Origin: Glaucostegus cemiculus
Lineage: Eukaryota
Assembly: GCA_976551045.1 (NCBI GenBank)
Contig: CDPCPM010000213.1
Span: forward strand, 868,001-932,000
DNA length: 64,000 nucleotides
Direction of reading: 5' to 3'
The first letter of the stretch is position 1, and every line of letters starts with the position of its first letter. Positions 1 to 64,000 of this stretch are shown here, one piece after another. Below the pieces are notes generated by a model that saw only the letters and a list, made by a program, of their open reading frames with translations, was not told the origin of the DNA and ran no database searches. The position numbers and the translations under genes were made by a program.

Positions 1-239
1 AAAAGGAAGTATCTGTTCCATTTCTACAACCAGGAGAGATTGGTGTTGTTTCAGTGAAATTTGTTGCACCAAACTTTGAAGGCACTTACACTTCTCATTG
101 GCGCTTGGCTCATAAAGGGGAACAGTTTGGACCTAGAGTATGGTGCAGCATTGTTATTGATGCTCCATTACCCCCTGAAGTTGCAGATGTGAATGCAAAC
201 TCTCCTTTTAGCTCCAAGACAAGATTTCCTGAAAATCTG
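1..239 (+). CDS. NBR1: NBR1 exon (5' part outside window): C-terminal half of the FW domain
   Basis: KEVSVPFLQPGEIGVVSVKFVAPNFEGTYTSHWRLAHKGEQFGPRVWCSIVID matches human NBR1 EGTYTSHWRLSHKGQQFGPRVWCSIIVD; donor CTG|GTAGGT, phase 0. Confidence 0.95.
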
Positions 240-531
240 GTAGGTTGAATGAAGTAAATACTATAGCCCAATGTGGATTGTCTCACTATTACAAAATTGG
301 CTTGGGAGGTTTCTATTTTTGTGCCGCTGGTTTTGTTAGGACTTCTGCATAAAGCAATTTTAACGTGGATATTTTTGTAATGCGATTTTATAACTAGAGC
401 ATCTGTTTTGCTTTTGGCACCTGTGTACACTGACACAAAGTAACTCAAGTCTTGGTAGTACTGCTAGCTCCCATTCACACTTACTCCCTGTTTAACTGTG
501 TGCAGATTATAATTTTCAACTGTGTGTCACA

Positions 532-760
532 AGGGCGAGACCTTTCTTTCTTTTTAATCTTTTTATTAGTTACAAATCAATACAGATGAATATATAGCAT
601 CAGTGTTCACACATGTATTACAAAGAGATCAGGATTACAATCATAGCAAAGGTAATCATAAGAAACAATAAAGTATATATAAAATAAATAGATCCAATGA
701 TCTCTTGGTTAATGAATATAGTATAAAAGATAAAAAGGAAAAAGATTCAGGGCAAGACCT
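532..760 (-). mobile_element. L1/Tx1-type 3' UTR tip (544-748) with 12-bp TSD
   Basis: T-rich tail and TTTATT on the left; AGGGCGAGACCT (532-543) and AGGGCAAGACCT (749-760) flank it; body aligns by eye with the L1 3' UTR at 60080-60270. Confidence 0.8.
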
Positions 761-1010
761 GATAGGTTACAGTTTTATACCGGATGACCTCTCTACTTCT
801 TTCTCACCTGTACGCTGCAGCCATAAGTCTTAGCAAAAATATAGTTTTCTTCCATCTGATGGACCTGGCCATTCAGCATAGCAGACGGGATTACCACCAA
901 ATTTAAAAGACAATTCCTGGCTCGGAATAATCCTGATGTTATTTCAGTAAACTATGATGAGGTGGTTGAATTACTCTTGGGTTAATAAATTTGGAATCTT
1001 TCTTCTTTAG

Positions 1011-1070
1011 GACCAAGTTCCCTTGGCTTCAGAGACCGAAGATCAACCTGTTCCAGAAGAAGAATCCACA
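1011..1070 (+). CDS. NBR1: NBR1 60-nt exon (DQVPLASETEDQPVPEEEST)
   Basis: Pyrimidine tract TTTCTTCTTTAG acceptor, ACA|GTAATG donor, open frame, phase 0-0. Confidence 0.65.
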
Positions 1071-3419
1071 GTAATGGCAAATACAGTAGTATTCAGCTGT
1101 AGATACATGCTTTAGTGAAATAAGAGTGCATTGCTTAAAAGAATCTGTACCTTGACAAAATTATTTGCTGGCAAAATTCTCATTGCTATGATTCTACAAA
1201 TAATTTGATATTTTAAAATAGTTCTTTTAGCTTGATCTTTTTCTTTCTTAATTCTATTCTCCCTAAGTAATTTCATCAAATGTTGGTTTTTCATGAGCTA
1301 AGATATGGGGCAAATTTAGCTTTTTTGTTTTTCAGAGGGAATGAGGCAGTTGAATACTCTGCTTTTATTTGACCTGTTTGTGTATTCCATTGCCCACCAC
1401 CCCCCCTCCCCCATTTTACTGAAACCTGGGTGGGTGCTTGCAAATTAATTGGATTCTGAATGAACTTTGGGCACTGCCTGAATTAATTCAGCATGAGTGT
1501 TCACCACTCTGTGATTGGTGAAGGAGATTTTGGGGGTTAAAATTCTCAGTGCTCTAAGTGGGTGTCCGTGCAAAGTCCCCATTAACCACTGTAAAATTCT
1601 TCAATTCAAAAGGACGTCCTATTGTAAGATGGATTACTGCCTTCTTCCTTTCTTCCTCTCCACTTCCGGTTTAATATTATTTCCTGCTGAAGGTACAACG
1701 GCTTTACTCCTATATCTCAGTTATCCTAGAGTTAGAAATTTGCCAGAGATAATGGAGCACCTCCCTGATACTTGGAAGTCTGGTCCCTTCAGAGGGAGCC
1801 CCATTCATAATCATCTGGCCATTGATTTGTCAGACTTTTTCACTTGGGGGGCTTTACAATTGAGACCATTTCTCCTCCAGCAAAGTTCACAATATACTTT
1901 GCAGCAAGGAGTAGGAAATAACAATTAAAAATTATAAGATAACTCTTGTGTACCAGCAATTGAATTAGTGTCTTTATTGCCTATGGCAGAGCTTAATTTA
2001 ATTGGTAATCATTTTTTTAAAATACTGTTTATTGATAACCCATTTTCAGTAGTGTAATTAATCAATTTTTGATTGCCCCATTTTCTTAAGACTGATAACC
2101 TAGAAATTCTAGTGCATTTGCTGTTGCAAACTCAGTGGTATCAGGCGTCCAAGGTCTCTGGCACCACAGAAAGGATATTACAAACTTATTGTAAACATGT
2201 TGACAAGAATTAAGCTGCATCCAGGAAATTAAGTGGCTGTCAGGAGAACTGGTTGGCTGGTGGTTTTACATTTGATTTAGGCATGGAATCAAGTTGGTAC
2301 TTGGATAAGTGGGTGGGGTGGAGGATGTCAACAGCCTGGATAATTTGGAGAAGTTTACCAAGAATGATTGTCTGAGGGAGCAGTCAGCAAACAAATTTGG
2401 AGCTAGGGGGTAGTTGGTAGAGAGGAAGATTAGAGTAGGGGTGAAGGGAGCAAGTAATATGTGGTGCTATTTGGAGGGGTGGGGGAATGCAGTAGTTGTG
2501 GCATGGCAACAGGAGTGGGAGGAAGTGTGAAGGTTGAAGTGCAGCTTGGTCTAACCTGCCCTGGAATGTTCCAAATTAAGTGCAGCATTGGAAACATGTT
2601 ACCATGTGCATGGCTGACATAGAAAAAGCACTAGGCATATGGGTGAATTGCACCTACAGTGCTTGGTTGAATTTCCAGAGTGCCCTAGTTCTGCTTGGAA
2701 ATGGTTGAAGTCTTCTGTCATTCTTTTAAATAAAAACTTTTTTTCAATCATGCACTGCTGTGTACAAAAAATAATGTGCATCTGAATTTCTAGGCCATTG
2801 TTCTTTAGATAATTCTGTGATTGGATTTGTTTCAGAATGTTGCTTGATCTGATCTCAGTTTACTATTGCATATAGTCTAGGTCTCTTCTGCTGTCGGGTG
2901 TCCACTCCAGCCTTCAACAGCTCCACAAAACAAGAGGAAGGGGAATAAGAAAATAATCATTTAAATACAGTATTCTTATCATAACATTATATTTATACAA
3001 CATGGCTTTACCATATTGTTTAGCTGATTTTTTTTTTCCATTCCTGTTACTTATTTGCTTATGATGTCCTTGTGAGGTTTTTTCATGTATTCACTAATTT
3101 AAATGTAGAGTCCCTTGTTTTGTTTCCTTGATGAGGACATCACTAAAGTTTAAAGGTGGGAATTTTTTGGGATCAACTACCACTCATTTAAACAGAAGGA
3201 AATTTTAGTTTCAATTTTTTTGTATCATCTCCAGGTTAAAAATTTTTTTCTTGTTCACTACACCTTGATATTTTGAATGAAATTAGTTTTATTTAAAATT
3301 TTAAAATATTTCCTGGAGTTCCAACCTTTCCACATTTCTCTGGAACCCTTTCTGCACCCTTTGCAAAGAATGTTTTTGCTACATGAAATGCACTTGGCAT
3401 CCAGAATAGTATTCATCTG

Positions 3420-4136
3420 AACAAATGGAATGCTGACCTGTTATATAAAACAGAGTACAGATGTGAAGAAACTATGTTGAAATACTGCAGTGCACAGGTC
3501 AGCCTACACCTTGAATTCCAATCCTTTTTAAAACTATTGTTATGATACAAGGGAGTATTCAAACCCTAATTTGCATTAACAAGGATACCTTGCATTGCTT
3601 TTACAACCATAAGGGGAAAAAAATGCTGCCTTAGGGACTCCACAGTATATGAAAAATGATAGATAAACTGAACAGCCTATATCAATATAACAGAGTATAA
3701 CAACAGCATATTGAAGCCTGTACATGAGGGTAAAGGGTATGGATTCAAACTAAGGAAGGTGAGATTAAGGACTGTGTTCAGGAAATTATTTTGCACAGGC
3801 CATGATCAAGAAACAGATTGAACAGCTCATCAGGAATCTCAACTATGATCTATTTAAATGCAACATTGACTTAAAAAAAGCCTTAAGTTGTTGAGAGGGA
3901 TTATGGGGTAAATGTAAATAGGCAGTATTCTCTGGCTAGAGTCTAGAACTCGGGAGCCTACTCAAAGGATGAGAGACTGGCCATTCATTGTGATAAGAAA
4001 ACCTTTCTATTCAGAGTGCTGTTAGATTTTGGAATTCTATCTCCTTGTGGCTGGGGATGTTCAGTTCTTGAATGTATTCAAGACTGAATTCAAGCCATTT
4101 TTGAACTCTTGAGAAGATTAGAGGATATGGACATTG
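3420..4136 (+). mobile_element. Degraded CR1 LINE 3' fragments
   Basis: Remnants of the LVRPHLEY-coding and RTRGH/3' UTR segments seen in the better-preserved CR1 copies in this window; boundaries approximate. Confidence 0.55.
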
Positions 4137-4215
4137 GGCATATGGGTGAATTGCTCCTCCAGTGCTTGGTTGAATTTCCAGAGTGGAGACAGTAAAGTGG
4201 CATAGGATCAGTTAG

Positions 4216-4460
4216 GGCAGGCATGGTAGTGTAGCAGTTAGCACAATGCTATTACAGCGCCAGTGACCCAGGTTCAATTCTGGCTTCTGTCTGTAAGGAG
4301 TTTGTACGTTCTCTCTATGTCTGCATGGGTTTCCTCCCACATTCCAAAGACTTGCGGGTTAGGGAGCTGCGGTGACACTTGCGGGCTGCCCCCAGAACAC
4401 TCTACTCAAAAGATACATTTCACTGTGTTTCCATGTACACATGACTAATAAAGATGCCTT
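4216..4460 (+). mobile_element. tRNA-derived (V-SINE-like) SINE nested in a CR1 3' UTR
   Basis: A/B-box-like head (GGTAGTGTAGCAGTTAGC...GGTTCAATTC), GGGTTTCCTCCCACATTCCAAAGAC core, AATAAAGAT tail; same family as 48885-49180. Confidence 0.8.
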
Positions 4461-4620
4461 ATGATCTTATTAAATGACAGGGAAGGCTCAGTTGGGCACA
4501 TGGCCAAATCCTGGTTTTGATTTCATTTTTAAAGTTTTAAACTAATATATTCAATGTGTTAATTAAATGATAGGCAAATGTTTATATACGCAGACTGACT
4601 AAAAGTTGTAATTTCTTTAG

Positions 4621-4788
4621 AAAAAGACACTTGTGACAGCAGACATTGGGAAGCATCCAGTTGTGTTGGATCTTGAAGAAGCAGAAGCAGCAAAAACAGC
4701 AACCATAGCATTGCCTAAACTTCAGCCTAAAGACCAGAATGGGGAATTTTACACATTTATGCCATCTGTAGACCTTCTGACTGCACAG
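4621..4788 (+). CDS. NBR1: NBR1 exon ending ...FMPSVDLLTAQ
   Basis: TTTCTTTAG acceptor, CAG|GTATGT donor; matches human YIPSVDLLTAQ. Confidence 0.92.
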
Positions 4789-5745
4789 GTATGTATTGTG
4801 TGCAGTAAAAACTGGACTAAATAATGCATATTTCTCCTTCATTCAAACTATTCAGTTTATTCTTTATTGGGACAGCATTTTGAGCAGGAAATCCAAAGTC
4901 TAGCGTTGATTTGATGCTGTGGAATTTTAACTCTACAGCAGCTGCCTTTTGACTGCAGAAAAGTTCCTCAGCTGGCGGTTACTTTGAATCATAGACTTGC
5001 CTTCCTATCAGGTGCTGCAGAGCGGTGAATGAAAAAAGCCAAGTCTATAATCATGAATTTTCTTCCTTGGAGGGGAAGAGTGTGGCCAGGGAGGGACGGA
5101 CCCACCTGTAATCCAGGTGGGATACCTGACCTCCAAGGCTGTAGTTTTATTGGGAGGGAGGCATCTGTTAACAGAAGAATTCTGGACATCAGAGAGAAGC
5201 CCTTCTTATTTTTACTAGCTTGCAAGCAACATTTATGAAGTCACTTAAGATACTGTAAATAACACAATCATAAAAACTGCTCTTGCCTGCCTTCAAAAAA
5301 GCAAGTTTCCTAATTCCTGGCAATCGAGCCTTCCCACTGTAAAACCTGCAACTTGAGTAGAAAACCTCACCAACACAAAAAAAAATGTCATTGCTTGTGA
5401 GCAATTTGGTTGTCCATCTCATATGCCATCTCTTTAGAATCCAGACTTCGGTAGCTTGGAGTCAGCTTCCCAACTCATGCTGAATGTTACTCTTTTTAAT
5501 CCCCAATGGTAATTAATCCACAAACTTGTCCATTTTAAAAGTACCCCCCTCACACACACGGTTTCTTGCAGAATAAATTACATATTAGGAATGATGCTTG
5601 GGGCACGTTGAAGAGTTCACTCTTGAGCCATGCTTCTCTGCTTTTGTCCATACAATTGTGTGTTCATTCCAATGTTTTAAGTGTACTATTTCAGGAGATG
5701 ACTGCATTAAAGATTCATTGTGATTATGTTTTCTCAATATTCCAG

Positions 5746-5821
5746 GACCTGCTTTCATTTGAACTATTGGACATAAATATTGTTCAGGAAATGGAACATG
5801 TACCAAACAACACCCCAGTTG
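5746..5821 (+). CDS. NBR1: NBR1 exon DLLSFELLDINIVQEMEHVPNNTPV
   Basis: Near-identical to human DLLSFELLDINIVQELERVPHNTPV; TTCCAG acceptor, G|GTAAGA donor. Confidence 0.95.
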
Positions 5822-6918
5822 GTAAGATATTTAATTACTGAATATCCTAAAAATGAGTTGGAGATCATTTGCAAAATAGATTATGGGACTTTATGGTTAG
5901 CTGTTGTTGTGAAGCAGAAACATTTTTTGGCTTTGAATTAATTTTGATCATATTTTAATCTTAAAGTCAATCTAAAATTTCCATGCAAAAGATGACGGGT
6001 GGAATTGCCTTACTGGAAGGGGTTTTGGCTGGTTTATTGATATAGGTACATTCTTAGTAAGAGCGTTATCTAAATTTCCCATACAACAGGTATAATTCTT
6101 AAACGAGTATGTGTTCATATTTCCCCTGTTCAGTTCTTCGTTATTTCATGTAAAGTATAAGTTTTTAGGCAAGACATCTTTTTATCATGCTCATTGTGGC
6201 TTTTGGGTGTATGATTATATCAAGATTGTATGCATAGAAGCACCAGATTATTCACAAGTACAAAAGATGTACTTGTCTGGTTTCTGCTTTTTTTAAAAGA
6301 AATCATGAAGAAAAATTCCTTTACAAAAAGAAATTAAGATAGTTTTTAGGTAATTAAGAAAGCTATAATTAACAGAATGAAAATGGACAGGATTTCTTGC
6401 TCTGGAAAAGAGAAGGCTGAGGGATGACTAAAAATATAGTTTTAAAATTATTTTAAAGTTTGTTATTGTGTATGTAGAGAAAATATCACATGAATGAAAC
6501 CAAACCTAGTATTGACATTCTCAACATTAATAATTAGGAATTCAGGACAAACATTTACAATATAGAACTTATTACATAGTGGAGCACTTGAGGTCAATTG
6601 TATGGATGCATGTAAGAAGTGACTTCAGCTCATGAAGAAATGAATAGATGATTAAGGATTAGATGAGGTTTGGTGGGGCTCTGCTCACAAGCAACATAAA
6701 TGTTGGTGTGGAACAGTTGGGCTAAGCGACTTATTTTTCTGCTGTAATTTTTAAGTTTTTAAGTATTTCTGTAACAAGAATTTTCGCATTTTTGTGAAGT
6801 ATTTCACTTTTTAAAATGTTCCAAGAACTTGCAGCTTGAATGTTTCTTATTACTTTATGAAGTAACTTCTCTGGATATTGTGGCTTTGCAAGTTTGAAAT
6901 GCTGCTTTTGTTTCCAAG

Positions 6919-7026
6919 ATATGACCCCGTGCATGTCACCTTTACCCTATGATGGTCCACTAATTGAGAGGCCTGGTCTTGTTCAGATTGAAGAGGAAAA
7001 TGAAGCTAACTTCAAGTCACGGTTGG
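6919..7026 (+). CDS. NBR1: NBR1 exon DMTPCMSPLPYDGPLIERPGLVQIEEENE...
   Basis: Matches human DVTPCMSPLPHDSPLIEKPGLGQIEEENE; phase 1-1 with AG/GT. Confidence 0.95.
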
Positions 7027-7229
7027 GTATGGAATGCTTGATTTTTCTTTTAGGAATGCTATACTCAGATTAAAAATAAACAGCAAAATAAAATTGCAAT
7101 TTAGGAGAAGAACTTCTGAAATTAAATACATCTAAGGTGGAATCTGTCCTCTACATCTAGATTGATTGTAACAAGATTGTGTAACTTGATTTGCTTTTCC
7201 ATAACCAGGTATTGTATGTATTTGAAATT

Positions 7230-7340
7230 AAAACGGAAAATGCTGGAAACACTTATCAGGTGAGGTAACATCCCTTCAAAATTTCTCTTTCTGCAGATGC
7301 TGCCCAACTGTTGAGTGTTTACAGCATTTTCTGTTTAGTT
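7230..7340. repeat. Palindromic (Penelope-derived-type) short element
   Basis: AAAACGGAAAATGCTGGAAACACT... and ...AGTGTTTACAGCATTTTCTGTTT form inverted arms. Confidence 0.65.
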
Positions 7341-9181
7341 TGGATTTGCAATATCTACTTTTGTTAAGGCCCTGGTTGCCTCCCTTCATGCACACCCTAT
7401 TGATTATGTTCCATTTAAGGGTGAAATGCAAACACCAACTTCAGCACTTCTGTTTACTTTTTACCAATTACACTTGTGAACGTCCTTCTCTTCAATCAAT
7501 TTCTGACTGTGTTTTTTGAAGTTCTGGGCCATTTATGAAATTCTAAACACCCAAAAGATGGATTGTAGATAGATACGGCAGCAGAGTATCCCAGGTGCAA
7601 GTGATCAGATGTGGTACCTTCCAGTGCTGAAAATATGCCAGTTCGTTATCATTGTGGAGACTGGACCAGTCAGCACGGACCAGTTGGGCTGAAGGGCCTA
7701 TTTCTGTACTATATTGCACTGACTGGTGTGCTGGTTAATGGCCTAACTAGACTCGTTGGACCTGTGATGTGGCTGGAGTTGCGTTCAGGTGGCAATTATG
7801 GGTCTGCGGTTTGGAAGAAATGGAGGTGATAGATTAGACTGGCATTTTGGATATTGTGGGGACTGGTATCAGGAACCAGCAAATTCAACGCAAGGGCAGT
7901 CGAGGACCAGCGTAATTGGTGTGGCAAAATCACTAGTTGGGATCACTAGATGGTAATGTTGAGCCTTGGACTCTGAGGGTCTGGGTGTGGAATGAGGAAT
8001 GAAATTGGGGGTGTTGAGGGTTGGATAGGCACCATGGACGTGCAATCCAATGATGGGCACTGTTGTGATCACTGTTCCAAGTTCAATTGTGACTATCCAA
8101 ATACCATCTTTTTCCATAGAGATGGTGGTCTGTGCGGTGATGTTGCAGAAGTTGAATCAGGAGTCACCAGGATGACTGGTGCCCGGAAGTGCCCAACCAA
8201 ATTCCAGGAAAAGATTTTTGTCAGTTGCATAACTCAGGAAAAATACATTGTTGAATTTCTCGTCAGTCTTCCCACTCCTATTTGCATATGGAACTAGTAT
8301 TTGTCAGGACATTAAACTGAGTTTCTTCTGGCTATGTTGTCAAATATTTAAATAAAATAACATGATCCAAAAAAATAATGTGCTAATCAGTGAAACTAAA
8401 CCAATGAAGATTGCAATGGGAATACTTGAGTTTGCTTGCAATGTTCCAGTTGGATTTCTACCAGTCATAATTTTCCTTATACATTTAAAAAAAATTGAAA
8501 TGTCTAAACTGGAAATTTTACTGCATTCACAATTCCTGCAGCTCGCAGGCAAATGAAATGCTTTCATTTTAAATCTTGGACACTTTTTTTTAAACCGATG
8601 TATTCACGTGCTTTTTTTAATATAGTGGTTGTTTTTGCTAGCTTATTTTTAAATGAGGTCTCGACAGAAAATGAACAAAAGGGAGAATACTGAATTCATT
8701 TGTGGGCTAACATCTGAAAATATGATGACTATCTAGGTTGCAGTTAATTTTTTTAAAAAAAAGAACACTGGTCTTTATGAAAAGGAGAATTTTCCTTCCC
8801 CCCCCCCCCCCCCCCTCCAGATGGATGCATCTCCAGTCCACTTTGTAGCTGATTCTTAATACTCTAAAGGCTATTAGTGATTGTTAATAAGGATTTAAAG
8901 ATAAATTCAATAATGATTCATTGCCATGAATAACTGTAACTGTTAATCTATCAAGCTAGATATCCCTGAATGTTTATTACCATGTCAGTGGTTTGAAAAC
9001 TAATTATAGTAAACAGGATGGCTTTAGTTAACAAATGGCTGTTTTTTATGGCAATTTTTAAAAATCTTTACTGAATATTACAACTATATATATAAGCAAT
9101 TTAGTTTTAATTTTTACAAATTGAGTTTGTTAATTAATATGAACTGTCTTTGATTCTCATCCTACCCTTCCTTGCCAACAG

Positions 9182-9310
9182 ATCATCCTCATTTAGAGGA
9201 AGGAGAGGAGGACATCAGTGGGACTCAGTTTGTTTGTGAGACTGTTATCCGTTCTCTGGCTTTAGATGAGGCTCCTGATTTGCTGCCACGCCACAGGGGT
9301 AAAGCAGACA
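9182..9310 (+). CDS. NBR1: NBR1 exon ...EEDISGTQFVCETVIRSLALDEAPD...
   Basis: Matches human EEDLSGTQFVCETVIRSLTLDAAPD; CAG acceptor, A|GTGAGT donor. Confidence 0.95.
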
Positions 9311-10511
9311 GTGAGTATTTATAAGGGACAAGAACCTGTTTTAGCAGAAACAATAGTGGCTTAAACGTTGTTGGGATTCTGTAGAAAGTATCATTTTGTG
9401 GTCTGCAAAATTGAGTTCCTAAAATTGCCTTGAAGGAGGAATTTGCTGTCTTACTTATTTAACTACTTAAGGTGGTTCCTTTTGCTGTCATTTTTCCATG
9501 TTCTGTATCAGAGTTGTATTTCCATTTGGGGAAGTGCTTTATTTTTGTGCCACATCCCAATTTCTTTTGTTTTCCATTTGAGTTGTTGATTGATTTTTAA
9601 AATAATCAATTAATAAATCATCTAAAAATGAGTATATAAACAGATGGGTTTTCATTTTAAAACAGACCTTTTTTAATAATTTTAGATTTCTAAGTTAAGG
9701 GATGTTCTCTTTTGGAGTATTATAGTTTTGACAATTCATAATTTTGACAACTCTAAAATGTTTGAGAGTTGCTATAAAATAGGAATTTTTTGAATTGGTA
9801 AGCTAGTACTATAAAATGTGTTGTGAGCTGGTCACACAAAATCCAAGAAATCAAATTTCTCATGAGCTGTCTTTTTGTGGAAATGACCCCTCTCATGTTA
9901 CTTTAAAGTGAGGAGGAGTAAGAGTACTGCTGTCAAACTAAAATGAATTGGCCCCCCCACCCCGCCACACCAACCTTCACCAAATCATTTTGTCCTTTTA
10001 TATTTCATGTTGCATGATTTGTCCTGGACTGCTTGTCTGCTCTGAAATGGTGGTTTTCAGTTTATCTCTTCTATAAGTTATTAAATTGCTTCTTAATTGT
10101 TTAGTTCTGCTTTGCGATATTTAAGCGTAAGTATAGAGGAGAGTTCATTTCTGTTAACAATGCAGGATGAATATGTTCTAGAATTACTTGCATTTGTAAC
10201 TTTTGAAATTATTTTTATTTAAAGAAACAAGGTGGGTGGGGAGACCTTTCCTGTATCTACTACAAACACAGGAAGATTTTAGCTCTTTTAAAATAACATT
10301 CACATTTCTCAACCCTGCGTAAATGTGTTGCACTTCAATAATCAATGAGGAAACATTGAAGCTATTAACATGTTCTATTATATGAGCTGTCATAGACGAA
10401 TTAAAAGTGAAGAAAAACAATTAACTAAATTATTATTCCTGTACTCTCAATATGCACACAATTGTCCATATGTTCTTCAATTATTGCTGTTAATCTCTCT
10501 CACTTGAACAG

Positions 10512-10649
10512 ACACCTCCCAGGAAATGCAAGAAACCGCCAGCTCTGATATTAATAACAGTGAATGGAAAGCTGACAAAATCACTATGACAACAATTACT
10601 ACAACAGGGCAGACAAAACTTTGCACAGAAGAGGTACTACAGGACAAAG
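10512..10649 (+). CDS. NBR1: Probable NBR1 exon, poorly conserved and Thr-rich (NTSQEMQETASSD...EEVLQDK)
   Basis: CTCTCTCACTTGAACAG acceptor, AAG|GTAACT donor, 138 nt open, phase 1-1 compatible with neighbours. Confidence 0.65.
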
Positions 10650-11159
10650 GTAACTGGAGCAACAATAGATGCCATTTTGATTGCATGTTATTTAGTCCAT
10701 AACAGAATGTTGCAGTAAAAGGCAAAGCATATTTATTTTGGAACGCACTGAGAATAAAAGCAAGGTAATCCTTACAAATAAATAAATAAAACCATAGGAA
10801 TATTAATTAAAGGAGAAGATAGGCCTTGGGATGGTTTTCTATTTGGAATAATGCCAATCCCAATATATATCTTTAATTCTTTAATTATGACTACATAATT
10901 CTTATAAATAGGACATATCACACTAACTGCATGAAGCCCACTAGAAATTTCCATCATTTCTTAACTGCTCCATGATGCAAGTTCTGGTGAGTACAGGTAT
11001 ATCATCAGATTGAGCTCATTTAGTGAGTGGAGGCCTGTATTTTAGATCTACTATGGAGCCAATGCAGCAAAGCAACATCAGAAAAAAATTCTACTTCTAA
11101 TCTTCTATTACATTTGGTGCTACACTTGCTACTGTTTTGCTCCATTTCCACGACATGGT

Positions 11160-11340
11160 ACAGCATTGCAGCAGTTAGTGCTGCTGCTTTAACAGCCCCA
11201 CTGATCAAAGTTTAATCTTGATCTCTGGTACTGTCTGTGGAGTTTGCATGTTCTGAGTTTCCTCCAGTCCTGTTCATATTGGTTACTGTAAATAGTCCCT
11301 AGTGCAGGTGTGTGACCAAGGTGGGGAGAAATAAATCTGG
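11160..11340 (+). mobile_element. Degraded tRNA-derived SINE
   Basis: GCAGCAGTTAGTGCTGCTGC head and TGTCTGTGGAGTTTGCATGTTCT core. Confidence 0.55.
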
Positions 11341-11399
11341 ATATGGTAACTTTCACGTTTCTCAGTAAAATATGAACATGCAAACATGCCAGTTAGTAC

Positions 11400-11930
11400 C
11401 AAGAGTGGGACACTCAGTACCCCAAGCCTACTCTAATTTAAAACCATTATGACTGAGCTGACCAATAACCTCAACTCCACATTTTCATCCCCCAGCAACA
11501 ATCTCTCAGCCTTTTGCTTGTCAAATATCTATTTACCTCTGTTTTAAAATACTCAAAGACTCCGCTTCCACTGCTTTTCGAGGGAAGATTGCAGAAGACT
11601 CATGACCTTATGAGAGGAAAAAAAAATTGCCTCCTCTATCTTAAATGGATAGCCCCTTATTTTTAAACAGTGACCTCCTAGTTGTTAATTCTCTTTCAAG
11701 AGCAAGCATATTCTTCATATCCAGCCCACCAAGACAGTTCGAAATCTTGTATGTATCAATCTAGTTGCCTTTTCATTCTTCTATACTCTAGAGGACACCC
11801 TAGCCTGCTCAACCTTTCCTACATAAGATGACCTGACAATTTCATGTATTAGTCCAATAAATCTCTGAACTACTAAAAAGAGATCAATATACTGTTGTCC
11901 AGGTGTCTTGTCAGTGCCCTTTATAATGGA
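11400..11930 (-). mobile_element. Degraded CR1 3' fragment
   Basis: Reverse complement of the CR1 3' ORF2/UTR pattern (TTAAACAGTGACCTCCTAGTT; CTCAACCTTTCCTACATAAG). Confidence 0.6.
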
Positions 11931-12068
11931 TCTATACAATCAAATTAGTGAACAGCATTTTGTAAAGAATTGGTGGTATTGATTTCCTTAGTGTTCACTT
12001 TTAAATGTAATTTTAGAAAGATGATGTGATTATTAGTGGATTATTGATTATTTGCATTTGGCCCACAG

Positions 12069-12423
12069 ATGCTGAAACTGCAGCTGATGGTGTGAGTGAA
12101 TGCTCTGAAGAAAAGTATGAAATAGAAAGTCAGGGGTCCTCCGACTGTTCGGAGGACTACATTATCATCTTACCTGAGTGTTTTGATACAAGTCGCCCTC
12201 TGGGAGAATCGATGTACAGCTCTGCCCTTTCCCAACCTGAAGAAATGGAGGAGGAGGAGGAGATAGAAGTGGTATCTGATGCTGACATCTCTGAGAGTGA
12301 AAATGCTGTCAGTGAAAACAAGCCTCAGTTACATAACATTAATGATATATTATGTATATCTCAGACACTGGAAATGGAGCCCCTTAAACCAGAGGTGGTG
12401 TCTGCTCCATTGCACCAACAAAG
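12069..12423 (+). CDS. NBR1: NBR1 exon with the LC3-interacting region (EDYIII; YIII at 12158-12169)
   Basis: SEDYIIILPECFDTSRPLGESMYSSALSQP matches human; CACAG acceptor, AG|GTAATA donor. Confidence 0.96.
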
Positions 12424-12629
12424 GTAATATTTTATGAATGTTTTTTGTAGCACTTGAACGAAAGTAATATCAGAAGTTGATTGTGTGGCTCAAAATTTGC
12501 TCTGGGACAAATTTGGCTTTTAATAATGAATAATAATAGCAAGAGTCTGTCAGGAAGGGACAAATCATAAAAATGGGAATATGCCACAAATTAAAGTTAA
12601 ACTCAATATAGATTTGAAAAAAGAGACTG

Positions 12630-13570
12630 AATGCATACATTTATTTGTAACAATGAATTAACAATGCAAATAAAAATGGGTACGCTCTAATAGCCAATAC
12701 AGAGATGAGATTGCAAAGCATTTAAGCTTGGGCGTTAAATATTCTGGATGTGTGGACAAAATGGAAGAAGAGGCAGAATAACCCTGATAATAAAGGATGT
12801 GATAATAGCCGTAGATGGAGAGAATCTTAGCTCAAAATCCAGAAGTAGAATCTGTTTAGGTGGAGCTTAGAACAGTAAGGGGCAGAAAGTATAATTGTGT
12901 GGGATACACTTTCAAGAATTGCACAAAAAATGTTTTCAAGATCACTATTTTGTGGAATGAATGAGCAATGTTTGGTCTAGTATTATGCAATGAAAAGGGA
13001 TTACTTTCAAGTGGTAGTTAAGGGGCCTTTTAGGGAAGAATGTTTAAAACATGAACTGAATCACTTAAATCTTGATTCTGTCAATCTGATGAGCTTTAAT
13101 TTAAAAAAAAAAGCTATGAAGTATAAGGTGTGAACTGGCTGTGATAGATTGGAAATATTTAAGAGGTATAGCAGTAAAGGAGCAATGGATGAAATTTAAA
13201 GGATTAATTCATAAAATAAGGTTTACATTTGCTACAAATTAAGATGTGACAATCTCAACAAGAAAAGTGGTACAGGTGTGTCTAATGAGAGAAGTCAAAA
13301 TAGTATTAGATCAAAGAAAAAGGTTCATAACATTGCCAAAAAGAACAGTAAGGCTTGGGATTAGGAAATTTTGAATTTCACTAAAGGGAATCTGGAAATG
13401 GGAAAGAAGAACATGATCATTCCCTAACGAGAAACTTAAACTGGTAAATATTTCTATAAATCTGTAAAAAGGAAAAGATTTAAGTCAACTACACCTGTGA
13501 CAGGTAAAATTTTTTGGGAGCCAGGGCAACGGCAGAGAAATTAAACACTGATTTTTGTGATTCTTCGTGG
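12630..13570 (+). mobile_element. Old CR1 endonuclease/linker fragment
   Basis: Remnants of AITE, ESVWVEL and SDH-coding sequence resembling 63108-63785; heavily mutated. Confidence 0.5.
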
Positions 13571-13677
13571 AAGAAGAATACGAGAAATTGGTCTAAATTG
13601 AATGAGGCTAGGCTAGGACGTTGCCAGTAAGTTAATTACAAACTGTAGCACCAACCAACTCCCACCCACCATCATTG

Positions 13678-14326
13678 TCACCACGAGGGATTGAATTTAG
13701 GAGTAGGGAAGTAATGCTTCAGTTGTACAGGCCCCTGGTCAGACCCCACCTGGAGTATTGTGTTCAGTTCTGGTCGCCTCACTACAGGAAGGATGTGGAA
13801 GCTATAGAGACGGTGCAGAGGAGGTTTACGAGGATGCTGCCTGGAATGAGGAGCATGTCTTATGAGAGCAGGTTGCGGGAACTCTGCCTTTTCTCCATGG
13901 AGAGAAGGAGGATGAGGGGAGACCTGATTGAGGTGTATAAGATGATGAGAGGTATGGATAGGGTAGATAGTCGGAGGCTTTTCCCTGGGGCTGAAATGGT
14001 GGCCACAAGAGGACATAGGTTTAAGGTGTTTGGGGGGAAGATATAGGGGAGATGTTAGGACATAGGTTTAAGGTGTTTGGGGGGAAGATATAGGGGAGAT
14101 GTTAGGGGTAAGTTTTTTACTCAGAGAGTGGTGAGTGTGTGGAAAGGGCTGCCGGAGATGGTGGTGGAGGCGGATATGTTAGGGTCTTTCAAGAGACTGT
14201 TGGATAGGTACATGGAGGTAAATAAGATAGAAGATTATGGGTAAGCCTAATAGTGTGGGGACATGTTCGGCACAGCTTTGTGGGCTGAAGGGCCTGAATT
14301 GTGCTATAGGTATCTATGCTCTATGT
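13678..14326 (+). mobile_element. Young 5'-truncated CR1 LINE (ORF2 C-terminus and 3' UTR)
   Basis: ORF with LYRPLVRPHLEYCVQFWSPHYRKD...RRMRGDLIEVYK...TRGH; tail GGGCTGAAGGGCCTG...CTATG repeats. Confidence 0.92.
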
Positions 14327-14942
14327 ACTCAAATTCCAGGTGTTCAGACAGGGCCTTGATCCTTCAGCTGCCTGATGCCAGGTGGTGGGTTCCCAATTAT
14401 CACTTTCCCTAATCCTTGCAATGTAATGTTGATCTTGATTCCAATTGCTTCCAAAACATTGGAGCTTTCTCTTCCCCCTCCCCACCCCCTCTTCCCCTCC
14501 TCTCCAAAGACCACTACCATCTCTTCATGGTATTGGCTCAATTGTGCCTTTGGGTATTGTACCTCCAGTCCCAACCTCTGAAAGGAGTACCAGATGTTTG
14601 CAGTTACCGATCAGTTGAATCTCACACATCTGAAGTTTTCAGTCGAAGACGAGCAACAGCTTGTCTTTGGCACCTTGCTGCTGCACCTGTTTAGTGCACT
14701 TAATTTTCTAAGCAATGGAAAGACATACAGACAGTGAGAATTGCATTCTTTGTTACAGAGCAGCCCTGTCATTAAACTTTATCAGGACCTTTGACCCTCG
14801 GTCTTTCTTGGTTTCCCTGCATTCCCATGAATCTGGAGTCTGAGGTGTTTAACCAACCATAATAAACAAATTTGTTTTCTGGTGAATGGAAGTCACTGGA
14901 CAGGGAAAAAAATAATCTTGTATTCTTGCTCTGTTATTTAAG

Positions 14943-15040
14943 GAATGATGGTGCAACTTTAAATTCAAATGAGGTTCTCTCTGAAATGCCTGAGGTAGAG
15001 AATCAGCCAGTTAGTTCACCAGTTCATCAACAAAAAAATG
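14943..15040 (+). CDS. NBR1: NBR1 exon (R)NDGATLNSNEVLSEMPEV...HQQKN
   Basis: TTATTTAAG acceptor, G|GTAATG donor; phase 2-1 bridges the flanking exons. Confidence 0.75.
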
Positions 15041-15654
15041 GTAATGTATATGATCATGATTTAACAATATGTTTCCATTTGCAAGAATGTTTGTTTTGTT
15101 GCCCTCATCCTCTTGGTTACTTTTGTGCCAGGTTTTTGGTTTCAGAATAGCTGTTATAGTAAGTTTGTTGATGGTATTGTAGTGATAGGAAACCTCAAAT
15201 ACAAAAGAATTATTTTGGCAGAAGAGTGAAAACAAGCACTAAGGTCTGTACTAATAATGAAGTCCTGCTTGAATGTCTAATTTTAGCTTGCAGTTTTAGT
15301 TCTAATTGCTGATGACAATTATATGAACAAGTCTGGAGGTGCAAAGACAAGAGGCACTTTGTTTTTACCACTTGATGTTTGATTAGATGCAATACCAATA
15401 CTCTGTCATCATGCATATCCTTGCACTATAAATGTGGAGGCAGCTGGCCCTTAAGATAAATGGGGATGATCCTGTTAGAGGAGACACAGAGGAGGTGCAA
15501 TGCCTTATACCCACATAGGAAGAGAAGTCCACATCACACTTCTGTCCTTGGTAATGATACCAGACACAGCTATGTCAGCCATTGCAGGAACCTTGTGCCA
15601 TTCTGTCTGTAGATTAAGGGTTCCACTGGCAAGATGCCCATGGCCAAGTAATTC

Positions 15655-16230
15655 CTTTCTTCTGAGGCAAGAAGAATGGCAAATAATATGTTGACCTTTA
15701 TTTCAAGGAGGTTGAAATACAAAAATGAGAAATATTTGCTGGGATTGTGCAGAGCTTTGGTGAAACTTCATTTGGGATGTGTGTAATTTTAGTTTCCATA
15801 CCTTAAATTTGCCTTCGAGTCAGTACAATGAATTGATTCCTTGGATGAGGAAGTGGGAGAGTAAGATTGATCTATGCCTGTGTTTAGAAGAAGGAGTAAG
15901 TATTATACTGTAAAGTACAAGGGATTGATAAGGTACATGCTGAGAGGCTGCTTCATCGAGCTGGAGAATTTAGGACTAAGGGTTATAGTTTCTGAATAAT
16001 GGCCAGGCATTTGGAAATACAATGAAGGCTGTACATTCATGTGGACTGCTTGGTTATTTGAATGCATTCAGGACTTGATTTATTAGATTTTTTTTTAAAG
16101 GAATCAGAGGATTTATGATCTGTGGCAAATTAGATGAGGCACAGGATGAGTTTTGAATTTCTGAATAGTGGAGCAGACTTGGCGGGGTGGGAGGGGTTGT
16201 AGGATATGAACTGCTCCAGTTTCCCTTTCT
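15655..16230 (+). mobile_element. Degraded CR1 3' fragment
   Basis: ANxMLxFI / ALVKLHL / RTKG remnants and CR1-type 3' UTR. Confidence 0.6.
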
Positions 16231-16969
16231 TGTATACTCTTTTTAAGAACATGATAATCTTTGATAAGGCAGAGCGGCACTGCACTTACTATTTTTAGGT
16301 GAAGCCCTCATTAAAATGTGTTACTAGAGAGTTTCGAAAACATCTCCTGATATTTTTCAAAAGTTGTATTGTAAGCAATAGAAGCAAATGAAACAGTACG
16401 GACAATGTCTTTTATTAGCTTTTAAAATACTGGGTAACTGTTACAACTTCTAATTATCATATTCTTTTTTGGAAAGGATTTTGCCCTAAATATTTGTCAC
16501 CAAAATAAATGTGGCCTCTTTTAATGAACTCTATTGGGCAATTTAACATCTGCTTATCAACCTTCCAGTGGCCATTTCTAGTGTAAGCTTCAGATGTTAC
16601 TATCTTGCAGTGAATGCAGGCTAGGTCAGTGTTTCTGTTTAACACCCTATCTTGGCCACTTTGTGTGCAGTTTAATGCTTGAAATATCTGGTAAAATTTG
16701 TCCCCTGAAAGTTGTAAAAATACTCAGATTTTATCAGGAAAAAAACCATAAACCTTATCCACTGACCAATCATCAATTCCAGATCCAAGAGCTGTACATT
16801 TCAGATTTAATTTGAAAATACCTTTTAACCTGTGCCCAGCATATTGCATTCATTAGTCATTCAATTCAGACACTTTTTAATTAAAAAAAATATATTAAAG
16901 CTGCATGTTTTATGGCTTTTAATTGTCATCTTAATATTTTAAGATAATTGCCATGTCGTTTGTTCTCAG

Positions 16970-17048
16970 TGTCCACAGTTTTGGAACTGGAATGTGCAGA
17001 AGTACCAAGGATCATGAATAATAAACAACTTCAGTGTCCACATTTAAG
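16970..17048 (+). CDS. NBR1: NBR1 exon VSTVLELECAEVPRIMNNKQLQCPHLR
   Basis: TTCTCAG acceptor, AG|GTGACA donor; phase 1-2 is required to join 15040 to 18443; end resembles human LVNSRQKSYDHSR. Confidence 0.75.
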
Positions 17049-18442
17049 GTGACAATGCTATCTGCTTTGTTTGTTTTTTGTTAATCAAAACTTGGTCTAT
17101 AAATTGGATTCCTTCATTTTGGGCCATATGGGAGATATGATTTTGTACAACAATCCAAAGTTAATCAGCAAGCTTTTTTGTTGTGATTTAATTTTGTAGC
17201 TAAAATTCAATCATGTACTTTTGGAACATTGTACAGAATATTGAATCATGTTCTGGGTGTGACTGTTCATTGATGGCTGATGGTTACTCTAGAATAACCA
17301 TGATTTATTAATGCTGCATTGAAGAGACATCCATGAAAGTTGTCCATCTATTTTACTTTGTACCAAAGCCTAGCCTGTGATTCTCCCAGCCTTTCACTGA
17401 ACACCCTGGCCACCAACTCCTGAGCACACCCTGACCATCAATGATGAATCCACAATTTGCACCATTTTTTTTCTGTCCCCATTACCTGAAGTCCCCTCAA
17501 GAAGTAGATCCATTGATGAGCCATTTTCCTCTCCTACTCCTTACTCCAGTATTCCCTTGCCCCTGAAGGCTTGATCAGTTAAACAGACATCTCCACACCT
17601 CCTCCATTGACTCTGCTCAATTGGGCCTAAGAGTACTTGCCCCACCCAAACAGTTGTTGTTGGCAACACATTTTCAAGTCCTTGGATCGTGCAGAAGCCC
17701 TGTGATTTGAGCCCTACTCAATGTTACAGTTGGTCCATGGTCACAGAAAAATACAATGAGCCTGTTTTTATTCTGTTGTAGTAATGGCTTTCTCCATATC
17801 TAGACCAATGTATGCTTTTTCTAATAGAACAGTAGGGCCTGTTGCCTGATTTTAGCGGAGTTGAATTGCTCAAGGTAGTATGTATGTTTTTATTAATAAG
17901 TTTTTTTGGATAAGAGATCCAAATTCCACTGTGTGAACCAACAGAAACATTGCCCACTATTACTCTTGGTTCAGTTACTTCCTACCTTAAGCTCTAGCCA
18001 TTGTGGGTTCAGCTAGGTTGAGCATGTACTGTAGGTTAGACTAGGCCTTCAGTGCAGAATTGAGAAGATGCTACAGTGCCTGAGGTACCAACTTTAAGGT
18101 AAAATGTCAAATTGAAGTCTTCTCTCACCAGTCACTTGGACAACTTGGAGGAAGTCAGGTTAGGATTCATTTATGATGTTGAATATTCTTCTCAGCATTT
18201 GCTGACAGACCTCCCATGTGAAAAGGCAATTTTGGTGGGTGGGTGGGGGGGTGGAAACAAACAGATGGTTACTAGAGCTTTGGCTATCAGTATGTCTGCA
18301 GTCAATCAGTGTTTTCCAGGGAAAGCATAAAGTTGTGTGGAAGAAGTGATTTTTTTAAATTGCCCAATCTTAAATTTTGATTAGTAATTCAAATTAGAAT
18401 CTTTTTACAAACTGAGTCTGTTTTCTATATTTTCATTTATAG

Positions 18443-18542
18443 ACATCATAGTGGCATTGCTGGTGAGCTAGTAAAGGGAGCCCTGTCTGTGGCGGCTTCT
18501 GCCTATAAAGCTCTTTTTGCAGGAGATGCTAATGTGGTACAG
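18443..18542 (+). CDS. NBR1: NBR1 exon encoding the amphipathic helix before the UBA domain
   Basis: HHSGIAGELVKGALSVAASAYKALFAG matches human SIAGGLVKGALSVAASAYKALFAG. Confidence 0.96.
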
Positions 18543-20344
18543 GTATATATTTTTAAATATTCTTTAATGAAATAATTTGAGGACTGTTGTGTGTTTGCAC
18601 AATTCAGAATGTTCACAGGACTTCATTGTCTTTATGAACAATGCAAGCATTTATGCAGATAATGGGTTATACTGGTAATTAAAAGAAATTGGAGTCCTTA
18701 AACAACTTCAGGTATATGCTGGTTTTGGTACTTCCACCTGTTTTCTATTTGCATTTATATGATATGGTGGAAGTCAATTGTTCATTGGTCCTTCTTACTC
18801 GACCCAAAGCCACTTTTTTGTGGTTTTTTTTGCTATCGGAAAAGTTCAATTCTATCCTGATGATCAACATTCCAGAAATAGTGTTCACAGTTGGATTGGA
18901 ATTTTCCATTGGTTATGAATGATGTATTAATGCAATGCACTGTGGCTTGTTAAAATGTGCATTCGCTCCTGAAATTTACCCTGTCATATAGATTGTTAAT
19001 TCTAAACATGTCCCTGAGGGAATTGGCATACTGTGATTAAGGAGTTCCATTTATAGAATTGATTTAACTATTATCTTGCACTATTATTGCAGACAATAGT
19101 AGTCACCTACTATTAGCAGAAGCGCAAGAACTCTGCATGCTTTGTTTGAGACAGATTATGGTGTTCGTGGGAAGGAGTAGGAAAAATGAAATGGGAAAAT
19201 AGTTTGCAGATATTACGACATGACTGCAACAGGTTTCTGCTTAAGTTGGCAATGTATTCAGACATACTGATAATCCTAACAAACACGTATTACACAGCAT
19301 TAGCAAAGTCTTTAATGTTGCATAGTATTTTCCCAGAAAGAATTCTGATTTTATTGCTTTTTTTCTCTTAACATTCTTTCTAACATTTCTTTCTAACAGT
19401 TGGATGTGACCAAAAGAAGGTACAAACATAGTGACTGGGGATGAGCTGGTGGCTTTACATACTTACACTTGATGTTGTCCTCCCTAAAAGGCTGTTTGGC
19501 TAGGATAGTATCAAATGCAAGGATATAAATCCACTTGTATGTTGTTTGGTGGATGGCTCTAAATCTTGGTGTCTAAGGAATTTCCTTAAGGATACCTGGG
19601 TTTTGTGCTTTGGTGTTTAAAATTTTGTGTTTTGTAAGTTTTAGCAATGATTTTGAAGGATGGAGTTGTATCAAGGTGACTAAATTTAAACAAGACTCCA
19701 AATGGAGAGCAGTGTCAAATGACAGTTCGACCAGTGTACATAGACTTGGAGAAAATCAAGAAATACAGGCTTTGTAGAAAGTAAAGAGGCAGATCCAGTT
19801 AAACATGATTACACATAAATTGATGAGATTCTGCACAAGGATTAGTATTGTAGCTCGTATACCAAATAGAAAGGTGATTATGCTTCCTCATCAGGACATG
19901 TAATCAGGGGTTTTGGTGGTCAGTTATCAAAATAATTGGTATAATAATTCAATAAATTAACCTATTGGAAATAACAGGTGCACAGACTGTTAGACTTGTG
20001 GATAGGATTTTAATTTATAAGCCAAGATGCAATTCTGAAATTATCAGTCCTTGCCACTGTGGAATACTCTGATTATTTTGATCTTTATAATTTTATAAGA
20101 AAATAATTTTTAAAAGGATGTATAGATTAATTTCAGGACACCAAACTAGGAGTAGATACTGGCAAAACATTCAAATTATAGTGCACATTGAGTGTGCCAG
20201 TTGTACCCATGAATGCTTCAGCCATGGGTGCCACTGAATGTACATGACATCCCATGCTGAATGCTCATGATAAAGATTGGCCTTGAGCTGAATAGGTTGA
20301 AAAATATATTCAACTCTTTATTCAACTTCATTCCCTCTGCATAG

Positions 20345-20518
20345 GCTGAAGCAGCAGAGAATCAAACAGCACCCCTGATGGATATTCTTTTTGAAATGGG
20401 ATTTTGTGACAGACAACTAAATATGAAGCTCCTCAAAAAGCATAACAACAGTCTCATTGAAGTTGTCAACGAACTTCTCCTCATCAATGAGAATGACTGG
20501 TACGCTGGACGCCACTGA
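20345..20518 (+). CDS. NBR1: NBR1 last coding exon, UBA domain, stop TGA 20516-20518
   Basis: QTAPLMDILFEMGFCDRQLNMKLLKKHNNSLIEVVNELLLINENDWY matches the human UBA (LFEMGFCDRQLNLRLLKKHN). Confidence 0.96.
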   Translation, partial: AEAAENQTAPLMDILFEMGFCDRQLNMKLLKKHNNSLIEVVNELLLINENDWYAGRH

Positions 20519-23500
20519 ATAAACATGAGAGATGTGGACTGCCACTTAGTTAATATGGACCTCTTGCGTGTGCTAAAAGGAAATTGTATACAACAGCTGT
20601 AACTGAGGACATCCACAGGACAATATGATCTGTGAATTCATTTTCAGCAATATGTTTCATTGAATTAACACTGAGTTCAGTTAATTTTGGGGAAAGTGTA
20701 TTTCTCCAGTTCATATTAATCCACATTATAGATTATGTGGGTTTATATAGTGTAAAAAAAATTTCTGGAATAACAAATCCAAAAGAAAAGGGGATCAAGA
20801 TGTGTCTGAGTCTGTTTGATAAATTTTGGAAAATCCATGTTGATGCTGATACCTTGATTTACACTACACAAAAGGCAGTAAGTGTCACAATATATTTTGA
20901 AATGTAATAATCCATGAGTTGGACTCTGTACAATGAAATACTACAGGGAACCTACAGTGAACCTATATCAATGCAATGAGTATACCTTAAAAAGCGCTGT
21001 CAGGAATATGATTTTTATATTGATACTTGCATTGTAGCATATTGTACTTGAGAAAGAAACAACAAACTTTATTTTAGATCAGTTTGGAAGTAATGCAAAT
21101 TATTTCTTCAATATGATTATATATTGATAGCCTACAGCAGCAAATTGCCATTAGGCAGACCCTTTACAGGTCTTCTGTTGGAAATATAATACTAGATCAT
21201 GAGAAGTAGAATGTTTGTAATATTTGAGGTTGGTTTGTGTGCTAGATTCTCCTTCCACAGCCAAATTGTGAACAGCATAAAACTGAGTATTGTAATCTGA
21301 TGGCAGTAGGACAAACTTAGTTTGATATTTTTCTGCTGAAAGAAAATTTCATGCTTTTACTAGACTTTCATTTGCATTTTCTTCTAATAACTCCTGTAAT
21401 GGAAATTGTATGTTTAGAAATGATCACTGCAGCACTTGTTGGCAGCTTCTATATGCTCTGAAGAATTTGGTATCCAGTAAATTAGTTTCAGCTGTATTGT
21501 GTAGTTGATATTTTATTAGGTTCTGGCTATGTTTTGTGTCTGGTTAAAAGCTGCACAGAATAATGCTTGGATTGAAATCCATGCATTTGGCCTCTTGAAG
21601 CTATATAGCACCTTTCAAGGATAATAGGAATTCTAAGAAAGGCTGAGATAGATTAACGGTTATATATTAATTCAGTTTACAGAGAATTCCAAATTTTAAA
21701 AGATCTAGAATTTGCAACTATTGCAATTCATCTGACTAATTCTATTCAACTAAAGAACCCTTTTCTTTATCCTGGAAGGTGTGGTACTACTTTTTAGCAG
21801 TTTTTAATTAAATGCTTCTCAAAACAAAAACTTCAGTGAATACAAGTTTGGACTTGGAATTGTAACGAATTTTTTTTAATGCATCCAAGCTGTGTGCTCA
21901 CTGTGGCAGTGGAGCCTTCATTCAAAAGTTTAACATTTATACTACATTACAGTCAATGAGTATTAAGTACCAACAACTAGACACACACATACACAAACAT
22001 AGAATTCTTCTTATCCAGACCCACAGTATCAAGGATGACTTGTTTCCATTCTAGTTCTGAAAAGCAGAAAGTGCCTGTGTATTTACATAAAATAACTAAA
22101 TCTATGGTCACATGTCCTTTTGGTTCTCTACTTCACCCTGACCTTCCCTCCCACCACCACAACTGTTGGATGTTCACTCTCCCAGGATGTCTCCGACTGT
22201 CCCACTCTCCCTCTCCAGACTCCACACAACCGCACCCCCCCCCCCCAGTACCAGCAGCCACACTGCCTGAAGTCTCCAGCCTAGCCAGGTCTCCTGGGAG
22301 AGGTCTACACTATTCCAGCAAATTTGGTTTACCCAGTCTATATGCAAATTAGTCTTCCATGATTGTTGTATTGCCCTTTCTGCCCTGAAGAAGAGAATAA
22401 AAATAAATACAAATTCTGCCATCATATTTGCTGTCAAATAACTTCTAGAGATCACATAGTATTCATTGTACATTACAATATCTTGACAATATTAATACCC
22501 ATAATGCGAGGATAGAAAATGAGGCATCCACAAATTTTTTGAGCACATCAAGAATATCTAGATGTGCTTTTTTGATTCTCTTTGCTTTCAGTAGAGAAGA
22601 AAAATTTAACTTAAAAATTGTTCTATATGAGGAATTGGTTTTTTGTTAAAGTCGGGTGTTGCGAGTTGTACGGCACCGAGGGACACTAATGCAGAACAAT
22701 TATTCAACTGTTCCATTGGGGCAGGAATTTTCATTATAACAGAGCAAAAGGTATTGTTCACCATATTAATGTTTTTTAAATGCAAGATCTACAAAAGACT
22801 TAAGAATATTAGTGAGAAATCTGGTTTATATATTGTTTAAAAAGTTACAAGAAACTTGGAATTACATAGGTAGTAGTACAATCCAAGCTGCTGCTTGGTT
22901 AGAGAAAGTCACGAATAACCCTATAATCTTCACTTTGACGGTGTATTTTTCCCCCTGCACCTCTTTCTCTGCTGAAACCTTTGATTCTACATTGACTGAA
23001 CTGATGCCTCAATGATCGAATCAATTTGTCAAGAACAGATATTGCTTGATTCATTCATGGACTTAAAAAAGATAATCAAGATAATATGCAGGATATTGAA
23101 GTGTTGTCCTAATTTTGAATTAACAAGTACTTTAACCTATTAGCAATGTGGATGGTCAATCTTCTCAATAAAATAAATTTTAGCATTAAAAACAGTTTGC
23201 TGTTTATTTTTTTGCTGGAGTCTTGTCATTTGTAACAACATAAAAAGGAGTACTTTAAACTGATCTAAACACCTGGAAAATTAATGGGCAAATTATGCAA
23301 AGTTCAAAAATTACTATTTACAATTACTATAAAATGTTTTTGTATGATTTTTGCCATAGAAATCTAGCTAACTATCATTTGTATCTTCTTTGCTGCCAAG
23401 GGGGTTTCATGAGATTTGACCTGATTCGTAAACAAGATTTTGAGTTGGAGATTGCACCAATATTTACATGTTTACAGTGTTGATATACATCTTTTTAACT

Positions 23501-25300
23501 TTGCTCAAAAACAGTTAAAGCAGGGAATTTCTCCTTTAGCTACCATTGGGATTTGCCATTCGGCAAGTTGTATTGAAGTGTTGTATGACTATGAAGATCC
23601 TTGGTGTTTTGGGTTTGATTTGCAATCTACAGTTTTAGTCTGTGCCCCAGGTTATGAGTGCGATGTACCAAAATGTGTGTTGATGCTTTGTTCAGATAAT
23701 TTTGCGGTTATCTTTTGAAATGGGTTGCAAGTGTGTTGTGGGATGCAAAAAAAAGTCATTTTCTTGAACCTGAATACCCTTTCACCACAAGATTAACTCC
23801 AGCCACACTCCAATTATTTTTTTAAAAGCCCAACAGAATAATTTTTTGACATAAGCATTAACATCAGTTTTCTTTAACAGTGTAAGGTTGTGAAATTAGC
23901 ATCTTAGCAGTATTTTAGCATAATTTAAAGCTCCGATATATGTTGATGTCGTATTGCACAGGGATATCTTGGCTCAGCAGATATTTTATATTGACAGTAG
24001 TTTACAGAGCAAAACTTCAAACCAAACTGGATTCACGCTTGCATTTGGCAACTTAACAGGTTCTCTCTGTACCATTTCATCATTGGTATAAGAATCCAAA
24101 GAGGGACAGATAACAAACTGGAGTCAAAAATCTATTGCCATGTTTCAAGTGTCTGAAAGATGCACCAAGAAGGGATCCATTGAACCACTTCTGCAGTTCA
24201 TCTGCACTCTTTTCGTAAATTATGTACAAAAAAGGATTGGTGGACTTACTGCAAAATTTACAGTACCTTTAAGATTGAAAATTAATGCTTCAGTAACTTC
24301 TGATGGCTTCATTTGCGCATTGTCTACATTTGCATGTAATTGTCCTCGAGCCCATTTTAGAGTATGTATTATTACATAAAATTACCCCATCGTTCTCTAC
24401 AAATCTGTATTTTTCTGTTCCTTTGAAATGTGATGTAAATGGAATATGATTTCTTTTTAGATGAATAAAAATATTGTTTAAATGAAGTTCTCATCATTAA
24501 TTCTTTTTTCACCATTTTTATAATAACCTAAAGCTCAGACTGGTGTTGTGGAAACTGCATTCTGTATCTTTAGAGATGTAGGTCAGGATAGATGTGATGC
24601 TTGCTCTTGACCTTTAGGCAAAATGTCCTGCTGTCAGGCAAAATATTTTCAGATTAATAGACAGGTTTGTTCTGTTGTTCATCTTATTGACCACCTGAAA
24701 TATTTATGGTCTTTTTTTGAAGTATTAATAGCTTTGAATTCTGTACTTGTGCAGGGAAATCTGCCAGGGCTCTGCCTTCTCCCATTGCAGATGTATTCAG
24801 TAATATGGGCCAAACCTACATTTAAGCTATTACACACTGTTAACCCATTTCCCATATTAGTTAAGGGACAGTTTTGTTAACCAGTCTTAGTTAACATGCC
24901 TTCCTGATTGCATTTTGTTTTGGGTGTTTGTACAATTTTGTTTTATTATGAAATCTGTAGATTATGCTTTGAAAACAGTTCAAACTTAATACGTGGAGGT
25001 TTCATTAATATGTTAGCAATAAAATGAGGTTAAAGCCCATCTTGGACTTTTTCATTTGTGTACCAGTTATGAATGTATACAACCTGTAGATAATGTTTGT
25101 TGATTTTTGTTTTACAAATGGAGGTTTTCCGATGGAAAAAATACTGCTTGATTTGGCCACTATTTTAAAATAAAAAATATTCCAGTCACTAGATGAGATG
25201 CTGTATTCTAGCTCCTAATGTAGAATTTATACCCTACCCGTTGGTTTTAATGGAAGTGATCGACTACTGAGAATTCAAATAAAAGTTTTTAATTTTAAGA
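20519..25300 (+). other. NBR1: Putative long NBR1 3' UTR with several AATAAA signals (22396, 23167, 24464, 25018, 25278)
   Basis: AT/U-rich, no recognisable LINE or SINE over about 4.8 kb, unlike the introns; true 3' end unknown. Confidence 0.5.
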
Positions 25301-26554
25301 TTTTTCAGATGTGTTATTTTTAAAAATACTGCATTTTAATCTGTCATAATCAAATCTCAAAAGTTGTTAACTTGGATCTTTTTTAAGGCAATGTTTTAAG
25401 TTTAAAATTTTCGAAGTATTTCAAACATTCTCAGATGTTTATAAAATAATTAAGTCTTGAATAGCTCTAAATTGCTCTAATAGCTCTAAACTTGTTTGAC
25501 TCTGGTCATATTTTGTGGATGGTTGTAGTTTATGGCTATAGCACATGATATCCCTTTTACATCGTCAGGCCATCGTGATGTGGAGGGCCTCTTAGCAAAG
25601 GATCCTCCGAGCATTTGCTATTCCAACAAGGAGGATCTTGTTTCTAAAATCTAGGTCAAGTTGGCATATGTGATTGCTCTTTGCGTGGGTGTAGTTTGAA
25701 GGTCTGGCCACATGGTGATGATGCAGAGCATTTGTGAAAGAGCATCCATTATTTGCTTTTGGAACACCGGAGAAATATAAAGGTGGCATTAATAATACCT
25801 TCAGAAATTGTATTGCCTCTTGGCTTTATCAGTAGCAGGCTTAAGTGACCACTATGTCTGCTACACTTTGAAATTATGGGTCAGAAAGCTCAAGGTTACA
25901 GCAATGCATTTTTTCCTATGTAGAACTATATGTTTTCAACCCATTCTCTTAACCCCCCCCCCCCCCCAAAATCACTTATCACTAACAACAAACTTGAAAA
26001 TTCTGTGGATTTGATTTGGAGCTACTGGCAATTTATGACAATTGCCTGGTCTCGTGGAATTTCATCTCGCAAATCAAGTCTGGGGAACCATTGTCCATTA
26101 TCCTTTTTGCTGCTATGTGAAGTCAAAGCTGAGTTTATTGTCACATGCACAAGTATATGAATACACGGGTGCAATGAAAAGCTTACTTGCAGCAGCAGCA
26201 GCAACAATGCATATAGAGGAATCTTCCCAGTAATGCCAGTGCACCAGTCATAGGACCAGGAATGTATCTAACGGGATGAGCTCACCGGTGCTTCTTTGGT
26301 AGTTGGGAGAAGAGTGTTTTTTTAAAAAAACTGGTCTGTACATCAGATTAATAGTTATAGTTTTTTTAGCCCCTGTGATGTTATCAGTGTCCATTTCTCA
26401 ATTATTCCATGCCCCATTTCATTTGAGCTCATTCCAGGTACCACCCTTATCAAGTTATAAGTAACTATAAGGGCGTTTCTTTCATCTTCTCACCATTCAT
26501 TGTGGAATAGTTTTGTTGTAACGGCTCAGTGAGGGTAAAACAATACTCGATTTC

Positions 26555-26770
26555 AACAGGAATCTGAAGCAACAACCGATCCGCTGGAGGAATTCAGCAG
26601 GTTGAGCAGCACCTTGGGGGGGGGGGGGGTGGAATTGTCAGTTTTGGATTGAAACCCTACATCAGGACATTGACAACTCCTCCCCTCCCCCAACAGATGA
26701 CCCACTGAGTTCTTCCAGCCGATGGTTGTTGCTCCAGATTTCAGCATCTGCAGTCCCTTGTGTCTCCTTT
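26555..26770. repeat. Palindromic Penelope-derived-type element
   Basis: GGAATCTGAAGCAACAACCGATCCGCTGGAGGAATTCAGC and GAGTTCTTCCAGCCGATGGTTGTTGCTCCAGATTTC are inverted arms. Confidence 0.65.
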
Positions 26771-28149
26771 CAGCAGGAATATGCCTGTCAGCTCTCTGTT
26801 CAGAAGGGGTTGTGAAGCTAACAGCTATCAAGAGGATTAGTTGCAGCTGGGATTAATGTAGCAATCTTTCTTTCAACTAAACTTAAATATTTGCATTATA
26901 TCTTCTGTAATTTTAAACTAAGGTGGGTTCCCAAAACTGCCGCTCTATATAGCAGTTTTATTCCCGCACCTTCAAGATCACTGCGTAGTTGGCAGGGTAA
27001 AACTCCCATCCCTGTTAAGTAAGCTAAAATAAGCCCTTAACCAGGCTGAAAAGGCTTAGGACTTTGGGCCTTTTTTGTGGAGGTTAAGAAACCCCATAAG
27101 GGGAAAATTTGAGTCTCCCAGCATACTTGGATACTCTCCAGACTTCTTGTTGTTGCTAGAACCTGTGGGTCTTGGCTCGGCTAAATCCAGAAGTTCCCAG
27201 GTAAGATCCAATGCCTTTAAGATTGGAACTTCACCTACGGTGTGTTACTGAAGAAATTATAAACAAAAGCTACTTAAGGTGCTATTAAGAGGTCCTCTAA
27301 ATAACTGCAAAAGTACATTGTGGAAAAATGATCAATTCCAGGAATTCTTAGTTCACTTACAGCTGTAGGTCCTCTAGTGCGTTCCTGTAAGATTTTGCAT
27401 TATAGATAAAAGGTGAATGATTTAAATCTTATACTCTTTCGGGTGCCACTGTGTACTTACAGTGAGGGATCTACTCAGAGAGACTTTTATTTGCACGGTG
27501 TATTCCATAATAAGAAATCGCATAGAAGTTTGCAAGTTTCAATGAAATATCCTCTCATTTACTTAAATTCTAGAGAATACCGAGTTGGTCAATTCAGTCT
27601 TTCTTCAAACGAGAACCTTCCGCCCCCGGAACCAGGCTACCCTCCCTCTACGGCAAGTGTGCCCTTTCTAGGTGTGATGATCAAAACTGTACAATATTCC
27701 ACGTGTGTTCTCATTAAGCCCCATTACAATTGCAGTAAGACTTTCTTCCTCCACTATTCAGAACCTTTCCTAATTTAAAAAAAACTAACATATAATTTGC
27801 CTTTCTAATCCCTGCATGTTTGCTTTTAGTAACTAGTTTGTAAATATTAACGTGTATATACCTTTAAGAACTGTGGTCACGACTTGATACATTGAGGTCT
27901 CAGCCAATGAGGCTTGTTCACCTCCAATAGAAGATATTTGTTTAGATATTGTTTATGCGTGCCTTACTTACGGAATATATGTTTGAGTAAGTATGTTAGT
28001 ACGTGTAAAATATACTTACTGTTAACCTGATTCATCGCAAATTGCACACAATTAAAATTTCCAACGTACACTGCATGCTTCGAGGGTTATAGGGTTGGGC
28101 ATTATAGGGATGAAGAAGGCCAAGGCTAGCTGGCAAGATTTTATTTTTT

Positions 28150-28620
28150 AAAGGAAGCCACTGCTGGAGTATCGGGGTGCGGGGGCCCAACACATTGGGA
28201 GGCGCTGCAGCTGCGGTAAAGCCGCCCCTCCGGCGGCGGCGCCACTCAGTGAGAACGGGCGGCGCCTGGCAACGGAGGGGCAGGAAAGAGACGGAGAAGG
28301 CGAGCGAGGAGCCGAGCCCGCGGCCGTGAGTAAAACCAGCCCCGCGGGAGGGGCTCTGCCGTCGGACGGGCGACGCGAGTCAGTGCGGCCGGGGAGTGGA
28401 GGAGACGGCGGCGAGGCCTGACACCCCCCCCCCCCGGTTCCTTCCCCCACCCCCTCTCTCCCTGAGGTGACGCTGACTGGGCCCCCGGGGCCGAGTATGT
28501 GGGGGTGGGGGGTGCCTTGTTTATTGACTCCACGGTCAGGTGCAGCTGGGCTCCAGTCACCCTGCAGCGCATCCCCGGGGTGGGCTTAACGGGGACCCAG
28601 GACCCTGAGCTCAGCCCCCT
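28150..28620 (+). promoter_or_regulatory. TMEM106A: CpG island: probable TMEM106 promoter and non-coding first exon (candidate donor CC|GTGAGT at 28326)
   Basis: Only GC/CpG-rich tract in the window; reverse CCAAT at about 28193; consensus donor; next gene downstream is TMEM106 with its ATG in an AG-flanked exon. Confidence 0.7.
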
Positions 28621-29559
28621 TCCTGCTTGGTGTAGGGAGTGAGTGCCTTCATGTTTATTTGCAGGGCTGAAATCCGATGCATTTGTCCTGAGTATTAATT
28701 ATTGACATTATGTTTTAAACGGAAGATGCAACCTTCACTGTTCCATTAATAGACACAAGCATGTCCTCAGCAGCCGCATTTAGTTCCTCATTTTACTTTT
28801 CAGTGCTAGGTGTGAGATTTGCTGTTTTGCAGTCTGATAGCACCCTACCAAAGCGATTATCCTTCTAACGCCACCTCATTACTTGTTCTCTACACCATTG
28901 AAAGCCGTTCACGTAATCACAACATTCTGCTTTCAAGAGTTCTTCGTTAAAGCCAGTTTGCACCACTACCCGATTTCTTGTTGTCAAATGTTCTTATTAG
29001 AAGCTCTCCCTGCAGTTTCATGCTCATTGTCCAGATTTTCAACTAGGTTAAGGCCCTTTAATGTGATAGAGGCTGTAAGACTGTGATAAGGTTTAAGATA
29101 GAATGTAGAGGAAAATGTTTTTCTTTGTTTAAGAGCTGAACGATGAGCCATAGTTATAAGATGGTTAATAAATCAAGCAATAGACTCAAGAAATTCTTTA
29201 TCCAGAGGATGCTTCAAATGTGGAACTTGCTGAGGTAACCAGCACAGGTGCATGAAGGGGGCCCAGATAATAGATGGAATATTAAATGAGGAATAGTAGG
29301 TGGTGCCTTGTGTGGAATGTAAGAACAGACGTGGACTTGGTTTTATGTAATATTGTGCAGTTTGTTGAACCTGCCTCATCTGTTTACATTTAAATGATGT
29401 TGTTAATGTGGGAAAGATATTCAATGATGTTTGTAGGATCAGATAGGGTATAAAACTGCCTGCAAAATGCATGCTGAGTGAATATTTGTTGAATGAACAT
29501 GAGCAGAGTAGTTGAAAATATGTCTTAGACTCTTGGAACATTTTGGAGGTTGGGATAGC

Positions 29560-30085
29560 AAGGTGAGAAGATGAAGGAGAACAGGTAAGGCAAATGGATC
29601 TTGGGTGAATATTTTGAGAGACCTTGTCAACTGATTCTTGTGATGACAGTGATACACTATCGAGAAAGACTAGATAGTTTGGGTCTATTCCATGGTGTTT
29701 AGAAGAATGACTAGCAATCTTATTCATACATATTCCTAAGGGGGCTTGAAAAGGTAGATGTTGAGATGCTGTCACCAGTGGGAAAGTCATGAACAAAGGA
29801 ACATAGCTACAAAATAAGGGGCTGGTCATTTAAAACAAGTACGTGGAAATTACTTCTCTCAGAGCTAGTGAATCCCTGGAATCCTCTGCCACTGATGATG
29901 GAGGAGACCAGATCATCAGAAATCTTTAGGTGACATAGATAAATATTTGAAAGATTGAGGATTTTGGGGAGCTGATACAGAAGAGGAGTTAAGGCCAGCA
30001 TAAATCAGCCATGATAATATTAAATGGCAGGACAAGCTTAATGGACCTGGTGGCTTATTCCTGCTTCTACTTTCTTATGTTCTTG
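29560..30085 (+). mobile_element. Degraded CR1 3' fragment
   Basis: FRRMxxxLI / RTKEH remnants and TCAGCCATGAT...GGCTTATTCCTGCTTCT tail. Confidence 0.6.
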
Positions 30086-30674
30086 TAGTAATGATTTTTT
30101 TCCCTGAATATATAACTGCATTGGCAGATGTGACACTCAGCAATGCAGATCATGGATCACCCAGTCTGTACTTTGTTAGCTAATCTTACCTGCAGCCTTA
30201 GCTGGTTCAAACTAGCAAAAGGAAAATTTAGGTGCTATTCAGTTGTGTTAGATTGGAAGGGATTTGGGTGCACCAAAGTTTAATCATTTAAGATGTGAAA
30301 CTGAGATAAAATTCTAATTATTCATAACATAAATGCAAAGCTTAGCATGAATTTCTAGTTATCAGTTGCAGACTTGAGATTAACTAAGGACTGGCCTGTT
30401 GGATTGTAAGATTCTCTTGAGTATTGATGTTCCATATTCAAGTTTGCTTTTTGTTATGTGGAGCCACAGTAAGCACCATGTTCCTTGATACTGCAATGGA
30501 AAGTAACAGAGAAATGTAAAACAGCCAAGAATAACCCTTTCTTCTATTCTCTCTGCTGCACAAAGTGACTCGTAACCTTCCATGCTTATTGAAAAAACTT
30601 CCGAACAAGAAAATAGGGGAAGGTTCATTGTGTTTGACTTTCAGGAAGGGAAACAATATGAGTAATGGCAGTGA

Positions 30675-31670
30675 TGATCTTGAGGCTTGAGGAGTTAATG
30701 GGTTTGTGGCTAAGTTTGCGGATGACACTAAGATTGGGGGAGGGGTGGAGAGTAGAGAAGAGACAGAAAAGTTACAGAGAGACTTGGATAGTCTAGGAGA
30801 ATGGGCGAGGTAATGGCAGATGAGATTCAACGTGGAAAAATGTGCAGTTGTACACTTCGGAAGTAGAAATAAATGGGCAGACTACTATCTAGAAGGAGAT
30901 AAAATTGGAAGTACAGAAGTACAAAGGGACTTAGGGGTGCTCGTATAGCATAACCTAAAGGTTATCCACCAGGTTGGATCAGCGGTAAGGAAAGCGAATG
31001 CTATGTTGGCATTTATTTTGAGAGGTATAGTATATAAAAGCAAGGAAGTGTTGATGAGGCTATATGGGGCACTGGTGAAGCCTCATTTAGAGTACTGTGT
31101 ACAGTTTTGGGCCCCATATCTTAGGAGGGATGTGCTGATGTTGGAGAGGGTTCAGAGGAGATTTACTAGGATGATTCCTGGGATGAAAAGGCTTACATAT
31201 GATGAGCGACTGTCGGCACTTGGACTGTACTCGTTGGAGTACAGAAGAATGAGAGGGGACCTAATGGAAACGTACAAGATGTTGAAAGGAATAGACAAAG
31301 TGAATGTGGTCAAGCTGTTTCCCTTGGTGAGTCCAGGACTAGAGGGCACAACCTTAGAATTAGAGGAAGCAGGTTCAAAACAGAGATAAGGAGGAATTTA
31401 TTTAGCCAGAGGGTGGTGAACCTGTGGAACTCCTTACCACAGAAAGCAGTGGAGGCCAGATCATTGGGGATATTCAAGAAGGAAATAGATAGATATCTAA
31501 TTGGTTGAGGTATCAAGGGATATGGAGATAAGGCAGGAATTTGGAGTTAGAATAGCTTTTTTTTTCTCATTCTTTTTCATCTTTTTCCCCATTTTTTCCC
31601 CACCCTCCCTTCCCTTTGGAGCAGACTCGATGGGCCGAGTGGCCTGCTTCTGCTCCATTATCTTGTGATA
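30675..31670 (+). mobile_element. 5'-truncated CR1 LINE (RT KFADDTK through 3' UTR)
   Basis: AKFADDTKIGG, WQMRFNVEKC, LYGALVKPHLEYCVQFWAP, RRMRGDL; frameshift near 31330. Confidence 0.92.
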
Positions 31671-32289
31671 CAGATTTCTTATTTTGGGTCTGGTGATTAT
31701 CTTTGGAAGAAATCAGTACCACCCTGATGAGGGATGTTACCTCTGTGTCCAGTGTTCTGAATTGAAGAGCTTCAGAGCTGGCAACTGGTAACTCCTTTGA
31801 TTTTTGGAGGCAGTACTGTGATGTTCTAGCTGAAACAACCAAGGTTGTAAATGAATAAGGCAAAACTTTGACATTTTTTTATGGCACTCAACCCAGCCCC
31901 TGAAACATAGAATCATGATTTTTTTTTTCCTAATTCAGGTATAAGCCATAAGTTTTCTTGTAATGTGAAACGTAGTCAGATGGGTGAGTTGTCAGATGGT
32001 TGACATGAAACTTGTTTCCTGAATCAAGTAATCGGATTTCAGTATGCTTAAAAATATTAATACATTTAGCACCAGTGTTAAACTGGATCTCTTAAAATAG
32101 GTTAAAAATATGTACATGTTTTTGGATGTAATCCATTGTAAAATAGTTTACATCCAAAAAGGTGTGTCAAACTGCAACCTACATGGTTGCTGATACTTTG
32201 CTGTGCAGCAGTCCATCTTAGTCATTGTCCCTTAAAGGCATAGCCCCTAAGTCACACAGCAGCAACACGTAATGGCAGAAGCAAAAAAA

Positions 32290-32405
32290 GCAAAGTGCTG
32301 GAGGAGCTCAAGGGGTCAAACAGCATCTGTGGGGGGAGGGGGGGGTAGAAGGAATCGTCAATGTTTCGGGTACAGTCCACATCTGCAGTTTCTTGTGTCT
32401 ACACA
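32290..32405. repeat. Partial palindromic Penelope-derived-type element
   Basis: GTGCTGGAGGAGCTCAAGGGGTCAAACAGCATCTGTGG...ATGTTTCGGG...ATCTGCAGTTTCTTGTGTCT. Confidence 0.55.
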
Positions 32406-34379
32406 GTGTGGCTGCTTTGGGAAAGGGAGAGAGATCCCAGATTAATGTGGAGAGATACAGACATGTTCATAAGCGAGATGCATGCCGGGAGGGAAGACCT
32501 GTGTCTGGTGGGAGTGGAAGGAAGCGGGTGGGCCAGGAAACCTGCCAGGACCAATGTACGAAGAGCCTGGTAGGAGTTGACTCAAATGTTCTCCAGAAGT
32601 TCAAATTTTTGCAGTTAAGTGGTACTGTAAAATATTTCATGCCTGAATGTAACTTGACAAACTGAGCTGTATGACACGAAAAAAGTTACCCTTTCAAGCA
32701 GGTGCATTTATTCAGCCAGAGACACAGACAAACAGAGACAACAAAAAGGTCACTCATTGTCATTCACGCCCTCATTTAGAGTAAAACTGGGGAATAACTG
32801 GGAGGAGGCTTGCTTAACAGGTGGACGCTCAAGTTAGCAGTCTGCTGACCTGGAAGAAATGATCCTCCTCCTCATCCTGGTGGGCAGAAGAGCCATAGAA
32901 GTGCATACTGCTGGGTATCATCATTAACTCATTTTCATTGAAATGGTTAATACAAGGGCTTGTATAATTTATGACTAGTTTTGTGTGTTGTCTGGACCCA
33001 TGTGCCTGTGATGCTGCTGCAAGCAAGCTTTTCATTGTACCTGTACCTCACCGTACTTGTGCACTTGGCAATAAACTCGATTTGACTCTACAAAATGGTT
33101 GGCATGTTGTCAGGCCTTCCTGGCCAAACACAGGAGGTAAAAGAAACACAGAGGTTGTTTGAGCCAGGAGACCATGACTTTCACTCTTTGGAGAATGTGC
33201 ACACTTCTTTGCAAGGGCATGGCAGCAATCTCATCACATGGACAGTGGCCACACACTGCTTAAATGCAGTCAGCCCATGATCCAGCAAGAGTTGTGGTTT
33301 CTTCTGTACAAAAGCAGTTTGAAACCCTTCAGGAGAATCAACTTGGCAGCAGGGAGCAGCTTGATATTCCCACTGAGCAGAGAGGTGCCACTCCTGAGCA
33401 ATTATTGTCTTTATTGGGCAATGAAATGCCATTGATGTAGATCGCTTCCCACAGTGCATACAGGAATGCAACACACAAGCAGCTTGTGATTTTTCAGTTG
33501 TAAAGGGATGCTGCACACAGGCAGATTGCTAAGCTGCTTGAGCATAAAGTGCAACACAAGCAGATCGCTGTGCTACAGGCATATGTGAGCCCATCACTCT
33601 TCTACAGGAGCAGACATGTCCTCTCCATTCCCCATTCACGCACCTTTTCATTGTGAGTAGAGTCCAGTTGTAGTGACACAGAATGCCGACTCAGTAGAAG
33701 AGTAAAGACTGAAGGAACCTGATCGCTGTGAGTCATGGTCTGTCAGGTTCCTTCCAGCCTGAATGTTGAAACAATTGTTGTGGTTTCAACTCCTAGTAAA
33801 ACCTCTGGGACAGCTCGCTCATCTGTGCCCAACAACCAGTCATCTATTTCCTCCAGTTGACTGTGGGCAGCAGCTGAATCCAGCCCACTTGGGGCATGAG
33901 CTTCTCGTCAATCATCGAGAATTAATATGTGGATTCAAAGTTAAAGGGAGCAAACCTCTGCAGCCACGTAGAGGACACTGTGGTGTAGCATTAGGACATC
34001 AAAAATCACCTATGTGGTTGTCAAGAGGCAAAGGTACATTAAACAAAAGTTATGTTTCTCTGATGTCCATACTCTCAGTGCCCCTTTCTATGTACAAGTT
34101 TGAACACAATAGGAATAGGTAAGATCATTATTGCTTGTGCAGGTGAGTGTGATGCTACATCGATCATATCCAGCTCTGTTACAATCACTGCAGATGGACA
34201 AACGAACCAAGATGTGAGTGAATATTATGCATCTTAAGTGTGTGGAGAGAGTCACTCGGTTTGCATTGGAGACTGATCTTTACACACTTTTGAAAAACAT
34301 TTCACTATCAGTGAGTCTCTTATTGCTTATGTGGACAATGCCTCCTTCCTCCATTTAGCCAGGAAAAGAGGCTGGTACT

Positions 34380-34720
34380 GTTAAGCTAGGACATCACCTT
34401 TGGTAGTCTTCATCCATTCCAGCTTTTCCTCCAGCACTTGCTGATGTCTGCAGTTTATAAGGCTATTCAGCATGCAGCACACTGTGTGGAAAAACCCCCA
34501 CACCTGCTTGACCTGTACTAAACTTTGGAATATCTTCACGAGGACACCATTTGATGCGTTCGTGTGTCTTGGTTTATTGGCTGCTGTGGTTGAAGTGACT
34601 AGCTTTGGAATTAGAGAGTTGTCCAGGTCACACAAAAGCCATTCCTCAGGGCAGTGCTGCCTGCGGAAAATGCCAAGCATTATGGACCCTGTCAGGATGG
34701 ACCATGGATTAACCAAGAAA
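34380..34720 (+). mobile_element. Old RTE-like LINE ORF2 C-terminal fragment
   Basis: VWKN...TKLxIF...CLRK pattern typical of the RTE C-terminal region; very degraded. Confidence 0.4.
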
Positions 34721-34864
34721 TGAGAAGCAAGTTTTGTATGCAATCATTACCTTCTAATCCATTGTTTCTCAAAATGGGGGCCATGATCCTTGTGTGGGAT
34801 ATTTTTTTAAAGAGTCTCACTCACTGGTCCTCTAAGTAAAAGCTGGTCCATGATGTCCAGTCTC

Positions 34865-35525
34865 ATTCATAAAGTTGTAAAGTTACACAGCACAGAAGTG
34901 GGCCCTTTGGCCCTGCACATCCATGCCAACCTTCTTGTCCGTCTACAATAATTACATTTGCCTGCAATAGGTCCATATTTTTCTGTGCCTTGCCTGTTCA
35001 AGTGCCTGTTTAAATGTCTCTTAAATATAGTCTTTCTACCCGATTCCACCTCTTCCTCTAACCAGTGAGTTCCAGATATCAACCACTCACTTTAGTTGGG
35101 GGGGAAGCTTCCCCTCAAATCCCCTTTAAGGTACTCCCTCCAACCTTAAATTTGTGCTCTTGTTTTTGATACCCCTGTTATGGGAAGAAGATTTTTGACC
35201 ATCTACCCTAATTATGCATCTCATTTTATATACCTCTATCATGTCACTCCTTGGTCTCCTTCACTCCAGGGGAAGAAACCTAGCCTTTCCAGTCTCTTCC
35301 TATAACTAAAATCCTTTAATCCAGGCATTATCCTGGTGATTCTCCTCTATACTCTATCTCAGCGCAACCGCATTCTTTCTATAGTGTGGCAGCCAGAACT
35401 GCTACAAGGGTGGTCCAACCAGTATTTTGTAAAGTCACAAAATAAAGTCTGACCTTTTATATTATGTGCACCGACCTATAAAGGCAGGCATGCTATATGC
35501 CGCCTTCTCCACCCTAGCTACCATT
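34865..35525 (-). mobile_element. CR1 3' fragment
   Basis: Tail CACAGCACAGAAGTGGGCCCTTTGGCCC and reverse-strand QFWLPHYRK remnants. Confidence 0.75.
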
Positions 35526-38484
35526 TAGGACCTTGCCCCTATTCCCTGGCTTCACACATAGGCGGCCCCTTTGGCCCACTTTTCCCTGGTTTCCCTCTTG
35601 CTTTCTTGATATAGAAAGAATGTCTTGGGATTCTCAGTCTTTAATTTGTTTCTGGCTAATACAGAATAGTCCTGGGTGTTCATGTTATTACAATTTTTTT
35701 TCACCATTAGTAACAATTACCATGAAACATGAGGTGATTAAAATCTCATATTCTAAAGTGAAAAATCAAAAGGCAGAGGTGGGGATAACTTGAGGAAAAA
35801 TACATTTGCAAAACATTCATTAATTTCTTGCTACTGTTATATACTTCAGGCACTGATATCTCTTCTGAGAAACCGGTTTGTGTATTTTCATGGCAAAGCC
35901 TCATGGATAGAATCATCGTTCCAGGCTAAAAGCACCATGAATTATTACATCCGTCTATTAGCTCATTAAAATGAGGGGCCTCCCACAGTAAGCTCCTTCA
36001 CTTAAAAACACTTCTATAAATTTATATTAGAATAAGATTTATTATTACTGTCTTCTGATGTGAAATGTGTTGCTTTGCAGCAGTACAGTACAAGGGCATA
36101 ACATTACTATAAGATTACAAAGTAAGTAAATAGTGCAAAAAATAGGAACAATGAGATAGTGTTGATGGATTCATGGACTGTTCAGAAATCTGATGGTGGA
36201 GGAGAAGAAGCTTTTCTGAATCAATAAGTGTGGGCCTTATTTCAGAATCATACAGAGACTGTGCACTGAAGAAGTAGAACAACTCCATTGAGGTTTATTT
36301 AGTAAAAACATGTGTACTGTAAGAACTCTGTATTTCAATTGAATCGAAAACAAAGAACTAAAAAGGGAACCACAACGTTGACATTTTTGTTTGCTAAAGG
36401 CAAAGTTCCACAAAGATTACATGGACAGTGGGCATATTAAAAAAAAGTGAAAGATGACAACAAAAAGGAAGCAGTGGGGGAAGAACTACTGGGAATCAGA
36501 GGGAGAAATAGGAAGCTGCAAATTTAGGAGAAATGCCACTTTTAATATATGTTCTTCTCCTGACTCCACCCACAGACCTTGCTGATCTTTTAGTGCACAT
36601 CAATCCCCTCCACATGATATGGACAAATAGTTCTCTGGCCAAATCCACTCCTACCCAACCATATCCATCTTCAACATGAACCACAGTTGTAACTGCAGAC
36701 TGATTGAGAAGCACATGACGATGGTGTGACATTCATTCTCTTTTTCCTTCCTGAGATATACATGTCTCAAAATATAAGGATAATTTTGAAAGATGTCTTT
36801 TTGGTTTATGATTTTTCTCAAATTTCTGTATTGTTCTATGGTTACTTACTAGAAATAATTGCCTTTTCTTCTGATGTGCTCCTCTGCGATTTGAAGTCTT
36901 GAATAGAGGGAAGATGCTACATAGTTTAAAAAGCTGCTTGTACTTGGGTGCAGGTAACAAGAAAGCCAGATCATCTTGGGGCAGTTTGAACACTGCTGGC
37001 AGAAATTTTAGCCAGTTAATCATGTGTCATGAAATGGCACTTTGGCATCAGAACTCAAAACAAAATTTGATAAAAGTACTTTTTTTTCCTAACTTATTTC
37101 TAGAATATTGTGAATCCATCTCAAGCTCATTTGAAAAATGTGGCAAATCAGGTTTTTTGTGTTGCATTAAGAAGTGATGATTTGAAGATGAGGTGATGTT
37201 GGTGAAAGAATAAAAGGGTTATGTCCTGGACATAGGAAATGCTGGGGAAAAAATAATTTCATTGGTTGGCATTTGTATTAGGGTCCAACAGAGCTTATTT
37301 TTCATTTGAGGTAGAAAAAGTTAACAATGTAACATACAGTATATAGATAAAGTTATCTGCAGTTTTCATGTTAGCCAAATGTATACAATGCATGACAGTC
37401 AATATAATTTTATTCTTCATATTTTAGCCCTGAACCACAAAGGATCTGCAGAGGATTTGACGGAAAAGTTTAGAAACTCTTTGGATTTTTGATAATTTTC
37501 TCTATAGATTTCCAAGTTATTTTTGTTGCTGTAGAAAATAGAATTTTCTGTGATTGGTGTATTGCAGACCCACCTCCTGATTTTGCATTATGACTATCAG
37601 TGAACAGGAAATTGAAGACCGAAACCATGAAGCCTGTGAATCACCACTGACAATGATCAAACTGAAAGATATTGTGCAACTAGCATTGTTTTGTTTTTCA
37701 AAGTGAGAACAAGGTCTTCCCATTTTTTGTGGCAAAATTTTCTGGTTTCTCTTGAAGTGTGTCAATATTAAAAAGTGTTCCTGAGGATCTGCAGGGGTTT
37801 AAAAGTCTGCAAGCTTTTTTTGACATCTTAGAGAGGATCTCCTGACTTCTCAGTATTTCTAGATGTTCTCCCACACAGAATAGTTTGAAAGCACAAATTT
37901 TTAAACTGAAGAATTTTATTCTCACATTTTCTCCTTACATTTTGTTTTAGTTTTAAATATTAAGTTGATTTTTTTGTCTCTCCCAATAATAACCATTACA
38001 CCTAAACCAGCTGAGTTCAGCACAGACTGGAAACGGAACAGCCTCTTCTTGTTCTGTGTTGTTAAGTTGTTTTACTGAGTACTTTGAGGTGTTTAAGTAT
38101 TTTAGCAACCACATCGTTGTAAGTAACTTCTAGACTTGTGTCTACAGGAAATGGACTATTGGGGTTTTGTCACAACTGATATATTCATCTATTATGCGAA
38201 CCAATGTCCGTGTCCTTTCCTAGAGCAACATCCCCAGTATAGAGGCCTTACTTACATTGAATTTGGTCCTTTGGATAGGACATGTTGTTATATGCCTGAT
38301 ACCAAACTCCTTAACAAAAAAGAAACTGAAATAACGGATAGGTTAAACTAATAAAATGCTTTATTAAGTAACAGCACGGAGCTTAAGCATGCTGTACAGT
38401 GATAACAACTTCATGACAGTCACGTGGTACTATCCTTAAAGTAGTATACAATCCTGTCAGAGGAAGAGATTACCAAACAGAGCA

Positions 38485-38625
38485 ATGCACACAAAATGCT
38501 GGGGGAACTTAGCAGGTCAGGCAGCATCTATGGAGAGAAATGAACAGTTGATGTTTTGGGCCAAGGCCCTTCATCAGGACTGGAAAGGATGAGGGCAGAA
38601 GCCAGAATAAAACGGGAGGGAGAGG
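38485..38625 (-). repeat. Penelope-derived-type arm with a hammerhead-core-like motif on the minus strand (38553-38577)
   Basis: Minus strand reads CTGATGA-A-GGGCC-TT-GGCCC-AAAAC. Confidence 0.6.
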
Positions 38626-38699
38626 AACATTTGAAATAGTATTGAGTACCTTGAATTTGTGCCCTGCTTAAATTGTAGATGGAGTGAACTACCTCATAA

Positions 38700-38845
38700 A
38701 CTAACACTCATTCACCTCATCTGGAACCTCCTGCCCCATCTGTGGAAGAATCTGCAGTTCCCACATTGTCCTCATCAGTCATCTGAGAACCTGTGAAACT
38801 GGAGTGAAAGTAAGTCATCTTCAATGACAAGGGGCTGCCTAATAA
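38700..38845 (+). mobile_element. RTE LINE 3' end
   Basis: Encodes CPICGRICSSHIVLISHLRT (C2H2-like RTE terminus) followed by a short UTR and TAATAA. Confidence 0.65.
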
Positions 38846-40204
38846 AAATGTTCATCTATTTTAGGATCAGTTTTCTATTGATGGAATAAATGATTGTTCA
38901 CCATCTCTTGCTTTCTTGCCAGGAATAGTGCAGTAATCTGCACTCATAATGCCACTTGGTTTGAAGCAAGAGAGTATGGGAAGTACCATGTTATGTACAT
39001 AAGCTGTGCCAGCTATTACAAGTTTTAGTTCACTAATCAGACATCTGGCTGGACCAGGCAGGACAGTATTCTGCTTAGACATATGCTATGACAAGTGTGG
39101 TTGTTATGAGTGCTTCTGTAGGTGGACTCCATGTTGTGTTAGTTAGATGTTAGGGACAGTAATGTTTTCTGATCGCTTCAGAATTATGTGCTTCATTGGT
39201 TTATGGGTAACACAGGACAAGCAGAGAGATCGATACTTCTTTAAATTCACGTGTGATTTAAGAATGGCATTTACATCAGCTTTTCTCCAAATTTTTGGGA
39301 GTCTGTTTCTTTATAGACAAGTAGACACGGACTATGTAGCTGTTGTTTTCATTGTGATACCAAGCTTGCTAACACGATGGGGATATGGGTTGTCTGGTCC
39401 ACTGGCCTGCAGTTTTGATCAGTGCGATAACCATGTCAAACTCATTGTCAGAGATGTAGGTGATTAACTTGAGGTTTACATTGTGTGGTTTTAAGTTGTT
39501 TGTGGATTCATGTCTGATTATTTCTTTATAGTATTTGCTTAAGTGGTTTTATTTATTCTTATTGCATAGTATTTTTAGAGGGGCTATCTAACACACAACC
39601 TAGATTTTGTTTTGTTACCTTTTTCAATAAGGTGGTCAATGGTGTGCTGTGCTTGCTTTTTGAATATGTCAAATACAACCCTTCCATAGAGATGAGCCCT
39701 ATATCTTTCTTTGATGTAGTTCAAGGTAGCAGCCATCTACTTTACAGTCACATACACTGAAACTCTGATAATCTGCTATCCGATTGTTCAGAAATCCTGA
39801 TGGCTTGGCATCTGGCTCAATGAGTCCTGGTTCCTGCACTCCCTTCAACCACACTGGGATCCCACTTCCTGAACTCCCTTTAAACTTGCCATGTTTGCTA
39901 GAAATTATTATTATTCTACTGTGTATCATTTTTCTAAAAGAAAAATGAATTAAAAATGGATTGGAATATTCGTTGGAATAACATCTAATAGTCCAGAGAA
40001 TCTGCTAATCCACCAACAAATTCCTAAAGTTATTAATAAATTTTATTTATTAACAAATTAATAAAGTTTTTTACTCTTTTGGTATTTAAGGTGGGTCGCC
40101 TTTCCACTAGGTAAGATCTGGATTTGTCTGGGTGTACTGGTATAGAGAGTAGAAGGTATGTGGCACCTTCAGATCATATGCAAAAGTTATATATCACTCT
40201 GGTT

Positions 40205-40715
40205 TAGAACATAGAACAGTACAGCACAAGAACAGGACCTTTGGCCCATGATGTTGTGCTGAATTAATTAAAGGTCTTACTAAACTAATCCCTTCTGCCT
40301 GCACAATATCCCTATCCATTCATGTGCCTATCTAAGAGCCTCTTAAACACTTCTTTCGTATTTGCCTCCACTACTACCCCTGGCGGTGCATTCCAGGCAC
40401 CCACCACACTGTCTTTTAAAAAAAAACTTGCCCTGCACATCTCCTTTCAATTTGCCCTCTCTGAGCTTAAATGCATGCCCTCTAGTAACATTTTGATCCT
40501 GGGAGGAAGATACTGGCTCTCTATCTGTGCCTCTAATCTTATAAACCTCTATAAGGTCTCCCCTCAACCTCCACTGCTCCAGAGAAAACAACCCTAGTTT
40601 GTCCATGTAGCACATGCCTTCTAATCCAGGCAGTATCCTGGTAAACCTCTTCAGCACCCTCTGCTAAAGCCTCCACATCCTTCCTATAATGAGGCAATCA
40701 GAATTGAATGCAATG
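40205..40715 (-). mobile_element. CR1 3' fragment
   Basis: Minus-strand ORF KRFTRILPGLEG...LGLFSLEQWRLRGDLIEVYK...TRGH; AGAACATAGAAC tail. Confidence 0.85.
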
Positions 40716-41329
40716 TTTTGCCCAGTATACATTGCAGTTGTCAGCAGAATGGCCACAGTCTTGATGTTGCCTGCATGTTTTTTACTCTGGCAGGTGGAAA
40801 GGGATGTGATTGAGAAGTTGGCAGGACATGGCTCATATACACTGCTGATTTAATATGCTGTTCAATCAAGTGGAATACCGAACCACATTCCACTCTGTAG
40901 CACTCTGGAAGTGTTATATCCTTTGATAATTTATGGCAGGTCATGCATAATGAAGTTAGCAAACCCAGGAACCCTGCTACCTACAAATCTGTAAGATTGC
41001 AGCCAGAGCACCATCTTTTGCTTCTATGTTTCTTGCTAAGGGGAGTGCATAGGGTTTAATTTCCCTTGCAATGCATTTCAGCATTGATTGTTTGAAGATA
41101 ATGTGGCCTCCAATACATGTTGGAGAATGGTTACAATTTCCCTTTGATAAGTTGCTTTGGTTTATCATTTTGTGTTGGTATATTGATACTGGGAGATTGT
41201 GAGTCCTTTAGCCTTAGCTGTACCTTTAGCTTTACTTTGCAGCAGCATCCAATAGTTTTGATCTTCACAGAATAACAGAAACTAAGCTGAGCAGATAGAT
41301 ATCTGGATGCAAAAAGAAATGTTAAAATA

Positions 41330-41510
41330 TACAGCAGATGCTAGGAATCGGAAATAAAAACAGAAAATGCTGGAAACATTCAGCAGGTTGGGCAGCTTCA
41401 GTGGAAAGAGAAACAGTCTGGGACCCTTCCAAAGTACAATTCTGAAAGTTTCTCTTTTCACAAATCTTGCTTGACCTGCCGAGTGTTTCCAGTATTTTCT
41501 GTTTTTATTA
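41330..41510. repeat. Palindromic Penelope-derived-type element
   Basis: ATAAAAACAGAAAATGCTGGAAACATTCAGCAGG and CCTGCCGAGTGTTTCCAGTATTTTCTGTTTTTAT are inverted arms. Confidence 0.7.
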
Positions 41511-42298
41511 GTGATCTGGATATGGTTGCTTTAGAGCAGCCATTTATAAGCTGAATATCAAGAATAGTTCAGATATGAGTGTGATGTCCACCAAAATATG
41601 TAGCATTTAGTTAAAAACTGCAGCCTTTAAAATTCCCATATGCAGTATATTGAATCTGCATAAAAGAATGATAACCACAGAGAATAGCTCATTGATTTGA
41701 ACATTAATGCCTTTCTAAAGAAATGTAGACTTGGTGTCATTCAGTGTTTGATTCAGTTCTACAACCTTTGCAGGAGGTCAAACAGAGTTAAAACCAGAAA
41801 GTATAATGTAGGATTGTGTGGGTGATGGCCAGAATGGACTCACTGGGCCAAAGGGCCTGTTACTGTGCTGTTCTGTCTCTGACTCAGATGAAAAAAAGTG
41901 TCTCATCGGTAACCAGGAGACTTAAATCATGCACGGTGAAGTAAAGATGGGGGAAAAAGAATCTAGTTAAGAGCGGGAATCAAGAAATAGGAAATATTTT
42001 CTTTTAATTTTTAAATCTCTAAAATGAAAGGAAAGTTCACTTATTAAATTGAATATTTGAAAGCAGCATGAACGTTTGACAATAATTAGAACTGATCAAA
42101 CCATTAAAATTCAATTACAGCTGAAGGCATCAGCCCTAATTTCTTCTGTCAAGCTTAATGATTTATTCGGAGTCACACCCTTGACGTGCTTCAATGCAAG
42201 GCTTTCAGGCAAGATACCTGTAGAGAGCAGGATAAGATGACTTGTAGATTTTTATGTCTTAGACATGCATCTTGGAAGTAATGATATTATCTCCATTG

Positions 42299-42508
42299 TA
42301 ACTTCCTACATGAAAGGTCAGGCAGCATCTATGGAGGGCAAGGGACAGTCGACGTTTTGGGTCGAGACACTGATGAAAGGTCTCAACCGAAAAATTGACT
42401 GTTTCCCTCCATAGATGCTGTCTGACCCGCTACGTTCTTCCAGCTTTTTGTGTGTTGCTCCAGATTTTAGCTTCTGCAGTCTCTTGTGTCTCCATAACTT
42501 CCTACATG
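42299..42508 (+). mobile_element. Palindromic Penelope-derived-type insertion (42313-42494) with 14-bp TSD and hammerhead core motif
   Basis: TAACTTCCTACATG at 42299-42312 and 42495-42508; CTGATGA-AA-GGT-CTCA-ACC-GAAA at 42370-42392. Confidence 0.75.
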
Positions 42509-42594
42509 TTGAGTTTAGTGTAATTTCTCTGCTCCAGTTGCTTTGAATGTAATGTGTTTAACTCCCAGCTAAAGAGAAGTATATAAAATCACAA

Positions 42595-42766
42595 GGGTGA
42601 GAGGTCCTTTTTTCCAGCGTTGGGGAATTGAAAACTGGAGGACATAGTTTTAAGGTCAGAGGTGAAAGGTTTAATAAGAACCTGAGGGGCAACTTTTTTT
42701 TACACAGCGGGTAGCAGATATATGGAACCAGCTGCCAGAGGAAGTGGTTGAAGCAGGTACATTAGA
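42595..42766 (+). mobile_element. CR1 fragment interrupted by the Tc1 element
   Basis: KTGGHSFKVRGERFNKNLRGNFFTQR-type CR1 coding remnant. Confidence 0.7.
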
Positions 42767-42768
42767 TA

Positions 42769-43647
42769 CAGTGGCATGTAAAAGTTTGGGCACCCCGGTC
42801 AAAATTTCTGTTACTGTGAATAGCTAAGCGAGTAAAAGATGACCTGATTTCCAAAAGGCATAAAGTTAAAGATGACACATTTCTTTAATATTTTAAGCAA
42901 GATTACTTTTTTTAATTTCCATCCTTTACAGTTTCAAAATAACAAAAAAGGAAAAGGGCCCTAAGCAAAAGTTTGAGCACCCTGCATGGTCAGTACTTAG
43001 TTGCACCCCCCTTGGCAAGTATCACAGCTTGTACACACTTTCTGTAGCCAGCTAAGAGTCTTTCAATTCTTGTTTGGGGGATTTTCACCCTTCTTCCTTG
43101 CAAAAGGCTTCTAGTTCTGTGAGATTCTTGGGCTGTCTTGCATGCACTACTCTTTTTGTGGTCTATCCACAGATTTTTGATGATGTTTAGGTTGGGGGAC
43201 TGTGAGGCCCATGGCAAAACCTTCAGCTTGTGCCTCTTGAGGTAGTCCATTGTGGATTTTGAGGTGTGTTTAGGATCATTATCCTGTTGTAGAAGCCACC
43301 CTCTTTTCATCTTCAGCTCTTTTACAGACGGTATGATGTTTGCTTCCAGAATTTGTTGGTATTTAATTAAATTCATTCTTCCCTCTACCAGTGCAATGTT
43401 CCCCGTGCCACTGGCTGCAACACAAGCCCAAAGCATGATCGATCCACCCTCGTGCTTAACAGTTGGAGAGGTGTTCTTTTCATGAAATTCTGCACACTTT
43501 TCTCTCCAAACGTACCTTTGTTCATTGCAGCCAAAAAATTCTATTTCAACTTCATCAGCCACAGGACTTGTCTCCAAAATGCATCAGGCTTGTTTAGATG
43601 TTCCTTTGCCAACTTCTGATGCTGAATTTTGTGGTGAGGACGCAGGA
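42769..43647 (-). mobile_element. Truncated Tc1 (DD34E, IR-DR type) transposon: one TIR plus the transposase catalytic domain, inactive
   Basis: TA+CAGTGGCATGTAAAAGTTTGGGCACCC TIR, inner repeat CAAAAGTTTGAGCACCC at about 42966; PTVKHEGGSIMLWAC, QQDNDPKH, SQSPNLNIIKNLW (catalytic E replaced by K), frameshifts. Confidence 0.93.
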
Positions 43648-43794
43648 AACTTCTGTTTAGTTGGCAGATCTGTTCTGTGATACTTATACATAATATTGCA
43701 CGGTTATTACAATAATTGGAGATGAATGTTATCTCCATAAGTAGAGTATAATTCTTTGTTCTGAATTCATGTTACAGGGAAAATACAACAAACC

Positions 43795-44014
43795 ATGGGT
43801 AAATCATTCTCTCATTTACCTACTTTCTCAAGACAAAGCAAGAAAGAAGATGCAGAATCTATCGTGTCAGAGACAGATAGAAAATCTATAGAAAACACAG
43901 ATGAAGTACAGGGCAGTAATGGAGAGACCAGTTCTCATGTTCCTTATGTAGAGTTTGTGGGAAGAGAAAACATCACATGTCCCACATGTCAAGGGACTGG
44001 AAGAATACCAAGAG
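43795..44014 (+). CDS. TMEM106A: TMEM106 first coding exon (exon acceptor at 43778); TMEM106A by synteny with NBR1, TMEM106B-like in sequence
   Basis: ACC-ATG-G start; MGKSFSHLP...[25 protein letters not shown]; G|GTAGGT donor. Confidence 0.9.
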
Positions 44015-45689
44015 GTAGGTGGTTTTCCACATAATTGTGATGTTAAGCTAGTGAGATTTGCTTCATCCACCTTTTCACTTGAAAGGTATAACCCTTCTAC
44101 CAACATTTGATGAAGAAGCAAGTTCCAGTGTCATTGTAACAAAGCACCATGACTCCAAGTACTTCATGCAATAATGAGACGTTGTGAAAGATTCTTCCAT
44201 TATTTTGGGAAAACTGCGCCAGCATATTACAAAATACCGATGATGCCAGCTTTATGATCTGGCACACTATTCAGCAATTTATTTTAGTGATTTTTTTCTC
44301 CCTTCCTAGCACTATTCATTTTTCATCAGCTAACTGTGATTCTGTTCTTAGCTGATATTACTCTTAAGCTAGCAGTTGTATGATTCAGTGTTAACCAAAT
44401 ATTTTGGTCTACCTTTTTTATGAATTGGGCTCCATCCAGTTATCCATTGTTCATTTTTAACCAGTTTCTATAGGGATTCAAATGTGACATTTGGTGATTC
44501 TTTGGGAAAGCAATAAATGCCTTTGACCACTGAGATATAGATTGGAACTACACTTGATCCTCATTATCTACTGATTTTTTTTCTCTCTGTGGATCTTTGT
44601 ACTTGTGACGTTGGCTCCAGGGCACAACTTGAACTTTCAAATATATTTATATACATACATGTATTGAGGTATCATTTATTGTCTGCATAAGTATGGTGAT
44701 CAGTTTCCAGACCACTTGTGTTAAGTGGCTCCCGCTGTGTACTCCTCTAACCAAAGGAGGTCTTTGTTTACGCAGTTGCATCTTGTGAGTTCTAATCCAA
44801 ATATTGCTTGTAAGTTTCAATGGAAGTAGTTTGTTAGCCAATATCCTTTCCTTTTAGGTATTTTAATGTTTTAATGTGTTTAGTGAAGTGTGTCAATACT
44901 TTTAGAACATTATGTTTATTATATGTTTATTATTTTTGGGAGTTGTGTCTTGGGTACAAAGGAGAAGTCCTTTGTTTTTTGTGGGAAGTCCATGCCCCTA
45001 TCCCTTGGGTATAATAAGGACTTACTGTATTACACCGAATACTGTACTTTTCTAATCATTCCAAGTAAAGAGAACACTAAATTGTTGGTGTGTATTGACA
45101 AGCACTCTAATCTTTATTAAAAAGTAAAATTAAATGCAGGAAAAAATACTTGTAAGATGGACAGCATTATTTCATTTTAGTACCTCTATTGTATTAAAAG
45201 TGTAATGTTTCGTTCTGTACAATAACATGACCATGCATCTTTGATAAACCTTAAATGGGATGGAGCCTTCTGACTGCAGTGACTCAAAAAAATTGAATAA
45301 TTGAAGGTCAAAAGCTATCACCTTTTTAAGTTTACAGTGTTAAAGCAAATATAATAAAAACAAAGATATTTTTGTAATAAAACTGTCAGTCAAGATAGAT
45401 TTTAAAGACACAAAGTTTGAATCCTGATTCAAAAACAATTTGCAAGTGTTCAGGCAAATCAGAGGTCAGGTGGAACATGGGACATATTGATGGGCATGGG
45501 TGTGAGATTGTAGGGAGAATAAGAAGGTCAATATTAATTACTTTTGTAACTTGAGTCCACTCTGTGTTATGTCACACTTGTCAAATAGAAATAATTCATC
45601 TGGCATTTTTAAGTAGACAGTCCCACAATGGGTAGGGATATCAGCTACATGCAATGTACACCATAGAAACAGCCATTATTTCTTTGTCA

Positions 45690-47000
45690 ACAGGGCCTTC
45701 CTTATCTAGCCCTTTCAGCATTATCCTTGTGCTTATCTTAGCCCTCCATTAAATACAACTCTTCCATTTCTTTCAACCACTCCCTTTGGTAGTGAGTTCC
45801 AGATTCTCTGAATTTTCTGGGTGAAAAAGGTTCTTTGAAATTCTATCATTAATTTCTTAATGTTGACTTTATGTGGATGGCTTCTAGTCTTAAAATATTT
45901 CTTGTCTACTTTATCTAAACCTTTTATAATTTTAAAGATCTCTATTCAATCACACAACAACCTTTTTCATAAAGGGGTAAAGAGACACTGAGTGTAATTA
46001 TTTCTTGATAATATAACTCAATTTCCATTCCATCCTTGTAAATCATTTTTGCACCCTCTTCAGAGCATCCACAGTAAAACATTGATAATCCACTATCAGA
46101 CTACTCAGAAACCCCAAGGTTTGGCATCTGGTGATAGTAGTCATGCTCCCTCCCGAATCACCAGGGCCCCAGTTCCTGTACTCTCTTTAAACTTGTTGGG
46201 TTTGCTGGAAAATGTATTATGGTACTGTGTGAAGTCTTAAAAAAATTAGAAGTGTGTTGGGGGTATCCAGTATTCCAAAAAATCACAATCCTGACACCAC
46301 AAAAATCCTGAATGTGCAGATTATCAGAATATTACTGTATATCCTTTTTGTAACTATGTAACAAGAATTGTACACAGTACTAAATTGTGATCTAAATAAT
46401 TTGCAATAACAGTTTAGCATAAGTTCTCTTTTTCAATTCCTTCTCTCTAGAAATCAACTCTTTTGCTTGGTTTGCCTTTTCAGTAGCCTTATTAACCTGT
46501 GTCATTTTCTAAGGTATCAAAATGTGATGTTGAGACCTCAAGTGTACTGAAACTTATTTGAAATTGTAAGCCCATTTATTAATTCACGTTTGTAGCAGTC
46601 CTCTTTAATGTTGACTATTCACCCAATTTATTTTCAAATTTAGAAATTGTGCTTACGGTTTCAGAATCTGAATCATTAATAAAAAAATTGTGAACAGCTG
46701 ACCTGCTTTTCACCTTCAGCCATTCTGAACCCTCTAATCTTTGCTTTCTATTTTAAAACTAGCTGACTACATGTACTTGTCCCTTGACTCTGTGTGGTAC
46801 CTGTGAAAACCCGTAAGAACTGTATGCCATGCATTACACTTCTTGCATTACCCTTATCTGCTCTCTGATACTTCAAGCAAGTCATTGTGATTAGTGAAGT
46901 TAAATTGCCCTTGTTAAAATCACTGTTGACTAATTCATTAATTTTACTTCCTAGATTTTCTTTTACTTTGCCCTTTTGTTGAAAGTTCCATTATTTTGCC
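45690..47000 (-). mobile_element. Old degraded CR1
   Basis: Reverse-strand CR1 3' and RT remnants (TCAACCACTCCCTTTGGTAGTGAGTTCCAGATTCT; GAATTGTACACAGTACT); boundaries approximate. Confidence 0.5.
46072..46337. mobile_element. Tc1/mariner(Tigger)-type MITE nested in the old CR1
   Basis: Imperfect TIRs CAGTAAAACATTGATAATC and GATTATCAGAATATTACTG(TA); related partial copies at about 39750-40030 and 57865-57945. Confidence 0.6.
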
Positions 47001-47934
47001 TAACACACATATTTGGGCATGTTTATTTCCCCTCTTAAATATGAAGTTTATATTAGTTTTCTGCTGTCCTCTGGCAATGTGCTTTTTTCTGACAGATTTT
47101 CAAATGAATGTAATAGTGCCTCTGACATCTCTTCCCAAATATAATCTTTCTGGATAGGTCATTTTTGAGTTTGAATGTTTTACTTACTGTTTCTCATTTT
47201 TGTATTTCAGAAATGATTAGTTTATTTAATATTTCCCTTTTTTATTTTCAAATTCTGATGTCTTCAGATATTCTGTCTAGTAATCTGTTACACTGAAGCA
47301 AATAGTTCTTTAACAATTCTACGATACTACAATTACTGCTTATGCCTCTCCTATTAGTGGCTCTATTTCTATTCTAACAAGCCTATTTCTCTTTTACTTC
47401 TGTGCTGGCTGATAATTTCATAGTTCATCTTTTATCTTTTTTTTTTATGTTGATGTCTCTCAATCTTTGTATTTTCCCATTCTAAGCAATCCTATGCTAT
47501 ACGGTATAAAATTAAAAGCCAAATCAACTATAGGCAATCTGAACCTGATGAATCCAAGTTCATAATTTTTTTTCATGCCTAATTGATCATTGCTGTAAAC
47601 ATTACAATTTCCAACATGCTCTTCACATGCACTAAGCAAATCCTCCCAGCCTGGATGAAGTACTGATCTGTACTGGCATGATGTGGCTCAACCCATCCTG
47701 AGCCAAACCTGAAGGTTTTATCAGAATGTAAATCAGAAGGTAAACATGCGGCTCTGGGCTTGAGTTGGCTCTACTCTGATAATCAGGCCCCCAAGGTAGG
47801 TCTATATATTTTAATTTATTTTGTCATGTCCTAAATTATCCATTATGTCCAACTTGTTTTTAGCAGAGTGTATTTTTCCCGGACTATGTTGAGAACCATT
47901 TTAACTTCTTTGCTGTTCTACATTATAACCTCAA

Positions 47935-48650
47935 GGGGGAAGAGGAGAGGAAGAGCAGTCGTGGTAGGGGAATTTGTAGTTAGGGGAGACGACGAGCATT
48001 TTAACAACCTAAGATATGAATTCAGGATGGTATCTGGTCTCCCTGGTTTCAAGGTCAAAAATGTCATTGAATGGTTGCTGCAGGGCATTTTGCATAGGGA
48101 GAGGGAGACCTAGACAGAGAGTGATGAGCTCCTGCGGCCAGAGTTTAGGAAAATAGATTTAAAAAAAACAGGACCTTGAGGATAGTAATTTCTGATTTAC
48201 ATGTGATTGAGTCTGGAAATAGGAAAGTAAAGCAGATGAGGTGTGACTGGAGAAATGGTACAGGTGGCAAGGCTTCAGATTCCTGAAGACCTTGGACTGT
48301 TTCTGGAAGAGGTAGAACTTCTACAAACCAGAAGGGTTGCACCTCACTGGAATGAAATTGGAATAATCTTGGTGAGGTTTTTCTAGTACTATTGGAGAAA
48401 TTTGGTAGGGGAAATGGTAACCTAGGGGTAGCATGGGAAAGGAGAAAAACTACGCTAGAAATAGAACATAGGAGTTCATAGGAGGCCAGAAAAAGGGAGA
48501 AGGCAATAGTGAAGCACACCAAGGGTAATGATAAGCTGAGTATCAGGAAAGAGCAGTGCATACAAGCATCAACAATTAGACTCAGAATAAGGAAAAATAT
48601 TGATAAAATTAAAGGCGTTCTATCTGAATGCATACAGCATACCCTCATAT
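47935..48650 (+). mobile_element. Degraded CR1 ORF1 (SGNH esterase-like) region
   Basis: RAVVVGEFVVRGDD...RMVSGLPGFKVKNV resembles CR1 ORF1 VIGDSIVRG...VCCLPGARVKDV. Confidence 0.65.
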
Positions 48651-48884
48651 TATGGCAATAGAAGTTCGCCCTGCAAATTCCTAAGTCACCACCAAAAAAG
48701 TTTGAGAAATAGAATAAAAATTTGCTCTTGTGGAAATTGTGAGACAAAAATAACTAAATAAACGTAAAATGTGAAAGAAACGACAAATTTTGTCAAGGGT
48801 TTGCCTTGTGGAAAGTTGCAATACAAATGTTTTTCTTGGAATGCAACCTCTCTGTAATGCGGGGATGTACTGTAGAATATTCAT

Positions 48885-49180
48885 AAGATAAGATATCTTT
48901 ATTAGTCACATGTACATTGAGACACAGTGAAATATGTCTTTCTGCATAGTGTTCTGGGGCAGCCCGCAAGTGTCGCTACTATTCCAGCACCAACATAGCA
49001 TGCCCACAACTTCCTAACCTGTACGTCTTTGGAATGTGGGAGGAAACAGGAAGCACCTGAAGGAAACCCACACAGACACGGAGAGAACGTACAAGCTCCT
49101 TACAGACAGCGGCCGGATTTGAACCCGGGTCACTGGCGCTTTAAAGTGTTACGCTAACTGCTACACTACCACACCTGCTC
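48885..49180 (-). mobile_element. Full-length tRNA-derived (V-SINE-like) SINE
   Basis: Reverse complement of the 4216-4460 family; B box GGGTTCAAATCC on the minus strand; AAGAT-repeat tail. Confidence 0.85.
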
Positions 49181-50244
49181 AAGATAGAAGAGTTGCTAGC
49201 TCAAATAGAAATAAATGATAAACTCAGTTGGTCAGATAGCATCCATGGAGGGGATAAAACTGACTTAAACTGTAATGTCAAAGACTCTTCAACAAAGCTG
49301 GGTATGTAAGAAAGCAAATTAGTTTTAAGTTGCAGAGAGGATGGAGGAGGGATGGATTGGACAAAGGAACTGATAGGGTGAGGCCAGGGTTGCCTAGGTG
49401 ATCCCAATGTTTAGAGAGTGTCCAGTTAATAGATTAATGAGAGAAGTTAGACAGAAACAAAGAGACATGTTATCATTGAAATGCAGGTCAAAGTCGTTGC
49501 TGAAACCTGAAGCCAACATTGATGTAATTCTATCCCCTATCTCCATTATCTTCCAGTCAATTAATTTATCTCAAGATTATTATTCTAGGTTCTCGTTTAT
49601 TTATTTTCCCATTTTGTAATCTCCTATGCCTGCCTTCCACAATGTTTGATGAGACTTCATTGCTTTTGATCTTTCTCTAGCTGGATTCTTCTTCCATCTT
49701 ATTATGAGCTACGTCACTTTTCTTCTATTAACTTTGTTATCTTCAGTGACTACAGCTACTGCACTTCTTTTCCCCTCCCTCCTTCTTAAAAAAAATTATA
49801 ATCTGTAATGTTTAATTATCAGTCCTGTTTTTTTTTTCTTTTGCCATGTTTTGGTATTTTATTCCTTTACCTTTATTAGTTGAAATGAGTTGCCTCCATT
49901 TCAGTTTTAATGGACATTCTTATGTTTCTGCATTGATAATTTAGCTGTATTTTAAAACATTTCCTCTCTCTAATTTAGCTATCATGTTTAATTCCTATTT
50001 AATCATGATAATTTCTTTCCTCAATTAAATTAATCTGTTGTGTGCTTTACCTTCCTGCTTCTATATTTAAGTTTAAGATTACTGTCCCTTGCAAGTTTAA
50101 AGCCTTTGCCACCTTTTTAGCCCTTTCTTCTAGGACACTGATTCCATTCTGGTTCAAAGGGACTCCATTTTGTTGGTCCTCAAAGCTTTTCTGCTATTCA
50201 ACAAGATCAAGGCTGTGTCTGTAACCTTCACTTTCCCATCTACC

Positions 50245-50570
50245 CAACATTAACCTATTGCCCCCTTGCTTATGAAGAACTTATTTTCTTTTGCCTTAAA
50301 AATATTTAAGACTCCACTTCCACCACCTTTTGAAGCAGTTACTAAAGAATCATGAACCCATGAGAGAATTTTTTCTTCATCTTTCTTAAAGGGACGATCC
50401 CTAATTTTTAAGCGGTAACTTTCTAGTTCTAAATTCTCCCAGAAAAAGAAATATCCTCTCCACATCCACCCTGTCAAGACCCTTTAGTATCTTGTAAGTT
50501 TCAATCAAGTTGCTTGTTCTTCTGAACTCCAGCAGATACAAGCCAGCCTGTCCAACCATTCTTCAGGAGA
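50245..50570 (-). mobile_element. CR1 3' fragment
   Basis: Minus-strand YKILKGLDRVDVERIF-type remnant. Confidence 0.7.
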
Positions 50571-51451
50571 CATGAAGGAGAAAATATAACTAAACCATAA
50601 CTTTTTTATTATGAAAGTCACAAAGTTGCAGATGCTGGAAAATTGAAGCAAAAACAGACAATGCTATAAACGCTCAGCAGGTCAGGCAGCCTCTGGAAAG
50701 AGAATTAAAATTTCTGGCTGAGGACCATTTGTGAGTCTTTGTTTGCCTTTGCAATTAAGGGACATTCCTTTATTAATCTAAGAGCAATTACTTTGAAGTG
50801 ACCGTACGAGGGAGATATTGCGGTTTTAAAAGGACTGGGTGAATAAAGTATGACATTACACCATATAACAGTGTAATCTTTCTAAAACACTTCAAAAAAA
50901 ACTTGTTACAATTGTAGTGTAAGATATCAACAGTCAATGTGTGTGCAAGAATTTTCCACAAACATTACTGATATATGTGGCTGCTTTTTCTGTTCTTGGT
51001 AGTGTTGGCAGAAGAATGACAAACCAAAACCTATTGATGATTGGCCAACGGGTCTGCAGATAGCTTAGAGAGTGTGGTACTGCCAAACCACTCCTGGTGA
51101 TGGACTTTGAAGTCCCCCACCCAGAGCACATTCTGTATGCTGTGAGTTCTCCCAGCTGGTATTCAAAATGGATGAATGTGAATTCATCAACTGAGGGAGG
51201 ACAGAAGATGATAATCAGGAGGAGGTTTCCTTTCCCCCATTTGATGTAATGCCATGAGACTTCATGGGGTCTGGAGTCAGTATTGAGGACTCTCAGGGAT
51301 GCTTGTTACCCCCTGCAAACCACTGTCGCTCCCCCCTCATGGATTTGATCTCCTGATGGGACTGAATGTACCTAGGGATTGTGATGGAGGATTTGGCATC
51401 TTCATATATGGTGTGAGTCCGTGAATGTGATGACATTGCATGATTAGTCTG

Positions 51452-52536
51452 TGGCTCTCCACTCATCCTTGGAGACAACAGCGAAACGTGTCAGGCTGAT
51501 GTTTATTGATTACAGCTTGGCATTCAACACCATCATCCTCTCAGTACTGATCAACAAGCTTCAAAACCTGGGCCTCTGTACCTCCCTCTGCAACTGGATC
51601 CTCAACTTCCTTGTCGGGAGACCACAGTCAAAGCAGATTGGTAGTAACGTCTCCTCCTCACTGACAGTCAATACAGGCACACCTTAAGGATGCGTGCTTA
51701 GCCCACTGCTCTACTCTCTCTACACTCGTGACTGTGTGGCTAGGCACAGCTCAGATGCCATCCGTAAATTCGCCGATGACACCACTGTTGTTGGCAGAAT
51801 CTCAGATGGCGATGAGGAGACGCACAGGAATGAGATTGGCTGGTTGAGTGGTGTCGCTATAACAACCTCACACTCAGCATCAGCAAGACCAAGGAATTGA
51901 TTGTGGACTTCAGGAAGAGGAAATCGGAAAAACACACACCAGTCTTCACTGAGGGGTCAGCAGTGGAAAAGGTGAGTAGCTTCAAGTTCCTAGGCGTCAA
52001 CATCTCGGAGGATCTATCTTGGGCCCAACACATTGATGCAATAATGTAGAAGGTACGTCAGTAGCTCTACTTCATTAGGTGTTTGAGGAGATTTGGTATG
52101 TCACAAAGACTCCTGCAAATTTCTACAGACGTACAGTGGAGAGCATTCTGACTGGTTGCATCACCGCCTGGCATGGAGGCTCCAATGTTCAGGATTGCAA
52201 GAGGCTGCAGAGGGTTGTAGACTTGGCCAGCTTGATCTAGGTACAACTCTCCCCGCCATCGAAGACATCCTCAAGAGGTGGTGCCTCAAGAAGGCGACAT
52301 CCATCATTAAGGACCTTCACCATCCGGGACATGCCCTCTTCTCATTACTGGAGCCTGAAGACCCATGCTTACTGTTTCAGGTACAGTTTCTTCCCCTCCT
52401 CCATCTGATTTATGAATGGTACATGAACACTACCTCGTTATTCCTTTTTTTGCACTATTTATTTATTTTTATAAGTTATAGTAAATTTTTATGTCTTGCA
52501 CTGTACTGCTGCTGCAAAAGAAATTTCACGACATAT
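51452..52536 (+). mobile_element. Rex1/Babar-type LINE, 3' half (outer copy; its tail resumes at about 53997-54010)
   Basis: RLMFIDYSLAFNTI, CNWILNFL, GCVLSPLLYSLYT, KFADDTTVVG. Confidence 0.88.
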
Positions 52537-53996
52537 GCCTGTTTTAAGAAGACCACTATCATTCCGATACCAGAGAAAGGTAAAGTAACGTGCCTCAATG
52601 ACTACTGTCCAGTGGCTCTGACATCCACCATCATGAAGTGTTTTGAGAGGTTGGTCATGGCACGCATCAACTCCAGCCTCCCAGACAACCTGGACCCATT
52701 GCAATTCGCCTATCGGCGAAACAGGTCTACAGCGGATGCCATCTCCCTGGCCCTACACTCAGCTCTGGAGCACCTAGACAGCAAAGACACAACCGTTAGA
52801 CTATTGTTTATTGACTACAGCTCTGCCTTCAATACGACAATTTCAAGCAAGCTTGTCACCAAACTCCGAGACCTAGGACTCAGCACCTCCCTTTGTAATT
52901 GGATCCTTGACTTTCTAACCAACAGACCACAATCAGTGAGGATAGGCAGCAATACCTACAACACGACTATTCTTAACACTGGTGCCCCACAAAGCTGCGG
53001 CCTCAGCCCTCTTCGCTACTTCCTATACACTCACGATTGTGTGGCCAGATTCTGCTCTAACTCCATCTACAAATTTGCAGATGGTACCACTGTTGTGGAC
53101 CATATCTCCAACAGCGATGAGTCAGAGTACAGGAAGGAGATAGCAAGCTTAGTGGAATAGTGTCACAACAACAACCTTTCCCTCAATGTCAACAAAATGA
53201 AAGAGTCGGTCATTGACTTCAGGAAAGGGGGCGGTATTCATGCACTTGTCTATGTCAATGGTGCTGAGATCGAGAGGGTTGAGAGCTTCAAGTTCCTGGG
53301 TGTGAACATCACCAGCAGCCTGTCCTGGTCAAACCATGTAGATACCACAGCCAAGAAAGCTCACCAGTACCTCTACTTCCTCAAGAGGCTAAAGAAATTT
53401 GGTTTGTGCCCTTTGACTCTCACCAACTTTTACCGATGCACCATAGAAAGCATCCTATCTAGTTGAATCATGGCTTGGTATGGCAACTGCTCTGCCCAGG
53501 ACCACAAGAAGCTGCAGAGAGTTGTGGACACAGCCCAGTGCGTCACGGACACCAGCCTCTCCTCCTTGGACTCTGTCTTTACCTCTCGTTGTCTTGGTGT
53601 AGCGGCCAGCAGAATCAAAGACCCCACCCATCTGGGACATTCTCTCTTCTCTCCTCTTCCATTGTGTAGAAGATACAGGTGCCTGAGGGCACATACCACC
53701 AGACTTAAGGACAGCTTCTACCCCACTGTGATAAGACTATTGAATGGTTCCCTTATACAATGAGATGGTCTATGACCTCACAATCTACCTTGTGTGACCT
53801 TGCATTTTATTGCACTGCACTTTCTCTGTAGCTGTGATACTTTACTCTGTACTGTTACTGTTTATACTGTACTACATCAATGCACTTTGTACTAACTGTG
53901 TAACTGCACTGTGTAATGAATTGACCTGTACGATCGGTTTGTAAGATAAGCTTTTCACTGTACCTCGATACAAGTGACAATAGTATACCAATACCA
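52537..53996 (+). mobile_element. Second Rex1/Babar-type LINE nested in the tail of the first
   Basis: [63 protein letters not shown]; CCAATA-repeat tail. Confidence 0.9.
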
Positions 53997-55239
53997 ATAA
54001 ACCTGATTCTGGGAAAGCTCTTGCAAGTTAGATGCCACTCTCCAGATATTTGTGAGGATGACTTTGGAAGGTCAGCTGTACTCAGGCCGAACTTGATGCT
54101 AGGCGGTCCCCTCAGTTTTATTTTCTCTGTTTCAACGTAGTGGCCATGGCACAGCTGAATGGCTTGGTAGACCACTTTAAAGGGAAGTTAAGAGTTAACC
54201 ATTTTGTTTGGTTAATCTTGGGTCACATCTAATTGGTAATTGTTTTATTATTGTCACGTGTACTAAGATCCAGTGAAAGGCTTTTGTTTATGTGCCATTC
54301 GGATGGATCATTCCATTACTTAAGTACGTAGAGGTAGTACCAAAGGGAAAAAACAATGCAAAATACCATGTTACAGTTACAGAGAAAGTGCAGGTAGACG
54401 GGAAAAGGACCATGATGAGGTAGATTGAAAGATCAAGAGTTTATCTTTAGTGTGTGAGAGGTTTGTCAAGAGTCAAAGAACAGCAATAGAAACTGTCTTT
54501 GAGCCTGGTGGTACATGTTCTTGAGCTTTTGTATCCTCTCCCAGGTTTTGGGGGAGGGGGGAATGCAAGTTCTCCATGATTATGTTGGCTGCAGGAAGAG
54601 CAAATTTCTTTCCCTGGGTAGCATGATAAATCAATTGAGATTTTACGACAATCCAATGTTTTGTTTTGTGGTCAGCATTACTAATGACTAGTTTATACTT
54701 GTTTATTTTTAAATCTCAGATTATTGATTGAATTTAAATTGCACAGCTCCCGTGGTGGAATTTGAACTCTGGTCTCTGAAGTGTTGGTCTAGCCTCCAGA
54801 TTACTTGTGCAATAATTTAATCATTGCTATGTTTAGAGCTACAGATACTTACCAAGCATGTGCAGATAGCACCTCCCAAACCCTCAACCTTTACCAACAA
54901 GAACAAGGGTAGCAGGTGTATGCGAACGCCAGTATCTACAGGTTCTCCTCCAAGTCCTAAGTGGTCCTGACTTAGAAAAATAATGTCATTCCTTCATCGT
55001 CACTAGGTTTGAATCCTGGAATTCCCTTCCTTCCCAATAACACTGTAAGAGTACTTACTAGAACTGGTGCAGCAATTCAGGAAGGTGGCTCATCACATAT
55101 TCCTTTTAAGACCAGTTCAGAATATGCAATAAATACTGGCCTTGCCAGCAATGGTCCCATGTCATAAATGAGTGACATAAAGTGCTGTGTGAAATCTCAC
55201 TATATTTTTAAGATTTTGTTCTCTGTTTTACATTTCCAG

Positions 55240-55303
55240 GCCAGGAGAATGAGCTGGTTGCCCTAATACCATACAGTGACCAGAGACTGCAGCCACAACG
55301 AAC
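55240..55303 (+). CDS. TMEM106A: TMEM106 exon [22 protein letters not shown]
   Basis: 64 nt; TTTCCAG acceptor, AC|GTCAGT donor; matches TMEM106[23 protein letters not shown]. Confidence 0.93.
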
Positions 55304-55405
55304 GTCAGTATCAGTGTTTTACTGTTGCAAAAATGCTATTTTATCAATAGAGAAGGAAAGAAAAAGAAAATCACTTCCAATTCTGTGTTTTGATTTACTT
55401 TTCAG

Positions 55406-55565
55406 GAAGCTGTATGTGGCAGTTGCTGTGGTGATCAGCCTTTTGATCAGTGGGCTTGCGATCTTCTTCCTTTTCCCACGTTCCATTGATGTTGAACATG
55501 TTGGTATTAAGTCAGCTTATGTCATTGATGACAAGAAGGACTACAGAGTTATTCTTAAAATTACG
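55406..55565 (+). CDS. TMEM106A: TMEM106 exon: transmembrane helix and start of the luminal domain
   Basis: [39 protein letters not shown]...ILKIT; 160 nt with AG/GT. Confidence 0.94.
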
Positions 55566-55715
55566 GTAGGGTTGTTGTATATTAAATCCTGTGTAATGAT
55601 CAGTTGATAACAAAAGGACTGGATCATGTGTAATATGGCTTCTACCATCAATAGTGTTTAATCGTCCATTTTCTGGAGACTGGATACACATTGAAAGGAA
55701 AAACAGGAAAGCAGC

Positions 55716-56645
55716 ATAGAACCGTAGAACAACACAGCACAATACAGGCCCTTCGGCCCACCATGTTGTGCCGCCCTTAAAACCACACCTGACACTACCT
55801 AACCCCTTCCTCCCACATATCCCTCTGTCTTAAATTCCTCCATATGCTTATGTAACAATCTCTTGAACTTGTCCAATGAATCAGCCTCCACCACCACCCC
55901 AGGCAGCGCATTCCATGCAGCAACCACTGAGTGTAAAAAATCTCCCTCTGACATCTCATAGAAACATAGAAAAACTGCAGCACAATTCAGGCCCTTTGGT
56001 CCACAAAGCTGTGCCGAACATGTCCCTACCCTAGAAATGACTAGGCTTTACCCATAGCCCTTTATTTTACATAGCTCCGTGTACATATATAACAGTCTCT
56101 TGAAAGACCCTATCGTATCCGCCTCCACCACCGTTCCTGGCAGCCCATACCATGCACTCACCACTCTCTGAGTAAAAAAACTTACCCCTGACATCTCCTC
56201 TATATCTACTCCCCTGCACCTTAAACCTACATCCTCTCATGGCCACCATTTCAGCCCTGGGGAAAAGCCTCTGACTGCCTACCTGCTCAATACCTCTCAT
56301 CATCTTATATACCTCCTATCAGGTCCCCCCCCATCATCCTCCTCCTCCTCCAAGGAGAAAAGGCCGAGTTCCCTCAACCTGCTTTCATAAGGCATGCTCT
56401 GCATTCCAGGCAGCATCCTTGTAAACCACCTCTGCACCCTCTCTATGGCTTCCACATCTTTCCTGTAGTGAGGTGACCAGAACTGAGCACAATACTCCAA
56501 GTGGAGTCTGACCAGGGACCTATATCTCCCTTGAACTTCCCACCCAATACCTTAAAGCCATGCCTTCTTATTCTGAGCATCGGTGCCCTGGGAAAGAGGC
56601 GCTGGCTGTCCACTCTAAATCTATTCCTCTCAATATCTTGCATAC
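55716..56645 (-). mobile_element. Two nested CR1 3' fragments (inner copy about 55957-56520)
   Basis: Two CATAGAA tails (55716, 55957); outer copy breaks at GACATCT and resumes at ATCTCCCTTGAAC. Confidence 0.85.
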
Positions 56646-56957
56646 TTCATGTGGACATTGTAATCTGAAAATTGGATTGGATGCTCATTTCTGCTTTTCC
56701 TGGTTGTAATAATGTTTTGGACAGTGTCCATTAAGCCTTCAGGAGGTTTGTAAGTGCCATACAAAACTAGCCAAAACTTGACACTAGTTGGTACCAGGTT
56801 TCTACTTCATTCAATGGAACTATCATGAAGGCTACTGTGAAAAATGGAAAAGTGCTCTCTGGTTGAAGAGGGAAGGAATTGTGAGATTAAGGTTGATGCT
56901 TTTCATTATTATTTTAGCCTCTTCATTGCCACATTTTTTTTGCTTTCTCTTTTGCAG

Positions 56958-57098
56958 AATATATTAAATGTAACAAACTACAACTTCTACAGCATCAGTA
57001 TTACTGATCTCAATGTACAGATTGTGTTTTTTAATGAGGTCCTTGGAACTGTCAACATCAAAAATACCACAGTCTTCAGGCCTCTGGGAGGTGGCCAG
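56958..57098 (+). CDS. TMEM106A: TMEM106 luminal exon NILNVTNYNFYSISITDLNVQIV...PLGGGQ; later exons not found in the window
   Basis: 141 nt; TTTGCAG acceptor, CAG|GTAATG donor; matches the family NxLNITNxNYY...GPL pattern. Confidence 0.93.
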
Positions 57099-58400
57099 GT
57101 AATGAACATTGCCTCTGGTGTTAGTGGTGAATTGACTTGCTATTTTAACTGCAGTGTTAAATGGTGCTTTAAACAGGTTACACCTGTATTATAGTAGCAC
57201 ATAGGAATATCCCACGAACATGTAAAGATAGTATCCTTTAGTGTATCACAAAATGGCATATCTGACCTAATTATTTGCTTGTGTTAACCCTTGTTTTGTA
57301 CCTTGCCAGGGAAGATGTGGAAATTTTTTTGTAACTAAATATTGGTGTAGGGTAATCTTTGTACTTCAGATATAAGGCTGCATAGTGGACTTTGAGCACA
57401 GTGAATGCAAACCAGCAGGTGGATCTTTGTGTGGAACAAAATGCAGACATCTGGTTGAAGTAAGGTGGTAGATGCTGGTAAGGAAGATTCATGCCTGAGC
57501 CAATGAAGATGTAGATTATTATTCCTACAGTGGTGGAAGTAGATACAGATTGAGGCAAGTGATGCTGTTTGGAGCTGGAGGTAGGAAGTTGTGACAGTGT
57601 TGGACTGCACCTTGAATGTGAAGCTTTGCTCAAGGTCAGAAGAACCATTGCACAATAGTGGGTTGAATCCGAATAGACAGCTGGAAGAAATGATTGTCTT
57701 GTAAATGCTTAGATTTTCAACAATAAATATTCACCATTCATCCATAATTTTATAGGATTAGTTTCCTTTTTATTTATAAAATGTAGATCATGCAAGATCT
57801 GGGAAAAGAATGTAGTTAACTGCTGAGTTTCTGTTTCATAATAAGTGGACACTAAACCTTGTAATACAGTAAAACAATGAATATCCAGCATGCTCAGGAT
57901 TTTGGTGCTAGACTAACACATTTTTCAGACTACTGGATTCCTATTAGTACTCCATGACACTTTTAATTGACTTTAAAAGATGTACGGGTAGGTTAATTTG
58001 GGGGTTTAAAATGGGCAGCGTGGACTCGTTGGGCCAAAAGGGCCTGTTACCACGCTGTAAATAAAATTAAAAATTAAAAAAAAATATTTAGATGTTACAG
58101 AGTATTACAATAAATTTTCCAGAGAACCTTAAGTTTAAAGGAGCAGAGAAAATGGGTCCTAGTCAGCTTAAAGGGAGCATGGGAACCAGAGCCCCAGTGA
58201 GCTGAATGCAGGTGTGGGTACTGTGGCCCCTGGGAGTTGGAAGGGAGCAGGAAAGCATGACCTGAATGCCAAACCACTGGAACTTGCGAATAGTCAGGTA
58301 GCAGATTATTGGAGTTTTAATGTATTCATTTGGGCTAATCACTAGGGCAGTAAATGAGTGCAAATTAAATCTCAGACTCAAATGTTTTTCCCCAGCTTCA

Positions 58401-58715
58401 GTGAGACAGGTTAGTTTTACCCTGTTGGTGGTGTTATTGCAATAATTATCCTGCTCAGTACAAGAGGAACCATAAGTTCAGACGTTGGGTTTATGTGCAA
58501 AGCTACCGTCTGTGGGACTGTATCTGAACAGCTTAGTCAGAATCCCACTTAAATGTAATGATACCCTAGTGCTGAGCATTACTGCAGCTGCTGGCATGAA
58601 GCGCCCCTCATTACTGGCCTGGAGTGTGGATGGACTGGCATCACCTCTGACCTTTTTACTACACATTATGTTCGTGAGGAACCTGATGCTAAAATATTCA
58701 CAGACAACCTGATTC
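58401..58715 (+). pseudogene. Degenerate 28S (LSU) rRNA 3'-region fragment including the sarcin-ricin loop
   Basis: GTGAGACAGGTTAGTTTTACCCT; ATCCTGCTCAGTACaAGAGGAACC; AAGCTACCgTCTGTGGGA; AGTCAGAATCCC; ATGTTCGTGaGGAACCTG...AGACaACCTGATTC, collinear with vertebrate 28S. Confidence 0.88.
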
Positions 58716-59429
58716 AATATATTGAGATACCAGAGTGTCCATTTATATTTCTGTTCATCCAATATGTTGGAACCAAGCTAGGGCTTATGGCAGGTTTCAA
58801 TTAAGTCTTTTTATTCATTTTATTAAGGAGTGCATTTAAACGTTCCTATGAAATCCAGAAAACATTACACAGGACTAGAACTACAAATCTGCAACTTTTC
58901 CTGAAAATATTCTTTAGAAAATGCAATGAGTTGAGCAAAATTACACACAAATTGTGGGTAAATTGGTTTAATTTATGATCAACAGGGATAGTGATGTCAC
59001 AGCAGGTAACCCTCAATTATTGTGAAACTTTGTGCCCAAAAGTCATGCCAAACATTTAATTTTAATGTATGTATATTTAGTCGAGCAGGAAATTGCACTG
59101 CAGCATGGGATCCTGACTGCCATTTTTAGCACCCAGGGATAGTTTTGCAAATCGGACTGGCCCTTTCACTCTGACAGCACCTTCTTCTATCTGTGGTTAT
59201 ATTCTGTATTGATAGCAACTGCTGACAGTTCTTCTAGATTCAACTGCCAACAAAGTAAACAATTCGAATTTTCTTCCAGCATCAGGGAAGGGCTTTTTCA
59301 AAATGCAAATATAAATAGAAATTTTGTTTGTAAAACTTCCTATTCTCGGAATAAAGACACTGACCAGTGGATCTCTCAGCTGTTAGAAGGTGAAGGTGCT
59401 ATCATGAATTCTAAGTCTTTCATATACAT

Positions 59430-60040
59430 AGAACACAGAACAATACAGCACAGGAATAGGCCTTTCAGCCCAGCATGTCTGTACTGACCATGATGACAAT
59501 CTAACTAATTAAATGATTTTTAAACTTTACCGTCATATCTGCTTCTACCACCTCCTTTGGCAGTACATTCTAGGCACCTACCACTCTGTGTAAAAAAAAA
59601 ACTTGCCTCGCATCTCTCCTTTAAACTTTCCCTCTCTCATTTGACACTTGTGCTCTCTAGTATTTGTCATTCCTCCTTGGGAAAAGGTTCTGATTACCTA
59701 TTCTATCCATGTCTCATAATGTTATATATTCGATCAGGTTACCCCTCAGACTCCAGTGCTCCAAAGAAAACAATCCAAGTTTGTCCATCCTCTCCTCAAA
59801 ACTAAAACAGTCCAATTCAGGCAACGCCCTGGTGAACCTCTTCTGCACTCTCTCCAAAGCCTCCACATCCTTCCTACAGTGTGGTGACCAGAACTGCACA
59901 CAATACTCCAAATGTGGCCAAACCAAAGTTTTATACAGCTGTAACATGACTTGCCAACTTTTATAATCAGTGCCCTGATCAGTAAAGGTATGCATGCTAT
60001 ACACTGCCTTTAACACCCCATTTGCCACTTTCGGGGAACC
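59430..60040 (-). mobile_element. CR1 3' fragment
   Basis: Minus-strand ORF LYKTLVWPHLEYCVQFWSPHCRKD...; AGAACACAGAAC tail. Confidence 0.88.
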
Positions 60041-60052
60041 AGGTTTGTTGAT

Positions 60053-60848
60053 ATTTATTTATTTATTTATTTTTCAACCTTTTTTTATTGATAACAAATC
60101 ATTACAGGTTAAGATATATAACAACAATGTTTACACATGTATTATAGAAATATCAAGTAAATCATAGGTAATCATAAAAAAAAGCAATAAAGTATGATAT
60201 ATATAAAAGAAATAGTTCCAACAATCTCTCGATTCATAAGTGTAACGTAAAAGATAGAAAAGAAAAAGATTTGTTATATAATTAGAAAAAAAAACAAAAA
60301 GACCCCAAATCAATTTTAAAAAATCATAATAATATAGAGTAAATTAAACCGAAAATGAATTTAAAAAAAAAAGAAAAAAAAACAAAACAAGGAAAAAAAA
60401 AACTGGGCTAAAATTTTCAATAGAAATAGAACAATATAATGTCGTCAGCTCCGTTTCTCTAAATTTTAAAAAAAGTTATAGAAGGGGAAACCACATCATA
60501 TGAAAGTATTGAATAAATGGACTCCAAATATCTTCAAATTTAAGCGAAGAATCAACAGTACCACTCCTAATTTTTTCCAAATTAAGACATGATATAGTTT
60601 GAGAGAACCATTGAAAAGTGGTAGGGGGTGTTGGATCCTTCCATTTAAGCAGAATGGCTCGTTTGGCCATCAATGTAACAAAAGCAATCATACGATTAGC
60701 AGAAGCAGGTAAATGGCCAGACTTTATCCATGGTAATCCAAAAATTGCAGTACTAGGGTGAGGTTGTAAATCGATCTTCAATACATCTGAAATAATATTA
60801 AAAATGTATTTCCAATATTTTTCCAAATAAGGAAAAGACCAGAACATG
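60053..60848 (-). mobile_element. 5'-truncated L1/Tx1-type LINE: ORF2 C-terminus, 3' UTR and A-rich tail
   Basis: MFWSFPYLEKYW...AIFG...AKRAILLKWK...W...LEKIR...KFEDIWSPF is a typical fish-type L1 ORF2 end; AATAAA and (AAAT)n on the minus strand at 60053-60090. Confidence 0.88.
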
Positions 60849-62729
60849 GTGCTTAAAGGTAAAAACTTATCTGAGAAAGGTAGAAGTGCCCCACCTGGAA
60901 AGAGCAAAGTTAAAAAGTTTGATGGATCTAAAAATGTTGCATCAGGTAAAGCTGGGAAAGACAATTCAAAGTTCAAATCTCAAAAGTTTGAGAAGGCAGC
61001 AAAGTATAATGCCAACACATTGGCAAATGCAACTGGAAAAGCGAAAAAAATTAAGAGAGAACAGCAAACTGGAAGAAAGAGGAAGCAATTGGATGAAAAT
61101 GAAGAGGGAACCGTTGGAAAGAAACCTAAATGGAATGATTTCAAACAACAAAAGGAAGAACTAAAAGTGAACAGACAACAGGACAAGAAAACTAATTATG
61201 ATTTAATAATTCGACCAAAGCAGATCTGGGAAAGTGTAAGAAGAAAAGACTGCAATAAAGAGAAGAAAACAGAACTTATGAAAGAATTGCAGAATCTAGT
61301 CCATGGAAATATTAAAAATATTGCATTTGCTCATGATTCTGCCCGAGTAATCCAGTGTTATATTCAGTTTGGTGATGAAGAACAAAGGCAAGAGGTGTTT
61401 GAGGAATTGAAAGAGCATTTGGTTGACTTGAGTAAATCCAAGTAGGGAAGGCATATCGTGAAAAAAATTCTAATGTATGGAAATAAGCAACAAGTAGCTG
61501 AAGTAATTAAAAGTTTCAAAGGTGAAGTGAAAAGGTTACTGCGGCATTCAGAGGCATCAGTGATTGTGGAATATGCATATAATGACAAAGCAATATTAGA
61601 ACAGAGGAATATGTTAACTGAAGAGCTATATGGAAATGCATTCATGATTTGCAAGTCATCTTTTTGTCCAACATTGGATAAAGTTCTGGAATCTAATCCT
61701 GACAAGCGAGAAGGAATAATGGAAGAAATGAAAAAGATCCTCAACCTATGGCACAAAAAGAGGCAGTAATAAAGCACACACTGGTACATAAAGCATTTTT
61801 GGACTTCTTCACATACTGCCCTGATAAAATGAGAATGGAAATGATTGAATCGATAAGAGAAGCAGTCATCTACATGGCACATACGCATGATGGGAGCAGA
61901 GTAGCCATGCAATGTTTATGGCATGGAGCGCCCAAAGATAGAAAAGTTATTGTGAAAACAATGAAGACCTACATTGAGAAGATTGCTACTGGTGAATTTT
62001 CACATTTGGTTCTCACAGCAGCACTTGACTGCATAGATGACACAAAACTTGTCAAACAGATAATACTGTCGGAGATCATCAGTTCCTTGCCAAATTTAAT
62101 CAACAATAAATATGGCAAGAAGGTATTGCTTTATCTACTTAGCCCAAGGGACCCTGCGCATAGCGTGCCGGAAATTATTAAGCTTCTACAACAAGGTGAT
62201 GGCAATGCTCACAGTAAGAAAGTTACAAACATTCATCATCGTGAATTGCTAGAAGCCATCTCGCCACATTTGCTGAAGTATTTGCAGGAAAATGCACGTG
62301 AAATGGTGATGAATAAAGCAACAAGTGTCATTGTGGTAGATATTCTTGGCTGTGCCATTGGTGATGTGCAGCCGGCCATGAATGCTATAGCTAATATTGC
62401 TGCAGAATCTTTTGAACCTGGAGGCAAAAATGGTGAGCCCCACATAGCAGAACATCCAGCAGGCCACCTCATCCTTAAATGGTTAATAGAGCAAGATGTA
62501 AAGATGAAAGAACTTGGAAAGACAGAATGCTTTGCAAGAACATTAGTGGAGTGTGTAGGCATCAAGAATCTGCAGACCTGGGCACAAGTAAACCGTGGAG
62601 CTTTGTACTTTGCAGTCTTCTTCAAAGTAACAATGAGGATGTAGCCCAGGAAGTGAAAAAAGGTTTAAGAAGTCTCATTCCAAGTTCAAGAAGATGAAAA
62701 ATGTGAAAGGCGTGGAAATATAGTTAGAA
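60846..62729 (+). pseudogene. PUM3: Intronless (processed) PUM3/Puf-A pseudogene spanning essentially the whole CDS
   Basis: MVLKGK...KKPKWNDFKQQK...IAFAHDSARVIQCYIQ...MAQKEAVIKH...HIAEHPAGHL...KGVEI*LE is collinear with human PUM3 without introns; stops at 61443 and 62721; frameshifts near 61745, 62603 and 62684. Confidence 0.95.
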
Positions 62730-64000
62730 GGTTGGTTCATGAGAGTTTAAACTAGTTGGCGAGGGGGATGGGAACCAGGAGGGCAGGTCAGAGGATGTAG
62801 AGGTTACAGAAAAGGCAGATCTAACAGACAGAGTGGCTCTGAGGAAGGAGAAGCAGAGTACAGGCCATAATAGTAAAAAGGTGGATAAACTAATCAGGCA
62901 AGACGAAGGAAACCAGCTTAGATTAAAGGAGGAGGTATGCGGGAACAAGTCGATGTGTAGTGAAGGTGGTAAGAAGGACAGGCAGGTGGAAGGTAAGGAT
63001 AATTTAGAGATCAATAGAAGTTCATCAATATCTGTAGTTGATGCTGTTCTAAAAGTACTGTATTTTACTGTAATGCACGTAGCATTAGGAATAAGGTCGA
63101 TGACCTAGTGGCACAGCTACAAGCTAAAAAATATGATATCGTGGCAATCACCGAATCATGGCTTACTGACGGATGTGATTGGGAACTGAACATCCAAGGG
63201 TATACGGTGTATGGGAAGGATAGGAGGGTAGGCAGAGGGGGTGGTGTAGCCCTGATGGTCAGTAGTAATATAAAATCGATAGAAAGGAAGGACATAGGGG
63301 TGGAAGAAGTGGAATCCTTATGGGTGGAGCTAAGAAATAGCAAGGGTAAAAGGACGCTAATTGCAGTTATATATAGACCCCCTAACAGCAGCCGGGAGGA
63401 GGACTATAAGATACAGTTAGAAATAGAAAAGGCGTGTCAAAAGGACAATGTGAAGATAATTATGGGGGACTTAAACCTGAAGGTAGATTGGGAAAATCAG
63501 CGAGGAGGTGGATCGCAGGAAACTGAGTTTGTAGAATGTCTACAGGATGGCCTTTTGGAGCAACTTGTAGATGAACCCACCAGGGGATCAGCCATTTTGG
63601 ATTGGGTACTGTGCAATGAACCAGAGCTGATTAGGGAGCTAAAAGTAATGGAACCATTAGGAACCAGTGATCACAATATGATTGAGTTTGGAGTCAAATT
63701 TGAAAAGGAGAGGCTCATAACTGGTGCACATATATGGCAATGGAACAAGGGAAACTACAGCAGTATGAGAGAGGAACTGTCTTAAATCGATTGGAAGAGT
63801 AAGCTAGCAGGTGGGACGGTGGAGCAGAAATGGATAGAGTTTTTACAAGAAATAAGGAAGGTGCAGGATGGGTATGTTCCAAGAAAAAAGAAAGTTCTGA
63901 ATGGAAAAAAGGCACATATGTGGGTAACGAGAGGTTAAGGCTAAGATAAGAGCAAAAGGGAGGGCCTACAAGGTAGCAAAAATAAGTGGGGAAACTGAGG
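62730..64000 (+). mobile_element. CR1 LINE from the ORF1 end (RLVHESLN*) through the ORF2 APE endonuclease; runs off the window
   Basis: GAGAGTTTAAACTAG...GGGGGATGGGAACC ORF1/ORF2 junction; LKVLYF-NARSIRNK (5-nt insertion at about 63067), DIVAITESWL, RGGGVAL, YRPPNS, MGDLN, SDHNMI. Confidence 0.9.

Follow-up and report, generated by a model that had tools for sequence, protein, structure and literature searches.

A minus-strand L1 3′ end joined head-to-head to a PUM3 retrocopy in a ray intron: a possible case of twin priming on two RNAs

When the 3′ end of an L1-clade element lies 5′-to-5′ against a copy of a spliced host mRNA, the question arises of whether a single L1-driven event brought both pieces into the genome or whether they came together by another route. 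We addressed this question for a locus within a 64,000-nucleotide stretch of DNA from a sawfish-like ray (the whole stretch analysed, hereafter the window), for which a first-pass annotation had proposed a single event. The features on which the argument turns are as follows (TSD, target site duplication).

55407 to 57099, plus strand: two exons (~55408–55566 and ~56959–57099) of a host TMEM106-family gene, recognised by Pfam (TMEM106)
59420 to 60040, minus strand: CR1-A, the old, 5′-broken 3′ end of a CR1-type LINE (C-terminus of the reverse transcriptase and tail) forming the left flank, recognised from other copies in the window
60041 to 60052, no strand assigned: left copy of the candidate TSD and proposed primer end for L1 reverse transcription; it abuts the L1 tail
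60053 to 60847, minus strand: 5′-truncated L1-clade element with an (AAAT)n tail, a 3′ UTR and the last 123 codons of ORF2, in an open frame
60841 to 60848, no strand assigned: head-to-head join, 7–8 nt common to the L1 antisense sequence and the PUM3 5′ UTR/ATG, placed from the mRNA alignment and the L1 codons
60846 to 62729, plus strand: processed PUM3 pseudogene, codons 1–629 of 638, colinear with the spliced mRNA and 93–95% identical to sawfish PUM3 over two long pieces
62729 to 62740, no strand assigned: right copy of the candidate TSD, which begins on the last aligned PUM3 base and may at the same time represent the start (12 nt) of CR1-B
62741 to 64000, plus strand: CR1-B, a young CR1-type LINE with the presumed end of ORF1 followed by the ORF2 endonuclease domain (Pfam), running off the window

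The insertion sits within the TMEM106 intron that follows the exon at ~56959–57099. The two Pfam matches to TMEM106 (E=2.5e-09, above the cut-off, and E=0.0011, below it) cover adjacent profile positions, 1–29 and 31–73; inspection by eye of 57101–59420 recognised no further TMEM106-like exon, and the Pfam search also placed an NBR1 domain at the start of the window. A different CR1-type element forms each flank: on the left, a minus-strand 3′ end with a 5′ break; on the right, a plus-strand element that begins at the junction or at most 12 nt from the PUM3 end. We take both to belong to the CR1 clade, and the start of CR1-B to be the end of an ORF1. At the protein level, CR1-A is 50–64% identical to five other copies in the window and 37% identical to a sixth, and CR1-B matches Exo_endo_phos and Exo_endo_phos_2, both above the cut-off.

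The sequence bears out the minus-strand L1 of the first-pass annotation, with its tail at 60053 and its cut at the MFW codons. Indeed, ORF2 is open on the minus strand from these codons (60839–60847) to the stop at 60476–60478, and the (ATTT)n tail occupies ~60053–60072 (TRF repeat call, 60052–60072). The piece gave no Pfam match; its look-alikes in the Atlas (0.95–0.96) fall in chordate clusters, one of them named RT zinc-binding, with recognition below threshold. The L1-clade assignment of 60053–60847 leans on these look-alikes and, in part, on motifs that we take to be those of the clade. A related L1 at 532–760, whose 3′ end is 74% alike, carries a 12-nt TSD with one mismatch.

The plus-strand partner is a dead processed pseudogene, intron-free and disabled. 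It aligned colinearly, with 65 other letters and 3 gaps, with a spliced PUM3 mRNA contig of organism B, a relative (the run is guessed to be RNA; the contig itself is spliced PUM3), and 36 of its 608 codons compared differ. Two stops (61443 and 62721) and three one-base losses (61743, 62602 and 62679) rule out a working retrogene, and the copy is probably of no consequence for the animal. It exists as DNA, since contigs of organism A at 61354–61759 and 61937–62127 span exon joins (1 and 0 other letters, respectively) and retain the frameshift at 61743. The copy had been described as CDS-complete and as ending about two codons early; besides being disabled, it stops at codon 629 of 638, so that nine codons and the stop are missing. 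No 3′ UTR or poly(A) follows it within the window, as had been noted, the longest A-run in 62730–64000 being 6. A microhomology with the TSD at this end, read as LE-RL, had also been suggested. This is at odds with batoid PUM3, for which all eight near-length ray and skate proteins listed, and likewise isoform P0125, have LEKL; the mRNA alignment, which ends at 62729, overlaps the right 12-mer by 1 nt.

The 5′-to-5′ join of the two pieces was confirmed by alignment to the spliced mRNA and to proteins. The first-pass annotation had the pieces sharing CATG and pointed to a possible AACATG microhomology; CATG is shared, and the common stretch turned out to be longer, up to AGAACAT(G), with the organism B mRNA contig aligning from 60841 while the L1 covers up to 60847 (the PUM3 ATG is at 60846–60848). 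The length of 7–8 nt thus uses the mRNA of organism B, the end of the alignment may conceal one mismatch, and the eighth base would require an L1 codon ending in C. Random joins share at least 7 nt at a frequency of 0.0009 (400000 trials; null range 0.0009–0.0003 for 7–8 nt). A later microhomology deletion would also be compatible with such a join. Insertion of the L1 alone with its own TSD was ruled out, as the left flank has no duplicate at the L1/PUM3 join.

We then asked how much weight the candidate TSD can bear. The 12-mers at 60041–60052 and 62729–62740 are, as the first-pass annotation stated, identical at 10/12 positions (2/12 mismatches) and of the same length as the 12-nt TSD of the L1 at 532–760, and the match abuts both ends exactly. 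An equal match in the same geometry was found at random site pairs in 12–31 of 4000 trials with tight registers (0.003–0.008), in 28–94 of 4000 with ±3 nt and in 27–88 of 600 with ±10 nt (0.045–0.15). The match is thus suggestive, with a chance of 0.003–0.02, and unremarkable if a freedom of ±10 nt is granted; the left 12-mer occurs with at most two mismatches at 14 other sites on both strands of the window. For true TSDs decaying by 1.5–2.5% per copy, at least two mismatches are expected in 5–12% of cases (P ~0.08 for a copy ~2% old). The left 12-mer was rejected as CR1-A sequence (3/12 in register against one other copy, a weak test); as an old TSD of CR1-A, its match to 59413–59423 (8/12 with a gap) is within chance. 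In L1 orientation, the nick site reads TC/ATGA here and TC/AGGT at 532–760, a likeness noticed post hoc (n=2). Neither matches the mammalian consensus TT/AAAA, which may not be that of this ray L1 family.

Taken as a whole, this layout gives about an even chance that a single L1-driven event, twin-primed on PUM3 mRNA, brought in both the L1 3′ end and the copy of spliced PUM3. A top-strand nick made by the L1 protein after the 12-mer would have primed reverse transcription of the element's own RNA from the tail, over 795 nt. A second cut in the bottom strand, at a distance of 12 nt, would have supplied an end that primed within PUM3 mRNA, at codon 629/630, and its extension back to the 5′ UTR would have yielded a second cDNA of 1.9 kb. 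The two cDNA ends would then have annealed at the shared 7–8 nt and been filled in, duplicating the candidate 12-mer, and neutral decay of the copy by ~2% would have followed, or about one change per 12-mer. The target site would likely have been the first 12 nt of a previously inserted, young CR1-B, where CR1-B meets the older CR1-A.

Several features argue for such a single event: the head-to-head orientation with the L1 tail outermost, the tail-less and 3′-truncated partner, the join microhomology with no L1 TSD at the join, and a candidate TSD of the same length as that of the L1 at 532–760, with TC/A at both nicks. What the first-pass annotation proposed, one L1 event with the second end on PUM3 mRNA, gains support from the microhomology, the strand geometry and the absence of both parts from two relatives (see below), and is weakened by the two TSD mismatches and by a primer–template match of 1 nt at the PUM3 3′ end. 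Also against it, the break in CR1-A coincides with the left end of the TSD, and the apparent start of CR1-B with the right copy, a coincidence that it leaves unexplained.

The two relatives (organisms B and C), ~6% diverged, bear on the age of the parts. Both are without the L1 subfamily tail and without the PUM3 retrocopy (2/2), and the L1 and PUM3 parts are therefore both young and fall into the same age bracket. Indeed, the L1 subfamily has a very high copy number in organism A, whereas the tail bin (60038–60204) has depths of 0.37 and 1.15 in organisms B and C, compared to ~13 for single-copy sequence. The PUM3 bins stay at single-copy depth (9–19) in both, and the PUM3 pieces listed all end at exon edges (8/8). 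No junction-spanning contig or empty site was found among the pieces listed (30 records of >175,000 pieces), and no joint across the insertion among the best 15 of 239 joints, 60042–60080 being left out as repeat. The missing empty-site joint carries no weight, the tables of joints and of loose ends (24 of 3176 loose ends) being swamped by CR1 copies; nor does the zero depth of the organism A run just inside PUM3 at each junction (60873–61206 and 62543–62709).

A misassembly joining unrelated repeats to the retrocopy would be in keeping with the fact that no organism A contig among those listed bridges either PUM3 junction. We nevertheless regard it as highly improbable: contigs of the same organism cross exon joins and keep the frameshift, 7–8 nt of overlap would not suffice for an assembler to join sequences, and the order of the left flank is matched by orthologous contigs of organisms B and C, which lead from unique flank into the CR1-A tail.

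The right flank had been treated as old sequence. However, CR1-B is itself young, of a subfamily typical of organism A only, as judged from position 62989, where the window base is the majority in organism A (5% other letter) and accounts for <0.1% in organisms B and C. This young element may include the right 12-mer, which reads R-L-V-H, in frame with the E-S-L-N-stop of what we presume to be the ORF1 end. The empty site predicted by the first-pass annotation thus contains young CR1-B and is probably nonexistent in the relatives sampled; from this one diagnostic base, CR1-B would be absent here in organisms B and C. Searches for CR1-B copies elsewhere gave no matches by DNA pattern in viral or in metagenome contigs, 0/119 candidates and no representatives by protein search with the region before the endonuclease, 0/13 with a decayed ORF1 piece at 47937, and, with the endonuclease, 4 and 73 pattern matches of which none was confirmed as a locus.

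The youth of CR1-B opens another route to the missing PUM3 tail. The retrocopy could once have been complete, with 3′ UTR and poly(A), and CR1-B could have cut it later by inserting at codon 629/630, pushing the remainder past the window. The L1/PUM3 join would then mean either that two poly(A)-primed copies met in a single break or that independent insertions were brought together by a later microhomology deletion, and the 10/12 match would be chance. That CR1-B begins so close to where PUM3 stops and continues past the window edge, that its subfamily is characteristic of organism A alone and that the right 12-mer continues its presumed frame all fit this account, in which neither the lack of a tail nor the overlap of 1 nt calls for special priming. 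It requires, however, a chance match of 0.003–0.02 and, separately, that the L1 tail landed 12 nt from the CR1-A break; moreover, CR1-B is not visibly younger, with three disruptions in 0.96 kb of ORF2 compared to five in 1.88 kb of PUM3. We consider it possible but rather doubtful.

The coincidence at the two flanks would be accounted for if three RNAs had taken part in one event. CR1-B would have been inserting into CR1-A when its cDNA, extended as far as the 12-mer, switched at its free 3′ end to PUM3 mRNA as template; the top strand would have copied 12 nt of that cDNA and primed on L1 RNA, and the new cDNAs would have joined at the 7–8 nt. One and the same bond would thus mark where CR1-A is broken, where the duplication has its left edge and where CR1-B apparently has its 5′ end. 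PUM3 and CR1-B have the same orientation, as in template-switch chimeras, and all three parts (L1, PUM3 and CR1-B) look restricted to the lineage of organism A and similarly decayed. This scheme nonetheless demands two unrelated LINE families at one break, for which a broader-aimed literature search returned no precedent; the 12-mer is only putatively CR1-B sequence, and the absence of CR1-B from the relatives hinges on one base. Although insertions with more than two reverse-transcribed pieces are known from cultured cells (PMC11702581), we deem it unlikely. If true, it would mean that L1 and CR1 machineries act at one germline break and move a near-whole coding sequence without its poly(A).

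An L1 piece carried in the 3′ UTR of a PUM3 transcript and inverted by twin priming in cis, an alternative also raised in the first-pass annotation, is disfavoured. The organism B mRNA contig, which includes 540 nt of 3′ UTR, had a single piece on the stretch among those listed and none on the L1, though organism B is a species without this L1 subfamily, so that an insertion into the parent gene specific to organism A would escape this comparison. In addition, the inner breakpoints of inversions are often close, with deletions or duplications of 1–10 nt (PMC11702581), whereas at least 30 nt would be lost here. In its favour, 5′-inverted retrocopies are common (20/235), and four retrocopies came from mRNAs with an L1 near the 3′ end (PMC11702581). 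On balance, this origin is very unlikely.

The single event, twin-primed on PUM3 mRNA, which the first-pass annotation called unusual, would not be a new route: its class is that of the inverted U5, 5S, tRNA and mRNA chimeras with L1 already described in mammals, some of them ascribed to twin priming. Inverted U5/U1/U2/U6–L1 chimeras formed in this way (Doucet et al. 2015, PMC4476161) have a tail-less, 3′-truncated partner opposite a 5′-truncated L1, between TSDs and primed internally at the second cut, as in the reading preferred here with its candidate TSD and proposed internal priming. By contrast, their partner derives from an snRNA and is short (for U5, truncation at positions 36–48) rather than 1.9 kb of a spliced mRNA, and their cut fits the mammalian L1 consensus and shows primer complementarity, compared to TC/A and 1 nt here. 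In cultured human cells expressing L1, nine de novo insertions of two transcripts have been described, opposite orientation reflecting two reverse-transcribed ends joined via microhomology (PMC11702581); unlike the ray locus, these are somatic, induced and made by human L1. Tailless retropseudogenes, 3′-truncated retrocopies (mRNAs included) without poly(A), have been ascribed to internal priming (Noll et al. 2015, PMC5322556), but are described as a therian feature involving a single RNA, an A-rich target and 2–18 nt of complementarity, whereas an L1 piece occupies the other end here.

Within cartilaginous fish, a survey counted 14,081 processed pseudogenes, 95.7% of them species-specific and 15.7% retaining an ORF (bioRxiv 10.64898/2026.06.26.734816); it gives counts rather than junction structures, and 'chimer' is absent from its main text. 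A search by title or abstract start, thin on subscription journals, returned no inverted mRNA/L1 chimera in sharks or rays, and 'sawfish' with 'PUM3' returned 0 records. The finding concerns one locus; if the single event is true, foreign-RNA twin priming extends from mammals to a cartilaginous fish, which would suggest that some retrocopies in rays, at the least, are made by an L1-clade element. The closest counterparts are the antisense mRNA/L1, 5S/L1 and tRNA/L1 chimeras of the human genome (Law and Burns 2026, PMC13174262), which likewise include germline mRNA–L1 chimeras, dated there by orthologues; 2/17 mRNA/L1 chimeras are antisense and were deemed more consistent with twin priming. All 17 non-L1 pieces measure 74–612 nt by their coordinates, compared to 1889 nt and 629/638 codons in this cartilaginous fish, so that a single event would raise the size of the partner from at most ~600 nt to 1.9 kb, with a near-whole coding sequence copied without poly(A).

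The structure lies within a TMEM106-family gene: the window opens with the end of NBR1 (Pfam N_BRCA1_IG at 3-239), the two exons found of the TMEM106-family gene end at 57099, and the joined L1 and PUM3 pieces occupy the next intron. Its flanks are not a single sequence split by the insertion but two distinct elements, CR1-A and CR1-B, facing each other, a point missed in the first-pass annotation.

Features of the locus
left of ~59420: unique DNA
~59420-60040, minus: CR1-A, a LINE 3' end similar to six other copies within the window
60041-60052: left 12-mer, between CR1-A and the L1 tail
795 nt, minus: L1 piece, comprising an (ATTT)n tail, a 3' UTR and 123 open ORF2 codons up to the MFW codons
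ATG at 60846, plus: PUM3 copy
62729-62740: right 12-mer
to beyond the window end, plus: CR1-B, a LINE with an endonuclease domain above the Pfam cut-offs

The labels L1 and CR1 rest on motifs that we presume to be diagnostic, alongside Pfam and Atlas matches. The L1 piece has no Pfam match, and its Atlas look-alikes (0.95-0.96) have a recognition value under the tool's threshold.

The PUM3 copy is dead and truncated. Its nearest match is sawfish PUM3 (93%, with 94% of a 313-residue query covered; skate at 91% and torpedo ray at 86%), which points to a sawfish-like ray as the host, and its alignment to the sawfish protein of 638 residues begins at residue 1. A spliced contig of a relative, organism B (2472 nt, run X15, record 16), matches 60841-62729 with 65 differing letters and 3 gaps, a fit that sets the end of the copy at codon 629. 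The copy had been described as CDS-complete and about two codons short of its natural end; instead, the last nine codons, the stop and the 540 nt of UTR present in that contig are absent from the window, and the copy carries two stops (61443 and 62721) and three one-base losses (61743, 62602 and 62679). In a comparison of 608 codons, made in frame over three segments and excluding codons 300, 586-587 and 612-629, 36 codons differ from the sawfish protein; at 7 of these the copy is closer to other rays, which indicates that the parent gene has changed too, and the remaining 27-29 correspond to ~2.0-2.2% change in the copy. In organism A, which carries the retrocopy (run X1), two contigs span exon joins with 1 and 0 differing letters and retain the 61743 frameshift, which shows the processed copy to be present in the DNA; a parental exon piece from the same organism has 2 differences in 202. 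Among the contigs listed, none spans either PUM3 junction; we regard the structure as real and a misassembly as very unlikely.

Unambiguous amino-acid-changing differences in the copy include 12 G>A versus 2 C>T (p=0.056 by opportunity). The first 145 codons (60846-61280) hold 8 of the 12 G>A changes (p=0.003, post hoc). The other changes lean likewise towards early codons (Fisher p=0.25) and the contexts are mixed; deamination of cytidines in the cDNA made last could explain the excess, as could noise in a region that evolves fast.

At the inner join, the mRNA contig of organism B starts to align at 60841, five bases 5' of the ATG, and the MFW codons occupy 60839-60847, an overlap that makes 7 bases assignable to either side; an eighth could be common, given a preceding L1 codon ending in C. 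The sharing of CATG (60845-60848) noticed earlier is thus real but extends over 7-8 bases, a length that rests on a relative's mRNA, whose alignment end may conceal one mismatch. Random joins of L1 and PUM3 sequences had at least 7 common bases in 0.0009 of 400000 trials. The join goes back to annealing, whether between two cDNA ends or during a subsequent deletion; an inversion in cis is very unlikely. No duplicate of the left flank was found at this join, so that the L1 did not arrive as a simple insertion bearing a TSD of its own.

On the left the 12-mer adjoins the L1 tail, on the right the last aligned PUM3 base, and the two are identical at 10 of 12 positions. The first-pass annotation proposed that they form one TSD; the match and the exact abutment stand, and the likeness speaks for a TSD, but not decisively. 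Random site pairs were equally good in 12-31 of 4000 cases in tight registers, 28-94 of 4000 within ±3 nt and 27-88 of 600 within ±10 nt (ranges over three scoring settings), and among genuine 12-nt TSDs, with each copy decayed by 1.5-2.5%, 5-12% are expected to carry at least two mismatches. The window's other L1 is flanked by a 12-nt TSD whose copies differ at one position. As the mRNA alignment ends at 62729, a primer-template match is visible over one base only.

Two exact 10-mer pairs (59382-59391/62723-62732 and 60034-60043/62770-62779), each found only twice in the window, straddle the insertion near its junctions, possibly by chance. Just beyond the CR1-A tail, 59413-59423 shows an 8/12 gapped match to each 12-mer; it could be a decayed CR1-A TSD, which would imply that one site was used twice.

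The left 12-mer begins at the CR1-A break and does not look like a continuation of CR1-A, judging from a weak test, its 3/12 match to one other copy, at 31 kb. The right 12-mer translates as R-L-V-H in frame with E-S-L-N-stop, which resembles what we take to be the C-terminal end of CR1 ORF1 proteins. CR1-B may have cut a complete PUM3 retrocopy, the 12-mers matching by chance; this scenario, the main rival to twin priming and possible though doubtful, predicts a PUM3 3' end past the window. CR1-B is a young element, judging from position 62989 (one diagnostic base from the 40 rows listed out of 390): the window base makes up 95% of organism A's depth and <0.1% of that in organisms B and C. 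Over 0.96 kb of its ORF2, CR1-B has 3 disruptions, versus 5 in 1.88 kb for PUM3. Searches of viral contigs, metagenome contigs and proteins returned no further CR1-B copy. A three-RNA event would account for the coincidence of the CR1-A break, the duplication and the apparent CR1-B start, and is improbable; other orders of events are together scarcely probable.

Twin priming on two RNAs, L1 and PUM3 mRNA, fits the strand geometry, and we give it an even chance (all such weights are judgements, not computed values). Copying of the L1 RNA would start at its tail, primed by the top strand where it ends at the 12-mer; the bottom strand, whose end lies across the 12-mer, would prime internally on PUM3 mRNA; and the two cDNA ends would join at the common bases.

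Twin priming on foreign RNA produced inverted U5, U1, U2 and U6 chimeras in mammals (PMC4476161), antisense 5S and tRNA chimeras occur and 2 of 17 mRNA chimeras are antisense (PMC13174262), nine two-RNA insertions arose in cultured cells (PMC11702581), inversion-join microhomology belongs to the twin-priming model (PMC2912911), and cartilaginous fishes commonly carry retrocopies (bioRxiv 10.64898/2026.06.26.734816). With three of eight defining features clearly present, the locus likely belongs with the inverted RNA/L1 chimeras. This kind of chimera is already known; what differs is the host group, a ray where the cases of twin priming on foreign RNA cited here are mammalian, and the size, with 1889 nt of PUM3 here and 74-612 nt in each of the 17 human mRNA pieces (PMC13174262).

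The left flank differs from the window at 54/879 and 70/1156 bases in organisms B and C (~6%, pieces listed), whose contigs pass from unique DNA into the CR1-A tail, so that the window shares CR1-A with both. The L1 tail/UTR bin (60038-60204) has a depth of 0.37 in B, 1.15 in C and 202759 in A, single copy being ~13; the PUM3 bins in B and C have depths of 9-19, and 8 of 8 pieces listed end at exon edges. In our reading, the 2 relatives compared, of 4 other organisms, lack the L1 subfamily as well as the PUM3 retrocopy. An orthologue with one part only had been named as one refuting case; the joint absence is compatible with one event but, the branch being long, does not prove it.

Minor observations concern the surroundings. 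A GC-rich island at 28001-29000 (0.55 vs ~0.38) probably serves the TMEM106-family host gene as its promoter, and 58590-58916 (327 nt) is skipped by one organism B contig and kept in organism C. A decayed piece at 47931-48450, of a family other than CR1-B and without Pfam match, presumably represents a CR1 ORF1 esterase region, by its motif. The reverse transcriptase of a related LINE occurs in two adjacent plus-strand copies at 51500-53980 (66% alike over 737 nt), either nested or in tandem, and a 197-codon open frame at 42990-43583 (minus) reads like what we take to be a Tc1/mariner transposase remnant. Finally, the N-terminal extension of a stingray PUM3 isoform (P0125) is a 63% match to the antisense of the CR1 endonuclease region (63260-63397, minus); that gene model is probably either an annotation artefact or one with a CR1-derived exon.
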